The position numbers and the translations under genes were made by a program. Positions 1-24,897 of a stretch of DNA of 24,897 nucleotides are shown one piece after another. Source of the stretch: a virus (taxonomy: Duplodnaviria > Heunggongvirae > Uroviricota > Caudoviricetes); IMG/VR virus record IMGVR_UViG_2547132278_000021, positions 1 through 24,897 of that record; one strand, given 5' to 3'. How positions within the stretch are numbered: position 1 is the stretch's first letter; every line of letters begins with the position of its first letter. The notes beneath the pieces are model-generated. The model was given only the letters and a program-made list of their open reading frames with translations, was not told the origin of the DNA and ran no database searches.

Positions 1-447
<447 letters not shown>

Positions 448-448
<1 letters not shown>

Positions 449-2919
449 CAGAATCCCCCAACAGTAAGGCGAGGAATAACGGCAAGAACAGACAGCGGCA
501 ACGGGTCAAGCTGACGGATTCTTACACGTCCGTTTTTGCCCCAGTTACTGTCCAGTTTCACTTCTACTTTTCCGGTAGCGTCATCAACAGGATCATCGTA
601 GAACTCGAATTCACGCTGTGGATATTCGTACCATTTACCGCCGGGCGTAGTCGCCCAGATGCCGCGGCTGGCATTCACAACCAGAGTAACGGACGGGATC
701 ACCTGTTTTTTGTCCAGCAGCGTTTCCTGTCCGTTAATGTTGATATCCAGTGTTTCGAATTCAGCAGTTATTGGCAGGCCGATGTGCACTACAGCCCCCG
801 GTGATTCCAGCGTAACGGCACCTCCGGAAACTACTTTCTGTGGTTCCACGTTCGCATCAGAGAGGATGTTTACGGTCTGTCCTTCAAGATGAGACAGGCC
901 TCCAAATGTCCGGCGCGCCATCTGCCAGTTCGTGGTGGCCACATTCCTGAGGAATGGCGGGACGTTCCTGTTAGCACGAACCACTACAGCGGTATTGCTG
1001 GTTACAGAAATAATGTCGCAACGTAATTCTTTTGACACTTCATCTCCAGTATCAGGAACAGTTCCGGTATAAGGGAACTGTAGTTGCGCGCCGACATCAC
1101 TACTGGTGAAGTACGCACCACCAGAAACACTGATTGTATATTCCGCACGGTAATCCCATTCACCAGAACCACCAGTGATGGTCATCGTTCTGTCAGACGT
1201 ATTTCTTCCATCATAGCTAAGGCCAGAATCAACAAAGAAAGCATCTTCATCGCTGGTAAATAAACGGCTGGACAGTCTCTCGATGTATCTCACTGTTTGC
1301 CCGTTAACGGTTCTGTTAACGACGAAATACACCGCATCTTCATTGCCTTCGCTGATACTGCATGTGCTTTCATATTTTCCGGTACTGGATTGTGGTGCCC
1401 ATGCAAAAACCTGCTGATCACGCAAATAGGTCATCACCAGTAATTTACCGTCATCACGAATGCAGAAGGCGCTGGAGTAAGGGACAATCGAGAAGCACCA
1501 GTCAACAATGCTGTGCTTCTGAAAAAGATGATTGGCAAGGATAGTCAGGTCGTTCCCCTGATAGCCGTCAACATCGAATGAATAGGCCAGATCACGGACA
1601 ACACTGCCTTTCTCCTGGACGAACAGAGCAATATTCGCCACAGCAATTGGTGGGACGTTGCTCGAGCCATTTGATCCCTGAGAGCTGAATGCAAATGATG
1701 ATGGGGTTAACACTTTGTTCTGGTCGCCGGTGATGACGTACTCACCTCCGGAAGTCAGTGCCACCAGCGAACCGACATCAATCAGGTGGCGGATCTCATT
1801 AACCTGACGCCCGGCATAGGTGTAGATAATTCTGTCGTCATCCTGCGTAGGATTGCTTTTGCCAAAATCCTTATAATCCCCGGTACGGCTGGCCCAGATA
1901 GTCTGAGGGAACGCAGTCGATGCGGCGAAGTAAAGACGTTGTTGATAATAAACAACAGTGCCAGGATAACCATTAACACTGTTCCAGGCATATTTAGCCC
2001 ATTTATAGCTGGCATTATCCTCGCCAACTACCTGCGAAGGGATATAGGAAATCACCTCGGCAGTTGCAGTAGTTCCATTTGCAGCAGTGATACGGGCAAT
2101 GCCAAAACCACTGTGCAGATATTCCCACTCAATGCCAGTATCATCATCACCGGATCCGCCCCAGCCATCCCATGATGTGCCTTCTGTATGCGAAGGGCGC
2201 AAAGTGCCTGTTTTGCCTGCTGTAACGGCGCGATAGTAGTTACTGTCTGCACGGCGAATATCGCCAATCGACGTACTCTTACTGGTTTCCCATACCTGCA
2301 CTGAATCCACTGCAGGCTGTTCCAGATAGAACAATTTGCCTACCTGCTCCGCGCCAAAAATAGAGGCGCTTGCCGTTAACGTAATTGTCCCGGTGCTGGC
2401 GCTGGCATAAACCGTCACTGACTCGTCAATATTGATATCTTCAAATGGCCCGTTCTTCGTTACCACATCAACCAGTTGCCAGTTGTCATGCGCATAGCGA
2501 CGCAACTCTTTCGGCGGGTATGCCGGATGAACCAGCGTAAGCACGTCTGCGCTTTGCGTGAATTTAATTCGGAACAGATCGGCTTCAGTATATGGAGTGG
2601 CAATTTCATAAATAACATTGCTGCTGTTCAGCACCAACGCACCATCTTTGATAACGCGCATGTACTGGTGTCCGAACTCCAGAGCATAGGTCTGAACCGT
2701 CGAGAACTGGAACGGGATCAGGCGGCATTTCCGATTTGGGTATTTGGCGGCACCGACAAAACGCGTACCAGGTCGATTCTCAACGCCGCCATACTGCCGC
2801 ACGATAAAGTTATCGCACTTGCGCAATGCCACCTGGTACTTCGCCATGTCGATACGTCCGTACAACGACGGTCCAATCTCACCACCAGCAAAGCTGGGCT
2901 GGATCCAACTGATAGCCAT
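448..2919 (-). CDS. Large virion/tail structural protein (823 aa); by position and size resembles a podovirus tail tube/nozzle protein, the type often annotated 'phage stabilisation protein'
   Basis: Long ORF with ATG at 2919-2917 overlapping the upstream stop (TGATG). Last large gene of the head-tail operon, after a ~200-aa protein, mirroring the T7 gp11/gp12 order. Family assignment is by architecture, not alignment. Confidence 0.6.
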
Positions 2920-3524
2920 CAGGACAACCTCGCAATGGTAAACTCATCAACCGGTGGCTGAGGTTCCTGTGATTCATTCTGGCTATGCGAGCCAGCACTA
3001 AGAATCACGCGATTGTACATATTGAGGGCAAACGTACCGAGGTCTGCATTCCCAGTCAGCGCCATGTTAATGGCTGCCGCAAGACGCCAGGCCAGCGCCT
3101 CCATAAAAATGGCATCAAACATGTTTACATCTGAAACTCGAGAGACATACTTGAGCCATGCCTGCGGCTGGTCTGTGTAGATCAACTTTCCTGTTCCGTT
3201 GGTGTCTGCACCCACTTCGTACTGGACGCGCATTGCTGCTGTTGGATTGCGTACACCAGGAAGCATAATTTCAGTAATGCGCAGACAATCGGACGGATAC
3301 TGGTACGCATATTCCCAGTCAGGCGGTGGATTGTTCGTATCTGCAAGCACCACGCGTTTGGTAGCAAAGTTCCAGTCAAAATCAGAAAGCACAGCATCAC
3401 GGCAGGCCTCAAAGTGCAGTGAACATTCCCCCGCTTCCTTGCTGGCTTCCTTCAGGCTGTTAATGCTGCGGCTATTGCCAATATTGGACAGCGCACGATT
3501 GCAGATCTCTACTACAGAGGCCAT
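2919..3524 (-). CDS. Virion protein (201 aa), candidate tail adaptor/tubular protein A-like by position
   Basis: ORF coupled to both neighbours by overlapping start and stop codons; size and position match the gene preceding the large tail protein in podoviruses. Confidence 0.5.
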   Translation of the reverse strand: MASVVEICNRALSNIGNSRSINSLKEASKEAGECSLHFEACRDAVLSDFDWNFATKRVVLADTNNPPPDWEYAYQYPSDCLRITEIMLPGVRNPTAAMRVQYEVGADTNGTGKLIYTDQPQAWLKYVSRVSDVNMFDAIFMEALAWRLAAAINMALTGNADLGTFALNMYNRVILSAGSHSQNESQEPQPPVDEFTIARLS

Positions 3525-3847
3525 TACTCACCACCATTGCCGTACAGCGTTTCAGCCGCTGATTTTTCTACATCCCCGGAAACAGGAGCGATCGCCATAT
3601 CAGTGATCTGCAGATCGGCGCTGCGATTAACACCATCGTCAGTTTCTCTGGCAGACAGGCCTCGAATAACAGCCTTTGCAGTTATCATCACTTCTGTTCC
3701 GACGCCCTGAGGTTGCGCCTTCAGCTTATTCAATGTGTCGTTATTAAGAGTGATGCACAGCCCCCACGGGTATTCATCGCGAGTTCTGGTTTCTCCGCTC
3801 TCATCCTGGTAGCTGTCAGTGCCGGTTTTGAGGTTTACGAGTTCCAT
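3524..3847 (-). CDS. Hypothetical small virion/head-completion protein (107 aa from ATG 3847)
   Basis: ORF in the structural operon; ATG at 3847 preceded by AGGAG with 5-nt spacing. Track start 3853 is a GTG two codons upstream. Confidence 0.5.
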   Translation of the reverse strand: MELVNLKTGTDSYQDESGETRTRDEYPWGLCITLNNDTLNKLKAQPQGVGTEVMITAKAVIRGLSARETDDGVNRSADLQITDMAIAPVSGDVEKSAAETLYGNGGE

Positions 3848-3897
3848 ATACACTCCTGCAATAAAGGGGCCGAAGCCCCTTGTCTGATTCGCGAGGC

Positions 3898-4233
3898 TTA
3901 CACGCCCAGTTCTTTACGCTTATCTGCGATCTTCTCGCGGAGCGTTTCGGCTTTGGCGTTATGGTGTGGCTTCTCGTTAAAGAGCAATTCGTACTCTTCA
4001 CGGAGCTTATCCAGTTCACCATCATCTGACACATCATTGATGATTTTGGTGCTGGTTGCTGCCATAGACACCTTTCCTGCTACCTTTGCTTTTGCCTGTC
4101 TGGCTGCATCGTTAACAGGTTCCAGTGCGCTACCAGGCTCACCTTCGTATTCGATTTCTGCCCCCTCCGGCCACAGAGTGTTATGGATATGAGAGAGGCG
4201 CAGAACGCGGTATCTTGGTTTCTCACCTGACAT
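3898..4233 (-). CDS. Hypothetical small virion protein (111 aa from ATG 4233)
   Basis: ATG at 4233 preceded by AAGGTGA with 5-nt spacing; track start 4242 is a GTG. Lies between capsid and tail genes. Confidence 0.5.
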   Translation of the reverse strand: MSGEKPRYRVLRLSHIHNTLWPEGAEIEYEGEPGSALEPVNDAARQAKAKVAGKVSMAATSTKIINDVSDDGELDKLREEYELLFNEKPHHNAKAETLREKIADKRKELGV

Positions 4234-4243
4234 CAATATCACC

Positions 4244-4681
4244 TTAACCGGTTACTTTTGAGCGGATCGGATACGGCGTATTGGCATCAACATCAAGACT
4301 GATACCCGCAGTGAATTCGCCAGCCGTTAGTGGGCCAGTTGCGACGGAGTAGTTAACACGCAGATATCGCTGAACACCGGCAGGAACCTTTGCAGAAACA
4401 ACTCGTTTACCTGCTGTCAGGGCGGTCTTTGCCAGTGCACCACTATCATAAATAGTGGTCCATGAGCTGTTATTCTCACTCGTCTGCAACTGGATGTTTA
4501 CAGTTGCCTCACCACTTGCCGTGGCGGCTTCGTTAACCAGCGCCCAAAACTCAAGCGGGTAACCCACGCCGATATCACGACGTTTTCCGTCAATTGGACC
4601 GAGATCGATTACGTCAGTAGAAGCCGCGGTATTCGTAACCGCCTGAGCTTCGGAGAACATCAACAGTTTGTCGGTGATCAT
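4244..4681 (-). CDS. Hypothetical virion protein (145 aa), possible capsid decoration/accessory protein
   Basis: ORF immediately downstream of the major capsid gene; Gly/Thr/Ala/Val-rich composition. Function inferred from position only. Confidence 0.45.
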   Translation of the reverse strand: MITDKLLMFSEAQAVTNTAASTDVIDLGPIDGKRRDIGVGYPLEFWALVNEAATASGEATVNIQLQTSENNSSWTTIYDSGALAKTALTAGKRVVSAKVPAGVQRYLRVNYSVATGPLTAGEFTAGISLDVDANTPYPIRSKVTG

Positions 4682-4732
4682 CTTCTTTCTCCATTAGTGG
4701 GTCTGTTACGACCCACAGGTTAATAACAGGCG

Positions 4733-5725
4733 TTACACCACGCGGGCTTCTGTTTCCAGAAGCGCATCAGTTTCACGGATTGGTACACCACGGAATGAAG
4801 TCCACCACTCGCCTTCTGTCTCTTTTACGCTGATCGCCAGAGATGTTTTCTCCAGAGATTGCAGATCAAGAGCCTGTCCTACAGTGCGGTTCATGTAGAA
4901 CACTGGGCGCCCCATGCCACGGTTTGGAATGCGATGCAGTGCTTTAACCATCAACTTCGCAATATTTGCGGCAGAGGAAGGTTCTGAAAGATTGCTGACA
5001 TCGATGTTTGCAATGCGAACGACATAACGCCAGTCACGCAGAGCAAGTCCGTTATCCCATTTGTAATGGGTACGGTAGCCTTCGTACTTGCCGCCATTAG
5101 CATCTTCCAGTGTCACCTGGCCTTTATCTTCCATCTGAATGCCAGCCTTCTGCCCTTTCGGGAAGATGCCATGCACGGTGTTTTCGCCCCACACCACTAA
5201 CCAGATTGAGGTGTTATCTGTACCCGTGCCACCAGCATCAATGATGTTCTGAGCATTACCCGCAGACAGGCTGGAATAGCGGGATGACAGTCCCATAAAC
5301 TGCTGAGGGTTAACGCTGGAATCACCATAAAACAGCGTCTGCGCCATCTGCTGATTCATCGCTTCAATAAATGCGCGGTCTTCAGACAGGCGGAATTCGG
5401 CGGTATTGCCGTTCAGATCAGCCAGTGACTTATCGACTTCAGCATAGGTTTCCAGCATGCCAACGGAATCGGTTACCTGCACTGTGGTTGATTTGCTTGG
5501 CTGTACTCCATAGTTCAGCAAACGCCAGGTAGCTGAAGGTAAACCAGAACGAATGGTGGTTCGGTGTCCGGTAGGAAGGTTCCCTTCGACAAAAGGCATA
5601 TCCTGAAGGATCGGGTTAGTTTGACCGAGAAGCTCGATAATCTTATCGACTTTCCCGTTTGGATCGACGCGCTTACCCCAGTCAGCCAGCGTTAGCGCAG
5701 TTAAGCCTTTAACAGCCATTGTCAT
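4733..5725 (-). CDS. Major capsid protein (330 aa; start may be the second ATG at 5719)
   Basis: ~36-kDa ORF directly after an acidic scaffold-like gene, in the canonical portal-scaffold-capsid order. GAGAGG Shine-Dalgarno upstream is better spaced for ATG 5719. Confidence 0.7.
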   Translation of the reverse strand: MTMAVKGLTALTLADWGKRVDPNGKVDKIIELLGQTNPILQDMPFVEGNLPTGHRTTIRSGLPSATWRLLNYGVQPSKSTTVQVTDSVGMLETYAEVDKSLADLNGNTAEFRLSEDRAFIEAMNQQMAQTLFYGDSSVNPQQFMGLSSRYSSLSAGNAQNIIDAGGTGTDNTSIWLVVWGENTVHGIFPKGQKAGIQMEDKGQVTLEDANGGKYEGYRTHYKWDNGLALRDWRYVVRIANIDVSNLSEPSSAANIAKLMVKALHRIPNRGMGRPVFYMNRTVGQALDLQSLEKTSLAISVKETEGEWWTSFRGVPIRETDALLETEARVV

Positions 5726-5733
5726 TTCCTCTC

Positions 5734-6429
5734 TTATTTGCCATAGAGCACTTCGGCCGCACTACGCTGGCCTTCATTAACACCGGTGACCATGCCATCT
5801 TCAGACATCGCCTTTCCGATTTTCACGAACGTTTTGACCAGATCAGGGTGATTACCCAGCCCGGTGGTGTTCAGATATTCTTTGAGTTCAGGTGTCCCGA
5901 ACTGGTCAAGCGCACGCTGTGCGGCGCTAAGGTTAGAAATCAACTTGTCGCCACCGATTTCTTTGTCAGCTTTTACATCCGCAGCCCACTGCTCGGTTGT
6001 TTTCTGCCAGGCTTCTGCCTGGCGCTGCTGAACACCTGCCAGAATCTTCGGATAAGCATCAACCAGCTTTTGCGCTTGCTCGTTGGTCAGGTTAAGTTCT
6101 CGCGCCACCGGCTCGAATTCCTTCAACGCTTCTGTATCCAGCTCTACGCCTTCGGCAGCCTGAAACTCGTACTTCTCAGGCGCACCCTCTGGTTTATCGC
6201 CGTCCTTTTTTTCATCCTGCTTATCGTTTTCAGGCTTTTTGTCATCAGCAGGTTTATCGCCATCAGCAACAGGTTGTGGCTTATCACCTTCCTGTTGTGA
6301 TGAATCACCAACTGGAGCAGGGTTATCACCTGCAGGCGCTGACGGTTCTGACGCAGCCGGAGCTGCTCCACCATCGACTGGTTGCTCATTGCAAAGACGG
6401 CGATACAGCAAACGCTCAAATAAATTCAT
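5734..6429 (-). CDS. Scaffolding protein (231 aa from ATG 6429)
   Basis: Highly acidic, low-complexity, D/E/K/P-rich N-terminal half with a helical C-terminus, sitting between portal and capsid. Track start 6435 is a GTG overlapping the upstream TGA; ATG 6429 follows AGGAG. Confidence 0.65.
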   Translation of the reverse strand: MNLFERLLYRRLCNEQPVDGGAAPAASEPSAPAGDNPAPVGDSSQQEGDKPQPVADGDKPADDKKPENDKQDEKKDGDKPEGAPEKYEFQAAEGVELDTEALKEFEPVARELNLTNEQAQKLVDAYPKILAGVQQRQAEAWQKTTEQWAADVKADKEIGGDKLISNLSAAQRALDQFGTPELKEYLNTTGLGNHPDLVKTFVKIGKAMSEDGMVTGVNEGQRSAAEVLYGK

Positions 6430-6431
6430 GC

Positions 6432-6728
6432 TCACTCCTGTTCACTGGCCTCTTTGGCCATCTTCAAATACTGTTCAGGGCAATGCGCCATAACGCGCTG
6501 AAACAGTTCCAGCGCCAGATTGCGTTGCCCCTCATTAAATGCCATTGCCATAGCATCCATCGGAGAGATAGCGGAAAACACCCGGCCTTTCTCCAGCACA
6601 GACCAGACAACGCGACGCCCCTGTTCACTGCTCATGACAAAGCGAATGTCATCAATTTCACGCTGTGCCATGTCACGTTGCTTACGGGCGTTTTCTTCTT
6701 TCAGTTGATCGTCCTCGTAATCTGTCAT
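6432..6728 (-). CDS. Hypothetical 98-aa protein between portal and scaffold
   Basis: ATG 6728-6726 overlaps the portal stop (ATGA coupling); charged helical protein. Confidence 0.55.
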   Translation of the reverse strand: MTDYEDDQLKEENARKQRDMAQREIDDIRFVMSSEQGRRVVWSVLEKGRVFSAISPMDAMAMAFNEGQRNLALELFQRVMAHCPEQYLKMAKEASEQE

Positions 6729-8404
6729 TGTGATTGCCCACCCTGACCACTAACTGCATTCGCCATAGCTGACAAAACACTCGGATCCGAAGTTTTAGCT
6801 TCGCTTAGCGTCTTGGCACCCTGTGCCGCCGCCATTCCCATCGCCATCATTTGTTGCTGCTGTTGCTGCTGTGCCCGTTGCTGGCGAGCCTGCTCAACCT
6901 GTTCCTGCGGAACAATGACGGTTGGAGACACTCCGGACATATCAGCGAATGCATCGATCGCCTGATCAACATTGAGTTTGTCGAGAGCTTCTGGTTTCGC
7001 TTGCGCAAGTTGACCAATGAAGTTGACCGTAGACGCCAGACTGGACAGGCCGATAGACTTCTGCGCCTGAGCCATGACGGAAATGTATTCGACCTTCAGG
7101 GGCATACCTTCCATCGCGTCAGGCGGTGGCGGCAGCATGTTTTTACGCACCATCATCGAGAAAGCGCGGTCAATGAGAGGATTAAGACATTCGTCGTTCA
7201 GACGCTCCAGAACCGGCCCCAACATCAGAAGTTTTTCTTCTTTCATTTCGATCACCGCTTCAACAGGCATCGAGCGGGTATTGATGTTCTGCAACATCAT
7301 GAACAGATCGACAAAGTAGGCGCTGTTAATGATTTGACGGGTGTCCTGAATGTCTGCCACCAAATCTGCTGTACTGGGGTTAACCAGATAAGCAGGCCTG
7401 AAACCATCCTGACCAGTAATCTGATCGATATACGTGATGTCGCCAGGAAGAAGGGAGGCACGCTGATTCTTGAGGGAAGTCGGAGCAACCATCGGCGGAT
7501 TGGTGGCTTTATCAATCAACTGCGACTTGCGCTTCTGGAGAAGCTGCAATGCCTTAACAGGTCCAAGCGCCAGCATACCCGGGCATGATGATCCATAAAC
7601 ATCTTCGCCGTTAACTTCCCAGCGCGGAGCCATAATTGGAAACTCATCGAATCCGGACTCGCGCAACAACTTGTCGTTATCGCCACCAACCTCGTAATAA
7701 ACCGATTTGAATGGCTTGTTCTTGCTATCCAGCTTCGATGTATCGCGGTCAATGTTCGGGTAAACCGAATGCATCACTTCAATCCACTTCTCGTAGGTGC
7801 CGCTTTCCCACATGCTTTTTACGGATTCGCTGACGTTATTTAGCCCGAACTCCTGAACAAGCTGACGAACAGTCATAGAGAACTTGCGAAAACAGGTGTC
7901 CACACTGCCACGAGGTGAGTTAGCCAGGTAGTAACTGCCTATCGGGAATGGCATTGTGCGAATGATGTCCTCGTCATCCTCCAGCACTGCCATTGCACCA
8001 GTGCTGTATGTGCCGAGGCTTCCGTATAACTGCGGCAGCGACTGATAGAGATTCGACTTATTGAACATATCGTTCATGCGGTTCTGCACCGCCTCAAGCC
8101 ACAACTTAACAGGGCCATAATCCATCATTTCAGGATCTGGCGTAGCCAGGCGAAACCACGGACGCGCGGGGCTTGTGATGCCTGACATCATGCCGCTGGC
8201 GAGAGTGCGCGCCGCCATAGTCCCGGTCGAATCAATAATGCGTGTATTGCGTCGATCGTTACGGTTGACCTCAGAAGTCAGAAAGCGGGAACCACGTGGG
8301 TTGATGTAATCACTCAACTCGCGCCAGTGCGGCTCGAACGACTGACGCTCGCTTTCAAGTTGTGCGAACTGTTTGTTCAATCGCTCTTTAGTTGTTTCCG
8401 CCAT
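6725..8404 (-). CDS. Portal (head-to-tail connector) protein, podovirus type (559 aa)
   Basis: Size, position after terminase, and a Gln-rich C-terminal tail (QQRAQQQQQQQMMAMGMAAAQGA...) reminiscent of T7-type connectors. Start context CCGGAGTCATTGAA-ATG. Confidence 0.75.
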   Translation of the reverse strand: MAETTKERLNKQFAQLESERQSFEPHWRELSDYINPRGSRFLTSEVNRNDRRNTRIIDSTGTMAARTLASGMMSGITSPARPWFRLATPDPEMMDYGPVKLWLEAVQNRMNDMFNKSNLYQSLPQLYGSLGTYSTGAMAVLEDDEDIIRTMPFPIGSYYLANSPRGSVDTCFRKFSMTVRQLVQEFGLNNVSESVKSMWESGTYEKWIEVMHSVYPNIDRDTSKLDSKNKPFKSVYYEVGGDNDKLLRESGFDEFPIMAPRWEVNGEDVYGSSCPGMLALGPVKALQLLQKRKSQLIDKATNPPMVAPTSLKNQRASLLPGDITYIDQITGQDGFRPAYLVNPSTADLVADIQDTRQIINSAYFVDLFMMLQNINTRSMPVEAVIEMKEEKLLMLGPVLERLNDECLNPLIDRAFSMMVRKNMLPPPPDAMEGMPLKVEYISVMAQAQKSIGLSSLASTVNFIGQLAQAKPEALDKLNVDQAIDAFADMSGVSPTVIVPQEQVEQARQQRAQQQQQQQMMAMGMAAAQGAKTLSEAKTSDPSVLSAMANAVSGQGGQSQ

Positions 8405-8418
8405 TTCAATGACTCCGG

Positions 8419-8625
8419 TTACTGACCAAGCAGCGTTTTACCGCTGGTATTAGCGGTTGATGTGTCGCCCTGAGAACCGGTAAGCAGCGTAGAACTACGA
8501 CCAGCAGCAGCGCGACGGCGACGAGTTTCTTCGTCGCGGGCATCAACAACGGCGGCATCCTGCTCCTGTGGTGCTGCCTGAACTTCTGGTGTTGCAGGCA
8601 CTGATGGTGAGCTACCCATGCACAT
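8419..8625 (-). CDS. Hypothetical 68-aa low-complexity protein upstream of portal
   Basis: ATG at 8625 is preceded by the same initiation block (GGAGTCATTGA-N-ATG) as the portal gene; Ser/Thr/Ala/Gln-rich. The overlapping 79-aa track ORF 8406..8645 starts on TTG and is less likely. Confidence 0.4.
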   Translation of the reverse strand: MCMGSSPSVPATPEVQAAPQEQDAAVVDARDEETRRRRAAAGRSSTLLTGSQGDTSTANTSGKTLLGQ

Positions 8626-8653
8626 ATCAATGACTCCGTACGCAATTAAATTA

Positions 8654-8730
8654 TTACCAATTTAACCACATATGATTTATTTATCGTAGATAGTTGACAT
8701 TTAACGCACAAATTATTACCTTTCAGGTAA
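8654..8730. promoter_or_regulatory. Operator-like site TTACC-TTTCA-GGTAA (8716-8730) with consensus -35 TTGACA (8694-8699) and a degenerate upstream half-site (8654-8668) at the cassette spacing
   Basis: Perfect 15-bp dyad identical in form to the immunity-region operators. Flank AAATTATTACC matches the flank of the pL-like proximal operator. Transcription direction not resolved. Confidence 0.45.
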
Positions 8731-9052
8731 GCAAAGAGTTCATTCCGGTTATTAACCTGACTGGCTTGTCGTTAAATTGAACAGGTGGAGTGAGCTTTTA
8801 TTTTGAGCAGTACGGCGTATGGCACATGCGCCGATAGCGGTCTGGATACGTTTAAGGGGCACCCTCCCTTGCTCGGGCAAACGAACCAGGTAGCCGGAAT
8901 GTGCAAGTCGAGCGGTTTTATTCCGCGCACGGGGATTCACCATCCCGGCGATTTGGTGTGACGCCTCGGAAGAGACGAGGGTACAACGATGAGAGCATTT
9001 ATGGAGCCGCGACAAAGTGTGGCGCCTTAACAGGCTAAGTGCTCTCAGCGTT

Positions 9053-9129
9053 GTGGCATTAGCTCAGTTGGACAGAGCAACCGCCTTCTAAGCGGTTGGT
9101 CGCAGGTTCGAATCCTGCATGCCACGCCA
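9053..9129 (+). tRNA. tRNA-Arg (anticodon TCT, decodes AGA)
   Basis: 77-nt cloverleaf folded by hand: acceptor GTGGCAT/ATGCCAC, D stem GCTC/GAGC, anticodon stem ACCGC/GCGGT with loop CTTCTAA (U33, TCT, A37), T arm GCAGG-TTCGAAT-CCTGC, discriminator G, encoded CCA. Confidence 0.9.
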
Positions 9130-9172
9130 GAATCACGCCTAAGGACCGTGATGCCAGAAGTTCCAGGTGCTT

Positions 9173-9214
9173 GGCGGTGATGGTTTCCCTTGAAGGACTA
9201 TCACCGCCCTTTTT
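9173..9214 (+). terminator. Intrinsic terminator downstream of the tRNA
   Basis: 9-bp stem GGCGGTGAT / ATCACCGCC followed by CTTTTT. Confidence 0.5.
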
Positions 9215-9292
9215 ACAGCAGGACGCCATTGCGATGACTTCATGCTGTAAACCCGTACAGCCACGGAAGGCATAACTCATTGCTTCCAGTTC

Positions 9293-9316
9293 GCCCGGTT
9301 CGCCGGGCATTTTTTT
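9293..9316 (+). terminator. Intrinsic terminator-like hairpin immediately upstream of the Gp49-like gene
   Basis: GCCCGG-TTCG-CCGGGC stem-loop followed by A + TTTTTTT. Confidence 0.5.
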
Positions 9317-9327
9317 AAGGTGAGATT

Positions 9328-9653
9328 ATGAACGACCAGCAAATCGAAAAAGAAATCGTTGAGAAAGGCAAAACCGCTCCGCGAGTTACGCCTCAATATA
9401 TCGAAAGCATCATTCTTGAAGAGCATTTCTTTACTGCTTAGACGGCATTCGTGCTGCCAATATGGGCGTTGGCGATTCATGGACAGCGCATAAATCTACA
9501 GACCTCCTGACTTTCTGCGTATTGGTACTGAAGAATGGCTTCACCGTCACCGGAGAGAGTGCCTGTGCAAGTCCGGAAAATTTTGATGCAGAAATTGGTC
9601 GGAAGATTGCCCGGCAGAATGCTGTAAACAAAATCTGGATGCTTGAAGGTTAA
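9328..9653 (+). pseudogene. Gp49-like small phage protein gene (Phage_gp49_66-type) disrupted by a frameshift
   Basis: ATG 9328 with AGGTGAG Shine-Dalgarno encodes MNDQQIEKEIVEKGKTAPRVTPQYIESIILEEHFFTA then TAG at 9439-9441. The adjacent frame continues from 9441 (DGIRAANMGVGDSW...LKNGFTVTGESACASPENFDAEIGRKIARQNAVNKIWMLEG) to TAA 9651-9653; the two frames join with a 2-nt offset. Confidence 0.5.
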
Positions 9654-9686
9654 TTGCTGAAGCAGAAGTTAAGCGAGCAATAACAC

Positions 9687-9700
9687 CGTGACATGTCACA
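9687..9700. repeat. 14-bp element CGTGACATGTCACA (perfect 12-bp palindrome GTGACATGTCAC), copy 1, downstream of terL
   Basis: Identical 14-mer recurs at 11952-11965. Confidence 0.8.
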
Positions 9701-9703
9701 AAC

Positions 9704-9730
9704 AGCCAGCCGATGAGCTGGCTTTGTTTT
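9704..9730 (+). terminator. Intrinsic terminator (possibly bidirectional) between the Gp49-like gene and the terL 3' end
   Basis: Stem AGCCAGC / GCTGGCT with loop CGATGA, followed by TTGTTTT; A-rich on the other side. Confidence 0.55.
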
Positions 9731-9773
9731 ATCCTCACCAGAGGATATCTCCGTCATTATCCCCGCTAACGGA

Positions 9774-11249
9774 TTAAGCATAGGGATCGTAATCTGTAAT
9801 GGCCTTGCCTTGCTGGTTCTGCTGCCCGGGAATTCGCAGGCGCTTTGACACCGGGAAAGCAAACGTCAGCAGTAGCGCATCGCCTTTACCAGGCGAACGC
9901 CCAAGTCGTTCTTTGATATCTTCCTTCGGTTCGATAACGATTTTACCGTCCACGCGAACTTTGTACTCTGCCGCCGACAGGTCGTCTGCAGTTTCCTGGT
10001 CATCCAGCATGCCGCCTAGCCTCAGCCATGTCTTGCATGAGTTGAACATCTCCCCACGCTTGTTGAGCATCTGCGGGTCAGTAGACGCGCCACCGAACGG
10101 AACAAGTTGCCATGTACGACCCCAGCCGTCACCGATTGACTTCAAACCGGTTCCGTAACCGAAGTCGATGAACACCGCGTCAGCCTGATACTGGTCTTCA
10201 AAGTCAGCGATACGCTTCGCCATAATCAGATCGTCGGTAGTCTTGTTGCCAGTCCACAGCACCTTACTGTGCAGCCCCTGCCGCAGGTATATCACAGCGT
10301 CATCAACGCCTGAGTATGCCGGGTCAACGCCGATTATCACCGGAGCATGTGCAACCTGCGCAGCGGTTACCACCCGTTTCATTGCCTCATCAGTAAGACC
10401 GGTAGGGATAAACTGCAATTCAGATGCATCAGGGAATATGCCGCGCACACGGACCTTCACGAAGTCGCTGTCCTCGCCATGGTCTTCAATCCATTTTTGA
10501 ATCTGCTCTTTGTTCGTTCCTTCGACGGTACGGCTGTCGATCTGCTTCGTAACCCAGCGGTGTTTATATTTGCGGAAGCATTCCCTGAAACGCCCGGAGT
10601 TACGCGTAGGGTTTCCGAACGCTACCCAGATGATTTCCGTGTCTTCGTCCGTCAGCGCACCCTCGGCCACCTCCCAAACTTTATCAGCAATGTTTGACGC
10701 CTCATCGAATACCACGATGATCCGCTTACGCTCGTTGTGCAGGCCGGCGAACGCCTCGGTGTTGTGCTCAGACCACGGGATTGCGTCAGCGCGCCAGCGT
10801 TTATCGTGGCCCGGATCATTGCTGTACATGGCTGTTGCTGGGGTAGAGAACCAGTCTTTCGTGATGGACAGGTTTGCCCACTTAATCACTTCAGGCCATG
10901 TCTTGGTACGCAGCTGATTTTCGGTGTTGGCAGTGACTACTGCTTTGCAGTCTTCGCAGGTTGACATACCCCAGTTCAGGAGCATGGAAATACCCGCACT
11001 TTTCCCTATGCCGTGGCCTGAAGAAACGGCAATCATCAGCGGCTGATGACGGGTTTCTGGGTTCCTGAGGTGCTCACCAACCGTATCGAGCATCCATCTT
11101 TGCCAGTTTCTTGGTCCGGATGCATGCGCCAGCTCTGTACCCTCTTCCCCCCACGGGAACGCATAGAGGGCATAGCCAAGCGGATCGTGAGTGAACCCTG
11201 CTATATCCTCGATCAACTGCTCTTCAGGAGATAACGATGTATCTGTCAC
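9774..11249 (-). CDS. terL: Terminase large subunit (491 aa)
   Basis: N-terminus SPEEQLIEDIAGFTHDPLGYALYAFPWGE..., a Walker-A-like GHGIGKSAG and an acidic VVFDEASNI stretch, then a nuclease-sized C-terminal domain. GTG start at 11249 overlaps the terS stop (GTGA). Confidence 0.85.
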   Translation of the reverse strand: MTDTSLSPEEQLIEDIAGFTHDPLGYALYAFPWGEEGTELAHASGPRNWQRWMLDTVGEHLRNPETRHQPLMIAVSSGHGIGKSAGISMLLNWGMSTCEDCKAVVTANTENQLRTKTWPEVIKWANLSITKDWFSTPATAMYSNDPGHDKRWRADAIPWSEHNTEAFAGLHNERKRIIVVFDEASNIADKVWEVAEGALTDEDTEIIWVAFGNPTRNSGRFRECFRKYKHRWVTKQIDSRTVEGTNKEQIQKWIEDHGEDSDFVKVRVRGIFPDASELQFIPTGLTDEAMKRVVTAAQVAHAPVIIGVDPAYSGVDDAVIYLRQGLHSKVLWTGNKTTDDLIMAKRIADFEDQYQADAVFIDFGYGTGLKSIGDGWGRTWQLVPFGGASTDPQMLNKRGEMFNSCKTWLRLGGMLDDQETADDLSAAEYKVRVDGKIVIEPKEDIKERLGRSPGKGDALLLTFAFPVSKRLRIPGQQNQQGKAITDYDPYA

Positions 11250-11839
11250 TGATTACCATCCTGACGTTCTTTGAGTCGCTTCCTGGCTGCTGCTATGCGA
11301 TCAGCAATTGTCACATTCACATTAACATCCAGACGTTCTTTGAACGCGTTGACATCAACATGCTTACCAATCAGCTCAAGGTTCTTCACCTTGTCAGGCC
11401 ATTTAATTTTTTTGAGGATTGTCTCTATCGAATCCTCGTTCATGTTCATGATGGTCGATGACAGATCAAAGCCACTAAGCGTAGTGCGCCAGATTTTCGG
11501 CCACTCACGGATTGGTTTAAGGCTCCCATCGTCGTTGAGGATGTCGATCACGTCCATCTGGTCGATCTCCACCAGGCGCATGAGAACGTAATCAGCACTG
11601 ACGCGCATTCGTTTGTTGCGCTCCTCCATCAACTCGGCAATCCGTTTTTGAATGCGTTCATCGCGCATCATGACACTGGCTTTAACTGCCGCTGTATTTG
11701 GAGAGAATCCTGCGTTAATCGCTGCCTGAGTCTGGTTTTCAGGCGTTTTGATGTATGACTGGCAATAAGCCTCCTGCATTGCTGTTAGTGGCTTAAATTG
11801 CGTTGATTTGCGTTTATAGGTTTTAGGTTCAGCAGGCAT
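11246..11839 (-). CDS. terS: Terminase small subunit (Terminase_2-like), ~197 aa from the internal ATG
   Basis: Region LTAMQEAYCQSYIKTPENQTQAAINAGFSPNTAAVKASVMMRDERIQKRI has the Terminase_2 HTH pattern. Track start 11920 would place a terminator hairpin inside the coding sequence; ATG 11839 is preceded by GGTGG. Confidence 0.75.
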   Translation of the reverse strand: MPAEPKTYKRKSTQFKPLTAMQEAYCQSYIKTPENQTQAAINAGFSPNTAAVKASVMMRDERIQKRIAELMEERNKRMRVSADYVLMRLVEIDQMDVIDILNDDGSLKPIREWPKIWRTTLSGFDLSSTIMNMNEDSIETILKKIKWPDKVKNLELIGKHVDVNAFKERLDVNVNVTIADRIAAARKRLKERQDGNQ

Positions 11840-11884
11840 CATAACCACCGTGGTAATAGTTACCGTTGTGGTAATAGTACCATG

Positions 11885-11911
11885 CAAAATAAAGCCGCCA
11901 TAGTTGGCGGC
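11885..11911 (-). terminator. Intrinsic terminator hairpin upstream of terS
   Basis: Minus-strand GCCGCCA-ACTA-TGGCGGC followed by TTTATTTTG. Confidence 0.5.
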
Positions 11912-11951
11912 AGTATTCAAAACCCATCAAATTCATCATGCATAATCTACT

Positions 11952-11965
11952 CGTGACATGTCACA
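11952..11965. repeat. 14-bp element CGTGACATGTCACA, copy 2, overlapping the stop of the Cys-rich gene
   Basis: Identical to 9687-9700. Confidence 0.8.
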
Positions 11966-12299
11966 CTATTAATTTCGTTTCATGCCAGCCTTTAGTCACC
12001 CAGCATTGCGAGTCACCATTACACGGGCATGAATTAACTGGAACTCTCTCGCCGCACTTACCGCAACATTTTCTGCTGATCGATTTTATACGCCCGCGCA
12101 CGCGTGCATCATCCTGGCGGATCAGTAACGCTATATACTCACCAAATTCGTAAGGCGCACGCCCGGGGCGACGCGTGGCACAGTTACGCTCCAGCATTTC
12201 AATTTCCTGAGCATCAAGCACAATTTCCAGCTTACGCACACCAGATGCAGCTTGTCTGGCTCTCTGAGCGGCTTTGCGCTCTGCTGCTGATTTAGCCAT
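11961..12299 (-). CDS. Hypothetical Cys-rich protein (112 aa) with basic Arg/Ala-rich N-terminus
   Basis: ATG at 12299. N-terminus [24 protein letters not shown]-terminus [22 protein letters not shown] suggests metal binding. Sits immediately upstream of the palindrome, terminator and terminase genes. Confidence 0.5.
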
Positions 12300-12633
12300 T
12301 CTGATTTTCCTGCATCATGAGAAATACAATCATGGCGGCGCGGAGAGGTCTGGTATCAAATATTGGTCTTACGCCTTTTGCATCAACACACCATTCAGTT
12401 AACTGGTCTAAGATAGAAATCCTGTGTTTCTCAATAATCGGCCATGAGGCGCTAGGATCATTGCAGTAGTCAGGTAAATGGTTTAATGGCTCAAAAGTTG
12501 TATCAGTATTTCCGTAATACCATTTGTTGGTGTTATTCCCTGATGTTTCCGGTTTACATGCCCAAAGGCCTTTAAAAATTATGTCTCCTACCATTCTGTT
12601 AATTTCAAAATCACTTAACTGTGAATAGTCCAT
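12292..12633 (-). CDS. NinX-like (DUF2591-type) phage protein, 113 aa
   Basis: ATG 12633 overlaps the upstream TGA (ATGA) and follows AGGAGGTG. Family assignment from memory of the [13 protein letters not shown]-terminus; tentative. Confidence 0.5.
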
Positions 12634-13547
12634 CACTTCACCTCCTGCGGCGGTTCTGGTAGAGGCATCCAGTGGGTTACACCGCCAATTGGCTCATCGT
12701 CGTCGTACTCCAATGCGGCTATATAGAACCCGTCACGACGAGAATAAGAAATCCCGGACATTACAATGCCATCCGAAACAACAATAATGTCACCCGTTTC
12801 TTTCGGCATTCGCTCACTACAGCTTATCCAGGCATCCAGAGTTACCGGAACTTGTGGAATGGCTGTCTGCTCTCGAACGTCATTAGGCGCTATAGGTTCT
12901 GCTGCCAACTGACTGGCATATTTGTTAATGGTAACGATAAGCTCTTGCTCAGCCTCATCCAGACAATCACCGATACCTCGCCTGTCACCGTCAAAATCAT
13001 CGAAATCGGCACGAATCCTGGCAACCTTCAGGATTGCGGACAACACCTCACTAGGAATTGCCGGATAGTTGGTTGACGTTTCCGCGATTTCCCGAAAATT
13101 ATTGGTTGACGAATTCTTATTTTCCCGAAAGTTTCCGGACTGAAGCATGGCGGCGCGGCAGGCGTTCCAGCCAGCTGTTCGCCCAAGCGCGTAAACTTCA
13201 GATGGCTCAAGATAATCAATGTCATGCCCGTCCTCATCGTCGTTCTCAGGTAATGCAGCAGGTACTACCGGTACTGGCGGAGCGGCGTAGACTTCAATAA
13301 TCCCATTATCAATAGGCCATTCTCCATCCTTGAGATAGTCACTTGTGCCGTCAACTTGCTGTTCAGCAATGTGGAATGCACCAACTGGCTCTGCTGCCAG
13401 CGATGCCAATGCGATTTCCAAAACAGCAATATCCATTTTATATGTGCGGATGATGTCATGGTCGATTGTGCCTGGTATGCACAGTCTCTGTGCTTCAATA
13501 GTCTCCTCTGCGTGAGTTATTAACTGCTCTCTGGTAAAAGTGGTCAT
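12633..13547 (-). CDS. Hypothetical phage protein (304 aa) with C-terminal DUF551-like motif
   Basis: Ends ...[17 protein letters not shown], characteristic of DUF551 C-termini. Strong AAGGAG Shine-Dalgarno 6 nt before ATG 13547. Confidence 0.6.
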
Positions 13548-13557
13548 GTGTTACTCC

Positions 13558-13821
13558 TTAACCCGCAGTGCTTTCAACTGATGAGGGGAACAAAATCTTT
13601 TCATCAAACCCTGCATTCATATCATGAACAGCAACACACCAATCCACCGACGAACGATTATCAAGAGCCTCCATGATTTCATCCATGCGGCGTAGGTCAT
13701 ACAGGTAAATGTTTTTATCGCCAATGGTGTAAAAGCCAATTTTTTTCGGTGATGGACAGCGATCAATGACGTCCTGTAATTCGTTCAACCATGCCTGTTC
13801 TTTTTTTGTCAAAGTTGCCAT
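13558..13821 (-). CDS. Hypothetical protein (87 aa from internal ATG 13821)
   Basis: ATG 13821 preceded by AAGGAAAA; track start 13911 would overlap the upstream gene. Confidence 0.45.
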   Translation of the reverse strand: MATLTKKEQAWLNELQDVIDRCPSPKKIGFYTIGDKNIYLYDLRRMDEIMEALDNRSSVDWCVAVHDMNAGFDEKILFPSSVESTAG

Positions 13822-13822
13822 A

Positions 13823-14041
13823 TCAGTTTTCCTTATACGGATTAATTTTATTGTGCAGTGTGTTGAACGGGGCCCATACAACGTCGTTATACAATTCAAT
13901 AACGGGCTCAATTACTTTTCCGATTATCCAGGCCAGTAATAGCGGGGATATCGGTATCATCAACACGATAAACAGAATGAGAAACAAAAATTCTGTCGCT
14001 CTACTTTTTCGCGGATATTCTTTTCTGAATAATGTAGTCAT
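13823..14041 (-). CDS. Small membrane protein (72 aa, one predicted transmembrane helix)
   Basis: Basic N-terminus then hydrophobic FLFLILFIVLMIPISPLLLAWIIG. Locally AT-rich by eye, and preceded by a 143-bp AT-rich gap containing palindromes. Confidence 0.5.
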   Translation of the reverse strand: MTTLFRKEYPRKSRATEFLFLILFIVLMIPISPLLLAWIIGKVIEPVIELYNDVVWAPFNTLHNKINPYKEN

Positions 14042-14125
14042 TTCTTACCGCCCTTTCGGACGGTCTCCTGATGTTCTGAGGGTGCAGGAATCCCTCCGGT
14101 TAAGGATTAAATTTTATTTACAGAA

Positions 14126-14152
14126 CTGAATTTAATTATTCAGATATACGTA
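14126..14152. promoter_or_regulatory. Palindrome-rich AT-rich intergenic region upstream of the small membrane protein gene
   Basis: CTGAAT-TTAATT-ATTCAG inverted repeat (14126-14143) and ATACGTAT (14145-14152). Confidence 0.3.
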
Positions 14153-14184
14153 TCTGTAACCTTACGAACCTACTCACTGGATGC

Positions 14185-14658
14185 CTATTTCATAAAAATA
14201 ATCCAGTGGGTTTTATCGTTTTTTCCTGTTCGTTGACCGATAACAGGCTTTCTGTCGGTCAGTGCCAATATTTGGCGAACAGGTATTTGCGTTTCATTCC
14301 ATTTAAAAATCAGAACGCCGTATGGCCACAACACACGAAAGGCTTCTTTAAATCCCTGCCGCAAATCATCACGCCAGGTATCTTTATTCATCCGTCCATA
14401 TTTCTTTCTCATCCAGGCGTTATCACCAACACGTTCAAGATGCGGAGGGTCGAATACAACAACCGGAAACGATGCGTCTGCAAATGGTAATGCACGAAAA
14501 TCTGCTATCAGGTCAGGGCTAATTATCAGCCGTCGTCCATCACATAATGTGTGCTCTTCCTTTCTGATATCGCTAAATATCGCCCGGTCGTCATTCTTAT
14601 CGAACCAGAACATGCGACTGCCACAGCACATGTCGAGGATTGTTGCATGTCCAGTCAC
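14185..14658 (-). CDS. Small phage Dam-like N6-adenine DNA methyltransferase (157 aa)
   Basis: SAM-binding motif I-like ILDMCCGS near the N-terminus and catalytic DPPH (DPPY-type) motif in VVVFDPPHL. GTG start at 14658 overlaps the upstream TGA. Confidence 0.6.
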   Translation of the reverse strand: MTGHATILDMCCGSRMFWFDKNDDRAIFSDIRKEEHTLCDGRRLIISPDLIADFRALPFADASFPVVVFDPPHLERVGDNAWMRKKYGRMNKDTWRDDLRQGFKEAFRVLWPYGVLIFKWNETQIPVRQILALTDRKPVIGQRTGKNDKTHWIIFMK

Positions 14659-15188
14659 TGGTTGCCTCCTTTGCGAAGCTGGGAGGCTAACTCATCACAT
14701 ATGTGCGTCAAAGAGCAAAGTTTGATTGATGGATGTTCGCGCATCATCTCCACCCCCTGTGCCCGTACTTCAGCCAGGAAAGCGTCGGTAGCTGGAATGG
14801 GCTTTTGTGGTGATATGGCTATGAGAATTGTCTCAAGGTCTGGATCCGTTTCCGCTGTTGGTACCCTGATATAACCCATCTGCACCCCATTCATGATGAA
14901 CCTGCGACGGTCATCACATATCGCCTTTAGCCCCGCATTCTCCGCAGCCAGCACCGAAAACTTCTCGTGTGCCAACTTAACAGCCGCATCAGCCTGCTTA
15001 ATTGACTCAATCGCTTTCTGCTGGTCTTCGGCCAGCGCATTAGCACGCACCAGTTGCACTTCCAGTTGCGTTGCCAAATCGCTGATCAGCTTTGCCACAC
15101 TGCGCATATCAACGGCACCACATTCTGCTTTCAGTTCCGAAGCCATCTCATGCCCGGCGGAAACTAACCCTTTGATATTACTTTCCAT
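14655..15188 (-). CDS. Hypothetical protein (177 aa), coiled-coil N-terminal half
   Basis: ATG 15188 preceded by GAGGG; no recognisable catalytic motif. Confidence 0.5.
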   Translation of the reverse strand: MESNIKGLVSAGHEMASELKAECGAVDMRSVAKLISDLATQLEVQLVRANALAEDQQKAIESIKQADAAVKLAHEKFSVLAAENAGLKAICDDRRRFIMNGVQMGYIRVPTAETDPDLETILIAISPQKPIPATDAFLAEVRAQGVEMMREHPSIKLCSLTHICDELASQLRKGGNQ

Positions 15189-15249
15189 CTTTACCCTCGC
15201 TTATCCACATAACTTATTGATTACATTGATAACTAAAAAGATCGTCGAT

Positions 15250-15594
15250 TCAGAACTCTTCGATGTTCCAGCCACCACCTGCTTTCTTTGGTTTAACCGT
15301 TACCCCGATGATTCGGAACGGATACTGATCTGCGGCGACTTTGGTTTTCACCCTGGCGTCGTCGGTCCAGAAACCTTTCACTTCGTGTAGTTCCATCTCG
15401 CCGGTGGCGAGCATCACAGCAAAATCGGGCGTATAGAACGTGTTGTCAGCTAACCGCAGCTTGATACCCTCGAATCGATACCAGGCGATTTCCCCTGCAC
15501 GTTTACGCTGCTCAAGGTGCTGGCAATACGCAGATTCTGTTTTGTTCATCTGGCCTGTTTGGAGTCGACCAAGAGCCTGTATCTGTTTTCTCAT
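15250..15594 (-). CDS. DUF1064-like phage protein, possible PD-(D/E)XK-fold nuclease (114 aa)
   Basis: Motif YTPDF...EMELHEVKG is compatible with a D...E.K nuclease core. First gene after the internal promoter-operator cassette. Confidence 0.5.
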   Translation of the reverse strand: MRKQIQALGRLQTGQMNKTESAYCQHLEQRKRAGEIAWYRFEGIKLRLADNTFYTPDFAVMLATGEMELHEVKGFWTDDARVKTKVAADQYPFRIIGVTVKPKKAGGGWNIEEF

Positions 15595-15597
15595 GAT

Positions 15598-15674
15598 TTA
15601 CCTCTAAGGTAATTAAAAACCACATAAGACACGAAATCAATAGATCTAAGAATATTTTGTTACCTATCAGGTAA
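15598..15674 (-). promoter_or_regulatory. Internal promoter-operator cassette: operators TTACC-TCTAA-GGTAA (15598-15612) and GTTACC-TATCA-GGTAAC (15659-15675) flanking -10 TTTAAT (15612-15617) and -35 TTGATT (15635-15640)
   Basis: Two perfect dyads 62 bp apart centre to centre, the same spacing and layout as the pL-like cassette; 17-bp spacer between the hexamers. Confidence 0.6.
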
Positions 15675-15686
15675 CTATTGAGGCGT

Positions 15687-15706
15687 AAAAAAATGCGCTA
15701 TCGCGC
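15687..15706 (-). terminator. Weak terminator-like element after the P-like gene
   Basis: Minus-strand GCGC-GATA-GCGC hairpin followed by TTTTTTT; only a 4-bp stem. Confidence 0.3.
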
Positions 15707-15711
15707 TGGTA

Positions 15712-16512
15712 TTACTTGATAAATCCTGCCGCCTTTCCCCGCCTGTATTCCTCCATCAGCCACTGCGCCGGTGTTATTCCCCCAAGGGTGGCGGCGTTAG
15801 GCATGCACCCGAAACTTCGCCCTGGTGGATGGTAAACGTCTCTCCCTGTGTCCGGAGGTGTACTCATGGGCTCTGGCTTTGCCTGTATGCTGATCACCGG
15901 ATCGGGTATCTGCTGTCCGGAAGCCACCTTTTTCGCCCAATCATCGAGCAGCCTGCGCGCGTGTTTCTCAACCTCAATCTCGCTAAGCTGGCGCTGATAC
16001 ATTGCACGGCGGGTATCACATACGACCCAGTACATAACCGGATGTCGCCACGGGAATCTTTCGGGACCACCAGGATATAAACTTTTTTCCTTGCTGTACC
16101 GGTGAAACTCCGCCATCACATCGTCAATGGTGACGCCAAGAACCATCTTGCTGTCTTTGCACCACTTGATAAATTGCCCTGGCGACGGCCAGAACGGAGA
16201 TTCACTGGCGCGGGCGTGGCGCATACCAGCAGAAACCTGTTCACGGGTTCGGATCCCCCCTTCGGCAAACGCAGCAATCCACTGCTGTTTTGCAGCAACT
16301 TCCTGCTCTGGCGTCTTCAGGTTGGTTACCACTGCCGCCGGAAACAGTTGTTTCAACTGTTTGAAAAGGGCATCAACAAGCCTCTCTGCTGACATGTTCA
16401 CCACATTGTCATTGTTGACGTACTGATGCTCATAACCTGACATGCGAGAAAGGGCTTCTCCGTCACGGTTTTGTATCGCGGTAAAAACGTTGTTCACAAG
16501 AAATCCTCCCAC
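15712..16512 (-). CDS. Lambda P-like replication protein (helicase loader), 266 aa; start codon uncertain
   Basis: QWIAAFAEGGIRTREQVSAGMRHARASESPFWPSPGQFIKWCK parallels the lambda P core (QWVLAFRENGITTMEQVNAGMRVARRQNRPFLPSPGQFVAWCR, recalled from memory). Track start is a GTG overlapping the O-like gene 3' end. Confidence 0.8.
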   Translation of the reverse strand: MGGFLVNNVFTAIQNRDGEALSRMSGYEHQYVNNDNVVNMSAERLVDALFKQLKQLFPAAVVTNLKTPEQEVAAKQQWIAAFAEGGIRTREQVSAGMRHARASESPFWPSPGQFIKWCKDSKMVLGVTIDDVMAEFHRYSKEKSLYPGGPERFPWRHPVMYWVVCDTRRAMYQRQLSEIEVEKHARRLLDDWAKKVASGQQIPDPVISIQAKPEPMSTPPDTGRDVYHPPGRSFGCMPNAATLGGITPAQWLMEEYRRGKAAGFIK

Positions 16513-17357
16513 GCTTCAGGGCTGTTCCAGTGCGGAACGTTGTTATCAGGTAATGTTGATTGCTTCTGTCTGCTAATCTGCAGCCGCCTTGCCAGCTTCT
16601 GCTCCCACTGTGCCTGATGGTATGCCTTACCCTCAGCCATCCAGTAAATTCTGAACTCTGCAAGTTCCTGTGCCGTTGGCAGACTGTCCAGGTAGATTCC
16701 CTGCAATGAGCTTTTCCGAAGAAAGTCATCTGATGGCTGCCATTGTTCATGCATGACAAATTTGCCTAATTGCCCTGGCCCACCAGGAGGAACAAAGTTA
16801 TTCATCACGGCGTTGTTTGCGCCGGGGTCATGAGGCACAGAATCCCCGGTTTTTGTCCTGCTCTCCCTCTCTTGGTTAAATGACTGGTTATATGACTGGT
16901 TCTGGATCCCGTTTTTGGGATCATTCAACATCCCGTTTTTGGGATCATTCAACATCCCGTTTTTGGGATCATTCAACATCCCGTTTTTGGGATCATTCAA
17001 CATCCCGTTTTTGGGTATATTCCCGTTTTCGGGAACATTACCGTTTTCGGGTTCATTACCCCCTTCCCGGTTGCCTTTAATGTTCCCTTTTTTGGTTATA
17101 TTAAGAGAGAAAACCCGTACTCTTTTCGTCGCCCCCTTTCTCTCTCCGGTATCTGAAATAAGCCCCATTTTCATGAGCGATATAAGCCCGGCCTGCACGG
17201 TTTTTTTATTCAGGCAAGTGTCTTTAACGAGGCGTTCTATGCTGGGGTAGCAGAGGTTATATTCATCGGCTCTGTCAGCCATCGAGAGCAGTATGAGCTT
17301 TAATGACGAGCTACCTGGATCTGTCTCCCAGGCCCAATCTGTTGCATGTCTGCTCAT
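16494..17357 (-). CDS. Lambda O-like replication initiator (287 aa) with internal origin repeats
   Basis: N-terminal winged-helix-like region (LKLILLSMADRADEYNLCYPSIERLVKDTCLNKKTVQAGLISL), central PKNGMLND repeats encoded by the iterons, and a C-terminal domain. GGAGA Shine-Dalgarno before ATG 17357. Confidence 0.8.
   Translation of the reverse strand: MSRHATDWAWETDPGSSSLKLILLSMADRADEYNLCYPSIERLVKDTCLNKKTVQAGLISLMKMGLISDTGERKGATKRVRVFSLNITKKGNIKGNREGGNEPENGNVPENGNIPKNGMLNDPKNGMLNDPKNGMLNDPKNGMLNDPKNGIQNQSYNQSFNQERESRTKTGDSVPHDPGANNAVMNNFVPPGGPGQLGKFVMHEQWQPSDDFLRKSSLQGIYLDSLPTAQELAEFRIYWMAEGKAYHQAQWEQKLARRLQISRQKQSTLPDNNVPHWNSPEAWEDFL
16906..17001. repeat. Candidate replication origin iterons: four perfect 24-bp direct repeats (ATCCCGTTTTTGGGATCATTCAAC), with degenerate copies to ~17060
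   Basis: Seen directly in sequence. Each unit carries an ATCCC...GGGAT dyad. Location inside the initiator gene mirrors lambda ori. Confidence 0.75.
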
Positions 17358-17372
17358 GATTAATCTCCGCTA

Positions 17373-17573
17373 TCAGCTTGAATGTTGTGGGGAGGAATTA
17401 ATCATGATCTGCTTAATCTCTGCCCTGATGCGACGGTTTGATTCCATGGTGCACTCAACACAGTGTCCGTTGTAAACCCAGCGTTCACTGTCATGTCCGT
17501 GCTTACATGGTTTTCCGGTGTAGTAGCGTTTAAGTCCGCGCTTTGCGGCATCAATACGTGTAATGATTTCCAT
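17373..17573 (-). CDS. Hypothetical zinc-finger-like protein (66 aa from ATG 17573)
   Basis: C-x-H-G-H ... C-V-E-C arrangement (KPCKHGHDSERWVYNGHCVEC). Track start 17636 is a TTG with no Shine-Dalgarno. Confidence 0.4.
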   Translation of the reverse strand: MEIITRIDAAKRGLKRYYTGKPCKHGHDSERWVYNGHCVECTMESNRRIRAEIKQIMINSSPQHSS

Positions 17574-17652
17574 GGTAAGCCCTGTTATTAGTATTGGGAT
17601 TACGGTTATTTTGTGCTGACACAAAAAAAAGATCAACCAGATTTGGTTTTTT

Positions 17653-17667
17653 GTTACCTTTGAGGTA
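17653..17667. promoter_or_regulatory. Imperfect operator TTACC-TTTGA-GGTAC directly after the cro-distal terminator
   Basis: One mismatch from the TTACC-N5-GGTAA dyad. Confidence 0.4.
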
Positions 17668-17678
17668 CGAATAGATAT

Positions 17679-17700
17679 GAAAAGACCGCCGGATGGCGGT
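17679..17700 (-). terminator. Intrinsic terminator after the Cro/CII-like gene (tR1-like position)
   Basis: Perfect 7-bp stem GACCGCC / GGCGGTC with loop, followed on the minus strand by TTTTC. Confidence 0.5.
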
Positions 17701-17723
17701 CTACAGAGGTTTGTGGCTGGATA

Positions 17724-17954
17724 TCATGAGTAGAAGAAGTATGCCAGTTCTGCTTTTGAGCGCAGCCATTGTCTTGTTTTACAGGCTTTAAAAAGCCCAT
17801 TCATCAATACCTTACCTGGCATTTTGCGCTTACCTGTTAAGTGAGTCTGGATATAGTGACTCGTCGTTCCGGCTTCCTGTGCGAAGGCTTCACGCTCATC
17901 CGGAGTAAGTGCAAGCCAGTGCTTTTTGAAATCGAAATGTCCGTTATCGCTCAT
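17724..17954 (-). CDS. Cro/CII-like HTH regulator (76 aa), first gene of the early-right operon
   Basis: Divergent from the repressor gene. Helix-turn-helix-like stretch EAFAQEAGTTSHYIQTHLTGKRKMP; FDF...AFAQ resembles CII-type regulators of 186-like phages (from memory). Confidence 0.55.
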   Translation of the reverse strand: MSDNGHFDFKKHWLALTPDEREAFAQEAGTTSHYIQTHLTGKRKMPGKVLMNGLFKACKTRQWLRSKAELAYFFYS

Positions 17955-17990
17955 AGCTATTGCCTGATATTTATTTCAGATAATAAATAT

Positions 17991-18053
17991 TCACCCATAA
18001 GGTAACAAAAATCAAGGATAGTTACCTATGAGGTGCATTTACCTGTTGGGTAA
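17991..18053. promoter_or_regulatory. Immunity-region operator cluster (OR-like): TCACC-CATAA-GGTAA (17991-18005), TTACC-TATGA-GGTGC (18022-18036), TTACC-TGTTG-GGTAA (18039-18053)
   Basis: Three dyads in the 154-bp divergent intergenic region between the cro-like and repressor genes. Candidate cro promoter hexamers TTGTTA/TATTAT overlap the first site. Confidence 0.65.
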
Positions 18054-18108
18054 TATTGCTTTAAATTGAATCATCTACTGATTCATATATGAGGCGATTT
18101 TCCAGAAA

Positions 18109-18693
18109 ATGAAAAGTATCCAGGACGTCCGCAGGCAAAATCTCAACGACTTGATCGACCGTGAATTCAATGGTGTTCAGACGCGGATGGCAGAAAAACT
18201 TGGAACTCAGGCAAATCTGGTAAACCGCTGGGCTCTTGGCAAGAAGGTTATCGGCGACCAGGTTGCGCGAAAAATTGAAGCTGCCGCCAATAAACCACGT
18301 AACTGGCTTGATATCGATCGCTCGCTTTCTCAAGAAGGTTTTCAGCCTGTCGGCCCGAGTGATATAGGTCAGCTGGCTGCTCACAACCTGGAACGCTGGA
18401 TGAGCGAAAGCCGCGACCTTTCAACGCAGGGAAAACTACACCGCGCATCCGGCGTCGCCCAGGTGACAATCAGCCGCCTGTTAAACAATGAGGTCAGCGT
18501 TTCCATTTCCACCCTGGAGAATGTTGCATCCGCATTCGGGCGTCATGGCTATGAATTACTGATTCACCCGCACGACCCTGCGACTATCAACTATGACCGC
18601 TCGCGCTACGCATTGTTACCCGAAACCGAGAAAGCAAAGATCGAAAGTTACATTGAATTTGTCATCAACCAGAACGAAAAAAGCAAACAATAA
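18109..18693 (+). CDS. Phage immunity repressor candidate: tandem double-HTH (XRE-type) protein with no LexA/S24-like cleavage domain (194 aa)
   Basis: Two HTH-like segments (TRMAEKLGTQANLVNRWALGKK and LHRASGVAQVTISRLLNNEV); divergent from the early-right operon; followed by a strong terminator. Confidence 0.65.
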   Translation: MKSIQDVRRQNLNDLIDREFNGVQTRMAEKLGTQANLVNRWALGKKVIGDQVARKIEAAANKPRNWLDIDRSLSQEGFQPVGPSDIGQLAAHNLERWMSESRDLSTQGKLHRASGVAQVTISRLLNNEVSVSISTLENVASAFGRHGYELLIHPHDPATINYDRSRYALLPETEKAKIESYIEFVINQNEKSKQ

Positions 18694-18713
18694 AACTATA
18701 GTTTTCAGCAAGT

Positions 18714-18739
18714 AAGCCGCCTCATGGCGGCTTTTTTAT
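18714..18739 (+). terminator. Intrinsic terminator after the repressor gene
   Basis: GCCGCC-TCAT-GGCGGC followed by TTTTTT. Confidence 0.7.
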
Positions 18740-18750
18740 TGCCGAAAAGA

Positions 18751-18827
18751 TTACCTTGCAGGTAATTTTTTTAACTCATATCTATTGACATCAAACCAGA
18801 TACGCATAATTATTACCCCAACGGTAA
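18751..18827 (+). promoter_or_regulatory. pL-like promoter-operator cassette: operators TTACC-TTGCA-GGTAA (18751-18765) and TTACC-CCAAC-GGTAA (18813-18827) flanking -35 TTGACA (18785-18790) and -10 AATTAT (18808-18813)
   Basis: Consensus -35, 17-bp spacer; the proximal operator begins at the last base of the -10; operator centres 62 bp apart. Confidence 0.65.
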
Positions 18828-18846
18828 CAAGCCGAGGTAACAAGTT

Positions 18847-19008
18847 ATGCAGTGGAAAATCATCAACGGTTGGTACTGCGTTACTGCATGCGGATTCATG
18901 AGCTGGAAGTTCCGCACCTTACAGGAAGGCATTAAGTGGGCTTTCGTCAGCAAAGAAGCTCGCGATGTGGCCAACGATAACGAGATATGGGAGGAGGTTA
19001 GCAAATGA
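18847..19008 (+). CDS. Small Trp-rich protein (53 aa), first gene of the early-left operon; not in the ORF track
   Basis: ATG 18847 with GAGGT Shine-Dalgarno 8 nt upstream; stop TGA overlaps the next gene's ATG (ATGA). Translation MQWKIINGWYCVTACGFMSWKFRTLQEGIKWAFVSKEARDVANDNEIWEEVSK. Confidence 0.5.
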   Translation: MQWKIINGWYCVTACGFMSWKFRTLQEGIKWAFVSKEARDVANDNEIWEEVSK

Positions 19009-20039
19009 GTGAATTATCAATCATCGAAATCACACCAGACATGGCACCAAGAATTTACGTTGAAAAAGGGCTGGAAAAGTTTCTCGAGCAGATCCGTGAA
19101 GGTGTTAATGAAGTGCCTGACATTAGCACAGACAAAGGCAGAAAGCGCATTGCATCTCTGGCTGCGAAGGTTTCAAGAAGTAAAACAGCGGTAGAAAAAC
19201 CAGGACGTGATTATCTTAAACGCCTGAAAGAACAGCCGAAAGTAGTTGAAGCAGAGTTACGACGCTTCGTAACCGAATGCGATCGGCTTCGTGATGAAGT
19301 ACGCCGCCCACTCACCGAGTGGGAAAATGCTGAGAAATTACGCACTGAAGCACTGCAACAACGCCTGACAAATTTGCGAGCACTAGCTGACGTGATCGAT
19401 CTCTCCGGAAACTACTTGCCATCATCTGACATTCAGGAACGAATTCAAGAGGCTAAATCAGTAGCACTTGATGAAAGTTGGCAGGAGTACGCAGCAGAAG
19501 CTGGAGTAGCCAAGGATTCAACCATCCAGAAACTGGAAGAATCACTCGCAGTAGCTCAAAAACGCGAGCATGAAGCCGCTGAGCTGGAGCGACTTCGCAA
19601 AGAAGCGGAGGAAAAAGCGCGCATTGAGCGAGAAGAGAATATCCGCCGGGAAGCTGCTGAACAGGCCAGGCTCGAAGCTGAACAAAAAGCGAAAGCTGAA
19701 ATTGAGGCTGCGGCACGCCTGGCGGCGGAAGAAAAAGCACGTGCTGAAGTAGCAGAACGTCAGCGAATTGAAGCAGAGCAGCGTGCACGACGCCAAAAAG
19801 AAGAAGCCGTTGCCGAGGAACGCCGACGCCAAGAGGCGGCAGAAAAAGCCCGCCTTGACGAACAGAAGCGTATCGCCGACGAAGAAGCGCGCCGAGCTGC
19901 AGATAAAGAGCATCGCCGTACCGTTAACCGCAGAGTAATCGCAGATCTGATAGCCCAAGGCATACCCGAAGAATTCGCGCAGAAAGCAATGTTGGCTATC
20001 GCTGGCGGCAAAGTGCAGGACGCGTATATCAAATATTGA
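19005..20039 (+). CDS. Hypothetical coiled-coil protein (344 aa) of the early/recombination operon
   Basis: Strong GGAGGAGG Shine-Dalgarno; ~110-aa N-terminal domain, long E/A/R/K-rich heptad region, short C-terminal domain. Confidence 0.6.
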   Translation: MSELSIIEITPDMAPRIYVEKGLEKFLEQIREGVNEVPDISTDKGRKRIASLAAKVSRSKTAVEKPGRDYLKRLKEQPKVVEAELRRFVTECDRLRDEVRRPLTEWENAEKLRTEALQQRLTNLRALADVIDLSGNYLPSSDIQERIQEAKSVALDESWQEYAAEAGVAKDSTIQKLEESLAVAQKREHEAAELERLRKEAEEKARIEREENIRREAAEQARLEAEQKAKAEIEAAARLAAEEKARAEVAERQRIEAEQRARRQKEEAVAEERRRQEAAEKARLDEQKRIADEEARRAADKEHRRTVNRRVIADLIAQGIPEEFAQKAMLAIAGGKVQDAYIKY

Positions 20040-20046
20040 GGTGGGT

Positions 20047-20346
20047 ATGAACGTTAATCAGCAGAAAAATCTTCAAAAAATCATGCTGGCATTCGACAAG
20101 GACTACCGCCTGTCAGAACAGCTATATGACCGACAAGTTGAACTGATCGATAGCATCCGGCTTCATCAACTGGCCTCAACTTTTGACGCTGTAACAGGCA
20201 AAGGAGTTCGCCAGGAAGTGCTGGAGGCAGCTAAAGACAGCCCTGAGTTCGAAGAACTGATGGATGCCTACCGGCGCGAGGCAATGGCAATTATCGCCCG
20301 CTGGGATCTGGCGGATCGGATTGATGGGCAGAGGGAAGCGGCATGA
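20047..20346 (+). CDS. Hypothetical protein (99 aa from ATG 20047)
   Basis: ATG follows GAGGTGGGT; stop overlaps the RecE-like start (ATGA). Track start 20041 is a GTG. Confidence 0.5.
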   Translation: MNVNQQKNLQKIMLAFDKDYRLSEQLYDRQVELIDSIRLHQLASTFDAVTGKGVRQEVLEAAKDSPEFEELMDAYRREAMAIIARWDLADRIDGQREAA

Positions 20347-21164
20347 AACCGGGAATTTATTTCGACATCAGCAACGAAGACTACCACGCCGGTGACGGCG
20401 TGAGTAAGTCGCAACTGGACATGGTTGCCAAGAATCCGGCGCTTCTTAAATGGGTTCAGGCAGCACCAGAAGACGAAGAGAAAAAGTCTGCACTGGATAT
20501 GGGAACCGCATTGCACTGTCTGCTTCTGGAGCCTGGAGAATTCGACAAACGCTTCATTGTTTCACCGAAGTTCGATCGTCGGACGAAACAAGGTAAAGCT
20601 GACGAAGAAGCATTTCTTCGTGATGTAGCGGATATGGGGATTACGGTACTTGATGCCGAGCAGTGGCGGAAACTGGAGCTGATGCGTGATAGCGCAATGG
20701 CTCACCCGGCGGCACGCTGGATGCTGGAAGCACCTGGTTACTGCGAAGCATCAATGTACTGGAATGATGAAGAGACTGGTGAGTTGTGCCGCATTCGTCC
20801 AGACAAATGGCTGAACGAGCACAACGTGATCGTCGACGTGAAAAAGGTTGCAGATATGGACCGTTTTGCACGCCACATCGAGGAATTCCGCTACCACGTG
20901 CAGGACGCAATGTACCGCGAAGGCGCAATGAGGGTTACTGGTCAGCCGCATGGTTTTTTCTTTCTTGCCGTGAGCGAAAGCATTGATTGTGGTCGGTATC
21001 CGGTACGCGTGTTCGAGCTGGATGCGCAGGATGTCGATGCCGGGCACGCTCTGTTCCGCCGGGATCTGAATACCTATCACGAATGCCGCATCAATGATGA
21101 ATGGGGCGGTGTGGAAATCATTAAACGCCCTGAGTGGGCACGCAAACAGGATATGTACATATGA
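20343..21164 (+). CDS. RecE-like exonuclease (exonuclease VIII C-terminal-domain type, PD-(D/E)XK), 273 aa
   Basis: N-terminus MKPGIYFDISNEDYHAGDGVSKSQL and nuclease motifs ...RIRPDKW...IVDVKKV; immediately upstream of and coupled to recT. Confidence 0.65.
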   Translation: MKPGIYFDISNEDYHAGDGVSKSQLDMVAKNPALLKWVQAAPEDEEKKSALDMGTALHCLLLEPGEFDKRFIVSPKFDRRTKQGKADEEAFLRDVADMGITVLDAEQWRKLELMRDSAMAHPAARWMLEAPGYCEASMYWNDEETGELCRIRPDKWLNEHNVIVDVKKVADMDRFARHIEEFRYHVQDAMYREGAMRVTGQPHGFFFLAVSESIDCGRYPVRVFELDAQDVDAGHALFRRDLNTYHECRINDEWGGVEIIKRPEWARKQDMYI

Positions 21165-22102
21165 GCAACGACATCGCAAACATCAACGCACCAGTAGACA
21201 CAGCAATCGCTGGAACTGCTGCAACTATTTTCAGCCCAGACGGCTTGAACCAACTGATGAAATTCGCCGAGGTAATGGCGCAAAGCCGCGTAACGGTACC
21301 GGCGCACCTCGCCGGGAAACCAGCTGATTGCATGGCCGTGGCAATGCAGGCTGCGCAGTGGGGAATGAACCCGTTTGCCGTGGCTCAGAAAACCCATGTT
21401 GTGAACGGCACGCTAGGTTATGAAGCCCAATTAGTAAACGCAGTTATCTCAACGATGTCGCCAACAAAAGATCGCATCAACTACGAGTGGTTCGGGCCGT
21501 GGGAACGAGTGATCGGTAAGTTTGTTGAGAAAACATCCAAAAACGGCAATCCATATATCGCACCAGGCTGGACTCTAAAAGACGAAGAAGGCTGCGGTGT
21601 TCGCGTATGGGCAACCATGAAGGGCGAGGATCAACCTCGAGTGCTTGAGTTAATGCTGTCTCAAGCACAGGTAAGAAACTCCACACTTTGGGCCAGTGAT
21701 CCGAAACAACAACTCGCATACCTTGCGACAAAACGCTGGTCTCGCCTGCACTGTCCTGACGTAATCATGGGCGTCTACACCCCAGACGAATTACAGGAAA
21801 CGGCACCGCGCGTTGAGCGAGACATTACTCCGCAAACGACCACTGCTGCGGGAATGAACAGTCTGATCAACGCTAAACCAGCGAAAAAGCCTGATGAGCA
21901 AACGCGTAAATCGGACGGCCGTGATCCAGAAGAAATGCTGATGGCCTTTACCAGCGCAGCGATGAATTACAGCACTGTCTCCGAACTGGATAAGGCTTAC
22001 AAATACATTGCACAAAAACTTTCAGATGATGACGAACTGCTGACAAAAGCCACCGACGTTTACAGCGTTCGTCGGGAAGAATTAAACGAAACATCTATGT
22101 AA
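21161..22102 (+). CDS. recT: RecT-family single-strand annealing recombinase (313 aa from ATG 21161)
   Basis: Conserved region CMAVAMQAAQWGMNPFAVAQKTHVVNGTLGYEAQL. ATG 21161 overlaps the RecE-like TGA; the track's earlier start 21134 lies inside the upstream gene. Confidence 0.75.
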   Translation: MSNDIANINAPVDTAIAGTAATIFSPDGLNQLMKFAEVMAQSRVTVPAHLAGKPADCMAVAMQAAQWGMNPFAVAQKTHVVNGTLGYEAQLVNAVISTMSPTKDRINYEWFGPWERVIGKFVEKTSKNGNPYIAPGWTLKDEEGCGVRVWATMKGEDQPRVLELMLSQAQVRNSTLWASDPKQQLAYLATKRWSRLHCPDVIMGVYTPDELQETAPRVERDITPQTTTAAGMNSLINAKPAKKPDEQTRKSDGRDPEEMLMAFTSAAMNYSTVSELDKAYKYIAQKLSDDDELLTKATDVYSVRREELNETSM

Positions 22103-22151
22103 CCACCACCGCGGCGCCACACGCGCCGCACTGCAACCAAGAGAGGTATTT

Positions 22152-22400
22152 ATGAAAGGTGCATTAGGTAAGAAGGAACTCCTGGCGGTGGTGCCACTGT
22201 CATGGAGCACTATCGACCGTATGGAGCGCGCAGGGGAATTTCCTAAACGCTGGTATATCACCGATAAACGCTGCGCATGGAACCGTGACGAAGTTGAGCG
22301 TTGGCTTGATGAACGTCAAGCAGCAAGCCCGGCAGAGTTCCAGGGTAAAAAACCTCCTGTTCAGCAACGTGTATATCGTCCCGTGAGCAACGCTGCATGA
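22152..22400 (+). CDS. AlpA/Xis-family DNA-binding protein (putative excisionase), 82 aa
   Basis: LLAVVPLSWSTIDRMERAGEFPKRWYITDKRCAWNRDEVERWL fits the AlpA/MerR-type excisionase pattern; GAGG Shine-Dalgarno. Confidence 0.65.
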   Translation: MKGALGKKELLAVVPLSWSTIDRMERAGEFPKRWYITDKRCAWNRDEVERWLDERQAASPAEFQGKKPPVQQRVYRPVSNAA

Positions 22401-22509
22401 GTGCGCTGCTAAGGCACTGGAGCAAATGGTCAGGATGGTACTTATTCCTGGCCTCTGTTTCAGCATGGCTTTATCTGCTGGCATTAATTTTCAGAGAGGG
22501 TTGGATTAA

Positions 22510-22809
22510 GTGAGAAAGTTAAGCCGACTTGAAAAATATCACATGAACAAGGTTTCAATGCGCAGCCCTTCAAAGGTTGTTGCCGTTACTCCTGCGGCGA
22601 TAGAGATCGAAAAACGCGCGATTGAAAGAGAGAAAAAAGGGCAGTTCCGCATTGCCGCCCACCTTTGGCTTCAGTGTATGGATGTTGCTTCTGGTGATGT
22701 TGAGCGTGCAAGGATCGCGGTTCGCAGGGACCAATGTATCACAAAAGGTAACGGCCTTCGCCGTGGCGACTATAGCGGAATAGGATGTTGCGGGGTGGTT
22801 TATGACTAA
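22510..22809 (+). CDS. ANR-like small regulator (start uncertain: GTG 22510, ATG 22543 or ATG 22558)
   Basis: Pattern G.F..AA.LW.......E.AR..A.RRD.C resembles small ANR-family proteins (from memory); 3' end overlaps the MT-A70 start. Confidence 0.4.
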   Translation: MRKLSRLEKYHMNKVSMRSPSKVVAVTPAAIEIEKRAIEREKKGQFRIAAHLWLQCMDVASGDVERARIAVRRDQCITKGNGLRRGDYSGIGCCGVVYD

Positions 22810-23452
22810 GAAATACACGCTAATATATGCAGATCCACCCTGGGTATACCGGGACAAAGCCGCAGATGGTAATCGCGGTGCCGGTTTTAAATATCCGGTT
22901 ATGAGTGTGCTGGATATCTGCCGCCTTCCTGTGTGGGATTTGGCCGATGAAAACTGTCTGTTGGCCATGTGGTGGGTGCCAACACAACCACTCGAAGCAC
23001 TAAAAGTTGTTGAAGCCTGGGGATTCCGTCTTATGACCATGAAGGGCTTCACGTGGATAAAATGTGGTAGTCGGCAACCAGATAAACTGGTTATGGGTAT
23101 GGGACACATGACTCGCGCCAATAGTGAAGATTGCCTGTTTGCGGTAAAGGGAAAACTACCTCCGCGCATTAATGCAGGTATCGTTCAGTCATTTACCGCA
23201 CCGCGGCTTGAGCATTCAAGAAAACCAGATGTCGTTCGTGAAAAACTTGTGCAATTGTTAGGCGATGTTTCTCGCATTGAACTGTTCGCCCGCCAGTCGT
23301 CTCATGGCTTCGATGTTTGGGGTAATCAGTGCGAAGACCCAGCAGTGCAACTACACCCTGGATACGCGTTGGATATTGGCGGGTTAACAAATGCATTCAG
23401 AAATGCTCCGCTGTCACCAACAGACAACCAGGGGCGGGAGCGTGCAGCATGA
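22802..23452 (+). CDS. MT-A70-family adenine methyltransferase (216 aa)
   Basis: N-terminal LIYADPPWVY catalytic DPPW motif typical of MT-A70-like phage methyltransferases. Confidence 0.75.
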   Translation: MTKKYTLIYADPPWVYRDKAADGNRGAGFKYPVMSVLDICRLPVWDLADENCLLAMWWVPTQPLEALKVVEAWGFRLMTMKGFTWIKCGSRQPDKLVMGMGHMTRANSEDCLFAVKGKLPPRINAGIVQSFTAPRLEHSRKPDVVREKLVQLLGDVSRIELFARQSSHGFDVWGNQCEDPAVQLHPGYALDIGGLTNAFRNAPLSPTDNQGRERAA

Positions 23453-23643
23453 ACAGGGCATCACCAGCAGATTTAAGGAAATGCCTTGAAACTGCAAACA
23501 TGCTTGCACAAAGCGGGATCAGGTTTGTTCCAGTTCCCGCTGTCACTGATGCTGAATTTGCAACGCTGTCAGCAATATTCCAAGACAAAATTGAATCACT
23601 GGCAGCAGAAGCCGAGATGGAAGAAAATCAGCAGAATAATTAA
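23449..23643 (+). CDS. Small phage protein, DUF1382-like (64 aa from ATG 23449)
   Basis: ATG 23449 overlaps the MT-A70 TGA (ATGA). Translation MNRASPADLRKCLETANMLAQSGIRFVPVPAVTDAEF...; track start 23329 lies inside the methyltransferase gene. Confidence 0.5.
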   Translation: MNRASPADLRKCLETANMLAQSGIRFVPVPAVTDAEFATLSAIFQDKIESLAAEAEMEENQQNN

Positions 23644-23646
23644 ACG

Positions 23647-24897
23647 TTATTCCCCCGCCATCCATTTCTCAAACTTCGACGGGGAGAACGGAATCAGATC
23701 CGTATGCTCCCCGTCAATCCAAGAATCAATCATATCGGCCCACTGCTGCAACATGTAGGCGCGCTGTCTGGCGTATTCCGCTTTGTTATATACGGCGCGC
23801 ACACCTTTCTGCTCATGTGCCAGAGCCTTTTCAATCCAGTCTGAAGGATAACCAGCCTCATGCAACAACGTACTGGCTGTACGGCGCATATCGTGTACGG
23901 TGAAGTCCTGAATATGCTCACCATCTTCATTTATTATTTTCACCGTTCTGTCGATCAGAGAGTTCAGTGCGGCATTAGATAATGGCTTCCTGAAATTGTA
24001 ACGACCAGGAACCAGGTATTCACTTCCACCAGCGCACATCTGCAACCCGACCAATATATCCTGTGCCTGTTTAGGCAGGTAAATAACGTGCGCCCGACTT
24101 CCCTTCATGCGGTCTGAAGGAATTGTCCATGTCCATTTTTTAAAATCTATTTCATCCCACGTTGCATTGGTGAATTCGCCTTTACGAACCATAGTGATAA
24201 GCACCAGCTTTAAAGCCATTTTCATAGTGCCCATAGCACCAATGGCATCCAGCATGCGGAAGAACAGGCCAATTTCTTCTGGTGTCAGTGTTCGCTCTCG
24301 TGGTTTAAATATGGCGATAGACGAAGGTTTAATGTCAGCCGCAGGATTAAACAAACCATGACCACGGTCATTGGCGTGACGGTATACGCTGCTGATGATC
24401 TCCCTGGCCTGCACTGCTGTTGCCCGGCCACCGCGTTCGACAATCCGGTCACACAAATCACGAACCATCGATGTGGTAATTTCAGCCATCATTTTGTTGC
24501 CAAGAACCGGAAGTATGTCACGGTCGATCACCGCCTGCTTCATTGCGCGGGTACTGTCAGCCAGGATGACGTGTTTCATATAACTGTCGGTATGTACCGC
24601 AAACGTCTCGGCACCACGAATCTTTTTGATACCGTCACGTTTAGCCGCAGCCGGTGATTGGCCTGCTTTAAGCAGCTTTTTTGCAGCAATCAGTTCTTCT
24701 CGCGCTTCTGCCAGGCTGATACCGTCACGCCCATACTGCCCGATTACCAGTGTTTCGCGGCGACCGTTGATACGGTAGTCATAGCGAAACGAGACCGTGC
24801 CTGACGTAAGCACAGCTACATACAGCCCGTCACGATCGGAAACTTTGTACAGTTTGTCCTGTGGCTTGAGGTTCTTTAATTTTGTATCGGTAAGCAC
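23647..24897 (-). CDS. int: Tyrosine integrase (P4-type), 416 aa; start codon at the window edge
   Basis: N-terminus MLTDTKLKNLKPQDKLYKVSDRDGLYVAVLTSG is a classic phage integrase arm-binding domain; C-terminal ...HDMRRTASTLLHEAG...AHEQKGVRAVYNKAEY holds catalytic H/R/Y. The first codon (24895-24897) is GTG; att is expected just beyond the window. Confidence 0.85.
   Translation of the reverse strand: MLTDTKLKNLKPQDKLYKVSDRDGLYVAVLTSGTVSFRYDYRINGRRETLVIGQYGRDGISLAEAREELIAAKKLLKAGQSPAAAKRDGIKKIRGAETFAVHTDSYMKHVILADSTRAMKQAVIDRDILPVLGNKMMAEITTSMVRDLCDRIVERGGRATAVQAREIISSVYRHANDRGHGLFNPAADIKPSSIAIFKPRERTLTPEEIGLFFRMLDAIGAMGTMKMALKLVLITMVRKGEFTNATWDEIDFKKWTWTIPSDRMKGSRAHVIYLPKQAQDILVGLQMCAGGSEYLVPGRYNFRKPLSNAALNSLIDRTVKIINEDGEHIQDFTVHDMRRTASTLLHEAGYPSDWIEKALAHEQKGVRAVYNKAEYARQRAYMLQQWADMIDSWIDGEHTDLIPFSPSKFEKWMAGE

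Follow-up and report, generated by a model that had tools for sequence, protein, structure and literature searches.

The window analysed here is the whole 24,897-nucleotide stretch of a Caudoviricetes virus (IMG/VR record IMGVR_UViG_2547132278_000021), and all coordinates refer to it. On the minus strand, at 16494..17357, lies a replication initiator gene encoding 287 amino acids. Its product consists of an HTH_36 winged-helix N-terminal domain, a repeat linker and a DnaT-like C-terminal domain. The Pfam matches are HTH_36 (2e-10, aa 18-67) and DnaT (1.3e-15, aa 200-268), and the protein matches PHROG 1032, “replication initiation protein”, at 3.5e-117. An identical protein is present in NCBI under the name “DnaT-like ssDNA-binding domain-containing protein”.

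The N-terminal DNA-binding domain (aa 1-86) is encoded at 17100..17357 on the minus strand and is the predicted reader of the iterons described below. The region coding for the DnaT-like domain (aa 197-281) is found at 16515..16769, on the same strand. In a phmmer search against PDB, residues 196-281 matched the E. coli DnaT chains 9zbt_D, 6aep_A and 4ou6_A with E about 1e-20. Thus the C-terminal ssDNA-binding domain of E. coli DnaT (primosomal protein I) aligns, while the rest of that protein is not shared. Against the family of full-length primosomal protein DnaT (NCBIfam NF002770), the initiator scored 84.8 bits (5e-24) over residues 197-280 only, with a cut-off of 201. Since only this domain is shared and the score is far below the cut-off, the names “primosomal protein” and “DnaT” are misleading for the phage initiator.

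The next gene, on the minus strand at 15712..16512 (longest ORF), encodes a lambda-P-like helicase loader, with a match to Pfam Phage_lambda_P (PF06992) at 1.5e-56 and 31% identity to lambda P over residues 8-206 (E 2e-35). Annotated homologues, in phiV10 and E. coli PS_131_S11, start at the equivalent of 16497, giving a 4-nt overlap with the initiator stop codon. A promoter-like site at 17980..18008 (minus strand), found by consensus scan only and matching 9 of 12 positions, precedes an early operon composed of a cro-like gene, a small ORF, the initiator and the loader. Transcription from this site would cross the repeat array. A terminator-like site is present at 17683-17702 (minus strand), where phiV10 has an annotated terminator, and a divergent repressor gene occupies 18109-18693.

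The array extends over 16903..17102 on the minus strand. It comprises eight sites, seven strong and one weak, with the coding-strand consensus AAT-RWW-CCC-R-AAAAC-GGKA. Sites 1 to 4 are located at 16903-16925, 16927-16949, 16951-16973 and 16975-16997, and sites 5 to 8 at 16999-17021, 17017-17039, 17035-17057 and 17080-17102, all on the minus strand. All eight share one orientation and can also be written as AATnnnCCCRAAAACGGGA, in which a short dyad surrounds an A-tract. A 19-nt core, TCCCGTTTTTGGGATCATT, occurs in eight copies between 16907 and 17102, with spacings of 24, 24, 24, 24, 18, 18 and 45.

The first-pass annotation had described four perfect 24-bp direct repeats with degenerate copies inside the initiator gene, and Tandem Repeats Finder recovers both. 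The perfect units, on the minus strand at 16906..17015, have a period of 24, 4.6 copies, 100% matches and a score of 220 (plus-strand consensus ATCCCGTTTTTGGGATCATTCAAC). Degenerate sites follow at 17005..17060 (minus strand), with a period of 18, 3.1 copies and 84% matches; these three sites read as the peptides PENGNV / PENGNI and include the perfect palindrome TTCCCGTTTTCGGGAA. The eighth, weak and promoter-proximal site (17084..17102, minus strand; AATATAACCAAAAAAGGGA) has a 74% match within the repeat family and lies within the least stable 30-bp stretch of the gene. The dyad noted earlier, ATCCC(N6)GGGAT, is indeed present in all four perfect units. The fifth copy (17002-17017) has lost the right arm (GGGTA), and the palindrome is better in the sixth (17020-17035), which reads TTCCCG TTTT CGGGAA.

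Allowing at most one mismatch, the core CCCRAAAACGG has eight matches in the 24.9-kb window. Seven of them are exact, all on the minus strand at 16909-17051. Shuffled windows contain a mean of 0.73 matches, and none of 100 shuffles reaches eight. Nowhere else in the window did we see another cluster of repeats or anything resembling an origin, and what Tandem Repeats Finder reports outside the array are short, low-scoring repeats. Two plus-strand ORFs, 16880..17080 and 16915..17250, were rejected as genes, being stop-free antisense readings of the repeat.

The array is also translated, as PKNGMLND and PENGNx repeats, because the 24- and 18-bp units are whole codons. Across it the initiator ORF reads NEPENGNVPENGNIPKNGMLNDPKNGMLNDPKNGMLNDPKNGMLNDPKNGIQNQSYNQSFNQ, with four exact tandem copies of PKNGMLND, as first proposed, and the array occupies the linker between HTH_36 and DnaT. 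The same whole-codon units mean that gain or loss of a site changes the linker by eight or six residues.

We consider it very likely that this array is the replication origin of a phiV10/epsilon15-like (Uetakevirus) E. coli prophage, situated within the gene of the initiator that would recognise it. An iteron origin in a lambda ori-like arrangement had been suggested before, and comparison with homologues and with known systems, presented below, supports it; the origin function itself we infer from sequence and analogy. In the searchable literature we found neither iterons nor an origin described for phiV10, epsilon15, Uetakevirus or HTH_36/DnaT-type initiators, nor any experiment on the family.

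The conservation of the array was examined beyond close relatives. The 120 initiator homologues listed in the protein search are 91-100% identical to the query, mostly at least 95%, and are too alike for a useful alignment. Among more divergent proteins, absence of the repeats from homologous genes would have spoken against the origin reading. They keep their place in the gene even where identity to the homologue falls to about 40%, with Vibrio, Edwardsiella, Acinetobacter and Pseudoalteromonas among the examples, and the same kind of site array occupies this position in hundreds of divergent homologues. The initiator family comprises 3793 clusters at 50% identity.

Across 79 loci drawn from different species, the coding strand carries 103 matches to the motif CC[CG][AG]AAA[ACT][CT][GA]G within gene nucleotides 240-600, and the opposite strand 4. 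The motif density in this region is 3.65 per kb; the remaining 222 kb have 0.02 per kb on each strand, which makes the enrichment about 180-fold. The matches are distributed over the three reading frames (74/24/5), giving PKNG, QKR(D/N) and PKT(E/G), and two or more frames are used in 18 of the 79 loci. As one DNA motif is conserved while being read in three frames, selection acts on the DNA and not on the peptide.

This bears on the possibility that the repeats matter as protein, with PKNGMLND units making up a linker that is flexible or prone to interactions, slippage adjusting its length, and the dyads being incidental. The 24- and 18-bp units always keep the frame, at least two PKNG-like peptides are present in 97 of 119 full-length family representatives, and linker length may affect the reach between the DNA-bound N-terminal domain and the C-terminal domain. 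There is also a parallel in Stx phages, whose authors discuss the extra 13 amino acids of O as a spacer (PMC7466680). However, the peptides that a single DNA word yields, PKNG, QKRD and PKTE, are unrelated, and one gene often contains more than one of them; the orientation bias of 103 to 4 argues in the same direction, as do the similar-looking sites of lambda, which are not in frame with one another. Codon choice is extreme as well: proline is encoded by the rare CCC in 7 of 7 cases in the array (10 of 144 in the other genes of the prophage), and glycine by the rare GGG in 8 of 11 (36 of 211 elsewhere). We regard a purely protein-level role as very improbable.

The N-terminal domain always accompanies the repeats, and HTH_36 was found in 77 of 77 homologues. 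The C-terminal domains differ, the HTH_36 domain and repeats being joined to DnaT (8), Phg_2220_C (5), DnaA_N (2) or unknown domains. In 32 loci with the Acinetobacter N-domain subtype, the motif is instead CCAAYRNYGG, which likewise occurs in all three frames (42/56/8). The class A motif is kept in other Acinetobacter loci, which have the shorter N-domain subtype. The iteron class co-varies with the N-terminal domain at the level of subtype.

Some properties of the array would fit a neutral minisatellite prone to slippage, or else an RNA or terminator structure, neither having a role in replication. The copies are perfect in the interior of the array and degenerate towards the outside, the copy number is polymorphic, and RNA folding is better than in shuffles on both strands (z about -4.3). 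The plus strand has four terminator-like hairpins, which form between neighbouring half-sites, and each has T5 after it. Against this, the hairpin stems are 6 bp with three G-C pairs, an automatic outcome of tandem dyads, and the RNA-structure or terminator reading was rejected with folding and hairpins judged a by-product. Neutrality also does not account for an 11-nt core kept at the same gene position across gammaproteobacterial orders, in proteins of 40% identity, nor for a motif that switches together with the N-domain subtype. Such an explanation has very little probability in our assessment.

Comparison of the iteron number among related prophages, as the first-pass annotation proposed, reveals clear variation among E. 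coli prophages, with alleles of 2, 3, 4, 5 and 7 perfect 24-bp units. The copy number of the 18-bp unit also varies (relatives L009-L011). Slippage or unequal recombination among the perfect copies would account for this 2-to-7-copy polymorphism. A precedent for iteron number altering initiator length is known in Stx phages, which have six iterons to lambda's four and an O protein 13 aa longer (PMC7466680).

Such variability, with 5-9 sites per gene and up to seven perfect units, could also be expected if the sites were real initiator binding sites used mainly for control (titration, autoregulation, handcuffing, or incompatibility and exclusion between co-resident prophages), with opening and loading elsewhere. 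The lack of a clear AT-rich unwinding element adjoining the array agrees with this, and ectopic copies of lambda ori are known to interfere with lambda growth (PMC4488673). On the other side, no further cluster or origin-like feature was seen in the window, and the core motif does not occur outside the array. Furthermore, the array is tied to the gene preceding the helicase loader, as in lambda, and is flanked on each side by one of the two least stable adjoining 30-mers. Control and origin roles coexist in iteron replicons, so this explanation overlaps with an origin. As the main role of the sites, we find control unlikely, and we retain the origin reading for what follows.

The search for an unwinding element gave mixed results. 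Directly after the last iteron, at 16869..16904 on the minus strand, there are three 12-bp direct repeats, CAGAACCAGTCA / TATAACCAGTCA / TTTAACCAAGAG, translated as QNQSYNQSFNQE; Tandem Repeats Finder detects the period of 12 at 16873-16901. They are a candidate unwinding element or second binding element. Of 85 homologues, 63 could be anchored, and most of these have an AGAAYC repeat, spaced at 12-13 bp, after the last iteron. In 38 of the anchored homologues one spacing is 13 bp, so that the motif is read in two frames. A by-eye match of the 12-bp repeats to iteron half-sites reached 5 of 12 positions and was not convincing.

In terms of stability, the segment 17075-17104 has a nearest-neighbour dG of -32.1, for a gene mean of -40.2 (sd 2.6), and only three 30-mers of the scanned segment are less stable than 16867-16896. 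These are the least stable 30-mers adjoining the array, one per side, and are weaker than those of lambda. A lambda-type 40-bp A+T-rich tract is not evident, with GC of 32-45% around the array, and a meta-profile of 30 homologues contains no conserved AT peak. There is no DnaA-box or IHF consensus near the array; the only DnaA box of the window is at 15201, 1.7 kb away, in line with chance frequency.

The closest known arrangement is that of lambda, in which four O-binding iterons, ATCCCTCAAAACGAGGGA, occupy the middle of gene O on its coding strand, with spacings of 20, 24 and 23 bp (PMC5043065). In both systems dyad-symmetric initiator sites are found in one orientation inside the initiator gene, on the coding strand and directly after the winged-helix domain (aa 117 in O). 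The site sequences are visibly similar, ATCCCTCAAAACGAGGGA in lambda and ATCCCAAAAACGGGAT on the prophage coding strand, and the spacings are out of helix phase in both (18/24 bp in the prophage). The gene for a P-type DnaB loader, 31% identical to lambda P, comes next, and the initiator gene is part of an early operon beside a divergent repressor. As in lambda and the Stx phages 933W and P27, the number of sites differs between relatives and alters protein length (PMC7466680).

The differences are also clear. The prophage has 7-8 sites, compared with 4-6, and a core of 14-16 bp instead of 18-19 bp. Its spacings are whole codons, giving a true peptide repeat, whereas the lambda sites are out of frame with one another. 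The C-terminal domain is DnaT-like and not that of O, and three 12-bp repeats take the place of the 40-bp A+T-rich, purine-asymmetric tract.

The term “O-like”, used in the first-pass annotation, therefore holds for the architecture and, at most, for a remote homology of the N-terminal domain; the DnaT-like C-terminal domain and the direct comparisons with O do not fit it. Pfam Phage_rep_O (PF04492) has no match in the initiator up to E=10, while lambda O matches at 5.7e-36, and BLASTP of the initiator against lambda O is not significant (E 0.083). A five-sequence profile aligned to lambda O by hhalign gave a weak result (E 0.011, probability 3.8%), with helix and wing aligned (41-86 with 73-117), and direct homology was thus not supported. 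The “O-like” profiles PHROG 678 and 345 match both proteins in the same profile region, at 2.3e-9 and 3.9e-7 for the initiator and 1.7e-35 and 5.2e-17 for lambda O. Only these shared profiles suggest a link to lambda O.

Two other phage genes are also close to the prophage system. Edwardsiella phage GF-2 gp62 (“replication initiation O-like”) and Vibrio anguillarum phage H20 gp38 belong to the same N-domain family (48-49% identity) and carry the same class of in-gene repeats, AATGATCCCAAAATTGGGATTTTG in three copies in GF-2 and CCGAAAACGGTACTTTGAATAGGC in four perfect copies in H20, followed by the same GTQNQS.. 12-13-bp repeat element. Neither has a DnaT-like domain. In GF-2 gp62 the C-terminal domain shares 62% identity with lambda O (residues 156-299), and a P gene lies downstream, while H20 gp38 has an unrelated C-terminal region with no Pfam match. 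The retrieved stretch of neither record contains an origin annotation.

The iteron theta plasmids (Rep of P1, F, RK2, R6K and pSC101) share an array of initiator sites beside an unwinding region with short direct repeats (13-mers in RK2), as well as winged-helix initiators (PMC5043065). Their iterons, however, bind monomers, are helix-phased and lie outside the rep gene, together with DnaA boxes. The dyads of the prophage array are spaced at 18 and 24 bp and lie within the gene, with no DnaA-box or IHF consensus nearby, and the array does not fit the plasmid Rep/origin class.

By analogy with lambda O and ori, dimers of the N-terminal winged-helix domain would bind the dyads, and the resulting multimeric nucleoprotein complex would bend and strain the DNA. 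The AlphaFold2 single-sequence model of the initiator was unusable (mean pLDDT 38.9), and binding as a dimer is therefore deduced from the dyad alone. A less stable neighbouring segment would then open, with the 12-bp repeats at 16869-16904 as the favoured candidate and 17075-17126 as the alternative. The DnaT-like domain may have one or both of two roles, recruiting the P-like loader with host DnaB and holding the opened single strand. Early transcription would cross the origin in a lambda-like manner, starting from the predicted promoter.

The in-gene arrangement of the origin is in itself expected, being already known from lambda, and the accepted picture of lambdoid origins is unchanged. 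Here it is extended to a large family for which no published description was found. The array provides a concrete candidate origin for phiV10/epsilon15-type prophages, which are present in about 8% of complete E. coli genomes (423/5426). The same applies to a large family of initiators that databases mislabel as “primosomal protein DnaT” or “helix-turn-helix protein”. Selection at the DNA level explains the odd N-x-P-K-N-G low-complexity linkers of this family. Conservation in three frames is also a clean and general test of DNA-level versus protein-level selection in repeats located inside genes.

More speculatively, the HTH_36 domain, the iterons and the 12-13-bp AGAAYC repeats may together form a portable origin cassette, shared across Gammaproteobacteria and beyond by thousands of protein clusters. 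Where lambda relies on a passive A+T-rich tract, it would open DNA through sequence-specific 12-13-mers that are conserved as DNA in two frames. In the phiV10 group, delivery of DnaB by the P-like loader would come after capture of the opened strand by the initiator's own DnaT-like ssDNA-binding domain. We found no published description of such a cassette and consider the reading possible but doubtful. If it is true, the number of perfect iterons (2-7) would act as a fast-evolving control on how strongly the phage replicates or on the incompatibility of prophages residing together. The natural alleles with 2-7 iterons, together with chimeras carrying at least four kinds of C-terminal domain, are material for studying iteron number, initiator-loader pairing, replication efficiency and prophage compatibility.

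The initiator gene is a minus-strand ORF (16494..17357, 287 aa), and its repeat array is located between the Pfam domains HTH_36 (aa 18-67) and DnaT (aa 200-268) of the product. Tandem Repeats Finder reported a period of 24 at 16906-17015 (4.6 copies, 100% matches, score 220) and a period of 18 at 17005-17060 (3.1 copies, 84% matches). A repeat search grouped eight copies of a 19-nt core from 16907 to 17102, with spacings of 24, 24, 24, 24, 18, 18 and 45. Both searches agree with the first-pass annotation, which had described 24-bp direct repeats and degenerate copies inside a replication initiator gene. The internal dyad it had seen (ATCCC-N6-GGGAT) is present in every perfect unit, and one degenerate copy is the perfect palindrome TTCCCG-TTTT-CGGGAA. 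Translation gives ...PENGNVPENGNI-PKNGMLND x4-PKNGIQNQSYNQSFNQ..., the four tandem linker units expected. The 24.9-kb window has 7 exact matches to the core CCCRAAAACGG, each of them on the minus strand within 16909-17051, against a shuffle mean of 0.73.

Some 50 bp beyond the array on its downstream side, at 16842-16857 (-), an isolated iteron-like word occurs, GACAAAAACCGGGGAT (peptide RTKTGD), whose spacer is longer by one base. One of its codons differs among relatives (T/S/N/A), the N form being ACAAAAAACGGGGAT.

On the plus strand, antisense to the initiator gene, four hairpins TGGGAT-N8-ATCCCG at 16916-17007, with TTTTT after each, were flagged by a terminator scan. Each combines the right arm of one iteron with the left arm of the next; with weak stems of 6 bp and 3 G-C pairs, they are probably a by-product. 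The array could act through RNA structure or such terminator-like hairpins, but this folding is a consequence of tandem dyads. Two plus-strand ORFs (16880-17080 and 16915-17250; 66 and 111 aa, with SRFWDHST repeats and similar) were rejected as genes, being stop-free antisense readings of the repeat.

Conserved homologous genes retain the repeats; their absence there had been named beforehand as contrary to an origin. N-domain relatives at 37-49% identity carry like repeats at the equivalent gene position. Vibrio phage H20 has four perfect copies of CCGAAAACGGTACTTTGAATAGGC and Edwardsiella phage GF-2 three copies of AATGATCCCAAAATTGGGATTTTG, with the same kind of repeat in PPompW and Acinetobacter AP22. 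Across 79 loci, each from a different bacterial species, the motif CC[CG][AG]AAA[ACT][CT][GA]G has 103 coding-strand matches within nt 240-600 of the gene, and the opposite strand has 4. Its density there is 3.65 per kb, falling to 0.02 per kb per strand over the other 222 kb. The coding-strand matches are distributed 74/24/5 by reading frame, giving the peptides PKNG, QKR(D/N) and PKT(E/G), and 18 of the 79 loci use at least two frames inside one gene. Since the word is kept in three frames, one orientation and one place, the motif is under selection as DNA. Codon choice in the window is similarly skewed: array prolines are CCC in 7/7 cases (10/144 in the prophage's other genes) and array glycines are GGG in 8/11 (36/211). 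An array acting purely as a protein linker is contradicted by this three-frame conservation, together with the codon choice and strand bias.

Iteron copy number was compared across related prophages, as initially proposed, and PKNGMLND ranges from two to seven units. Among 82 close relatives, about 75 have two units, 5 have three, 1 has five and 1 (locus L002) has four, as in the window; the 18-bp and 12-bp units likewise differ in number. The window's allele is therefore uncommon but not unique, with an identical protein on record. The protein database holds a seven-unit allele (311 aa) and alleles with larger duplicated blocks; P0001, P0027 and P0024, from E. coli, include the former and duplications of the block NGNVTENGNIPKNGMLNDPK. 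Rearrangement of the array thus goes beyond slippage of single units. Each gene has between 5 and 9 predicted sites.

A search with the 95-residue N-domain retrieved 3793 cluster representatives with E <= 1e-3, 593 of them reaching E <= 1e-10. In the best 150 of the 3793 matches, 119 are full-length, and 97 of these have at least two PKNG-like linker peptides, with the frame-shifted forms QKRD in 54 and PKT in 31. In P0160, a family representative of 361 aa, a block of about 33 aa (ETVPKAEPLNSTEIGMVPKTESSRKRNHPEIGR) occurs three times in the linker; it is a much longer composite unit with several frame-shifted iteron words.

In 32 loci with the Acinetobacter N-domain subtype (a longer match, 1501-1776), the iteron is CCAAYRNYGG, which likewise occurs in all three frames, as SPNNG, VPTTE and FQQRN (56/42/8). 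The CCCRAAAACGG-type motif is retained at Acinetobacter loci whose N-domain is of the shorter subtype. Among the Acinetobacter prophages L108-L166 the first subtype has TCCCAAYAAYGGRAC, and other Acinetobacter loci, with the shorter N-domain, have the CCCAAAAACGG type. On this comparison, the iteron motif changes with its predicted reader, the N-domain subtype. A neutral minisatellite is contradicted by this co-variation and by conservation across orders.

The window represents an E. coli prophage of phiV10/epsilon15-like (Uetakevirus) type. Its initiator gene has 92-98% DNA identity to genes of phages BP9, phiV10, PAS61 and others. Of 5426 complete E. coli genomes, 423 carry this gene; the nearest copy (99.0%) is in strain PS_131_S11, in a prophage adjoining guaA. 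The minus-strand early genes follow a promoter-like site (18008-17980) in the order cro-like gene, terminator-like site (17702-17683), small ORF, initiator and lambda-P-like loader, with the repressor gene (18109-18693) divergent. Downstream of the repressor and before the recombination genes, 19005-20039 (+) encodes a highly charged 344-aa protein rich in Glu, Ala, Arg and Lys (PHROG 1376, weak TolA-like match). A tRNA-Arg (anticodon TCT) gene lies at 9053-9129 (+), annotated likewise at the same place in PS_131_S11. A perfect consensus DnaA box, TTATCCACA (15201-15209), sits in the 61 bp that separate the DUF1064 gene from the gene after it, and two matches to the IHF consensus are no more than 60 bp away. 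The window contains each kind of site about as often as chance predicts, yet the three cluster at 15165-15222.

In lambda, O dimers bind the iterons, bend the DNA and open an adjacent 40-bp A+T-rich tract, and P then brings DnaB. The four annotated lambda iterons (ATCCCTCAAAACGAGGGA and variants) are on the coding strand of O from codon 117, directly past the Phage_rep_O domain, at spacings of 20, 24 and 23 bp. As these are not multiples of three, lambda has no peptide repeat, unlike the window with its 24- and 18-bp units. Stx phages also differ from lambda in copy number, with 6 iterons instead of 4 and an O longer by 13 residues (PMC7466680). The window sites, ATCCCAAAAACGGGAT, resemble shortened lambda iterons in the same position and orientation, and the gene directly after the initiator matches Phage_lambda_P (Pfam, 1.5e-56; 31% identity to lambda P). 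These features agree with the proposed lambda ori arrangement. The protein falls outside Phage_rep_O (no Pfam match up to E=10), and no strong A+T-rich tract was found near the array. BLASTP against lambda O was not significant; a remote kinship of the N-domains is suggested only by shared 'O-like' PHROG 678/345 matches and a weak hhalign match over helix and wing. The C-domain aligns with solved E. coli DnaT C-terminal domains (E ~1e-20), and the full protein scores far under the DnaT family cut-off.

The least stable 30-mers adjoining the array, one per side, are 17075-17104 (dG -32.1) and 16867-16896 (dG -34.9). The mean dG is -40.2 (sd 2.6), and the lambda minimum (-30.3) directly follows iteron 4. 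At the position equivalent to the lambda AT tract, 16869-16904 (-) has three 12-bp repeats, CAGAACCAGTCA / TATAACCAGTCA / TTTAACCAAGAG. Of 85 homologues, 63 allowed anchoring, and most of these have 2-3 direct repeats that include the word AGAAYC, at 12-13-bp spacing, after the last iteron; the pattern was noted among loci L084-L167. In 38 of these 63 homologues, one 13-bp spacing puts the word in two frames (QNQS / EPV; QNL / ES), so it is also conserved as DNA. In Acinetobacter, TAAAAATAAAAA comes after it. The element tracks the N-domain cassette, not the C-domain, and matches no known factor consensus. We favour it as the candidate unwinding element. The iterons could instead serve control only, with strand opening elsewhere, but the window has no other origin-like cluster.

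HTH_36 was found in 77/77 homologues, with C-terminal parts assigned to DnaT (8), Phg_2220_C (5), DnaA_N (2) or, in the rest, to no family. GF-2 gp62 (locus L085, 1501-2343) is a natural chimera, in which the initiator family's own N-domain, iterons and 12-mer element are joined to a lambda-O-type C-domain (62% identity to lambda O residues 156-299), with a P gene next. The junction is directly after the repeats, the point where lambda's origin ends. No published description of this probable origin was found in the literature searched, and the family is apparently undescribed. Homologue conservation, codon choice and N-domain co-variation support reading the array as a lambda-type origin, the expected solution, in a different initiator family. 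Judged from the sequences compared, the N-domain and the array travel as a unit, and the remainder of the protein does not.

Follow-up and report, generated by a model that had tools for sequence, protein, structure and literature searches.

A recurrent TTACC-N5-GGTAA dyad as the probable operator of the Rep lysogeny repressor in a phiV10/epsilon15-like prophage

Repeated palindromic operators for phage repressors are textbook knowledge, and in phage lambda the CI and Cro proteins bind common operators. Phages of the phiV10 type modify the O157 antigen and serve as reporter and typing phages. The Rep-Ant lysogeny switch of the Salmonella phage SPC32H/SPN1S, reportedly the subject of work by Kim & Ryu (J Virol, 2013) and Kim et al. 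(PNAS, 2016), is said to depend on a tetrameric Rep, which has no domain for self-cleavage and is switched off by an antirepressor under LexA control. According to a secondary account, SPC32H Rep binds palindromic sites as a tetramer in which the DNA-binding pairs come from different dimers (PMC9638917). The C-terminal domain of this protein adopts the p53/Rco “TetDloop” fold, which in pLS20 Rco is linked to DNA looping, and the structural mechanism of Rep repression “has not been extensively characterized” (PMC9986798). For the phiV10 branch, ZX5 ORF21, stated to have the same sequence as phiV10 ORF40, acts as a lysogeny repressor upon overexpression and lowers endolysin and holin transcripts by ~99.97-99.99% (PMC9782041).

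The stretch of DNA analyzed here (24,897 nucleotides, hereafter the window) is a phiV10/epsilon15-like (Uetakevirus) prophage of the temperate podophage type. Of 5,426 complete E. coli genomes, 561 carry its immunity region, and the corresponding regions of phiV10 and phiv142-3 are 97-98% identical to it. The window was compared with eight related genomes (epsilon15, phiV10, SPC32H, phiv142-3, Tyrion, BUCT554, 65FD and Kp4865-1), so that nine sequences were considered in all. Within this group, the epsilon15 record (AY150271.2) lists seven ATTACC-N5-GGTAAT protein_bind features as bound by “repressor”, for which the record gives no basis. The listed sites are syntenic with those described below (PL, nin, upstream of terS, the gp3/opposite-strand cassette and ant/tailspike), and the record leaves out its own OR sites (33341 and 33358), the proximal nin site (35969) and a site at 24704. 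No operator annotation is found in the phiV10, phiv142-3, Tyrion, BUCT554, 65FD and SPC32H records, and a full-text literature search on epsilon15/phiV10/SPC32H-type phages returned no paper giving an operator sequence. The dyad is already annotated as a repressor site in epsilon15, and the window is a well-observed new example; the motif and its homologous places are the same in both, whereas the paired 62-bp arrangement is unannotated as such in epsilon15.

Across the whole window, TTACC-N5-GGTAA occurs in seven perfect copies against 0.01 expected, and zero shuffled sequences reached seven. With at most one mismatch the count is 10 (0.43 expected), and with at most two it rises to 24 (6.3 expected), so that most two-mismatch matches represent noise. 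Given this chance level, a two-mismatch match at 17830 within cro and other intragenic ones were discarded, and the single such site retained, at 18022, was kept because its counterpart is perfect in epsilon15-type phages. An unbiased count of all 5-N(0-10)-5 palindromes in the window ranked TTACC with a gap of five first, and the other top-ranked dyads are origin iterons. All 11 retained sites fall inside the 12.2% of the window that is non-coding in a hand-curated gene map, in line with a first-pass annotation that had called the sites intergenic; this placement presumes that terS begins at ATG 11839, the start used in Tyrion and epsilon15, and not at a TTG further upstream in the long reading frame. 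That annotation had correctly placed six perfect copies (8716, 15598, 15660, 18039, 18751 and 18813) and two imperfect ones (17991-18005 with one mismatch and 18022-18036 with two). Its total fell short by two sites just upstream of terS, one of them perfect (11860-11874), which brings the perfect copies to seven, and the other with one mismatch (11842-11856); the one-mismatch site that it put at 17653-17667 exists one base further on, at 17654-17668. Between eight and 11 perfect dyads are present in each of the eight relatives. The motif search across related prophages that had been proposed as a check thus finds sites and spacings conserved in these genomes, with diverged flanks. In 95% of sites the central base of the dyad is A or T, as would suit a protein that reads DNA shape.

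Which protein would read these sites? The rep gene (18109..18693, + strand) encodes a 194-residue product, assigned as lysogeny repressor by homology to PDB 5D50, that aligns with SPC32H Rep over residues 1-190 (E 3.5e-42; 43% identity; 5D4Z also matched) and is 99% identical to phiV10 p40. Judged from this alignment, the protein is built of an N-terminal HTH DNA-binding domain, a middle HTH-like dimerization domain and a C-terminal tetramerization/Ant-binding domain. Profile matches consist of HTH_3 at residues 106-147 and a weak Cro/YdaS-like HTH at 21-61; no S24 peptidase domain was found among these matches, which are to HTH families only, and the C-terminal part aligns with the Rep MDD/CAD. 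The NLVNRW helix of the N-terminal domain is invariant in seven Reps that are only 43% identical overall. The first reading had named the 18109..18693 protein as the regulator acting through the dyad, and this assignment draws support from the homology to SPC32H Rep, the repressor activity of the identical ZX5 protein, the epsilon15 annotation and the conservation of the sites. We hypothesize that (A)TTACC-N5-GGTAA(T) is the operator of Rep, the phiV10/epsilon15-type lysogeny repressor, and from the sequence comparisons we put the probability of this at roughly 0.85.

Three sites lie between rep and a divergent cro-like gene, identified by homology (17724..17954, - strand, 76 aa). The site nearest rep is perfect (18039..18053), the middle site carries two mismatches (18022..18036; TTACCTATGAGGTGC) and lies 17 bp from it, and the site nearest cro carries one mismatch (17991..18005; TCACC) and falls within the core of the rightward promoter. 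The counterpart of the middle site is perfect in epsilon15, SPC32H, 65FD and Kp4865-1, and the spacings of 17 and 30/31 bp are conserved across the relatives. The predicted PR-like early-right promoter (17980..18015, - strand) consists of TTGATT (18015-18010) and GAATAT (17992-17987), and its -35 region, cTTGATTTTT, is kept in 9/9 sequences. The promoter scan offers TTGTTA/TATTAT (18008-17980) as an alternative. No canonical PRM-like promoter for rep was found by consensus; the one weak candidate on the + strand (TTTACC, 18 bp, TAAATT), conserved in epsilon15, would be overlapped by the left half of the 18039..18053 operator. Just past the cro terminator (17702-17683, - strand) lies the imperfect operator at 17654..17668 (one mismatch, GTACC on the - strand; TTACCTTTGAGGTAC), which is conserved identically in phiV10, Tyrion and phiv142-3. 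It stands 17 bp upstream of a conserved promoter-like element (TTGATC, 17 bp, CAAAAT), a candidate that would drive the replication genes.

A rival hypothesis has the Cro-like protein (17724-17954), or another early regulator, as the main ligand of the dyad, with Rep recognizing something else. Across the genus, the Cro-like protein shows 76-100% identity, a higher conservation than that of Rep and one that matches the invariance of the half-sites, and the sharing of operators by lambda CI and Cro makes added Cro binding plausible. More distant phages speak on both sides. The repressors of PseuP_224 (Pseudomonas), pOW20-A (Psychrobacter) and Mcat9 (Moraxella) have a homologous N-terminal domain (36-40% identity), in contrast joined to a LexA-like S24 peptidase C-terminus and set in unrelated phage backbones. 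PseuP_224 carries TTACC-N4-GGTAA, with a spacer of 4 bp, on both sides of its repressor gene, pOW20-A has a shifted half-site (TACCT-N3-AGGTA) on both sides of its own, and Mcat9 has one related dyad with one mismatch, upstream of the repressor gene only. Cro homologues adjoin the repressors of pOW20-A and Mcat9, both with TACC-type dyads, and co-occurrence across distant phages therefore failed to tell whether Rep or Cro is the ligand; PseuP_224, however, has the related dyad and no detectable Cro homologue. Moreover, the epsilon15 record names the repressor as the protein bound, conservation in the otherwise diverged Rep is concentrated in the N-terminal domain, the palindrome count yields no second enriched dyad in the window that could serve Rep, and lysogeny needs repressor action at PL, nin and terS, which is where the sites lie. 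We therefore consider it very improbable that the dyad belongs chiefly to Cro or to another early regulator. Both proteins may nevertheless bind it, and Rep stays the preferred ligand.

Two promoters are each bracketed by a pair of perfect copies of the proposed Rep operator. Downstream of rep, an intrinsic terminator (18714..18733, + strand; 8-bp stem with 6 GC pairs and a T run), also annotated in phiV10, forms the upstream border of the PL cassette. The distal OL operator (18751..18765; TTACCTTGCAGGTAA) is centered ~-62 from the predicted PL start, and is followed by the predicted PL-like early-left promoter (18785..18813, + strand; TTGACA, 17 bp, AATTAT), the best of the promoter scan with 10/12 consensus matches. 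The proximal OL operator (18813..18827; TTACCCCAACGGTAA) has its center at the predicted start of transcription and shares its first T with the PL -10, of which this T is the final base. The scan returned 11 promoter-like sites in the window against 15.4 in shuffled sequence, and the promoter assignments given here are consensus matches. In the nin region, motif search places a distal operator at 15660..15674 and a proximal one at 15598..15612. They flank a predicted internal promoter read on the - strand (15612..15640; TTGATT at 15640-15635, 17 bp, TTTAAT at 15617-15612) that is conserved in nine genomes. The right half of the proximal operator (GAGGTAA, - strand) doubles as the ribosome-binding site of the DUF1064 gene (15594-15250). 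The layout first proposed for both promoters is exact at 18751-18827 (+) and 15674-15598 (-), except that 19 bp rather than 20 separate the distal operator from the -35; the sum 15+19+6+17+6 minus the 1-base overlap then gives the 62 bp between centers. This spacing, equal to 5.9 helical turns, holds at PL and nin in the nine sequences, except for 63 bp at the PL of Kp4865-1 (Klebsiella), and the paired operators therefore bracket the promoter in helical phase. Aligning the 18 cassettes leaves 29 columns without variation, namely those of the four half-sites, the TATTGA of the -35, an AT preceding the proximal operator, and two isolated positions within the spacers; outside these columns the cassette varies.

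Two further regions carry the dyad outside such pairs. At terS, a perfect operator (11860..11874), homologous to the epsilon15 site 12-27 annotated “repressor”, is centered on the predicted start of a late promoter. The extended -10 element of this promoter (TGGTACTAT; 11874..11882, - strand) ends in a T that is the operator's first base, and a terminator (11911-11894, - strand) directly precedes it. TGnTAnTAT is present at this register in 8/9 sequences, phiv142-3 having TGGTGCTAT, and is kept in BUCT554 and Kp4865-1 despite unrelated upstream DNA; no recognizable -35 was found at the predicted terS promoter. A second operator with one mismatch (11842..11856) lies 18 bp from the first, a spacing shared by 7/9 sequences, and abuts the terS ribosome-binding site and ATG 11839.

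Between gp3 (8625-8419, - strand) and the tRNA cassette on the opposite strand lies a single perfect operator (8716..8730), homologous to the epsilon15 site 2931-2947, again annotated “repressor”. A candidate promoter directed against the late genes (8694..8722, + strand; TTGACA, 17 bp, TACCTT) has a non-canonical -10 (8717-8722) inside the left half of the operator. TTGAC stands at a fixed distance from this operator in 9/9 sequences, with a variable spacer. The candidate promoter faces a 329-nt leader, tRNA-Arg(UCU) and a terminator (9173-9208, + strand). The supposed tRNA island of the first-pass annotation proved to be this single tRNA (9053-9129, + strand), and an Rfam search around 8600-9800, at the gathering threshold or E <=1, returned the tRNA only. 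The region upstream of gp3 was considered as another 62-bp cassette and rejected, since it holds a lone GGTAA half-site at the +72 register without a matching -35. Two LexA-like boxes (4703 and 9245) occur in the window against ~0.4 by chance, one of them in a gap that separates capsid-region genes and the other within the tRNA cassette.

Another hypothesis is that the terminator-operator-promoter cassettes are mainly recombination linkers kept by module exchange at mosaic boundaries, with the dyad as a passenger. Consistent with this, the gene downstream of the nin cassette differs among relatives (DUF1064 or RuvC-like) while the cassette is unchanged, and the megablast match to epsilon15 stops precisely where the operator does, at 8730 in the window. 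However, only the half-sites and the -35 are invariant within the cassettes, which points to selection on protein-binding sites rather than recent recombinational homogenization, and the dyad also stands alone, outside cassettes, at OR, terS and gp3. A linker role is in any case compatible with operator function and is not an alternative to it; as the main explanation we regard it as very improbable. The idea that the dyads act in transcripts, as hairpins for processing or attenuation for instance, and not as sites bound in DNA, is rejected with near certainty, for although each can form a hairpin of 4-5 bp and some lie within predicted 5' leaders, the hairpins are weak (-1.1 to -3.5 kcal/mol), 83 perfect sites show zero compensatory changes where a constraint on structure alone would permit covariation, the distal sites lie upstream of their promoters and so are untranscribed from them, and the preference for A/T at the center fits readout of DNA.

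If the dyad is the Rep operator, two N-terminal HTH domains would read the two TTACC half-sites, whose centers lie 10 bp or one helical turn apart. Since the operators overlap core promoter elements, bound Rep would be expected to shut off every lytic transcription unit directly. The units so repressed would be PL (18785-18813), PR (~18015-17980), the replication promoter past the cro terminator, nin (15640-15612), the terS extended -10 (11882-11874) and the opposite-strand tRNA-Arg promoter (8694-8722). For PL, PR, nin, terS and the tRNA-Arg promoter, transcription is predicted to begin near 18820 (+), ~17980 (-), 15605 (-), 11867 (-) and 8729 (+), respectively. The earlier proposal that one regulator controls the early-left, early-right and nin promoters, and possibly the tRNA, thus appears sound as far as it went, and the predicted regulon is larger, with the late terS promoter added. 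Terminators precede most of the right-arm units (after cro, before the nin promoter and before terS), and the rep terminator precedes PL. For this reason, the genome reads as a chain of insulated units, each putatively repressed by Rep. A tetramer whose DNA-binding pairs come from different dimers could hold both operators of a pair and loop out the promoter between them. A 62-bp separation is tight for looping, and at OR and terS the sites are spaced by 17-18 bp, which is not a whole number of helical turns.

A more specific picture joins three of these ideas, and we advance it tentatively, as something that we hold to be possible and short of probable. The Rep tetramer would clamp the 62-bp pairs and, through the “trans” arrangement of its DNA-binding domains, wrap the whole promoter in a six-turn micro-loop. 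A flat, directly repressed programme of insulated units, including the late terS operon and the tRNA cassette, would replace an antitermination/late-activator cascade. The half-sites are identical between Rep clades while the spacer GC content differs (0.33-0.40 versus 0.04-0.15), so that what sets the specificity of immunity might be an indirect reading of the spacer, or the pairing of Rep with Ant, and not the half-site. A complete operator map indicates which promoters must be freed for induction and aids the engineering of phiV10-type phages, and the 77-bp cassette spanning both operators, with dyads 62 bp apart, offers a concrete substrate for the question of how a tetrameric SPC32H-type Rep represses.

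The resemblance to SPC32H extends from the full-length homology of Rep and the missing S24 domain to the shared genus and gene order, and to the dyad itself, which SPC32H has at equivalent places with matching 62/17/30 bp spacings. The two differ in that the operator spacers of SPC32H have a GC content of 0.12-0.15 as opposed to 0.33-0.40 in the window, that the middle OR site of the window is degenerate, and that a third PL operator (+76 bp) is absent from the window. By analogy to SPC32H, inactivation of Rep is expected to proceed via a small LexA-controlled antirepressor encoded beyond the window. The ant region itself lies past its end; an Ant homologue and a CTGT-N8-ACAG box are present in phiV10 and phiv142-3, and phiV10 p24 is 88% identical to SPC32H Ant with a LexA box upstream.

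As in the pLS20 Rco, LacI and GalR systems, operator pairs on roughly the same helix face bracket a promoter; the lac and gal loops, however, are far longer than the putative loop of 62 bp. Like lambda, the window has repressor and cro genes that diverge from a region of three operators, further operators at an early-left promoter on the far side of the repressor gene, and an overlap of operators with core promoters. The window departs from lambda in that Rep lacks a match to S24 and thus the domain for RecA-stimulated autocleavage, and induction is expected to be unlike that of lambda, with an antirepressor in its place. The operator pairs are 62 bp apart rather than adjacent. Operators are moreover found at internal and late promoters, so that control looks direct rather than exerted through an N/Q antitermination cascade.

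Seven perfect copies of TTACC-N5-GGTAA occur in the 24,897 bp of the window against 0.01 expected from dinucleotide-preserving shuffles, and 10 copies are present at one mismatch or fewer against 0.43 expected, which excludes a chance origin and shows the recurrence reported in the first-pass annotation to be real. The class with up to two mismatches (24 found, 6.3 expected) is mostly noise given these numbers. In an unbiased count of every 5-N(0–10)-5 palindrome in the window, TTACC with a gap of 5 ranks first and TACCT with a gap of 3 ranks second, the latter being those sites again, with the reading shifted inward by one base; ranks three and four belong to the putative replication-origin iterons. 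These are four 24-bp head-to-tail copies of TGGGATCATTCAACATCCCGTTTT at 16916–17007, each containing a GGGAT-N8-ATCCC dyad, inside the DnaT/O-like replication gene (16494–17357, − strand), and by analogy with lambda O they probably constitute the phage origin. On a gene map built by hand, all 11 accepted operator sites fall inside the 12.2% of the window that is non-coding, in agreement with the earlier claim that every site is intergenic. The original list of sites stands except that it lacked the seventh perfect copy (11860–11874) and a one-mismatch copy (11842–11856), both upstream of the small terminase gene terS, and that the site placed at 17653–17667 lies at 17654–17668.

The window comprises ~25 kb of a phiV10/epsilon15-like temperate podophage of the genus Uetakevirus, and its immunity region is 97–98% identical to those of phiv142-3, phiV10, ZX5 and TL-2011b. 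Of 5,426 complete E. coli genomes, 561 carry this region. Late genes lie on the − strand; the portal protein gene occupies 6725–8404, the large terminase gene terL 9774–11249, terS 11246–11839 and a lambda-P-like gene 15712–16512, with the integrase at the right end. In what follows, positions are read directly from the sequence and functions are inferred. At the early-left promoter, PL, a terminator (18714–18733) is followed by a distal operator (18751–18765), 19 bp, TTGACA, 17 bp, AATTAT and a proximal operator (18813–18827) centred on the predicted start, and the early-left genes start at 18847. The internal promoter of the nin region (15674–15598, − strand) has the same layout, and the right half of its proximal operator, GAGGTAA, doubles as the predicted ribosome-binding site of the DUF1064 gene (15250–15594). 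Apart from the gap between distal operator and −35, previously put at 20 bp, the described cassette geometry is exact at both 18751–18827 (+) and 15674–15598 (−). Between the repressor gene rep (18109–18693, + strand) and the cro-like gene (17724–17954), the OR sites begin at 18039 (perfect), 18022 (two mismatches) and 17991 (one mismatch). The cro-proximal site lies inside the core of the early-right promoter PR, beside a genus-conserved −35 TTGATT. In both clades the rep-proximal site shares bases with a weak candidate for the rep promoter (TTTACC, 18 bp, TAAATT); lambda-like autoregulation through this overlap is a speculation by analogy. The imperfect operator at 17654–17668 follows the cro terminator, and 17 bp downstream of it lies a conserved element (TTGATC, 17 bp, CAAAAT) that would drive the replication genes.

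Ahead of terS, a terminator (11911–11894) is followed by the extended −10 TGGTACTAT, the final T of which also opens the perfect terS operator; another operator follows at a spacing of 18 bp, directly adjoining the terS start. The pattern TGnTAnTAT is retained in eight of nine sequences, including two with unrelated upstream DNA, and we infer that it marks a late promoter directly under the repressor, Rep. The operator between gp3 and the tRNA (8716–8730) overlaps the −10 position of a candidate + strand promoter, whose TTGACA at 8694 keeps a fixed distance to the operator in all nine sequences and which faces a 329-nt leader, tRNA-Arg(UCU) and a strong terminator. Taken together, most right-arm units follow a terminator, as PL does the rep terminator, and would each carry a Rep-controlled promoter of their own.

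Several further features were observed around gp3 and the tRNA. A ~45-bp block upstream of gp3 (8646–8690; CTACGATAAATAAATCATATGTGGTTAAATTGGTAATAATTTAAT, − strand reading) hardly varies across the nine Uetakevirus sequences, the Klebsiella phage included, while its flanks diverge; it holds a TGGTAATAAT element, which is extended −10-like, and a lone GGTAA half-site, and may serve as a promoter for the portal operon or be recognised by a different regulator. The supposed tRNA island is a single tRNA-Arg(UCU) at 9053–9129, placed on the + strand by both ARAGORN and Rfam. The phiv142-3 record annotates its tRNA-Arg(tct) (23999–24067) on the − strand, which is probably wrong, and the tRNA of Salmonella phage SPC32H is annotated on the strand opposite the late genes. 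The non-coding 329-nt stretch between the operator-controlled promoter and the tRNA (window 8731–9052, + strand) is more stably folded than shuffled sequence (z = −2.8), and Rfam gives no match to it; epsilon15 is without the tRNA, and an RNase III site is annotated in its corresponding region. Between two terminators downstream of the tRNA lies a LexA-box-like CTGT-N8-ACAG (9245–9260) that also occurs in phiv142-3, with a related one at the corresponding place in phiV10; its significance is doubtful because chance alone would give ~0.4 such matches per window. Two short + strand ORFs in different frames (9328–9441 and 9462–9653) resemble a split gene of the N4 gp49/Sf6 gp66 family, to which phiV10 p03 and a BUCT554 gene at that locus are assigned by annotation, and the split may reflect either a pseudogene or a frameshift introduced by sequencing.

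The 194-aa Rep aligns over residues 1–190 with SPC32H Rep (PDB 5D50, E 3.5e-42); an S24 peptidase was not found in it, and Pfam gives HTH families only. SPC32H Rep consists of an N-terminal DNA-binding domain, a middle dimerisation domain and a C-terminal tetramerisation and Ant-binding domain with a p53-like "TetDloop" fold (PMC9986798). It binds palindromic sites as a tetramer, with one palindrome contacted by two DNA-binding domains from different dimers, and the complex is dismantled by a tetrameric antirepressor (PMC9638917). Overexpression of ZX5 ORF21, reported as identical in sequence to phiV10 ORF40, abolished free phage and lowered endolysin and holin transcripts by ~99.97–99.99%, and that study leaves its operators undefined (PMC9782041). 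Induction would follow SPC32H, via the small LexA-controlled antirepressor Ant; the ant region lies outside the window, and a LexA box precedes ant in the closest complete relatives. Ant is 88% identical between phiV10 (20543–20800) and SPC32H (19676–19936), yet the target Reps of the phiV10 and epsilon15 clades are just 43% identical overall, a hint that the Ant-binding surface is conserved or that the clades can cross-induce. An NLVNRW helix is invariant in the N-terminal domain common to both clades, consistent with the invariance of the half-site.

When the N-terminal 73 residues of Rep were used as a tblastn query, distant homologues were returned from Pseudomonas phage PseuP_224, Psychrobacter phage pOW20-A and Moraxella phage Mcat9, in all of which this domain is joined to an S24 autocleavage domain of the classical type. 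Dyads of a related form flank the repressor gene in PseuP_224 (TTACC-N4-GGTAA; 2422, 2461, 3298, 3323) and pOW20-A (TACCT-N3-AGGTA; 2380, 2414, 2430, 3287, 3312), and a single site, TTACCTAAAAGATAA, lies upstream of it in Mcat9. The association of this DNA-binding domain with a TACC-type operator is therefore maintained in unrelated phages, and the sequences read as one DNA-binding module whose induction-sensing C-terminus is swapped. Cro could instead be the main ligand of the dyads, since the Cro-like protein is 76–100% conserved within the genus and a Cro homologue accompanies the repressors of pOW20-A and Mcat9; a role as additional ligand is more likely, and Cro may share operators with Rep as in lambda.

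The motif search proposed earlier was run on eight relatives (phiV10, phiv142-3, Tyrion, BUCT554, epsilon15, SPC32H, 65FD and Klebsiella phage Kp4865-1), each of which holds 8–11 perfect dyads. Checked against annotated CDS tables, all perfect copies in phiV10 and epsilon15 are intergenic except phiV10 site 87, an apparent exception inside an over-long terS annotation. At PL and nin the paired sites are 62 bp apart throughout the nine sequences, save for 63 bp at the Kp4865-1 PL; the terS operators are 18 bp apart in seven of nine, and the OR sites are spaced at 17 and 30/31 bp. When 18 cassettes from PL and nin were aligned, 29 columns proved invariant, made up of the four half-sites, the −35 TATTGA, the AT that precedes the proximal operator and two isolated columns in the spacers. 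All others vary, and the pattern is a clean phylogenetic footprint of a promoter flanked by a pair of protein-binding sites. Service as recombination linkers would be compatible with an operator role; this footprint argues for selection on binding sites. An RNA hairpin reading is rejected: hairpin stability is low (−1 to −3.5 kcal/mol), and no covariation is seen in the sequence.

The consensus over 83 perfect sites is A-TTACC-(T)nWn(A)-GGTAA-T, with A/T as the central base in 95%. GC content of the 5-bp spacer is 0.33–0.40 in phages with phiV10-type Rep versus 0.04–0.15 in epsilon15-type and Klebsiella phages, although genome GC is ~0.5 throughout the nine sequences, and the full 17-bp ATTACC...GGTAAT is commoner among epsilon15-type sites. 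Spacer composition may be a determinant of immunity specificity. The 62-bp pairs correspond to 5.9 helical turns, and an attractive model by analogy with SPC32H is that a tetrameric, trans-pairing Rep would form a single-tetramer micro-loop over the promoter. We hold such looping jointly with a flat regulon as a tentative reading, with a probability of roughly 0.35.

The motif itself is already public, as in epsilon15 record AY150271.2 seven sites are annotated as protein_bind with the label "repressor / lysogeny", all with the sequence ATTACC-N5-GGTAAT and with predicted or experimental status unstated. They lie before terS, in the gap between gp3 and the opposite-strand cassette, in the ant/tailspike gap, at PL (three) and before the first nin-region gene, and include homologues of window sites 11860, 8716, 18751/18813 and 15660. 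In the accessible literature, no description was found of the strictly conserved 62-bp operator-promoter-operator cassette, of a late promoter with an extended −10 that Rep controls directly or of the spacer-composition difference between Rep clades, and these represent modest extensions of a known system. The layout resembles a lambda-type immunity region, but Rep departs from that type in having no autocleavage domain. By every feature tested the system is a member of the SPC32H/epsilon15 Rep–Ant family.

Follow-up and report, generated by a model that had tools for sequence, protein, structure and literature searches.

The 194-residue product of the gene at 18109–18693 is the true immunity repressor of an E. 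coli prophage of the phiV10/epsilon15 type. We have studied this gene within a stretch of 24,897 nucleotides (the window), and we hold it highly likely that its product, Rep, is a repressor of the Uetakevirus Rep type, which is not cleaved and is switched off by Ant, an antirepressor under the control of LexA. Over 77–87% of its length, the window is ~97% identical to the Escherichia phages phiv142-3, PAS61, ZX5, TL-2011b and HEMP4, and identity to phiV10 spans shorter stretches; all of these named relatives belong to the genus Uetakevirus (epsilon15-like). The gene order of the window agrees with that of SPC32H. The repressor gene and the parts of its protein are the following:

18109–18693, plus strand: rep, immunity repressor, 194 amino acids, open reading frame with an ATG start
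Rep residues ~1–70: N-terminal HTH DNA-binding domain, followed by a linker
Rep residues ~89–155: HTH_3-like middle domain
Rep residues ~156–194: putative C-terminal segment for oligomerisation and Ant docking

In Pfam, HTH_3 is found at residues 106–147 of Rep (E=1.2e-9) and passes the curated cut-off, while a weaker Cro/YdaS-type HTH at residues 21–61 (E=3e-4) stays under it. Residues 1–76 (E about 1e-10 to 1e-11) and 98–192 match PHROG families of repressors and regulators. The AlphaFold2 model, built with 34 homologues as input (mean pLDDT 68.5, with low confidence at 62–83, the linker, and at 157–166), is all-alpha, with bundles at 4–59 and 86–151 and a C-terminal helix at 172–193. When this model was compared by Foldseek with the PDB, the entries of SPC32H Rep (5D50/5D4Z) ranked first and generic XRE-type HTH domains came next. 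At the level of sequence, the chain named Repressor in the SPC32H Rep-Ant complex (PDB 5D50_A) matches residues 1–190 of the 194 with E=3.5e-42, and residues 92–198 of SPC32H Rep (PDB 5D4Z) match with E=3.6e-20; the identity between the two repressors is 43% overall, with 54% for the DNA-binding domain, 33% for the middle domain and 46% for the C-terminal part. As summarised in PMC9986798, the second HTH-like segment of the solved homologue is a middle dimerisation domain, and its last ~40 residues make up a domain, named CAD or TetDloop, that serves tetramerisation and the binding of Ant. Judged by analogy with these domain roles, Rep is more than two HTH domains, and it would form tetramers and bind Ant. 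As far as sequence can tell, Rep is an SPC32H-type Rep, since it agrees with that family in every feature that can be checked within the window.

The assignment as immunity repressor, which the original prediction had already made from the letters of the DNA, holds because the gene is divergent from a cro-like gene, is flanked by operators, and has a 99.5%-identical counterpart in ZX5, ORF21, which represses. The repressors of phiV10 and vB_EcoP_ZX5 are both identical to Rep at this level and thus are essentially the same protein; that of phiV10 is labelled “putative transcriptional repressor”, and the orthologues in SPC32H and epsilon15 carry the annotation rep or repressor. In ZX5, overexpression of ORF21 abolished free phage and cut endolysin mRNA by 99.99% and holin mRNA by 99.97%, a block of lytic transcription (PMC9782041). 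The cro-like gene opens the rightward early operon and lies in the position of SPC32H_042. Around it and rep, and further along the window, we found the following elements:

17724–17954, minus strand: cro-like regulator, 76 amino acids, open reading frame matching PHROG 35 “transcriptional repressor” (E=5.6e-13)
17980–18008, minus strand: predicted PR promoter for cro, TTGTTA-17-TATTAT, from a consensus scan only
17991–18005: OR operator nearest cro, TCACCCATAAGGTAA, one mismatch, between the -35 and -10 of predicted PR
18022–18036: middle OR operator, weak, TTACCTATGAGGTGC, two mismatches, from reading of the sequence
18039–18053: OR operator nearest rep, TTACCTGTTGGGTAA, perfect
18714–18733, plus strand: intrinsic terminator behind rep, a GC-rich stem of 8 bp and then a run of T
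18751–18765: OL operator, TTACCTTGCAGGTAA, 5' of the predicted PL -35
18785–18813, plus strand: predicted PL promoter, TTGACA-17-AATTAT, 10/12 in a consensus scan
18813–18827: OL operator, TTACCCCAACGGTAA, sharing its first base with the end of the predicted PL -10 and spanning the expected transcription start
17654–17668: operator-like site just 3' of the terminator after cro
15598–15612 and 15660–15674: two perfect palindromes between genes, behind replication gene P
11842–11856 and 11860–11874: operator pair just 5' of the small-terminase gene, after a terminator
8716–8730: operator palindrome without mismatch, lying where the portal operon and the tRNA-Arg/Gp49 unit diverge

The palindrome TTACC-N5-GGTAA, counted with up to one mismatch, occurs at 10 sites in the window, where chance would give 0.43, and 100 shuffles never yielded as many as 10; the two-mismatch site at 18022, read from the sequence, comes in addition to this count. 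From that site to the next one the distance is 17 bp, as in the OR of SPC32H (34390/34407/34437). The predicted PL would serve the leftward early operon, which starts at 18847 and includes exonuclease, RecT, xis-like and other genes. Away from the early promoters, the pair at 15598/15660 has a spacing of 62 bp, equal to that of OL, and syntenic sites in SPC32H, phiv142-3 and epsilon15; the pair at 11842/11860 is syntenic to a protein_bind site called “repressor” in epsilon15, and the site at 8716 to the epsilon15 site at 2931–2947. More generally, the operator motif stands at syntenic places in SPC32H and phiv142-3, and the GenBank record of epsilon15 annotates them as repressor-binding. The dispersed operators are real, yet they are not new, having already been recorded in that entry. 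A sigma-70 consensus scan at the operators gave promoter matches only at PR and PL and none at the dispersed sites. For the operators away from PR and PL we infer a role from the homologue, in which case Rep would probably repress later transcription units directly as well.

Together with the genes around them, these sites form an immunity region like that of lambda, here in the genome of a podovirus. On the minus strand, cro is followed by O/DnaT-like and lambda-P-like replication genes, nin-type genes, and then terminase, portal and capsid genes. On the plus strand, PL is followed by genes for a PD-(D/E)XK exonuclease, RecT, AlpA-like and PerC-like proteins and a methylase, and then by an oppositely oriented integrase gene. 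The PL operon opens with three genes (18847–20346, plus strand) for proteins of 53, 344 and 101 amino acids; Pfam assigns none of them to a family, and their only PHROG matches are to groups without a known function (phrog_898, 1376 and 856); the central region of the 344-residue protein is highly charged and probably a coiled coil. Inside the O/DnaT-like gene, four tandem 24-bp repeats (TGGGATCATTCAACATCCCGTTTT, 16916–17007) encode four NGMLNDPK repeats and are probably the iterons of the origin, as in lambda O. A tRNA-Arg gene (anticodon TCT, 9053–9129, plus strand) runs opposite to the terminase and portal genes that enclose it, an arrangement also seen in SPC32H, epsilon15 and ZX5. Co-oriented with it, and again opposite to the late genes, is a gene of the Gp49/Sf6 gp66 family (PF13876, 9328–9653, plus strand), which is split into reading frames of 37 and 63 amino acids by a divergent middle segment with a stop codon; the same gene is intact, with 118–123 amino acids, in two related prophages, one of them that of E. 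coli 3908.

How such a repressor could be lifted is best seen in SPC32H. Kim and Ryu reportedly found in 2013 that SPC32H Rep is not cleaved in the SOS response, and that its Ant is structurally distinct from the antirepressors known earlier. In that phage, ant is annotated at 19676–19936, between the tail genes and the tailspike gene, and is preceded by a LexA box, TACTGTATGTTTATACAGTG. SPC32H Rep has been crystallised in complex with Ant (PDB 5D50), and the full-length homology of our Rep to this protein supports the view that induction needs an antirepressor acting in trans, which the original prediction had named beside some other route. Searched by tblastn, an Ant homologue is present in 35 phage records, against 36 with a full-length Rep; these are essentially one set, and every phage relative with a full-length Rep has an Ant-type sequence except one. 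The Ant of the phiV10-like E. coli phages shares ~87% of its residues with that of SPC32H, and its match to PDB 5D50_E has E=1.4e-46. A LexA box stands 37 bp 5' of the ant start codon in phiv142-3, phiV10, ZX5, Tyrion, epsilon15 and SPC32H, and a one-mismatch variant of it precedes ant in a Klebsiella phage. A Rep operator is found ~90 bp 5' of ant in 6/7 phages, with a one-mismatch variant in phiV10. Furthermore, the box at ant is the sole strong LexA box in three complete relatives. Among complete E. coli genomes, rep is present in 536/5426 and the ant locus in 528/5426 (~10% each).

According to the summary in PMC9638917, the SPC32H repressor binds DNA as a tetramer, which is broken when an Ant tetramer engages two of its dimers; in the account given in PMC7380047, once LexA has cleaved itself, an Ant acts on the repressor through protein-protein interaction and inhibits it. 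Carried over from the homologue to the prophage in the window, the sequence of events would be that (i) the Rep tetramer binds the TTACC-N5-GGTAA palindromes and represses the early units, (ii) Rep stays uncleaved after DNA damage, (iii) self-cleavage of LexA derepresses the small ant gene, which would lie beside the tailspike gene and outside the window, and (iv) tetrameric Ant binds the C-terminal part of Rep, so that the Rep tetramer would be split to dimers and released from DNA.

The antirepressor need not be the small Ant alone. In phiV10-like phages, larger “anti-repressor” proteins are encoded just 3' of ant, and their C-terminal domain is 38–40% identical to small Ant; the N-terminal domains joined to it in such proteins are of the Bro-N, AntA or ANT-N kind. 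Orf8 of phiv142-3 (locus 2073–2729) has an AntA N-terminal domain and a C-terminal segment 40% identical to Ant, while ZX5 ORF4 (locus 2071–2766) and phiV10p23 join a Bro-N domain to an Ant-like C-terminal domain; residues 150–226 of ORF4 match PDB 5D50_E with E=1e-13. Overexpression of ORF4 lowered the prophage titre ~1000-fold (PMC9782041), and the Ant-like domain probably explains this loss of lysogeny. In E. coli 3908, the small ant (9746–9885 of the locus) ends after ~35 codons, with its LexA box and the Rep operator upstream of it retained. It is followed by a co-oriented Bro-N::Ant-like gene and then by a P22 immI-like arc/ant region; two Ant-like fusion genes (10150–10836 and 12010–12954) remain downstream of the intact LexA box. 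We regard it as possible, if rather doubtful, that the working antirepressor of phiV10-type phages is one of these larger Bro-N/AntA proteins, or also one of them, rather than the small Ant or the small Ant only. At 87% identity, the small Ant is close to the proven antirepressor of SPC32H, and it keeps its LexA box in 6/6 enterobacterial relatives checked, whereas the fusions are absent from SPC32H and epsilon15, and the effect of ORF4 is partial and was measured on overexpression only. In any case, a larger antirepressor would complement control of Rep by a LexA-regulated Ant and not exclude it.

Based on these fusions, we would tentatively suggest, as something somewhat unlikely to hold in full, that the Ant fold is a portable module, that Rep is open to several inputs, and that an Ant could induce other Uetakeviruses, or prophages broken by an insertion sequence, in trans. 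If this were true, one input to Rep would be driven by the SOS response and others would not, which resembles the cross-talk of the Gifsy prophages. Between E. coli and Salmonella Uetakeviruses, Ant is 87% identical and Rep 43%, and the operator core TTACC-N5-GGTAA is common to both. Because Ant is far more conserved than Rep, its action across Uetakeviruses is conceivable, and its conservation together with the common operator core raises the possibility, from sequence comparison, of cross-induction or partial cross-immunity.

The window itself, as was originally noted, shows no antirepressor gene. SPC32H Ant, searched by tblastn in six frames over the whole window, gave a best E of 2.8, and Pfam found no Ant, AntA, Bro-N, KilA-N or S24 domain in 29 of its open reading frames, which are all candidate genes minus seven in the structural block at 448–8404. 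A search for LexA boxes, put forward at the time as a further check, likewise found no good one: CTGT-N8-ACAG with up to one mismatch has 8 matches in the window against 7.9 expected. The two sites with a perfect core, at 4703 and 9245, share no more than 9 and 12 positions, respectively, with the consensus of 20, and their centres are rich in G and C; both sequences recur in the prophage of E. coli 3908 and in phiv142-3, without a counterpart at the same places in SPC32H or epsilon15. We do not take them for working SOS boxes. We also considered the Gp49-family gene at 9328–9653, near the site at 9245, as a hidden antirepressor and rejected it: its family, PF13876, has no relation to Ant, and the gene is broken in the window.

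In phiv142-3 coordinates, the ant of the relatives lies ~10 kb past position 1 of the window, beside the tailspike gene. The window is the first 24.9 kb of draft contig AELB01000019.1 (GCA_000166555.2) and is 100% identical over 12,919 bp to the locus with which it was compared. At its very start is an insertion sequence:

1–306, plus strand: 3' end of IS100kyp (istB, IS21 family), 100% identical to other copies

The window holds no tail, ant, tailspike or lysis part because the contig starts inside this IS100 element. The element truncates a 154-residue virion gene, downstream of 448–2919, to 54 amino acids (284–448), and this truncation coincides with the end of the contig. The insertion would thus break the prophage between its virion genes and the expected place of ant and leave the half with Rep and its operators intact; the prophage may have been split by IS100 and be defective. 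Since ant is truncated in E. coli 3908, an intact ant is not to be assumed for the prophage of the window either. One could go further and suppose that the prophage is a defective remnant, in which Rep is only a factor of superinfection immunity or an orphan regulator without any route of induction in its host. The virion gene cut at 284–448, the broken contig and the interrupted Gp49-family gene all speak for this, but all remaining genes of the window are intact, with ~97% identity to their counterparts in viable phages, the missing part of the prophage may sit across the insertion on another contig, and an Ant from another resident Uetakevirus could act in trans. We therefore think it less probable that Rep has lost all means of induction, although the idea deserves some weight.

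Could Rep, instead of being switched off by Ant, be cleaved in spite of all this? The original prediction had described two HTH segments without a LexA/S24-like C-terminal domain, and Pfam, PHROG, AlphaFold2 and Foldseek have borne this out. Both features that define self-cleaving proteins of the S24 type, the C-terminal peptidase domain and the scissile dipeptide, are missing from Rep: a Pfam scan of its 194 residues found no Peptidase_S24 at E<=1, and neither Ala-Gly nor Cys-Gly occurs anywhere in them. The AlphaFold2 model has no beta-rich domain, and no S24 structure is among the Foldseek matches to the model. A cryptic S24 fold, which by the terms of the original prediction would have told against it, is thus seen neither in the Pfam scan, nor in the model, nor in the structural matches. 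The homologues of Rep (n=86), from Escherichia, Citrobacter, Serratia, Raoultella and other enterobacteria, are all of 235 amino acids or less (190–235 for the full-length ones), and therefore an extra S24 domain would not fit in any of them. Taken together, the lack of an S24 domain and of a cleavage dipeptide and the all-alpha fold make RecA-stimulated self-cleavage as unlikely as had been thought. That Rep hides a divergent LexA/CI-like self-cleaving module or falls to some other protease, with an antirepressor needless, is very improbable: we found no support for it, its sole opening is the low confidence of the model at 62–83 and 157–166, beyond the first HTH the protein is wholly helical and can be aligned to 5D4Z residue for residue, and inhibition of the repressor by Ant after LexA self-cleavage is summarised in PMC7380047. 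Finally, the window does encode other small DNA-binding proteins (cro-like at 17724–17954, AlpA-like at 22152–22400 and PerC-like at 22510–22809), but it is extremely improbable that one of them is the real immunity repressor and 18109–18693 an accessory regulator, as the position, the divergence from cro and the flanking operators of the latter are all as expected, its orthologues in SPC32H and epsilon15 are annotated rep or repressor, and ZX5 ORF21 has experimental support.

The closest known system is thus the Rep/Ant pair of SPC32H (Kim and Ryu, 2013, J Virol 87:11775; Kim et al., 2016, PNAS 113:E2480; PDB 5D4Z and 5D50), which is alike in full-length homology, three-part architecture, position in the genome, Uetakevirus genome type and TTACC-N5-GGTAA core at syntenic sites, and whose Ant is 87% identical to that of the close relatives of the window, with the LexA box at -37. 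There are also clear differences. The two Rep proteins are only 43% identical, OL has two palindromes in the window and three in SPC32H, ant is not in the window, and the E. coli relatives have extra Bro-N/AntA::Ant-like fusion genes, which SPC32H lacks. The study of ZX5 tested the Bro-N protein ORF4 as an antirepressor; the small Ant homologue is unmentioned there and annotated as hypothetical (PMC9782041). In epsilon15, the major repressor gp38 (AY150271.2) is homologous to Rep with 43% identity, and palindromes are annotated upstream of terS, of the portal operon, of gp19 (the Ant homologue) and at OL, as well as after the replication genes; this phage differs in its Salmonella host and in its replication and moron genes. 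Gifsy-1/2/3 (Lemire et al., 2011; PMC3121763) and the CI/Tum pair of phage 186 similarly combine a non-cleavable repressor with a small inactivator repressed by LexA. Unlike in the case of SPC32H, Pfam and PHROG scans brought out no family relationship to the Gifsy or 186 proteins, and the likeness is one of mechanism only. With the lambda CI/LexA family, Rep shares an N-terminal HTH, the position of an immunity repressor and divergent PR/PRM and PL under operators, but it lacks both the S24 domain and the Ala-Gly site, and would not undergo cleavage stimulated by RecA; it would oligomerise through an HTH-like domain and a short C-terminal strand-helix element.

In conclusion, our results place the repressor of this prophage in a family whose behaviour is known. 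The repressor, its non-cleavage, its operators and the LexA-controlled antirepressor were already described for Uetakevirus between 2013 and 2016, with crystal structures; the mechanism is published, a near-identical protein has been tested in E. coli phage ZX5, and the discovery value of our analysis is therefore small. Its practical value is one of annotation, as RefSeq calls rep no more than a “helix-turn-helix domain-containing protein” and leaves ant a “hypothetical protein”. Recognising the Rep/Ant pair, together with the Ant-like domain in Bro-N “antirepressors”, would sharpen the prediction of SOS inducibility for prophages.

Follow-up and report, generated by a model that had tools for sequence, protein, structure and literature searches.

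A very short open reading frame lying between a phage repressor gene and a set of recombination genes poses two questions, namely whether it is a gene at all and, if it is, what its product might do when the phage turns to lytic growth. The frame lies in a 24,897-nucleotide stretch of viral DNA (IMG/VR record IMGVR_UViG_2547132278_000021, positions 1 to 24,897; hereafter the window) and an earlier note on this DNA had described it as an unannotated Trp-rich ORF of 53 aa with a good Shine-Dalgarno sequence, coupled to the next gene by ATGA and placed at the head of an early-left operon where lambdoid phages encode small host-targeting proteins such as Kil. The description of the frame itself stands. 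It opens with ATG, runs for 53 codons plus a stop and is preceded by the ribosome-binding sequence given in Table 1, and its product (MQWKIINGWYCVTACGFMSWKFRTLQEGIKWAFVSKEARDVANDNEIWEEVSK, 53 aa) contains five tryptophans, with nine aromatic residues in the 53. Four of the tryptophans (W3, W9, W20 and W31) are kept in 15-20 of 20 diverse alleles and W48 is not.

That the frame was unannotated is true of the ORF track used for the earlier note, with its 60-aa cutoff, but not of the GenBank, RefSeq and PGAP records. The gene appears in public records as a hypothetical protein, as Orf44 of phiv142-3 (QGF19649.1, 53 aa, one substitution relative to the window copy), as phiV10p39 (YP_512294.1, 50 aa) and as epsilon15 gp37 (NP_848245.1), and PGAP likewise calls a hypothetical protein at this site in E. 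coli genomes. The PHROG 898 profile matches the protein with E=3.2e-38 (130 bits), residues 1-49 aligning to positions 1-49 of the 50 in the profile. Over the same residues identity is 98-100% to the copies in E. coli phages and about 79% to the epsilon15 copy, and the ZX5 copy is identical. The phage copies of PHROG 898 share family, length, genomic position and operon with the window gene and only the last 3-4 residues differ, the window protein ending in EEVSK and that of phiV10 in G because a gene for a 344-aa protein has been inserted behind the window copy. Gene, family and position are already catalogued in public annotation and in PHROGs and no new entity is added here. What the present analysis does add is the proof of selection for coding, the correction of a strand assignment in Enterobacter phage Tyrion, an operator and promoter map of the window, the invariable linkage of the gene to the repressor gene, a mosaic junction in its last codons and the exclusion of several simple explanations.

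The earlier comparison was with lambdoid phages, to which this phage does not belong. Megablast of the region, together with the phage records, assigns it to the genus Uetakevirus, temperate podoviruses of the phiV10/epsilon15 type, with 95.6% identity to Escherichia phage phiv142-3 across the whole 501-nt query. The region was found in 557 of 5426 complete E. coli genomes, or roughly one in 10, and the small gene also occurs in prophages of Salmonella, Klebsiella, Enterobacter and Citrobacter. Elsewhere in the window the prophage contains a tRNA gene (9053-9126; Rfam RF00005, 73 bits), as phage ZX5 also has one tRNA (PMC9782041), and a DnaT-like replication protein of 287 aa (16494-17357, minus strand) that carries four tandem NDPKNGML units and related NGN(V/I)PENG units.

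Table 1 Features of the early region and operator-motif sites in the window
Feature	Coordinates	Strand	Details
Rep repressor gene, 194 aa, two HTH regions	18109..18693	+	Pfam HTH_3; PHROG transcriptional regulator
Intrinsic terminator-like hairpin and T-run	18714..18733	+	End of repressor transcript
Operator O1 (predicted)	18751..18765		TTACCTTGCAGGTAA; TTACC-N5-GGTAA palindrome, upstream of -35
Sigma-70-like promoter (predicted)	18785..18813	+	Consensus scan only; TTGACA at 18785, 17-nt spacer, AATTAT to 18813; 10/12 consensus matches
Operator O2 (predicted)	18813..18827		TTACCCCAACGGTAA; overlaps -10 and start region
Shine-Dalgarno sequence	18834..18838	+	GAGGT, 8 nt ahead of the small-gene ATG
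Small gene, 53 aa, PHROG 898	18847..19008	+	Core residues 1-36, variable tail residues 37-53
Mosaic junction	18994..19008	+	Within the last codons of the small gene
344-aa charged coiled-coil protein, PHROG 1376	19005..20039	+	Optional
101-aa protein, PHROG 856	20041..20346	+	Gam/GamL slot of other relatives
RecE-like PD-(D/E)XK exonuclease	20343..21164	+	DUF3799 type
RecT annealase	21134..22102	+	Longest-ORF coordinates; annotated start in phiv142-3 slightly further in
Operator-motif sites	8716, 11842, 11860, 15598, 15660, 17654, 17991, 18039, 18751, 18813		TTACC-N5-GGTAA, at most one mismatch

In order to judge whether the frame is coding we looked at the pattern of substitutions in nine phage loci in which codons 1-49 align without gaps. 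Variable sites numbered 15, 17 and 29 at codon positions 1, 2 and 3 respectively, and 6, 3 and 12 within codons 1-26, for which the Nei-Gojobori method gave dN/dS ratios of 0.01-0.30 at near-saturated dS values of 0.2-2.5. Across 107 related loci the gene is represented by 25 alleles, every one of which starts with ATG, and an SD-like sequence precedes it in 99 of 104 relatives. Conservation in related prophages had been proposed as a check on the frame, which proved to be open in 106 of the 107 loci. The exception is locus L088 (IMGVR_UViG_2851949629_000006), where a CAG to TAG change places an amber codon at codon 2, making this allele a natural knockout of the small gene.

An ORF on the opposite strand (18813..19004) shares third positions with the small-gene frame, and in Tyrion (L004, 2405-2617, minus strand) the antisense ORF is annotated as BI095_gp39 instead of the plus-strand gene. 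The antisense frame is interrupted by stops in five of 12 loci (phiv142-3, L009, L010, L012 and L015) whereas the plus-strand frame is open in all 12, and on the strength of these stops we reject the antisense ORF as a real gene; the Tyrion annotation looks like a strand mis-call. An RNA element or attenuator was also considered and rejected. A search of the region around the small gene matched no Rfam family; the hairpin into which the start codon can be folded (-18.6 kcal/mol) is not better than those of shuffled sequences (z=-1.5) and its 3' arm has changed in epsilon15 and Tyrion; the Trp codons do not stand in tandem but are spread along the gene, and there is no attenuator terminator behind it. 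Taken as a whole these results make it near certain that the small gene is genuine and that selection acts on the sequence of the peptide.

Upstream of the small gene lies the gene for Rep, which is annotated as the repressor in phiv142-3, phiV10 and epsilon15, and the phiV10 record has a rho-independent terminator at the place equivalent to that of the hairpin in the window. Between hairpin and small gene the predicted promoter is bracketed by the two predicted operators, which are spaced 62 bp apart, and a similar two-operator geometry recurs with a spacing of 62-63 bp in all relatives examined. The RefSeq record of epsilon15 gives three repressor binding sites of the form ATTACC-N5-GGTAAT between the repressor gene and gp37, and both O1 and O2 show this palindrome. 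Within the window the motif occurs at 10 sites against 0.43 expected, an enrichment of about 20-fold, mostly in intergenic control regions and including a second pair 62 bp apart (15598/15660), and it outlines what appears to be a Rep regulon of at least five control regions. The Rep protein of relatives of this phage represses the phage as a tetramer, which an antirepressor dismantles (PMC9638917, summarising work on SPC32H), and in ZX5 over-expression of Rep shuts off lytic transcription, the Rep/Ant pair controlling the lytic switch (PMC9782041). The small gene would thus be silent in the lysogen and would be the first cistron transcribed from the promoter after derepression or infection, in keeping with the earlier note, which had placed it first in the early-left operon on what we find to be a predicted repressor-controlled promoter.

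With a view to establishing how closely the small gene is tied to its neighbours, all fetched loci were scored with an HMM of the small-protein family. The gene is present downstream of Rep in 80 of 80 loci with a near-identical Rep and in all 10 loci with a full-length Rep homologue at 41-74% identity, the latter from Superficieibacter, Erwinia, Pseudescherichia, Pseudocitrobacter, Buttiauxella, Klebsiella, Citrobacter, Scandinavium and one Pseudomonas-labelled contig. Every locus with a full-length Rep therefore has the small gene, across nine or more host genera, and by this scoring it was absent from five loci only, in which just the N-terminal HTH of Rep had matched. The contig labelled Pseudomonas lundensis I31 (L104) carries a complete enterobacterial-type locus of Rep, small gene and recombination genes, and its host label could reflect contamination or an unusual host range. 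Distant members of the family (42-57% identity) have the same order of Rep, small ORF, an optional gene for 326-348 aa and a protein of 94-101 aa, continuing downstream with exonuclease, annealase, an AlpA-like gene and eventually the integrase.

The genes behind the small gene are exchanged. The 344-aa gene, named 'coiled-coil domain-containing' by PGAP, may be present or absent: it is missing from phiV10 and epsilon15, and related genes for 326-348 aa occupy the same place in some of the distant relatives. The PHROG 856 protein that follows in the window alternates with Gam or GamL in other loci. In L009 the next gene (3819-4106), overlapping the small-ORF stop, encodes a true homologue of lambda Gam (PF06064, 46.8 bits; 32% identity to lambda Gam, E=3e-12), and in L016 the same slot (4240-4524) was assigned to GamL by a precomputed Pfam hit, although a repeat Pfam scan returned nothing at E<=0.01. 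The PHROG 856 protein of the window has only weak similarity to the Gam of L009 (E=3e-4); it may act as a RecBCD inhibitor, whether divergent or analogous. Further downstream two unrelated exonuclease/annealase pairs are found, that of the epsilon15 type occurring in L003, L100 and L105. A single RecE-RecT fusion is encoded in phiV10 (L002, 3649-5409) in comparison with the separate exonuclease and RecT of the window and of phiv142-3.

The point of exchange in the window can be placed within the small gene itself. Similarity to phiV10 stops after 18994 and the alternative 3' end encoding EEVSK carries both the ribosome site GGAGG and the overlap that serve the inserted 344-aa gene, the TGA of the small gene sharing ATGA (19005-19008) with the ATG of the 344-aa ORF. 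The ATGA coupling described previously is thus correct for the window but is not a trait of the family, being limited to alleles that precede the 344-aa gene or a similar one. Of 100 loci, 72 have a 2-nt gap between the small-gene stop and the next start codon, 21 have a 4-nt ATGA/GTGA overlap and seven have a gap of 4-8 nt.

An alignment of 19 members of the family has five invariant positions (M1, G8, T13, G16 and F33) and a further six that are near-invariant (W3, V12, S19, K21, W31 and A38); one more distant allele, that of L099, has Glu in position 8. Residues 1-26 are nearly invariant across phages of E. coli, Salmonella, Klebsiella, Enterobacter and Citrobacter, the Rep proteins of which are only 41-45% identical to that of the window. 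From residue 37 onward there are at least three versions of the tail with dN/dS between versions of about 0.5-2, and the final residues depend on which gene comes next. In one E. coli allele of 59 aa (P0001) nine residues of the conserved core, WYCVTACGF, are duplicated in frame; this is a single record and may result from an error of assembly or sequencing.

A transmembrane helix or single-pass membrane peptide can be rejected, as the hydrophobicity is insufficient in all 19 members (Kyte-Doolittle 19-residue maximum 0.2-1.45; summed Hessa free energy +5 to +14 kcal/mol). Position 7 is occupied by N, D or E, and Gly follows at position 8 in 19 of 20 diverse alleles, a pattern that argues for a turn at this point and not a membrane helix. 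A Cys-based metal site is likewise rejected, both cysteines being lost in distant members (C11 to Y, F or L and C15 to S or G). The alternation in M18-S-W20-K-F22 suggests a beta strand at residues 17-22, and the spacing of L25, I29, A32, F33 and K36 suggests an amphipathic helix over residues 25-38. AlphaFold2 models had pLDDT values of 59 (23-sequence alignment) and 55 (a cleaner alignment of 19 sequences) with contradictory topologies and were unusable. Searches against Pfam (including E<=10 for the 19 members), NCBIfam, PADLOC and PDB sequence profiles gave nothing usable, the best PDB match, to a membrane segment of TRPML2 at E=0.12, being attributed to chance. When 1.84 billion representative proteins were searched exhaustively with a profile, only 18 matches were returned, all to the same narrow family. 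Full-text searches of the literature found no functional study of the family and the ZX5 paper is silent on the small gene (PMC9782041).

What might such a protein do? The reading that we favour, with a probability of about one half, is that of a small soluble early effector that is made only on derepression and binds a protein at the onset of lytic development. The two halves of this reading are not equally sure: that this is a real early gene is close to certain, that its product is an effector is much less so. In the lysogen Rep bound at the two operators that bracket the promoter would keep the operon off, and upon infection or upon removal of Rep by the antirepressor the operon would be transcribed. 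The strong Shine-Dalgarno sequence would then see the small gene translated, and ribosomes would pass straight on to the next gene, the start of which lies between -4 and +8 nt from the small-gene stop. The product would be an aromatic-rich and probably soluble protein of about 50 residues, in which the conserved N-terminal 36 residues would form the functional part with the C-terminal tail free to vary, and its most likely action would be the binding of a conserved partner as lytic development begins. It is the near-invariance of the N-terminus, in the face of Rep proteins at 41-45% identity, that points to a conserved partner and most simply to one of the host, which would fit better than a phage partner that co-evolves. 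Strict linkage to Rep could alternatively point to a partner among the phage's own components, or could reflect co-inheritance through physical proximity alone.

The consequences differ with the nature of the partner. The small gene would provide the first product once these prophages switch on, in a protein whose N-terminus is under very strong constraint. Were it a host-directed effector, for instance of division, a nuclease or a protease (as an inhibitor), it would represent a new sequence family among the small phage proteins that reprogramme enterobacteria; were it a component of the switch it would extend the Rep/Ant model developed from SPC32H.

A phage-directed regulator belonging to the immunity module, binding DNA or protein and acting on Rep, a Cro-like protein, the operators or the integrase and att sites so as to commit the switch, is an unlikely alternative. 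The small gene always keeps company with the Rep gene and the operators while the genes downstream are swapped, and the sole recombination junction mapped is at its 3' end, which leaves it on the immunity side. There is in addition a weak resemblance between residues 12-22 and residues 29-39 of the phage's own integrase, over one beta-hairpin (VTxxGxxS[WF][KR][FY]) of the PF13356 arm-type DNA-binding domain of P4-like integrases. It was examined with a 121-sequence profile, with shuffles and with unfiltered HMMER, and its score lay above those of 300/300 and 198/200 column shuffles. Its hhalign probability is nevertheless only 2.4-2.9%, over 11-12 columns, with at most 5 bits in unfiltered HMMER, and the match was picked post hoc with no gain from a more diverse profile. 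The Pfam scan of the family gave no PF13356 match, and the small protein lacks the third strand along with most of the domain. Homology to the arm domain is accordingly unsupported, in view of the low probability, short alignment and post hoc choice, and what is left is resemblance at the level of the hairpin. HTH, RHH and Arg-rich motifs are all absent from the small protein, and an N-terminus that is almost invariant while Rep diverges to the extent seen here is not expected of a partner that binds Rep. A more elaborate version, in which a beta-hairpin-plus-helix module, possibly derived from the integrase arm-binding domain, is always inherited with Rep and the operators as a third component of the immunity switch and acts on the operators, the att arm sites or Rep/Ant to make derepression irreversible or coupled to excision, seems to us very improbable.

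It is quite unlikely that the protein is instead an accessory of the recombination module, acting for example by modulating a host nuclease or SSB or by helping the exonuclease and annealase. The small gene does always lead an operon of Gam-like, exonuclease and annealase genes, to which it is translationally coupled, but it remains the same where an unrelated exonuclease/annealase pair has been substituted and where the Gam slot has switched family. Such swaps of partner behind an unchanged small gene make a specific partnership with any one of them unlikely.

No better placed is the reading closest to the earlier note, a Kil-like inhibitor of division that would block the FtsZ ring or another division step and cause filamentation when expressed alone, and we regard this too as doubtful. 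The gene is small, early and, in relatives, immediately upstream of a Gam-type gene with exonuclease and annealase, as is lambda kil. A sequence relationship to Kil was not borne out, with an hhalign probability of 0.2% against lambda Kil and no PF06301 match at E<=10 in any of 19 members, leaving position as the sole argument. This missing homology is not decisive, since no sequence similarity exists among the kil genes of lambda, Rac and Mu either (PMC3961180). Against the positional argument is the fact that the lambda PL region encodes several small proteins with other functions.

Finally, a peptide with no function of its own, that is a translated leader feeding ribosomes onward or a frame that stands in for an RNA element or antisense ORF, is hardly credible, for although the next start codon is always tightly spaced, a hairpin can form at the start codon and the Tyrion annotators chose the opposite strand, the strong purifying selection on amino acids amid many synonymous changes contradicts a pure leader or coupling role, and the antisense stops, the negative Rfam search, the poorly conserved hairpin, the scattered Trp codons and the missing terminator weigh against the others.

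Comparison with the early-left operon of lambda shows where the likeness holds. Lambda has the order cIII, kil, gam, bet, exo, with kil overlapping gam (see also PMC3961180), and lambda Kil (PF06301) is a 47-aa inhibitor of division whose action depends on FtsZ/ZipA (PMC3961180). Like kil, the small gene belongs to a repressor-controlled leftward early operon, lies upstream of gam, exonuclease and annealase functions and overlaps or abuts its neighbours. A PL-type location next to gam is seen in L009, while in the window the 344-aa gene intervenes and the PHROG 856 gene occupies the gam slot. The position ascribed to the gene in the earlier note is thus Kil-like with respect to what lies downstream but not with respect to the promoter, the small gene being first in its operon whereas in the lambda PL operon N comes first and kil lies far from the promoter, after N, ral, ea10 and cIII. 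The likeness to Kil in position proved closer than had been expected, yet it is an analogy of position only. As for lambda CIII, hhalign gave a probability of 0.5% and the Pfam scan, in which lambda Kil scored 72 bits against PF06301 and lambda CIII 105 bits as positive controls, gave no PF02061 match, so that Kil and CIII are both rejected as homologues; unlike for lambda CIII, no CII-type partner was identified in the window. CIII (PF02061), a 54-aa inhibitor of FtsH, does share with the small protein a similar size, an early-left operon and a probable amphipathic helix, and the effector that we favour would fall into the same functional class as the small accessory proteins of lambda PL, namely Kil, CIII and Ral.

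Follow-up and report, generated by a model that had tools for sequence, protein, structure and literature searches.

Two independent accessory genes heading a phage RecE/RecT operon may encode a Gam analogue and a recombination helper

The early operon of an E. coli prophage raises the question of what two genes, encoding proteins of 344 and 99 residues, contribute upstream of a RecE-like nuclease and the annealing protein RecT. Both lie in a stretch of viral DNA of 24,897 nucleotides (IMG/VR record IMGVR_UViG_2547132278_000021), hereafter the window, and the initial annotation had described them as a coiled-coil protein and a coupled small partner, placed where lambdoid phages often encode nuclease inhibitors or recombination accessories. 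Our best explanation, in which we place about even confidence, is that two independent accessory genes head a repressor-controlled early operon that ends in the RecE-like exonuclease and RecT, the 99-residue protein acting as an analogue of Gam and the 344-residue protein as a generic recombination helper. The reality of the genes, the layout of the operon and of the larger protein, the cassette nature of its gene, the family sizes, and the replacement and mutual exclusivity in the Gam slot are demonstrated, and both biochemical activities are inferred.

The window carries the early operon of an epsilon15/phiV10-like (Uetakevirus) E. coli prophage, and over the recombination-operon region it is 97.6% identical to the Uetakevirus phage phiv142-3. 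The repressor gene (18109~18693) is followed on its 3' side by an intrinsic-terminator-like hairpin with a T-run (18714~18733, plus strand), at a spot equivalent to that of the terminator annotated in phiV10. Next comes a candidate early promoter/operator region (18745~18844, plus strand), a function suggested by consensus matches only, which comprises a palindrome (18745~18771), a candidate sigma-70-like promoter of the form TTGACA-17-AATTAT (18785~18813) and two copies of an operator-like repeat GGTAACAAG (18823~18844).

Five genes follow on the plus strand: a 53-residue gene of phrog_898 that is kept in phiV10-like loci and has no assigned function (18847~19008), the 344-residue gene (19005~20039), the 99-residue gene (20047~20346), the RecE-like nuclease gene (20343~21164) and recT (21161~22102). 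Profile matches bore out the RecE-like/RecT pair, identifying a DUF3799 PD-(D/E)XK nuclease (phrog_412) and a RecT single-strand annealing protein. The nuclease consists of the nuclease domain only, corresponding to residues 606~873 of the 877-position Rac RecE model of NCBIfam. ATGA stop/start overlaps join the 53- and 344-residue genes, the 99-residue and RecE-like genes, and the RecE-like gene and recT, whose start codon, the ATG at 21161, shares bases with the RecE stop. The coupling claimed for the 344- and 99-residue genes amounts to their being neighbours in the operon, 7 nt apart, and not to a stop/start overlap. No plus-strand terminator was found within the operon, and early expression of the 344-residue gene is predicted from the sequence.

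Both open reading frames are present as initially described. The 99-residue frame starts at the ATG at 20047, served by the ribosome-binding site GAGGTGGGT, and the GTG start of the longer frame (20041~20346, plus strand) would give 101 residues. Against homologues, dN/dS is 0.07~0.16 for the 344-residue gene and 0.13~0.27 for the 99-residue gene; these values are far below 1, and both genes are real and under purifying selection. The statement that neither protein shows an assignable motif was confirmed, as Pfam, NCBIfam, PADLOC, PDB sequences and PDB folds yielded nothing beyond low-complexity noise, and none of the 53-residue, 344-residue, 99-residue and RecE-like proteins matched a PADLOC-DB model at E≤0.1. 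Clear homology to a characterised family unrelated to recombination or anti-defence was sought and found for neither protein, nor was any characterised homologue. A literature search found no functional study of DUF1351 (see below), of these PHROGs or of the "TolA"-annotated genes beside erf. AlphaFold2 models were obtained for both proteins, and Foldseek searches with them against the PDB gave no match.

The 344-residue protein matches the PHROG 1376 profile over its full length (E 5.2e-122, residues 2~344 on positions 5~362 of 362), a profile also matched by Sf6 gp33, JBD44 gp65 and Seahorse gp09. The family has no Pfam entry and is phage-specific; a search with its N-terminal domain returned 4,937 clusters at 50% identity (E≤1e-3), and among 72,556 plasmid records only 27, mostly phage-sized, contained a member. 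Three parts are distinguished, and this architecture is kept across 45 diverse family members. The conserved N-terminal domain (residues 1~185; 19005~19559, plus strand) carries the motifs VPD..T.KGR..IASLA.KVSRSKT, LRDEVR.PLT.WE and IDDSWEEF, with K60, K75, D93 and P102 invariant in the alignment, and is modelled with pLDDT of about 76~98, mostly 85~98. It is followed by a helix of variable length rich in E, A, R and K (residues 186~300; 19560~19904, plus strand), of which 85% is E/K/R/A/Q and 10% hydrophobic, with dense opposite charges at i/i+4. A conserved basic C-terminal domain (residues 301~344; 19905~20036, plus strand; pI 9.7) ends the chain, showing the motif HR..IN...L..G..E..AK..V.AIA.G.IP.V.I.Y, in which the last residue, Tyr, hardly ever varies. 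The segment noted initially as a long charged coiled coil bears the signature of an ER/K single α-helix, a candidate spacer, or of a loose hairpin arm rather than of a classical coiled coil. The AlphaFold2 model (pLDDT 88.7) is essentially all helix, with two isolated bridge residues only, and among BFVD entries Foldseek retrieved uncharacterised phage proteins only.

The 344-residue gene is a facultative single-gene cassette. It is missing from phiV10, where the junctions fall exactly at gene borders, it occurs in 26 of the 562 E. coli genomes that have the recombination module, and sister phages without it are viable. For a broader view we used 80 IMG/VR loci, the best-scoring ones with at least 50% identity, a sampling that biases the set towards enterobacterial phages. 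In 72 of 72 loci of the 344-residue family, an annealing-protein or exonuclease gene starts 197~1213 nt downstream (median 304 nt), and in 18 of the 72 the next gene encodes a true Gam. More distant members lie beside Erf and an exonuclease (JBD44 and Aurca01), Bet and exoVIII (Serratia phage Eta) or Sak4 and SSB (Vibrio phage Seahorse), and those of Sf6, HK544 and GF-2 precede Erf within the pL operon. The family is tied to RecT, Red-beta, Erf and Sak4 modules, whether or not these include an exonuclease, and its gene often immediately precedes a true Gam. Our best guess is therefore that the 344-residue protein assists phage recombination in a generic way and can be dispensed with. Such a helper would act on a target common to all modules, such as DNA ends, ssDNA-SSB or a host repair factor, and on no single recombinase, and it would not duplicate Gam.

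Adjacency is no proof of a role in recombination, for cassettes of early operons are often anti-defence or exclusion genes. The 344-residue protein might instead serve anti-defence, host takeover or exclusion as a "moron" without any recombination role, its position reflecting no more than tolerance of insertions where early-left operons begin. This reading, which we consider unlikely, accords with the exact junctions and rarity of the cassette in sister prophages, with its predicted early expression, with the absence of any link found between the model and DNA-metabolism folds, and with the presence of ral, sieB and kil among lambdoid early-operon cassettes. Against it stands the adjacency to recombination genes, which holds in 72 of 72 loci and extends to distant Pseudomonas, Serratia, Edwardsiella and Vibrio phages. 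A neutral insertion site is hard to reconcile with a family that adjoins recombination genes across four classes of annealing protein, and the parallel with the position of DUF1351 likewise points to recombination.

The 99-residue protein belongs to a narrower family. It matches PHROG 856 end to end (E 1.1e-54, residues 1~99 on positions 1~99 of 99), and this family comprises 67 clusters only, all from Enterobacteriaceae. Its gene is a core gene of phiV10/epsilon15-like phages, located immediately upstream of the RecE-like gene in 36 of 36 Uetakevirus phage records. The protein is acidic (pI 4.84, net charge -5), with Asp or Glu in 9 of the 29 invariant columns of the family alignment, and its AlphaFold2 monomer model, of moderate confidence (pLDDT 70, pTM 0.37), is all helix (residues 3~51, 56~63 and 66~98). 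A related family, phrog_3486, occupies the same slot in other phages (hmmscan E 6.5e-4; hhalign probability 92.8%, P 4e-7).

The slot itself is shared with Gam. In eight related loci with the same RecE and RecT it is filled by a phrog_1050 "gam-like host nuclease inhibitor" gene, likewise joined to the next gene by ATGA; slot genes of sister genomes match this profile at E 3e-24 to 2e-44, and L049 and L061 are examples of loci with coupled Gam-like genes. Of the 80 loci, 47 carry only the 856/3486 type, 23 only a Gam-like gene and none both; equivalence of the slots is circumstantial, and the loci are phylogenetically related. No homologue of Gam or Abc2 was found elsewhere in the window. The replacement and mutual exclusivity suggest, as our best guess, that the 99-residue protein does the work of lambda Gam without being its homologue. 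As a small, acidic, helical and probably dimeric protein, it would neutralise a host nuclease acting on dsDNA ends, most likely RecBCD, and linear phage DNA would then survive to be processed by the phage RecE and RecT. Two other assignments of the family were rejected. Homology to Abc2 received at most 0.7% hhalign probability against the proteins of Sf6, HK544 and L072, Abc2 being basic (pI 8.95), and a Pfam GP46 match (E 0.081) was discarded because it was seen in only one of 26 family members.

The position directly upstream of the RecE-like gene, always with the overlap, would also suit a protein dedicated to the truncated nuclease as its subunit or assembly factor, one that may replace the long N-terminal region of Rac RecE or link RecE to RecT. 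Confinement of the 99-residue family to phages with a DUF3799 nuclease fits this reading, as does the restriction of that nuclease to the C-terminal portion of the Rac RecE model. However, sister phages whose RecE-like nuclease and RecT are 66~68% identical have Gam with the same overlap and no 856/3486-type gene in the locus, and the NCBIfam RecE model does not match the 99-residue protein. We regard the subunit role as doubtful.

Very improbable, in our judgement, is that the two proteins form one two-component system, for instance a helical scaffold with a small partner that inhibits a nuclease. The genes are neighbours in one operon, separated by just the 7 nt, and the two families occur together in 40 of the 80 IMG/VR loci. 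Nevertheless, most of the 36 Uetakevirus records with the 99-residue gene lack the 344-residue gene, as do phiV10, epsilon15 and some 95% of the E. coli prophages carrying the module. Conversely, relatives of the 344-residue protein occur with a true Gam, Erf and SSB, Bet and an exonuclease, or Sak4, where no homologue of the 99-residue protein is found, and the ATGA overlap ties the 99-residue gene to RecE rather than to its upstream neighbour. The expectation that this position houses nuclease inhibitors or recombination accessories was thus upheld for each gene separately, the smaller in the Gam slot and the larger at the module edge in 72 of 72 loci, but not for a joint two-protein unit. 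Finally, a TolA-like or cell-envelope function of the 344-residue protein, suggested by labels on its relatives in phage and plasmid records ("TolA protein", "cell envelope biogenesis protein", "fibrinogen binding protein") and by an NCBIfam TolA match at E 0.003, is effectively refuted: that match (NF007065) reaches 16.7 bits, where the cut-off is 213, and lies in the E/A/K/R-rich helix only, the protein has no hydrophobic segment (maximum Kyte-Doolittle 19-residue mean 0.78), and its conserved N- and C-terminal domains have no TolA counterpart.

Recombineering relies chiefly on phage RecET and Red modules, and the conflict between phage and host over RecBCD has one of its classic fronts in Gam function. 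A non-homologous Gam analogue, if confirmed, would join the few RecBCD inhibitors that are known, and the 99-residue protein would be a candidate trigger of defences that guard RecBCD. The larger family, with about 4,900 clusters flanking every class of annealing protein, has yet to receive a Pfam entry, a name or an assigned function; the "TolA" and "cell envelope" annotations of its phage members should be dropped. If the 344-residue protein aids recombination, recombineering might become more portable to new hosts. A bolder extension, which we put forward as improbable, is that phrog_1376, possibly one superfamily with DUF1351, constitutes a widespread but unrecognised extra component of phage single-strand-annealing systems, maybe a rigid tether between DNA ends, or between the recombination machinery and a host factor such as SSB or SbcCD, and that phrog_856/3486 represents a new, structurally distinct class of RecBCD inhibitors.

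Among known systems, the 344-residue protein is most closely paralleled by DUF1351 (PF07083; PHROG 674) of Firmicutes and Bacteroides phages, whose members likewise have ~280~350 residues and an N-terminal helical domain, and are encoded next to annealing-protein genes in Firmicutes phages (PMC8093625). A homologue search with a DUF1351 query gave 15 proteins and a DUF1351 scan of viral contigs gave 10 loci. Six of the seven DUF1351 records examined place the gene beside Sak4, Erf, Bet or RecT, in varying order relative to the annealing protein; in the seventh, from Bacteroides phage B40-8, no recombinase is annotated in the vicinity, and no DUF1351 gene was found in Listeria phage A118. DUF1351 differs in lacking the ER/K-rich spacer and the HR..IN / IP.V.I.Y C-terminal domain. 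The PF07083 model matched neither the 344-residue protein of the window nor the 45 diverse members at E≤1. Profile-profile alignment by hhalign gave a probability of 24% (P 8e-4) over the full length and of 52% for the N-terminal domains (P 1.5e-4 local, 2.5e-5 global), colinear over ~160 columns, although the register differs between Viterbi, MAC and HMMER. The N-domain score of 33.7 compares with 17.3 for a reversed control and a maximum of 25.4 for block-shuffled ones, and per-sequence HMMER P values of 7e-5 to 4e-3 are weak and out of register. The two families are thus alike in position and size, and the homology link seen in these alignments is weak.

Mu-Gam-like proteins, DUF2483 and Sipho_Gp157 also occupy the slot upstream of erf, sak4 or recT in Firmicutes phages, where an analogous function was implied from position (PMC8093625). 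Their likeness to the 344-residue protein is one of genomic position. Its AlphaFold2 model lacks a β-barrel of the Ku/Mu-Gam type, and Pfam Mu-Gam matches neither this protein nor family members. Since the family co-occurs with lambda-type Gam, it is no simple replacement for an end-protection protein. The spacer resembles ER/K helices, such as that of myosin VI, and TolA domain II in composition and charge pattern, next to unrelated terminal domains; weak matches to myosin VI, zuotin, ATP synthase b and TolA all arise from residues 186~300, and the resemblance is compositional, not a sign of homology.

The 99-residue protein is best compared with the lambda Gam family (Pfam PF06064), which PHROG lists as "gam-like host nuclease inhibitor" (1050/259). 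Both are encoded directly upstream of recombination genes, and the stop codon of each overlaps the start of the gene that follows in the same way. They share no detectable sequence homology: Pfam and PHROG Gam profiles gave no match, and hhalign against a Gam alignment including lambda Gam gave the 856 type a probability of 1.2% and the 3486 type one of 0.9%. Nor did the moderately confident monomer model find a Foldseek match at E≤10 in the PDB, which holds solved and deposited Gam structures (PMC9836394). In size, acidity and all-helical nature the protein is similar to the Gam proteins, which have 94~105 residues (GamS, 98) and pI 4.4~5.0, although its net charge is milder than their -9 to -10. 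T7 gp5.9, of 52 residues, can by description be likened to it as a small, acidic and helical protein, but is not encoded beside a RecE/RecT pair. This protein inhibits RecBCD as a DNA mimic that forms a parallel coiled coil, and the two RecBCD inhibitors Gam and gp5.9 are mutually unrelated small acidic helical dimers (PMC9836394).

The window is an E. coli prophage of the epsilon15/phiV10-like group (Uetakevirus), and its positions 18700-21200 share 97.6% identity with phage phiv142-3, the annotation of which gives the same gene order. The early recombination operon consists of a 53-aa gene (18847-19008), the 344-aa gene (19005-20039), the 99-aa gene (20047-20346; 101 aa if the GTG at 20041 is used) and the genes of a RecE-like DUF3799 nuclease (20343-21164) and RecT (21161-22102), beyond which lie an AlpA-like gene, an MT-A70 methylase gene and a P4-type integrase gene. 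ATGA stop/start overlaps link the 53-aa and 344-aa, the 99-aa and RecE, and the RecE and RecT genes, and a gap of 7 nt separates the 344-aa from the 99-aa gene. The two-HTH repressor gene (18109-18693) is co-oriented with the operon, with a terminator-like hairpin (18714-18733) in between (18109-18844 overall). On either side of a sigma-70-like promoter (18785-18813) lie candidate operators, a palindrome (18745-18771) and direct repeats in the form of two copies of GGTAACAAG (18823-18844). The two ORFs stand as the initial annotation had drawn them, and both genes are under purifying selection, with dN/dS values of 0.07-0.16 (344-aa gene) and 0.13-0.27 (99-aa gene).

At 20343-22102 of the window and in most loci, RecE and RecT have a gene each, overlapping at ATGA, and the RefSeq annotation of phiV10 gives them as one fused 586-aa ORF (4597-6357). 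Across the compared IMG/VR loci L012-L066, RecT shares 47-98% identity with the window RecT and the adjacent RecE-like nuclease 66-99%, a spread that suggests mosaic swapping of the annealing protein in a module that is conserved in other respects. The C-terminal part of RecT (21725-22084) shows 31% identity (E 8e-8) with the HK544 Erf-like protein, and matches to phrog_12233 and phrog_17377 also bear on this shared region, which suggests a C-terminal domain common to different annealing-protein families. In two loci (L085:7255-7764, also L086), a 170-aa phrog_21613 protein is encoded between the Gam-like gene and the exonuclease, a place in which an annealing protein would be expected, and is by this position a candidate unrecognised annealing protein. 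In addition, the replication-protein gene (16494-17357, minus strand) contains a perfect 24-nt tandem repeat of 4.6 copies (16906-17015), flanked by 12-nt (2.4 copies) and 18-nt (3.1 copies) repeats; all lie within 16873-17060, encode NGMLNDPK four times, and look like origin iterons inside an initiator gene, as in lambda O.

The initial annotation took the 344-aa and 99-aa proteins for a coupled pair, which they are not. In phiV10 the 99-aa gene directly follows the 53-aa gene, with no 344-aa gene between them, and alignment of the junctions showed the 344-aa gene to be a cassette of exactly one gene, bordered by the two ribosome-binding regions. The module is present in 562 of 5,426 complete E. 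coli genomes, only 26 of which carry the 344-aa gene, and in all 36 phage records with the 99-aa gene the RecE-like gene lies directly downstream. The positional part of that annotation, which placed the two genes where nuclease inhibitors or recombination accessories are often encoded, is partly right: recombination genes lie beside the 344 family, and the 99-aa slot holds a gam-like gene in sister loci.

The 344-aa protein matches phrog_1376 over its full length and, as initially annotated, has no assignable motif, with no relative in Pfam, NCBIfam, PADLOC or PDB. Alignment of 45 diverse family members revealed three parts: a conserved N-domain (residues 1-185) with invariant K60, K75, D93 and P102, a middle E/A/R/K helix of variable length, and a conserved basic C-terminal domain of ~45 aa, the last residue of which is a nearly invariant Tyr. 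A search with the N-domain yielded 4,937 clusters at 50% identity, with a typical length of 320-385 aa. AlphaFold2 gave a confident all-helical model (pLDDT 88.7) of three very long helices with a low-confidence turn at residues 240-248. Relatives such as JBD44 gp65, Aurca01_00053, Seahorse gp09 and those of E. coli phage-plasmids are commonly labelled “TolA protein”, “cell envelope biogenesis protein” or “fibrinogen binding protein”, labels for which the charged low-complexity helix is the sole basis. We regard the “TolA” label as a low-complexity artefact, because the middle segment has ER/K single-helix composition with an i/i+4 charge pattern and the protein has no membrane segment.

In 72 IMG/VR loci the sequence extends 2.5 kb or more past the family gene, and in every one of them a gene for an annealing protein or an exonuclease begins 197-1213 nt (median 304 nt) downstream. 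The family gene precedes a phrog_856 or phrog_3486 type gene, RecE and RecT; Gam, RecE and RecT; Gam, an annealing protein and an exonuclease; or Erf and SSB. The association extends to more distant members, which lie upstream of exoVIII and Bet in Serratia phage Eta and of Erf in the pL operon of Sf6, HK544 and GF-2, follow Sak4 and SSB in Vibrio phage Seahorse, and adjoin Erf and an exonuclease in Pseudomonas phages JBD44 and Aurca01; on plasmids the family is nearly absent. Since the family partners every annealing-protein class, it probably acts on something that all modules share and not on one particular recombinase, and since true Gam co-occurs, it is not a Gam substitute. We infer that the 344-aa protein is a generic, dispensable recombination accessory. 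The main rival, a “moron” or anti-defence gene of the early region with no link to recombination, would fit the cassette status, and has to be weighed against the recombination gene found downstream in all 72 of those loci. As a recombination accessory, the protein could act as a rigid tether joining two binding domains.

The 99-aa protein belongs to phrog_856, a small family of 67 clusters restricted to Enterobacteriaceae, which is homologous to phrog_3486 (hmmscan E 6.5e-4; hhalign 92.8%). It is acidic (pI 4.8), with Asp or Glu in 9 of 29 invariant columns, and is predicted by AlphaFold2 with moderate confidence (pLDDT 70, pTM 0.37) as an all-helical hairpin, for which a Foldseek search found no match in the PDB.

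Among 80 IMG/VR loci carrying a 344-aa relative, 49 have a RecE-like gene. The slot directly upstream of it is filled by the phrog_856 or phrog_3486 type in 38 and by an extra inserted gene in 3; the other 8 have there a “gam-like host nuclease inhibitor” of phrog_1050 (E 3e-24 and 1e-12), likewise coupled through ATGA. The inserts, a 94-aa ORF (7372-7656 in both L025 and L033) and an HNH-endonuclease-like ORF (L060:7354-7776), mark the junction of the 99-aa and RecE-like genes as another insertion hotspot. Over whole loci, 47 have only the phrog_856/phrog_3486 type, 23 only the Gam-like type and none both. The known inhibitors of RecBCD are small dimers, acidic and helical, that share no sequence similarity (PMC9836394); thus, although direct comparison detected no homology to Gam or Abc2, the shared slot, coupling, size and charge, together with mutual exclusivity, make the 99-aa protein a candidate non-homologous analogue of Gam. 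The main rival, a subunit dedicated to the truncated RecE-like nuclease, loses weight because sister genomes combine the same nuclease with Gam in place of the 99-aa protein.

Both families were already catalogued, with function not assigned. What is new for the 99-aa family is the Gam-slot replacement and mutual exclusivity; for the 344-aa gene it is the status as a cassette, together with the size, architecture, invariant recombination-module context and possible DUF1351 link of its family. The Gam-analogue and recombination-accessory hypotheses bear on recombineering and the RecBCD arms race, and leave current understanding in place.

In Firmicutes phages, the neighbour of erf, sak4 or recT is often Mu-Gam-like, DUF2483, DUF1351 or Sipho_Gp157 (PMC8093625). 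We collected ten DUF1351 proteins, and in six of seven phage records examined a Sak4, Erf, Bet or RecT gene adjoins the DUF1351 gene, the exception being Bacteroides phage B40-8. The Pfam DUF1351 model matched no 344-family member, HMMER comparisons were weak, full-length hhalign gave only 24% probability, and the alignment register varies by algorithm; membership in DUF1351 is therefore unproven. In hhalign the N-domains align colinearly at 52% probability (P 1.5e-4 local, 2.5e-5 global), with scores of 33.7 (local) and 28.2 (global); reversed controls scored 17.3 and 2.2, and block-shuffled ones no higher than 25.4 and 19.4. A link between the two families is possible, and they are alike in size, position and range of partners.
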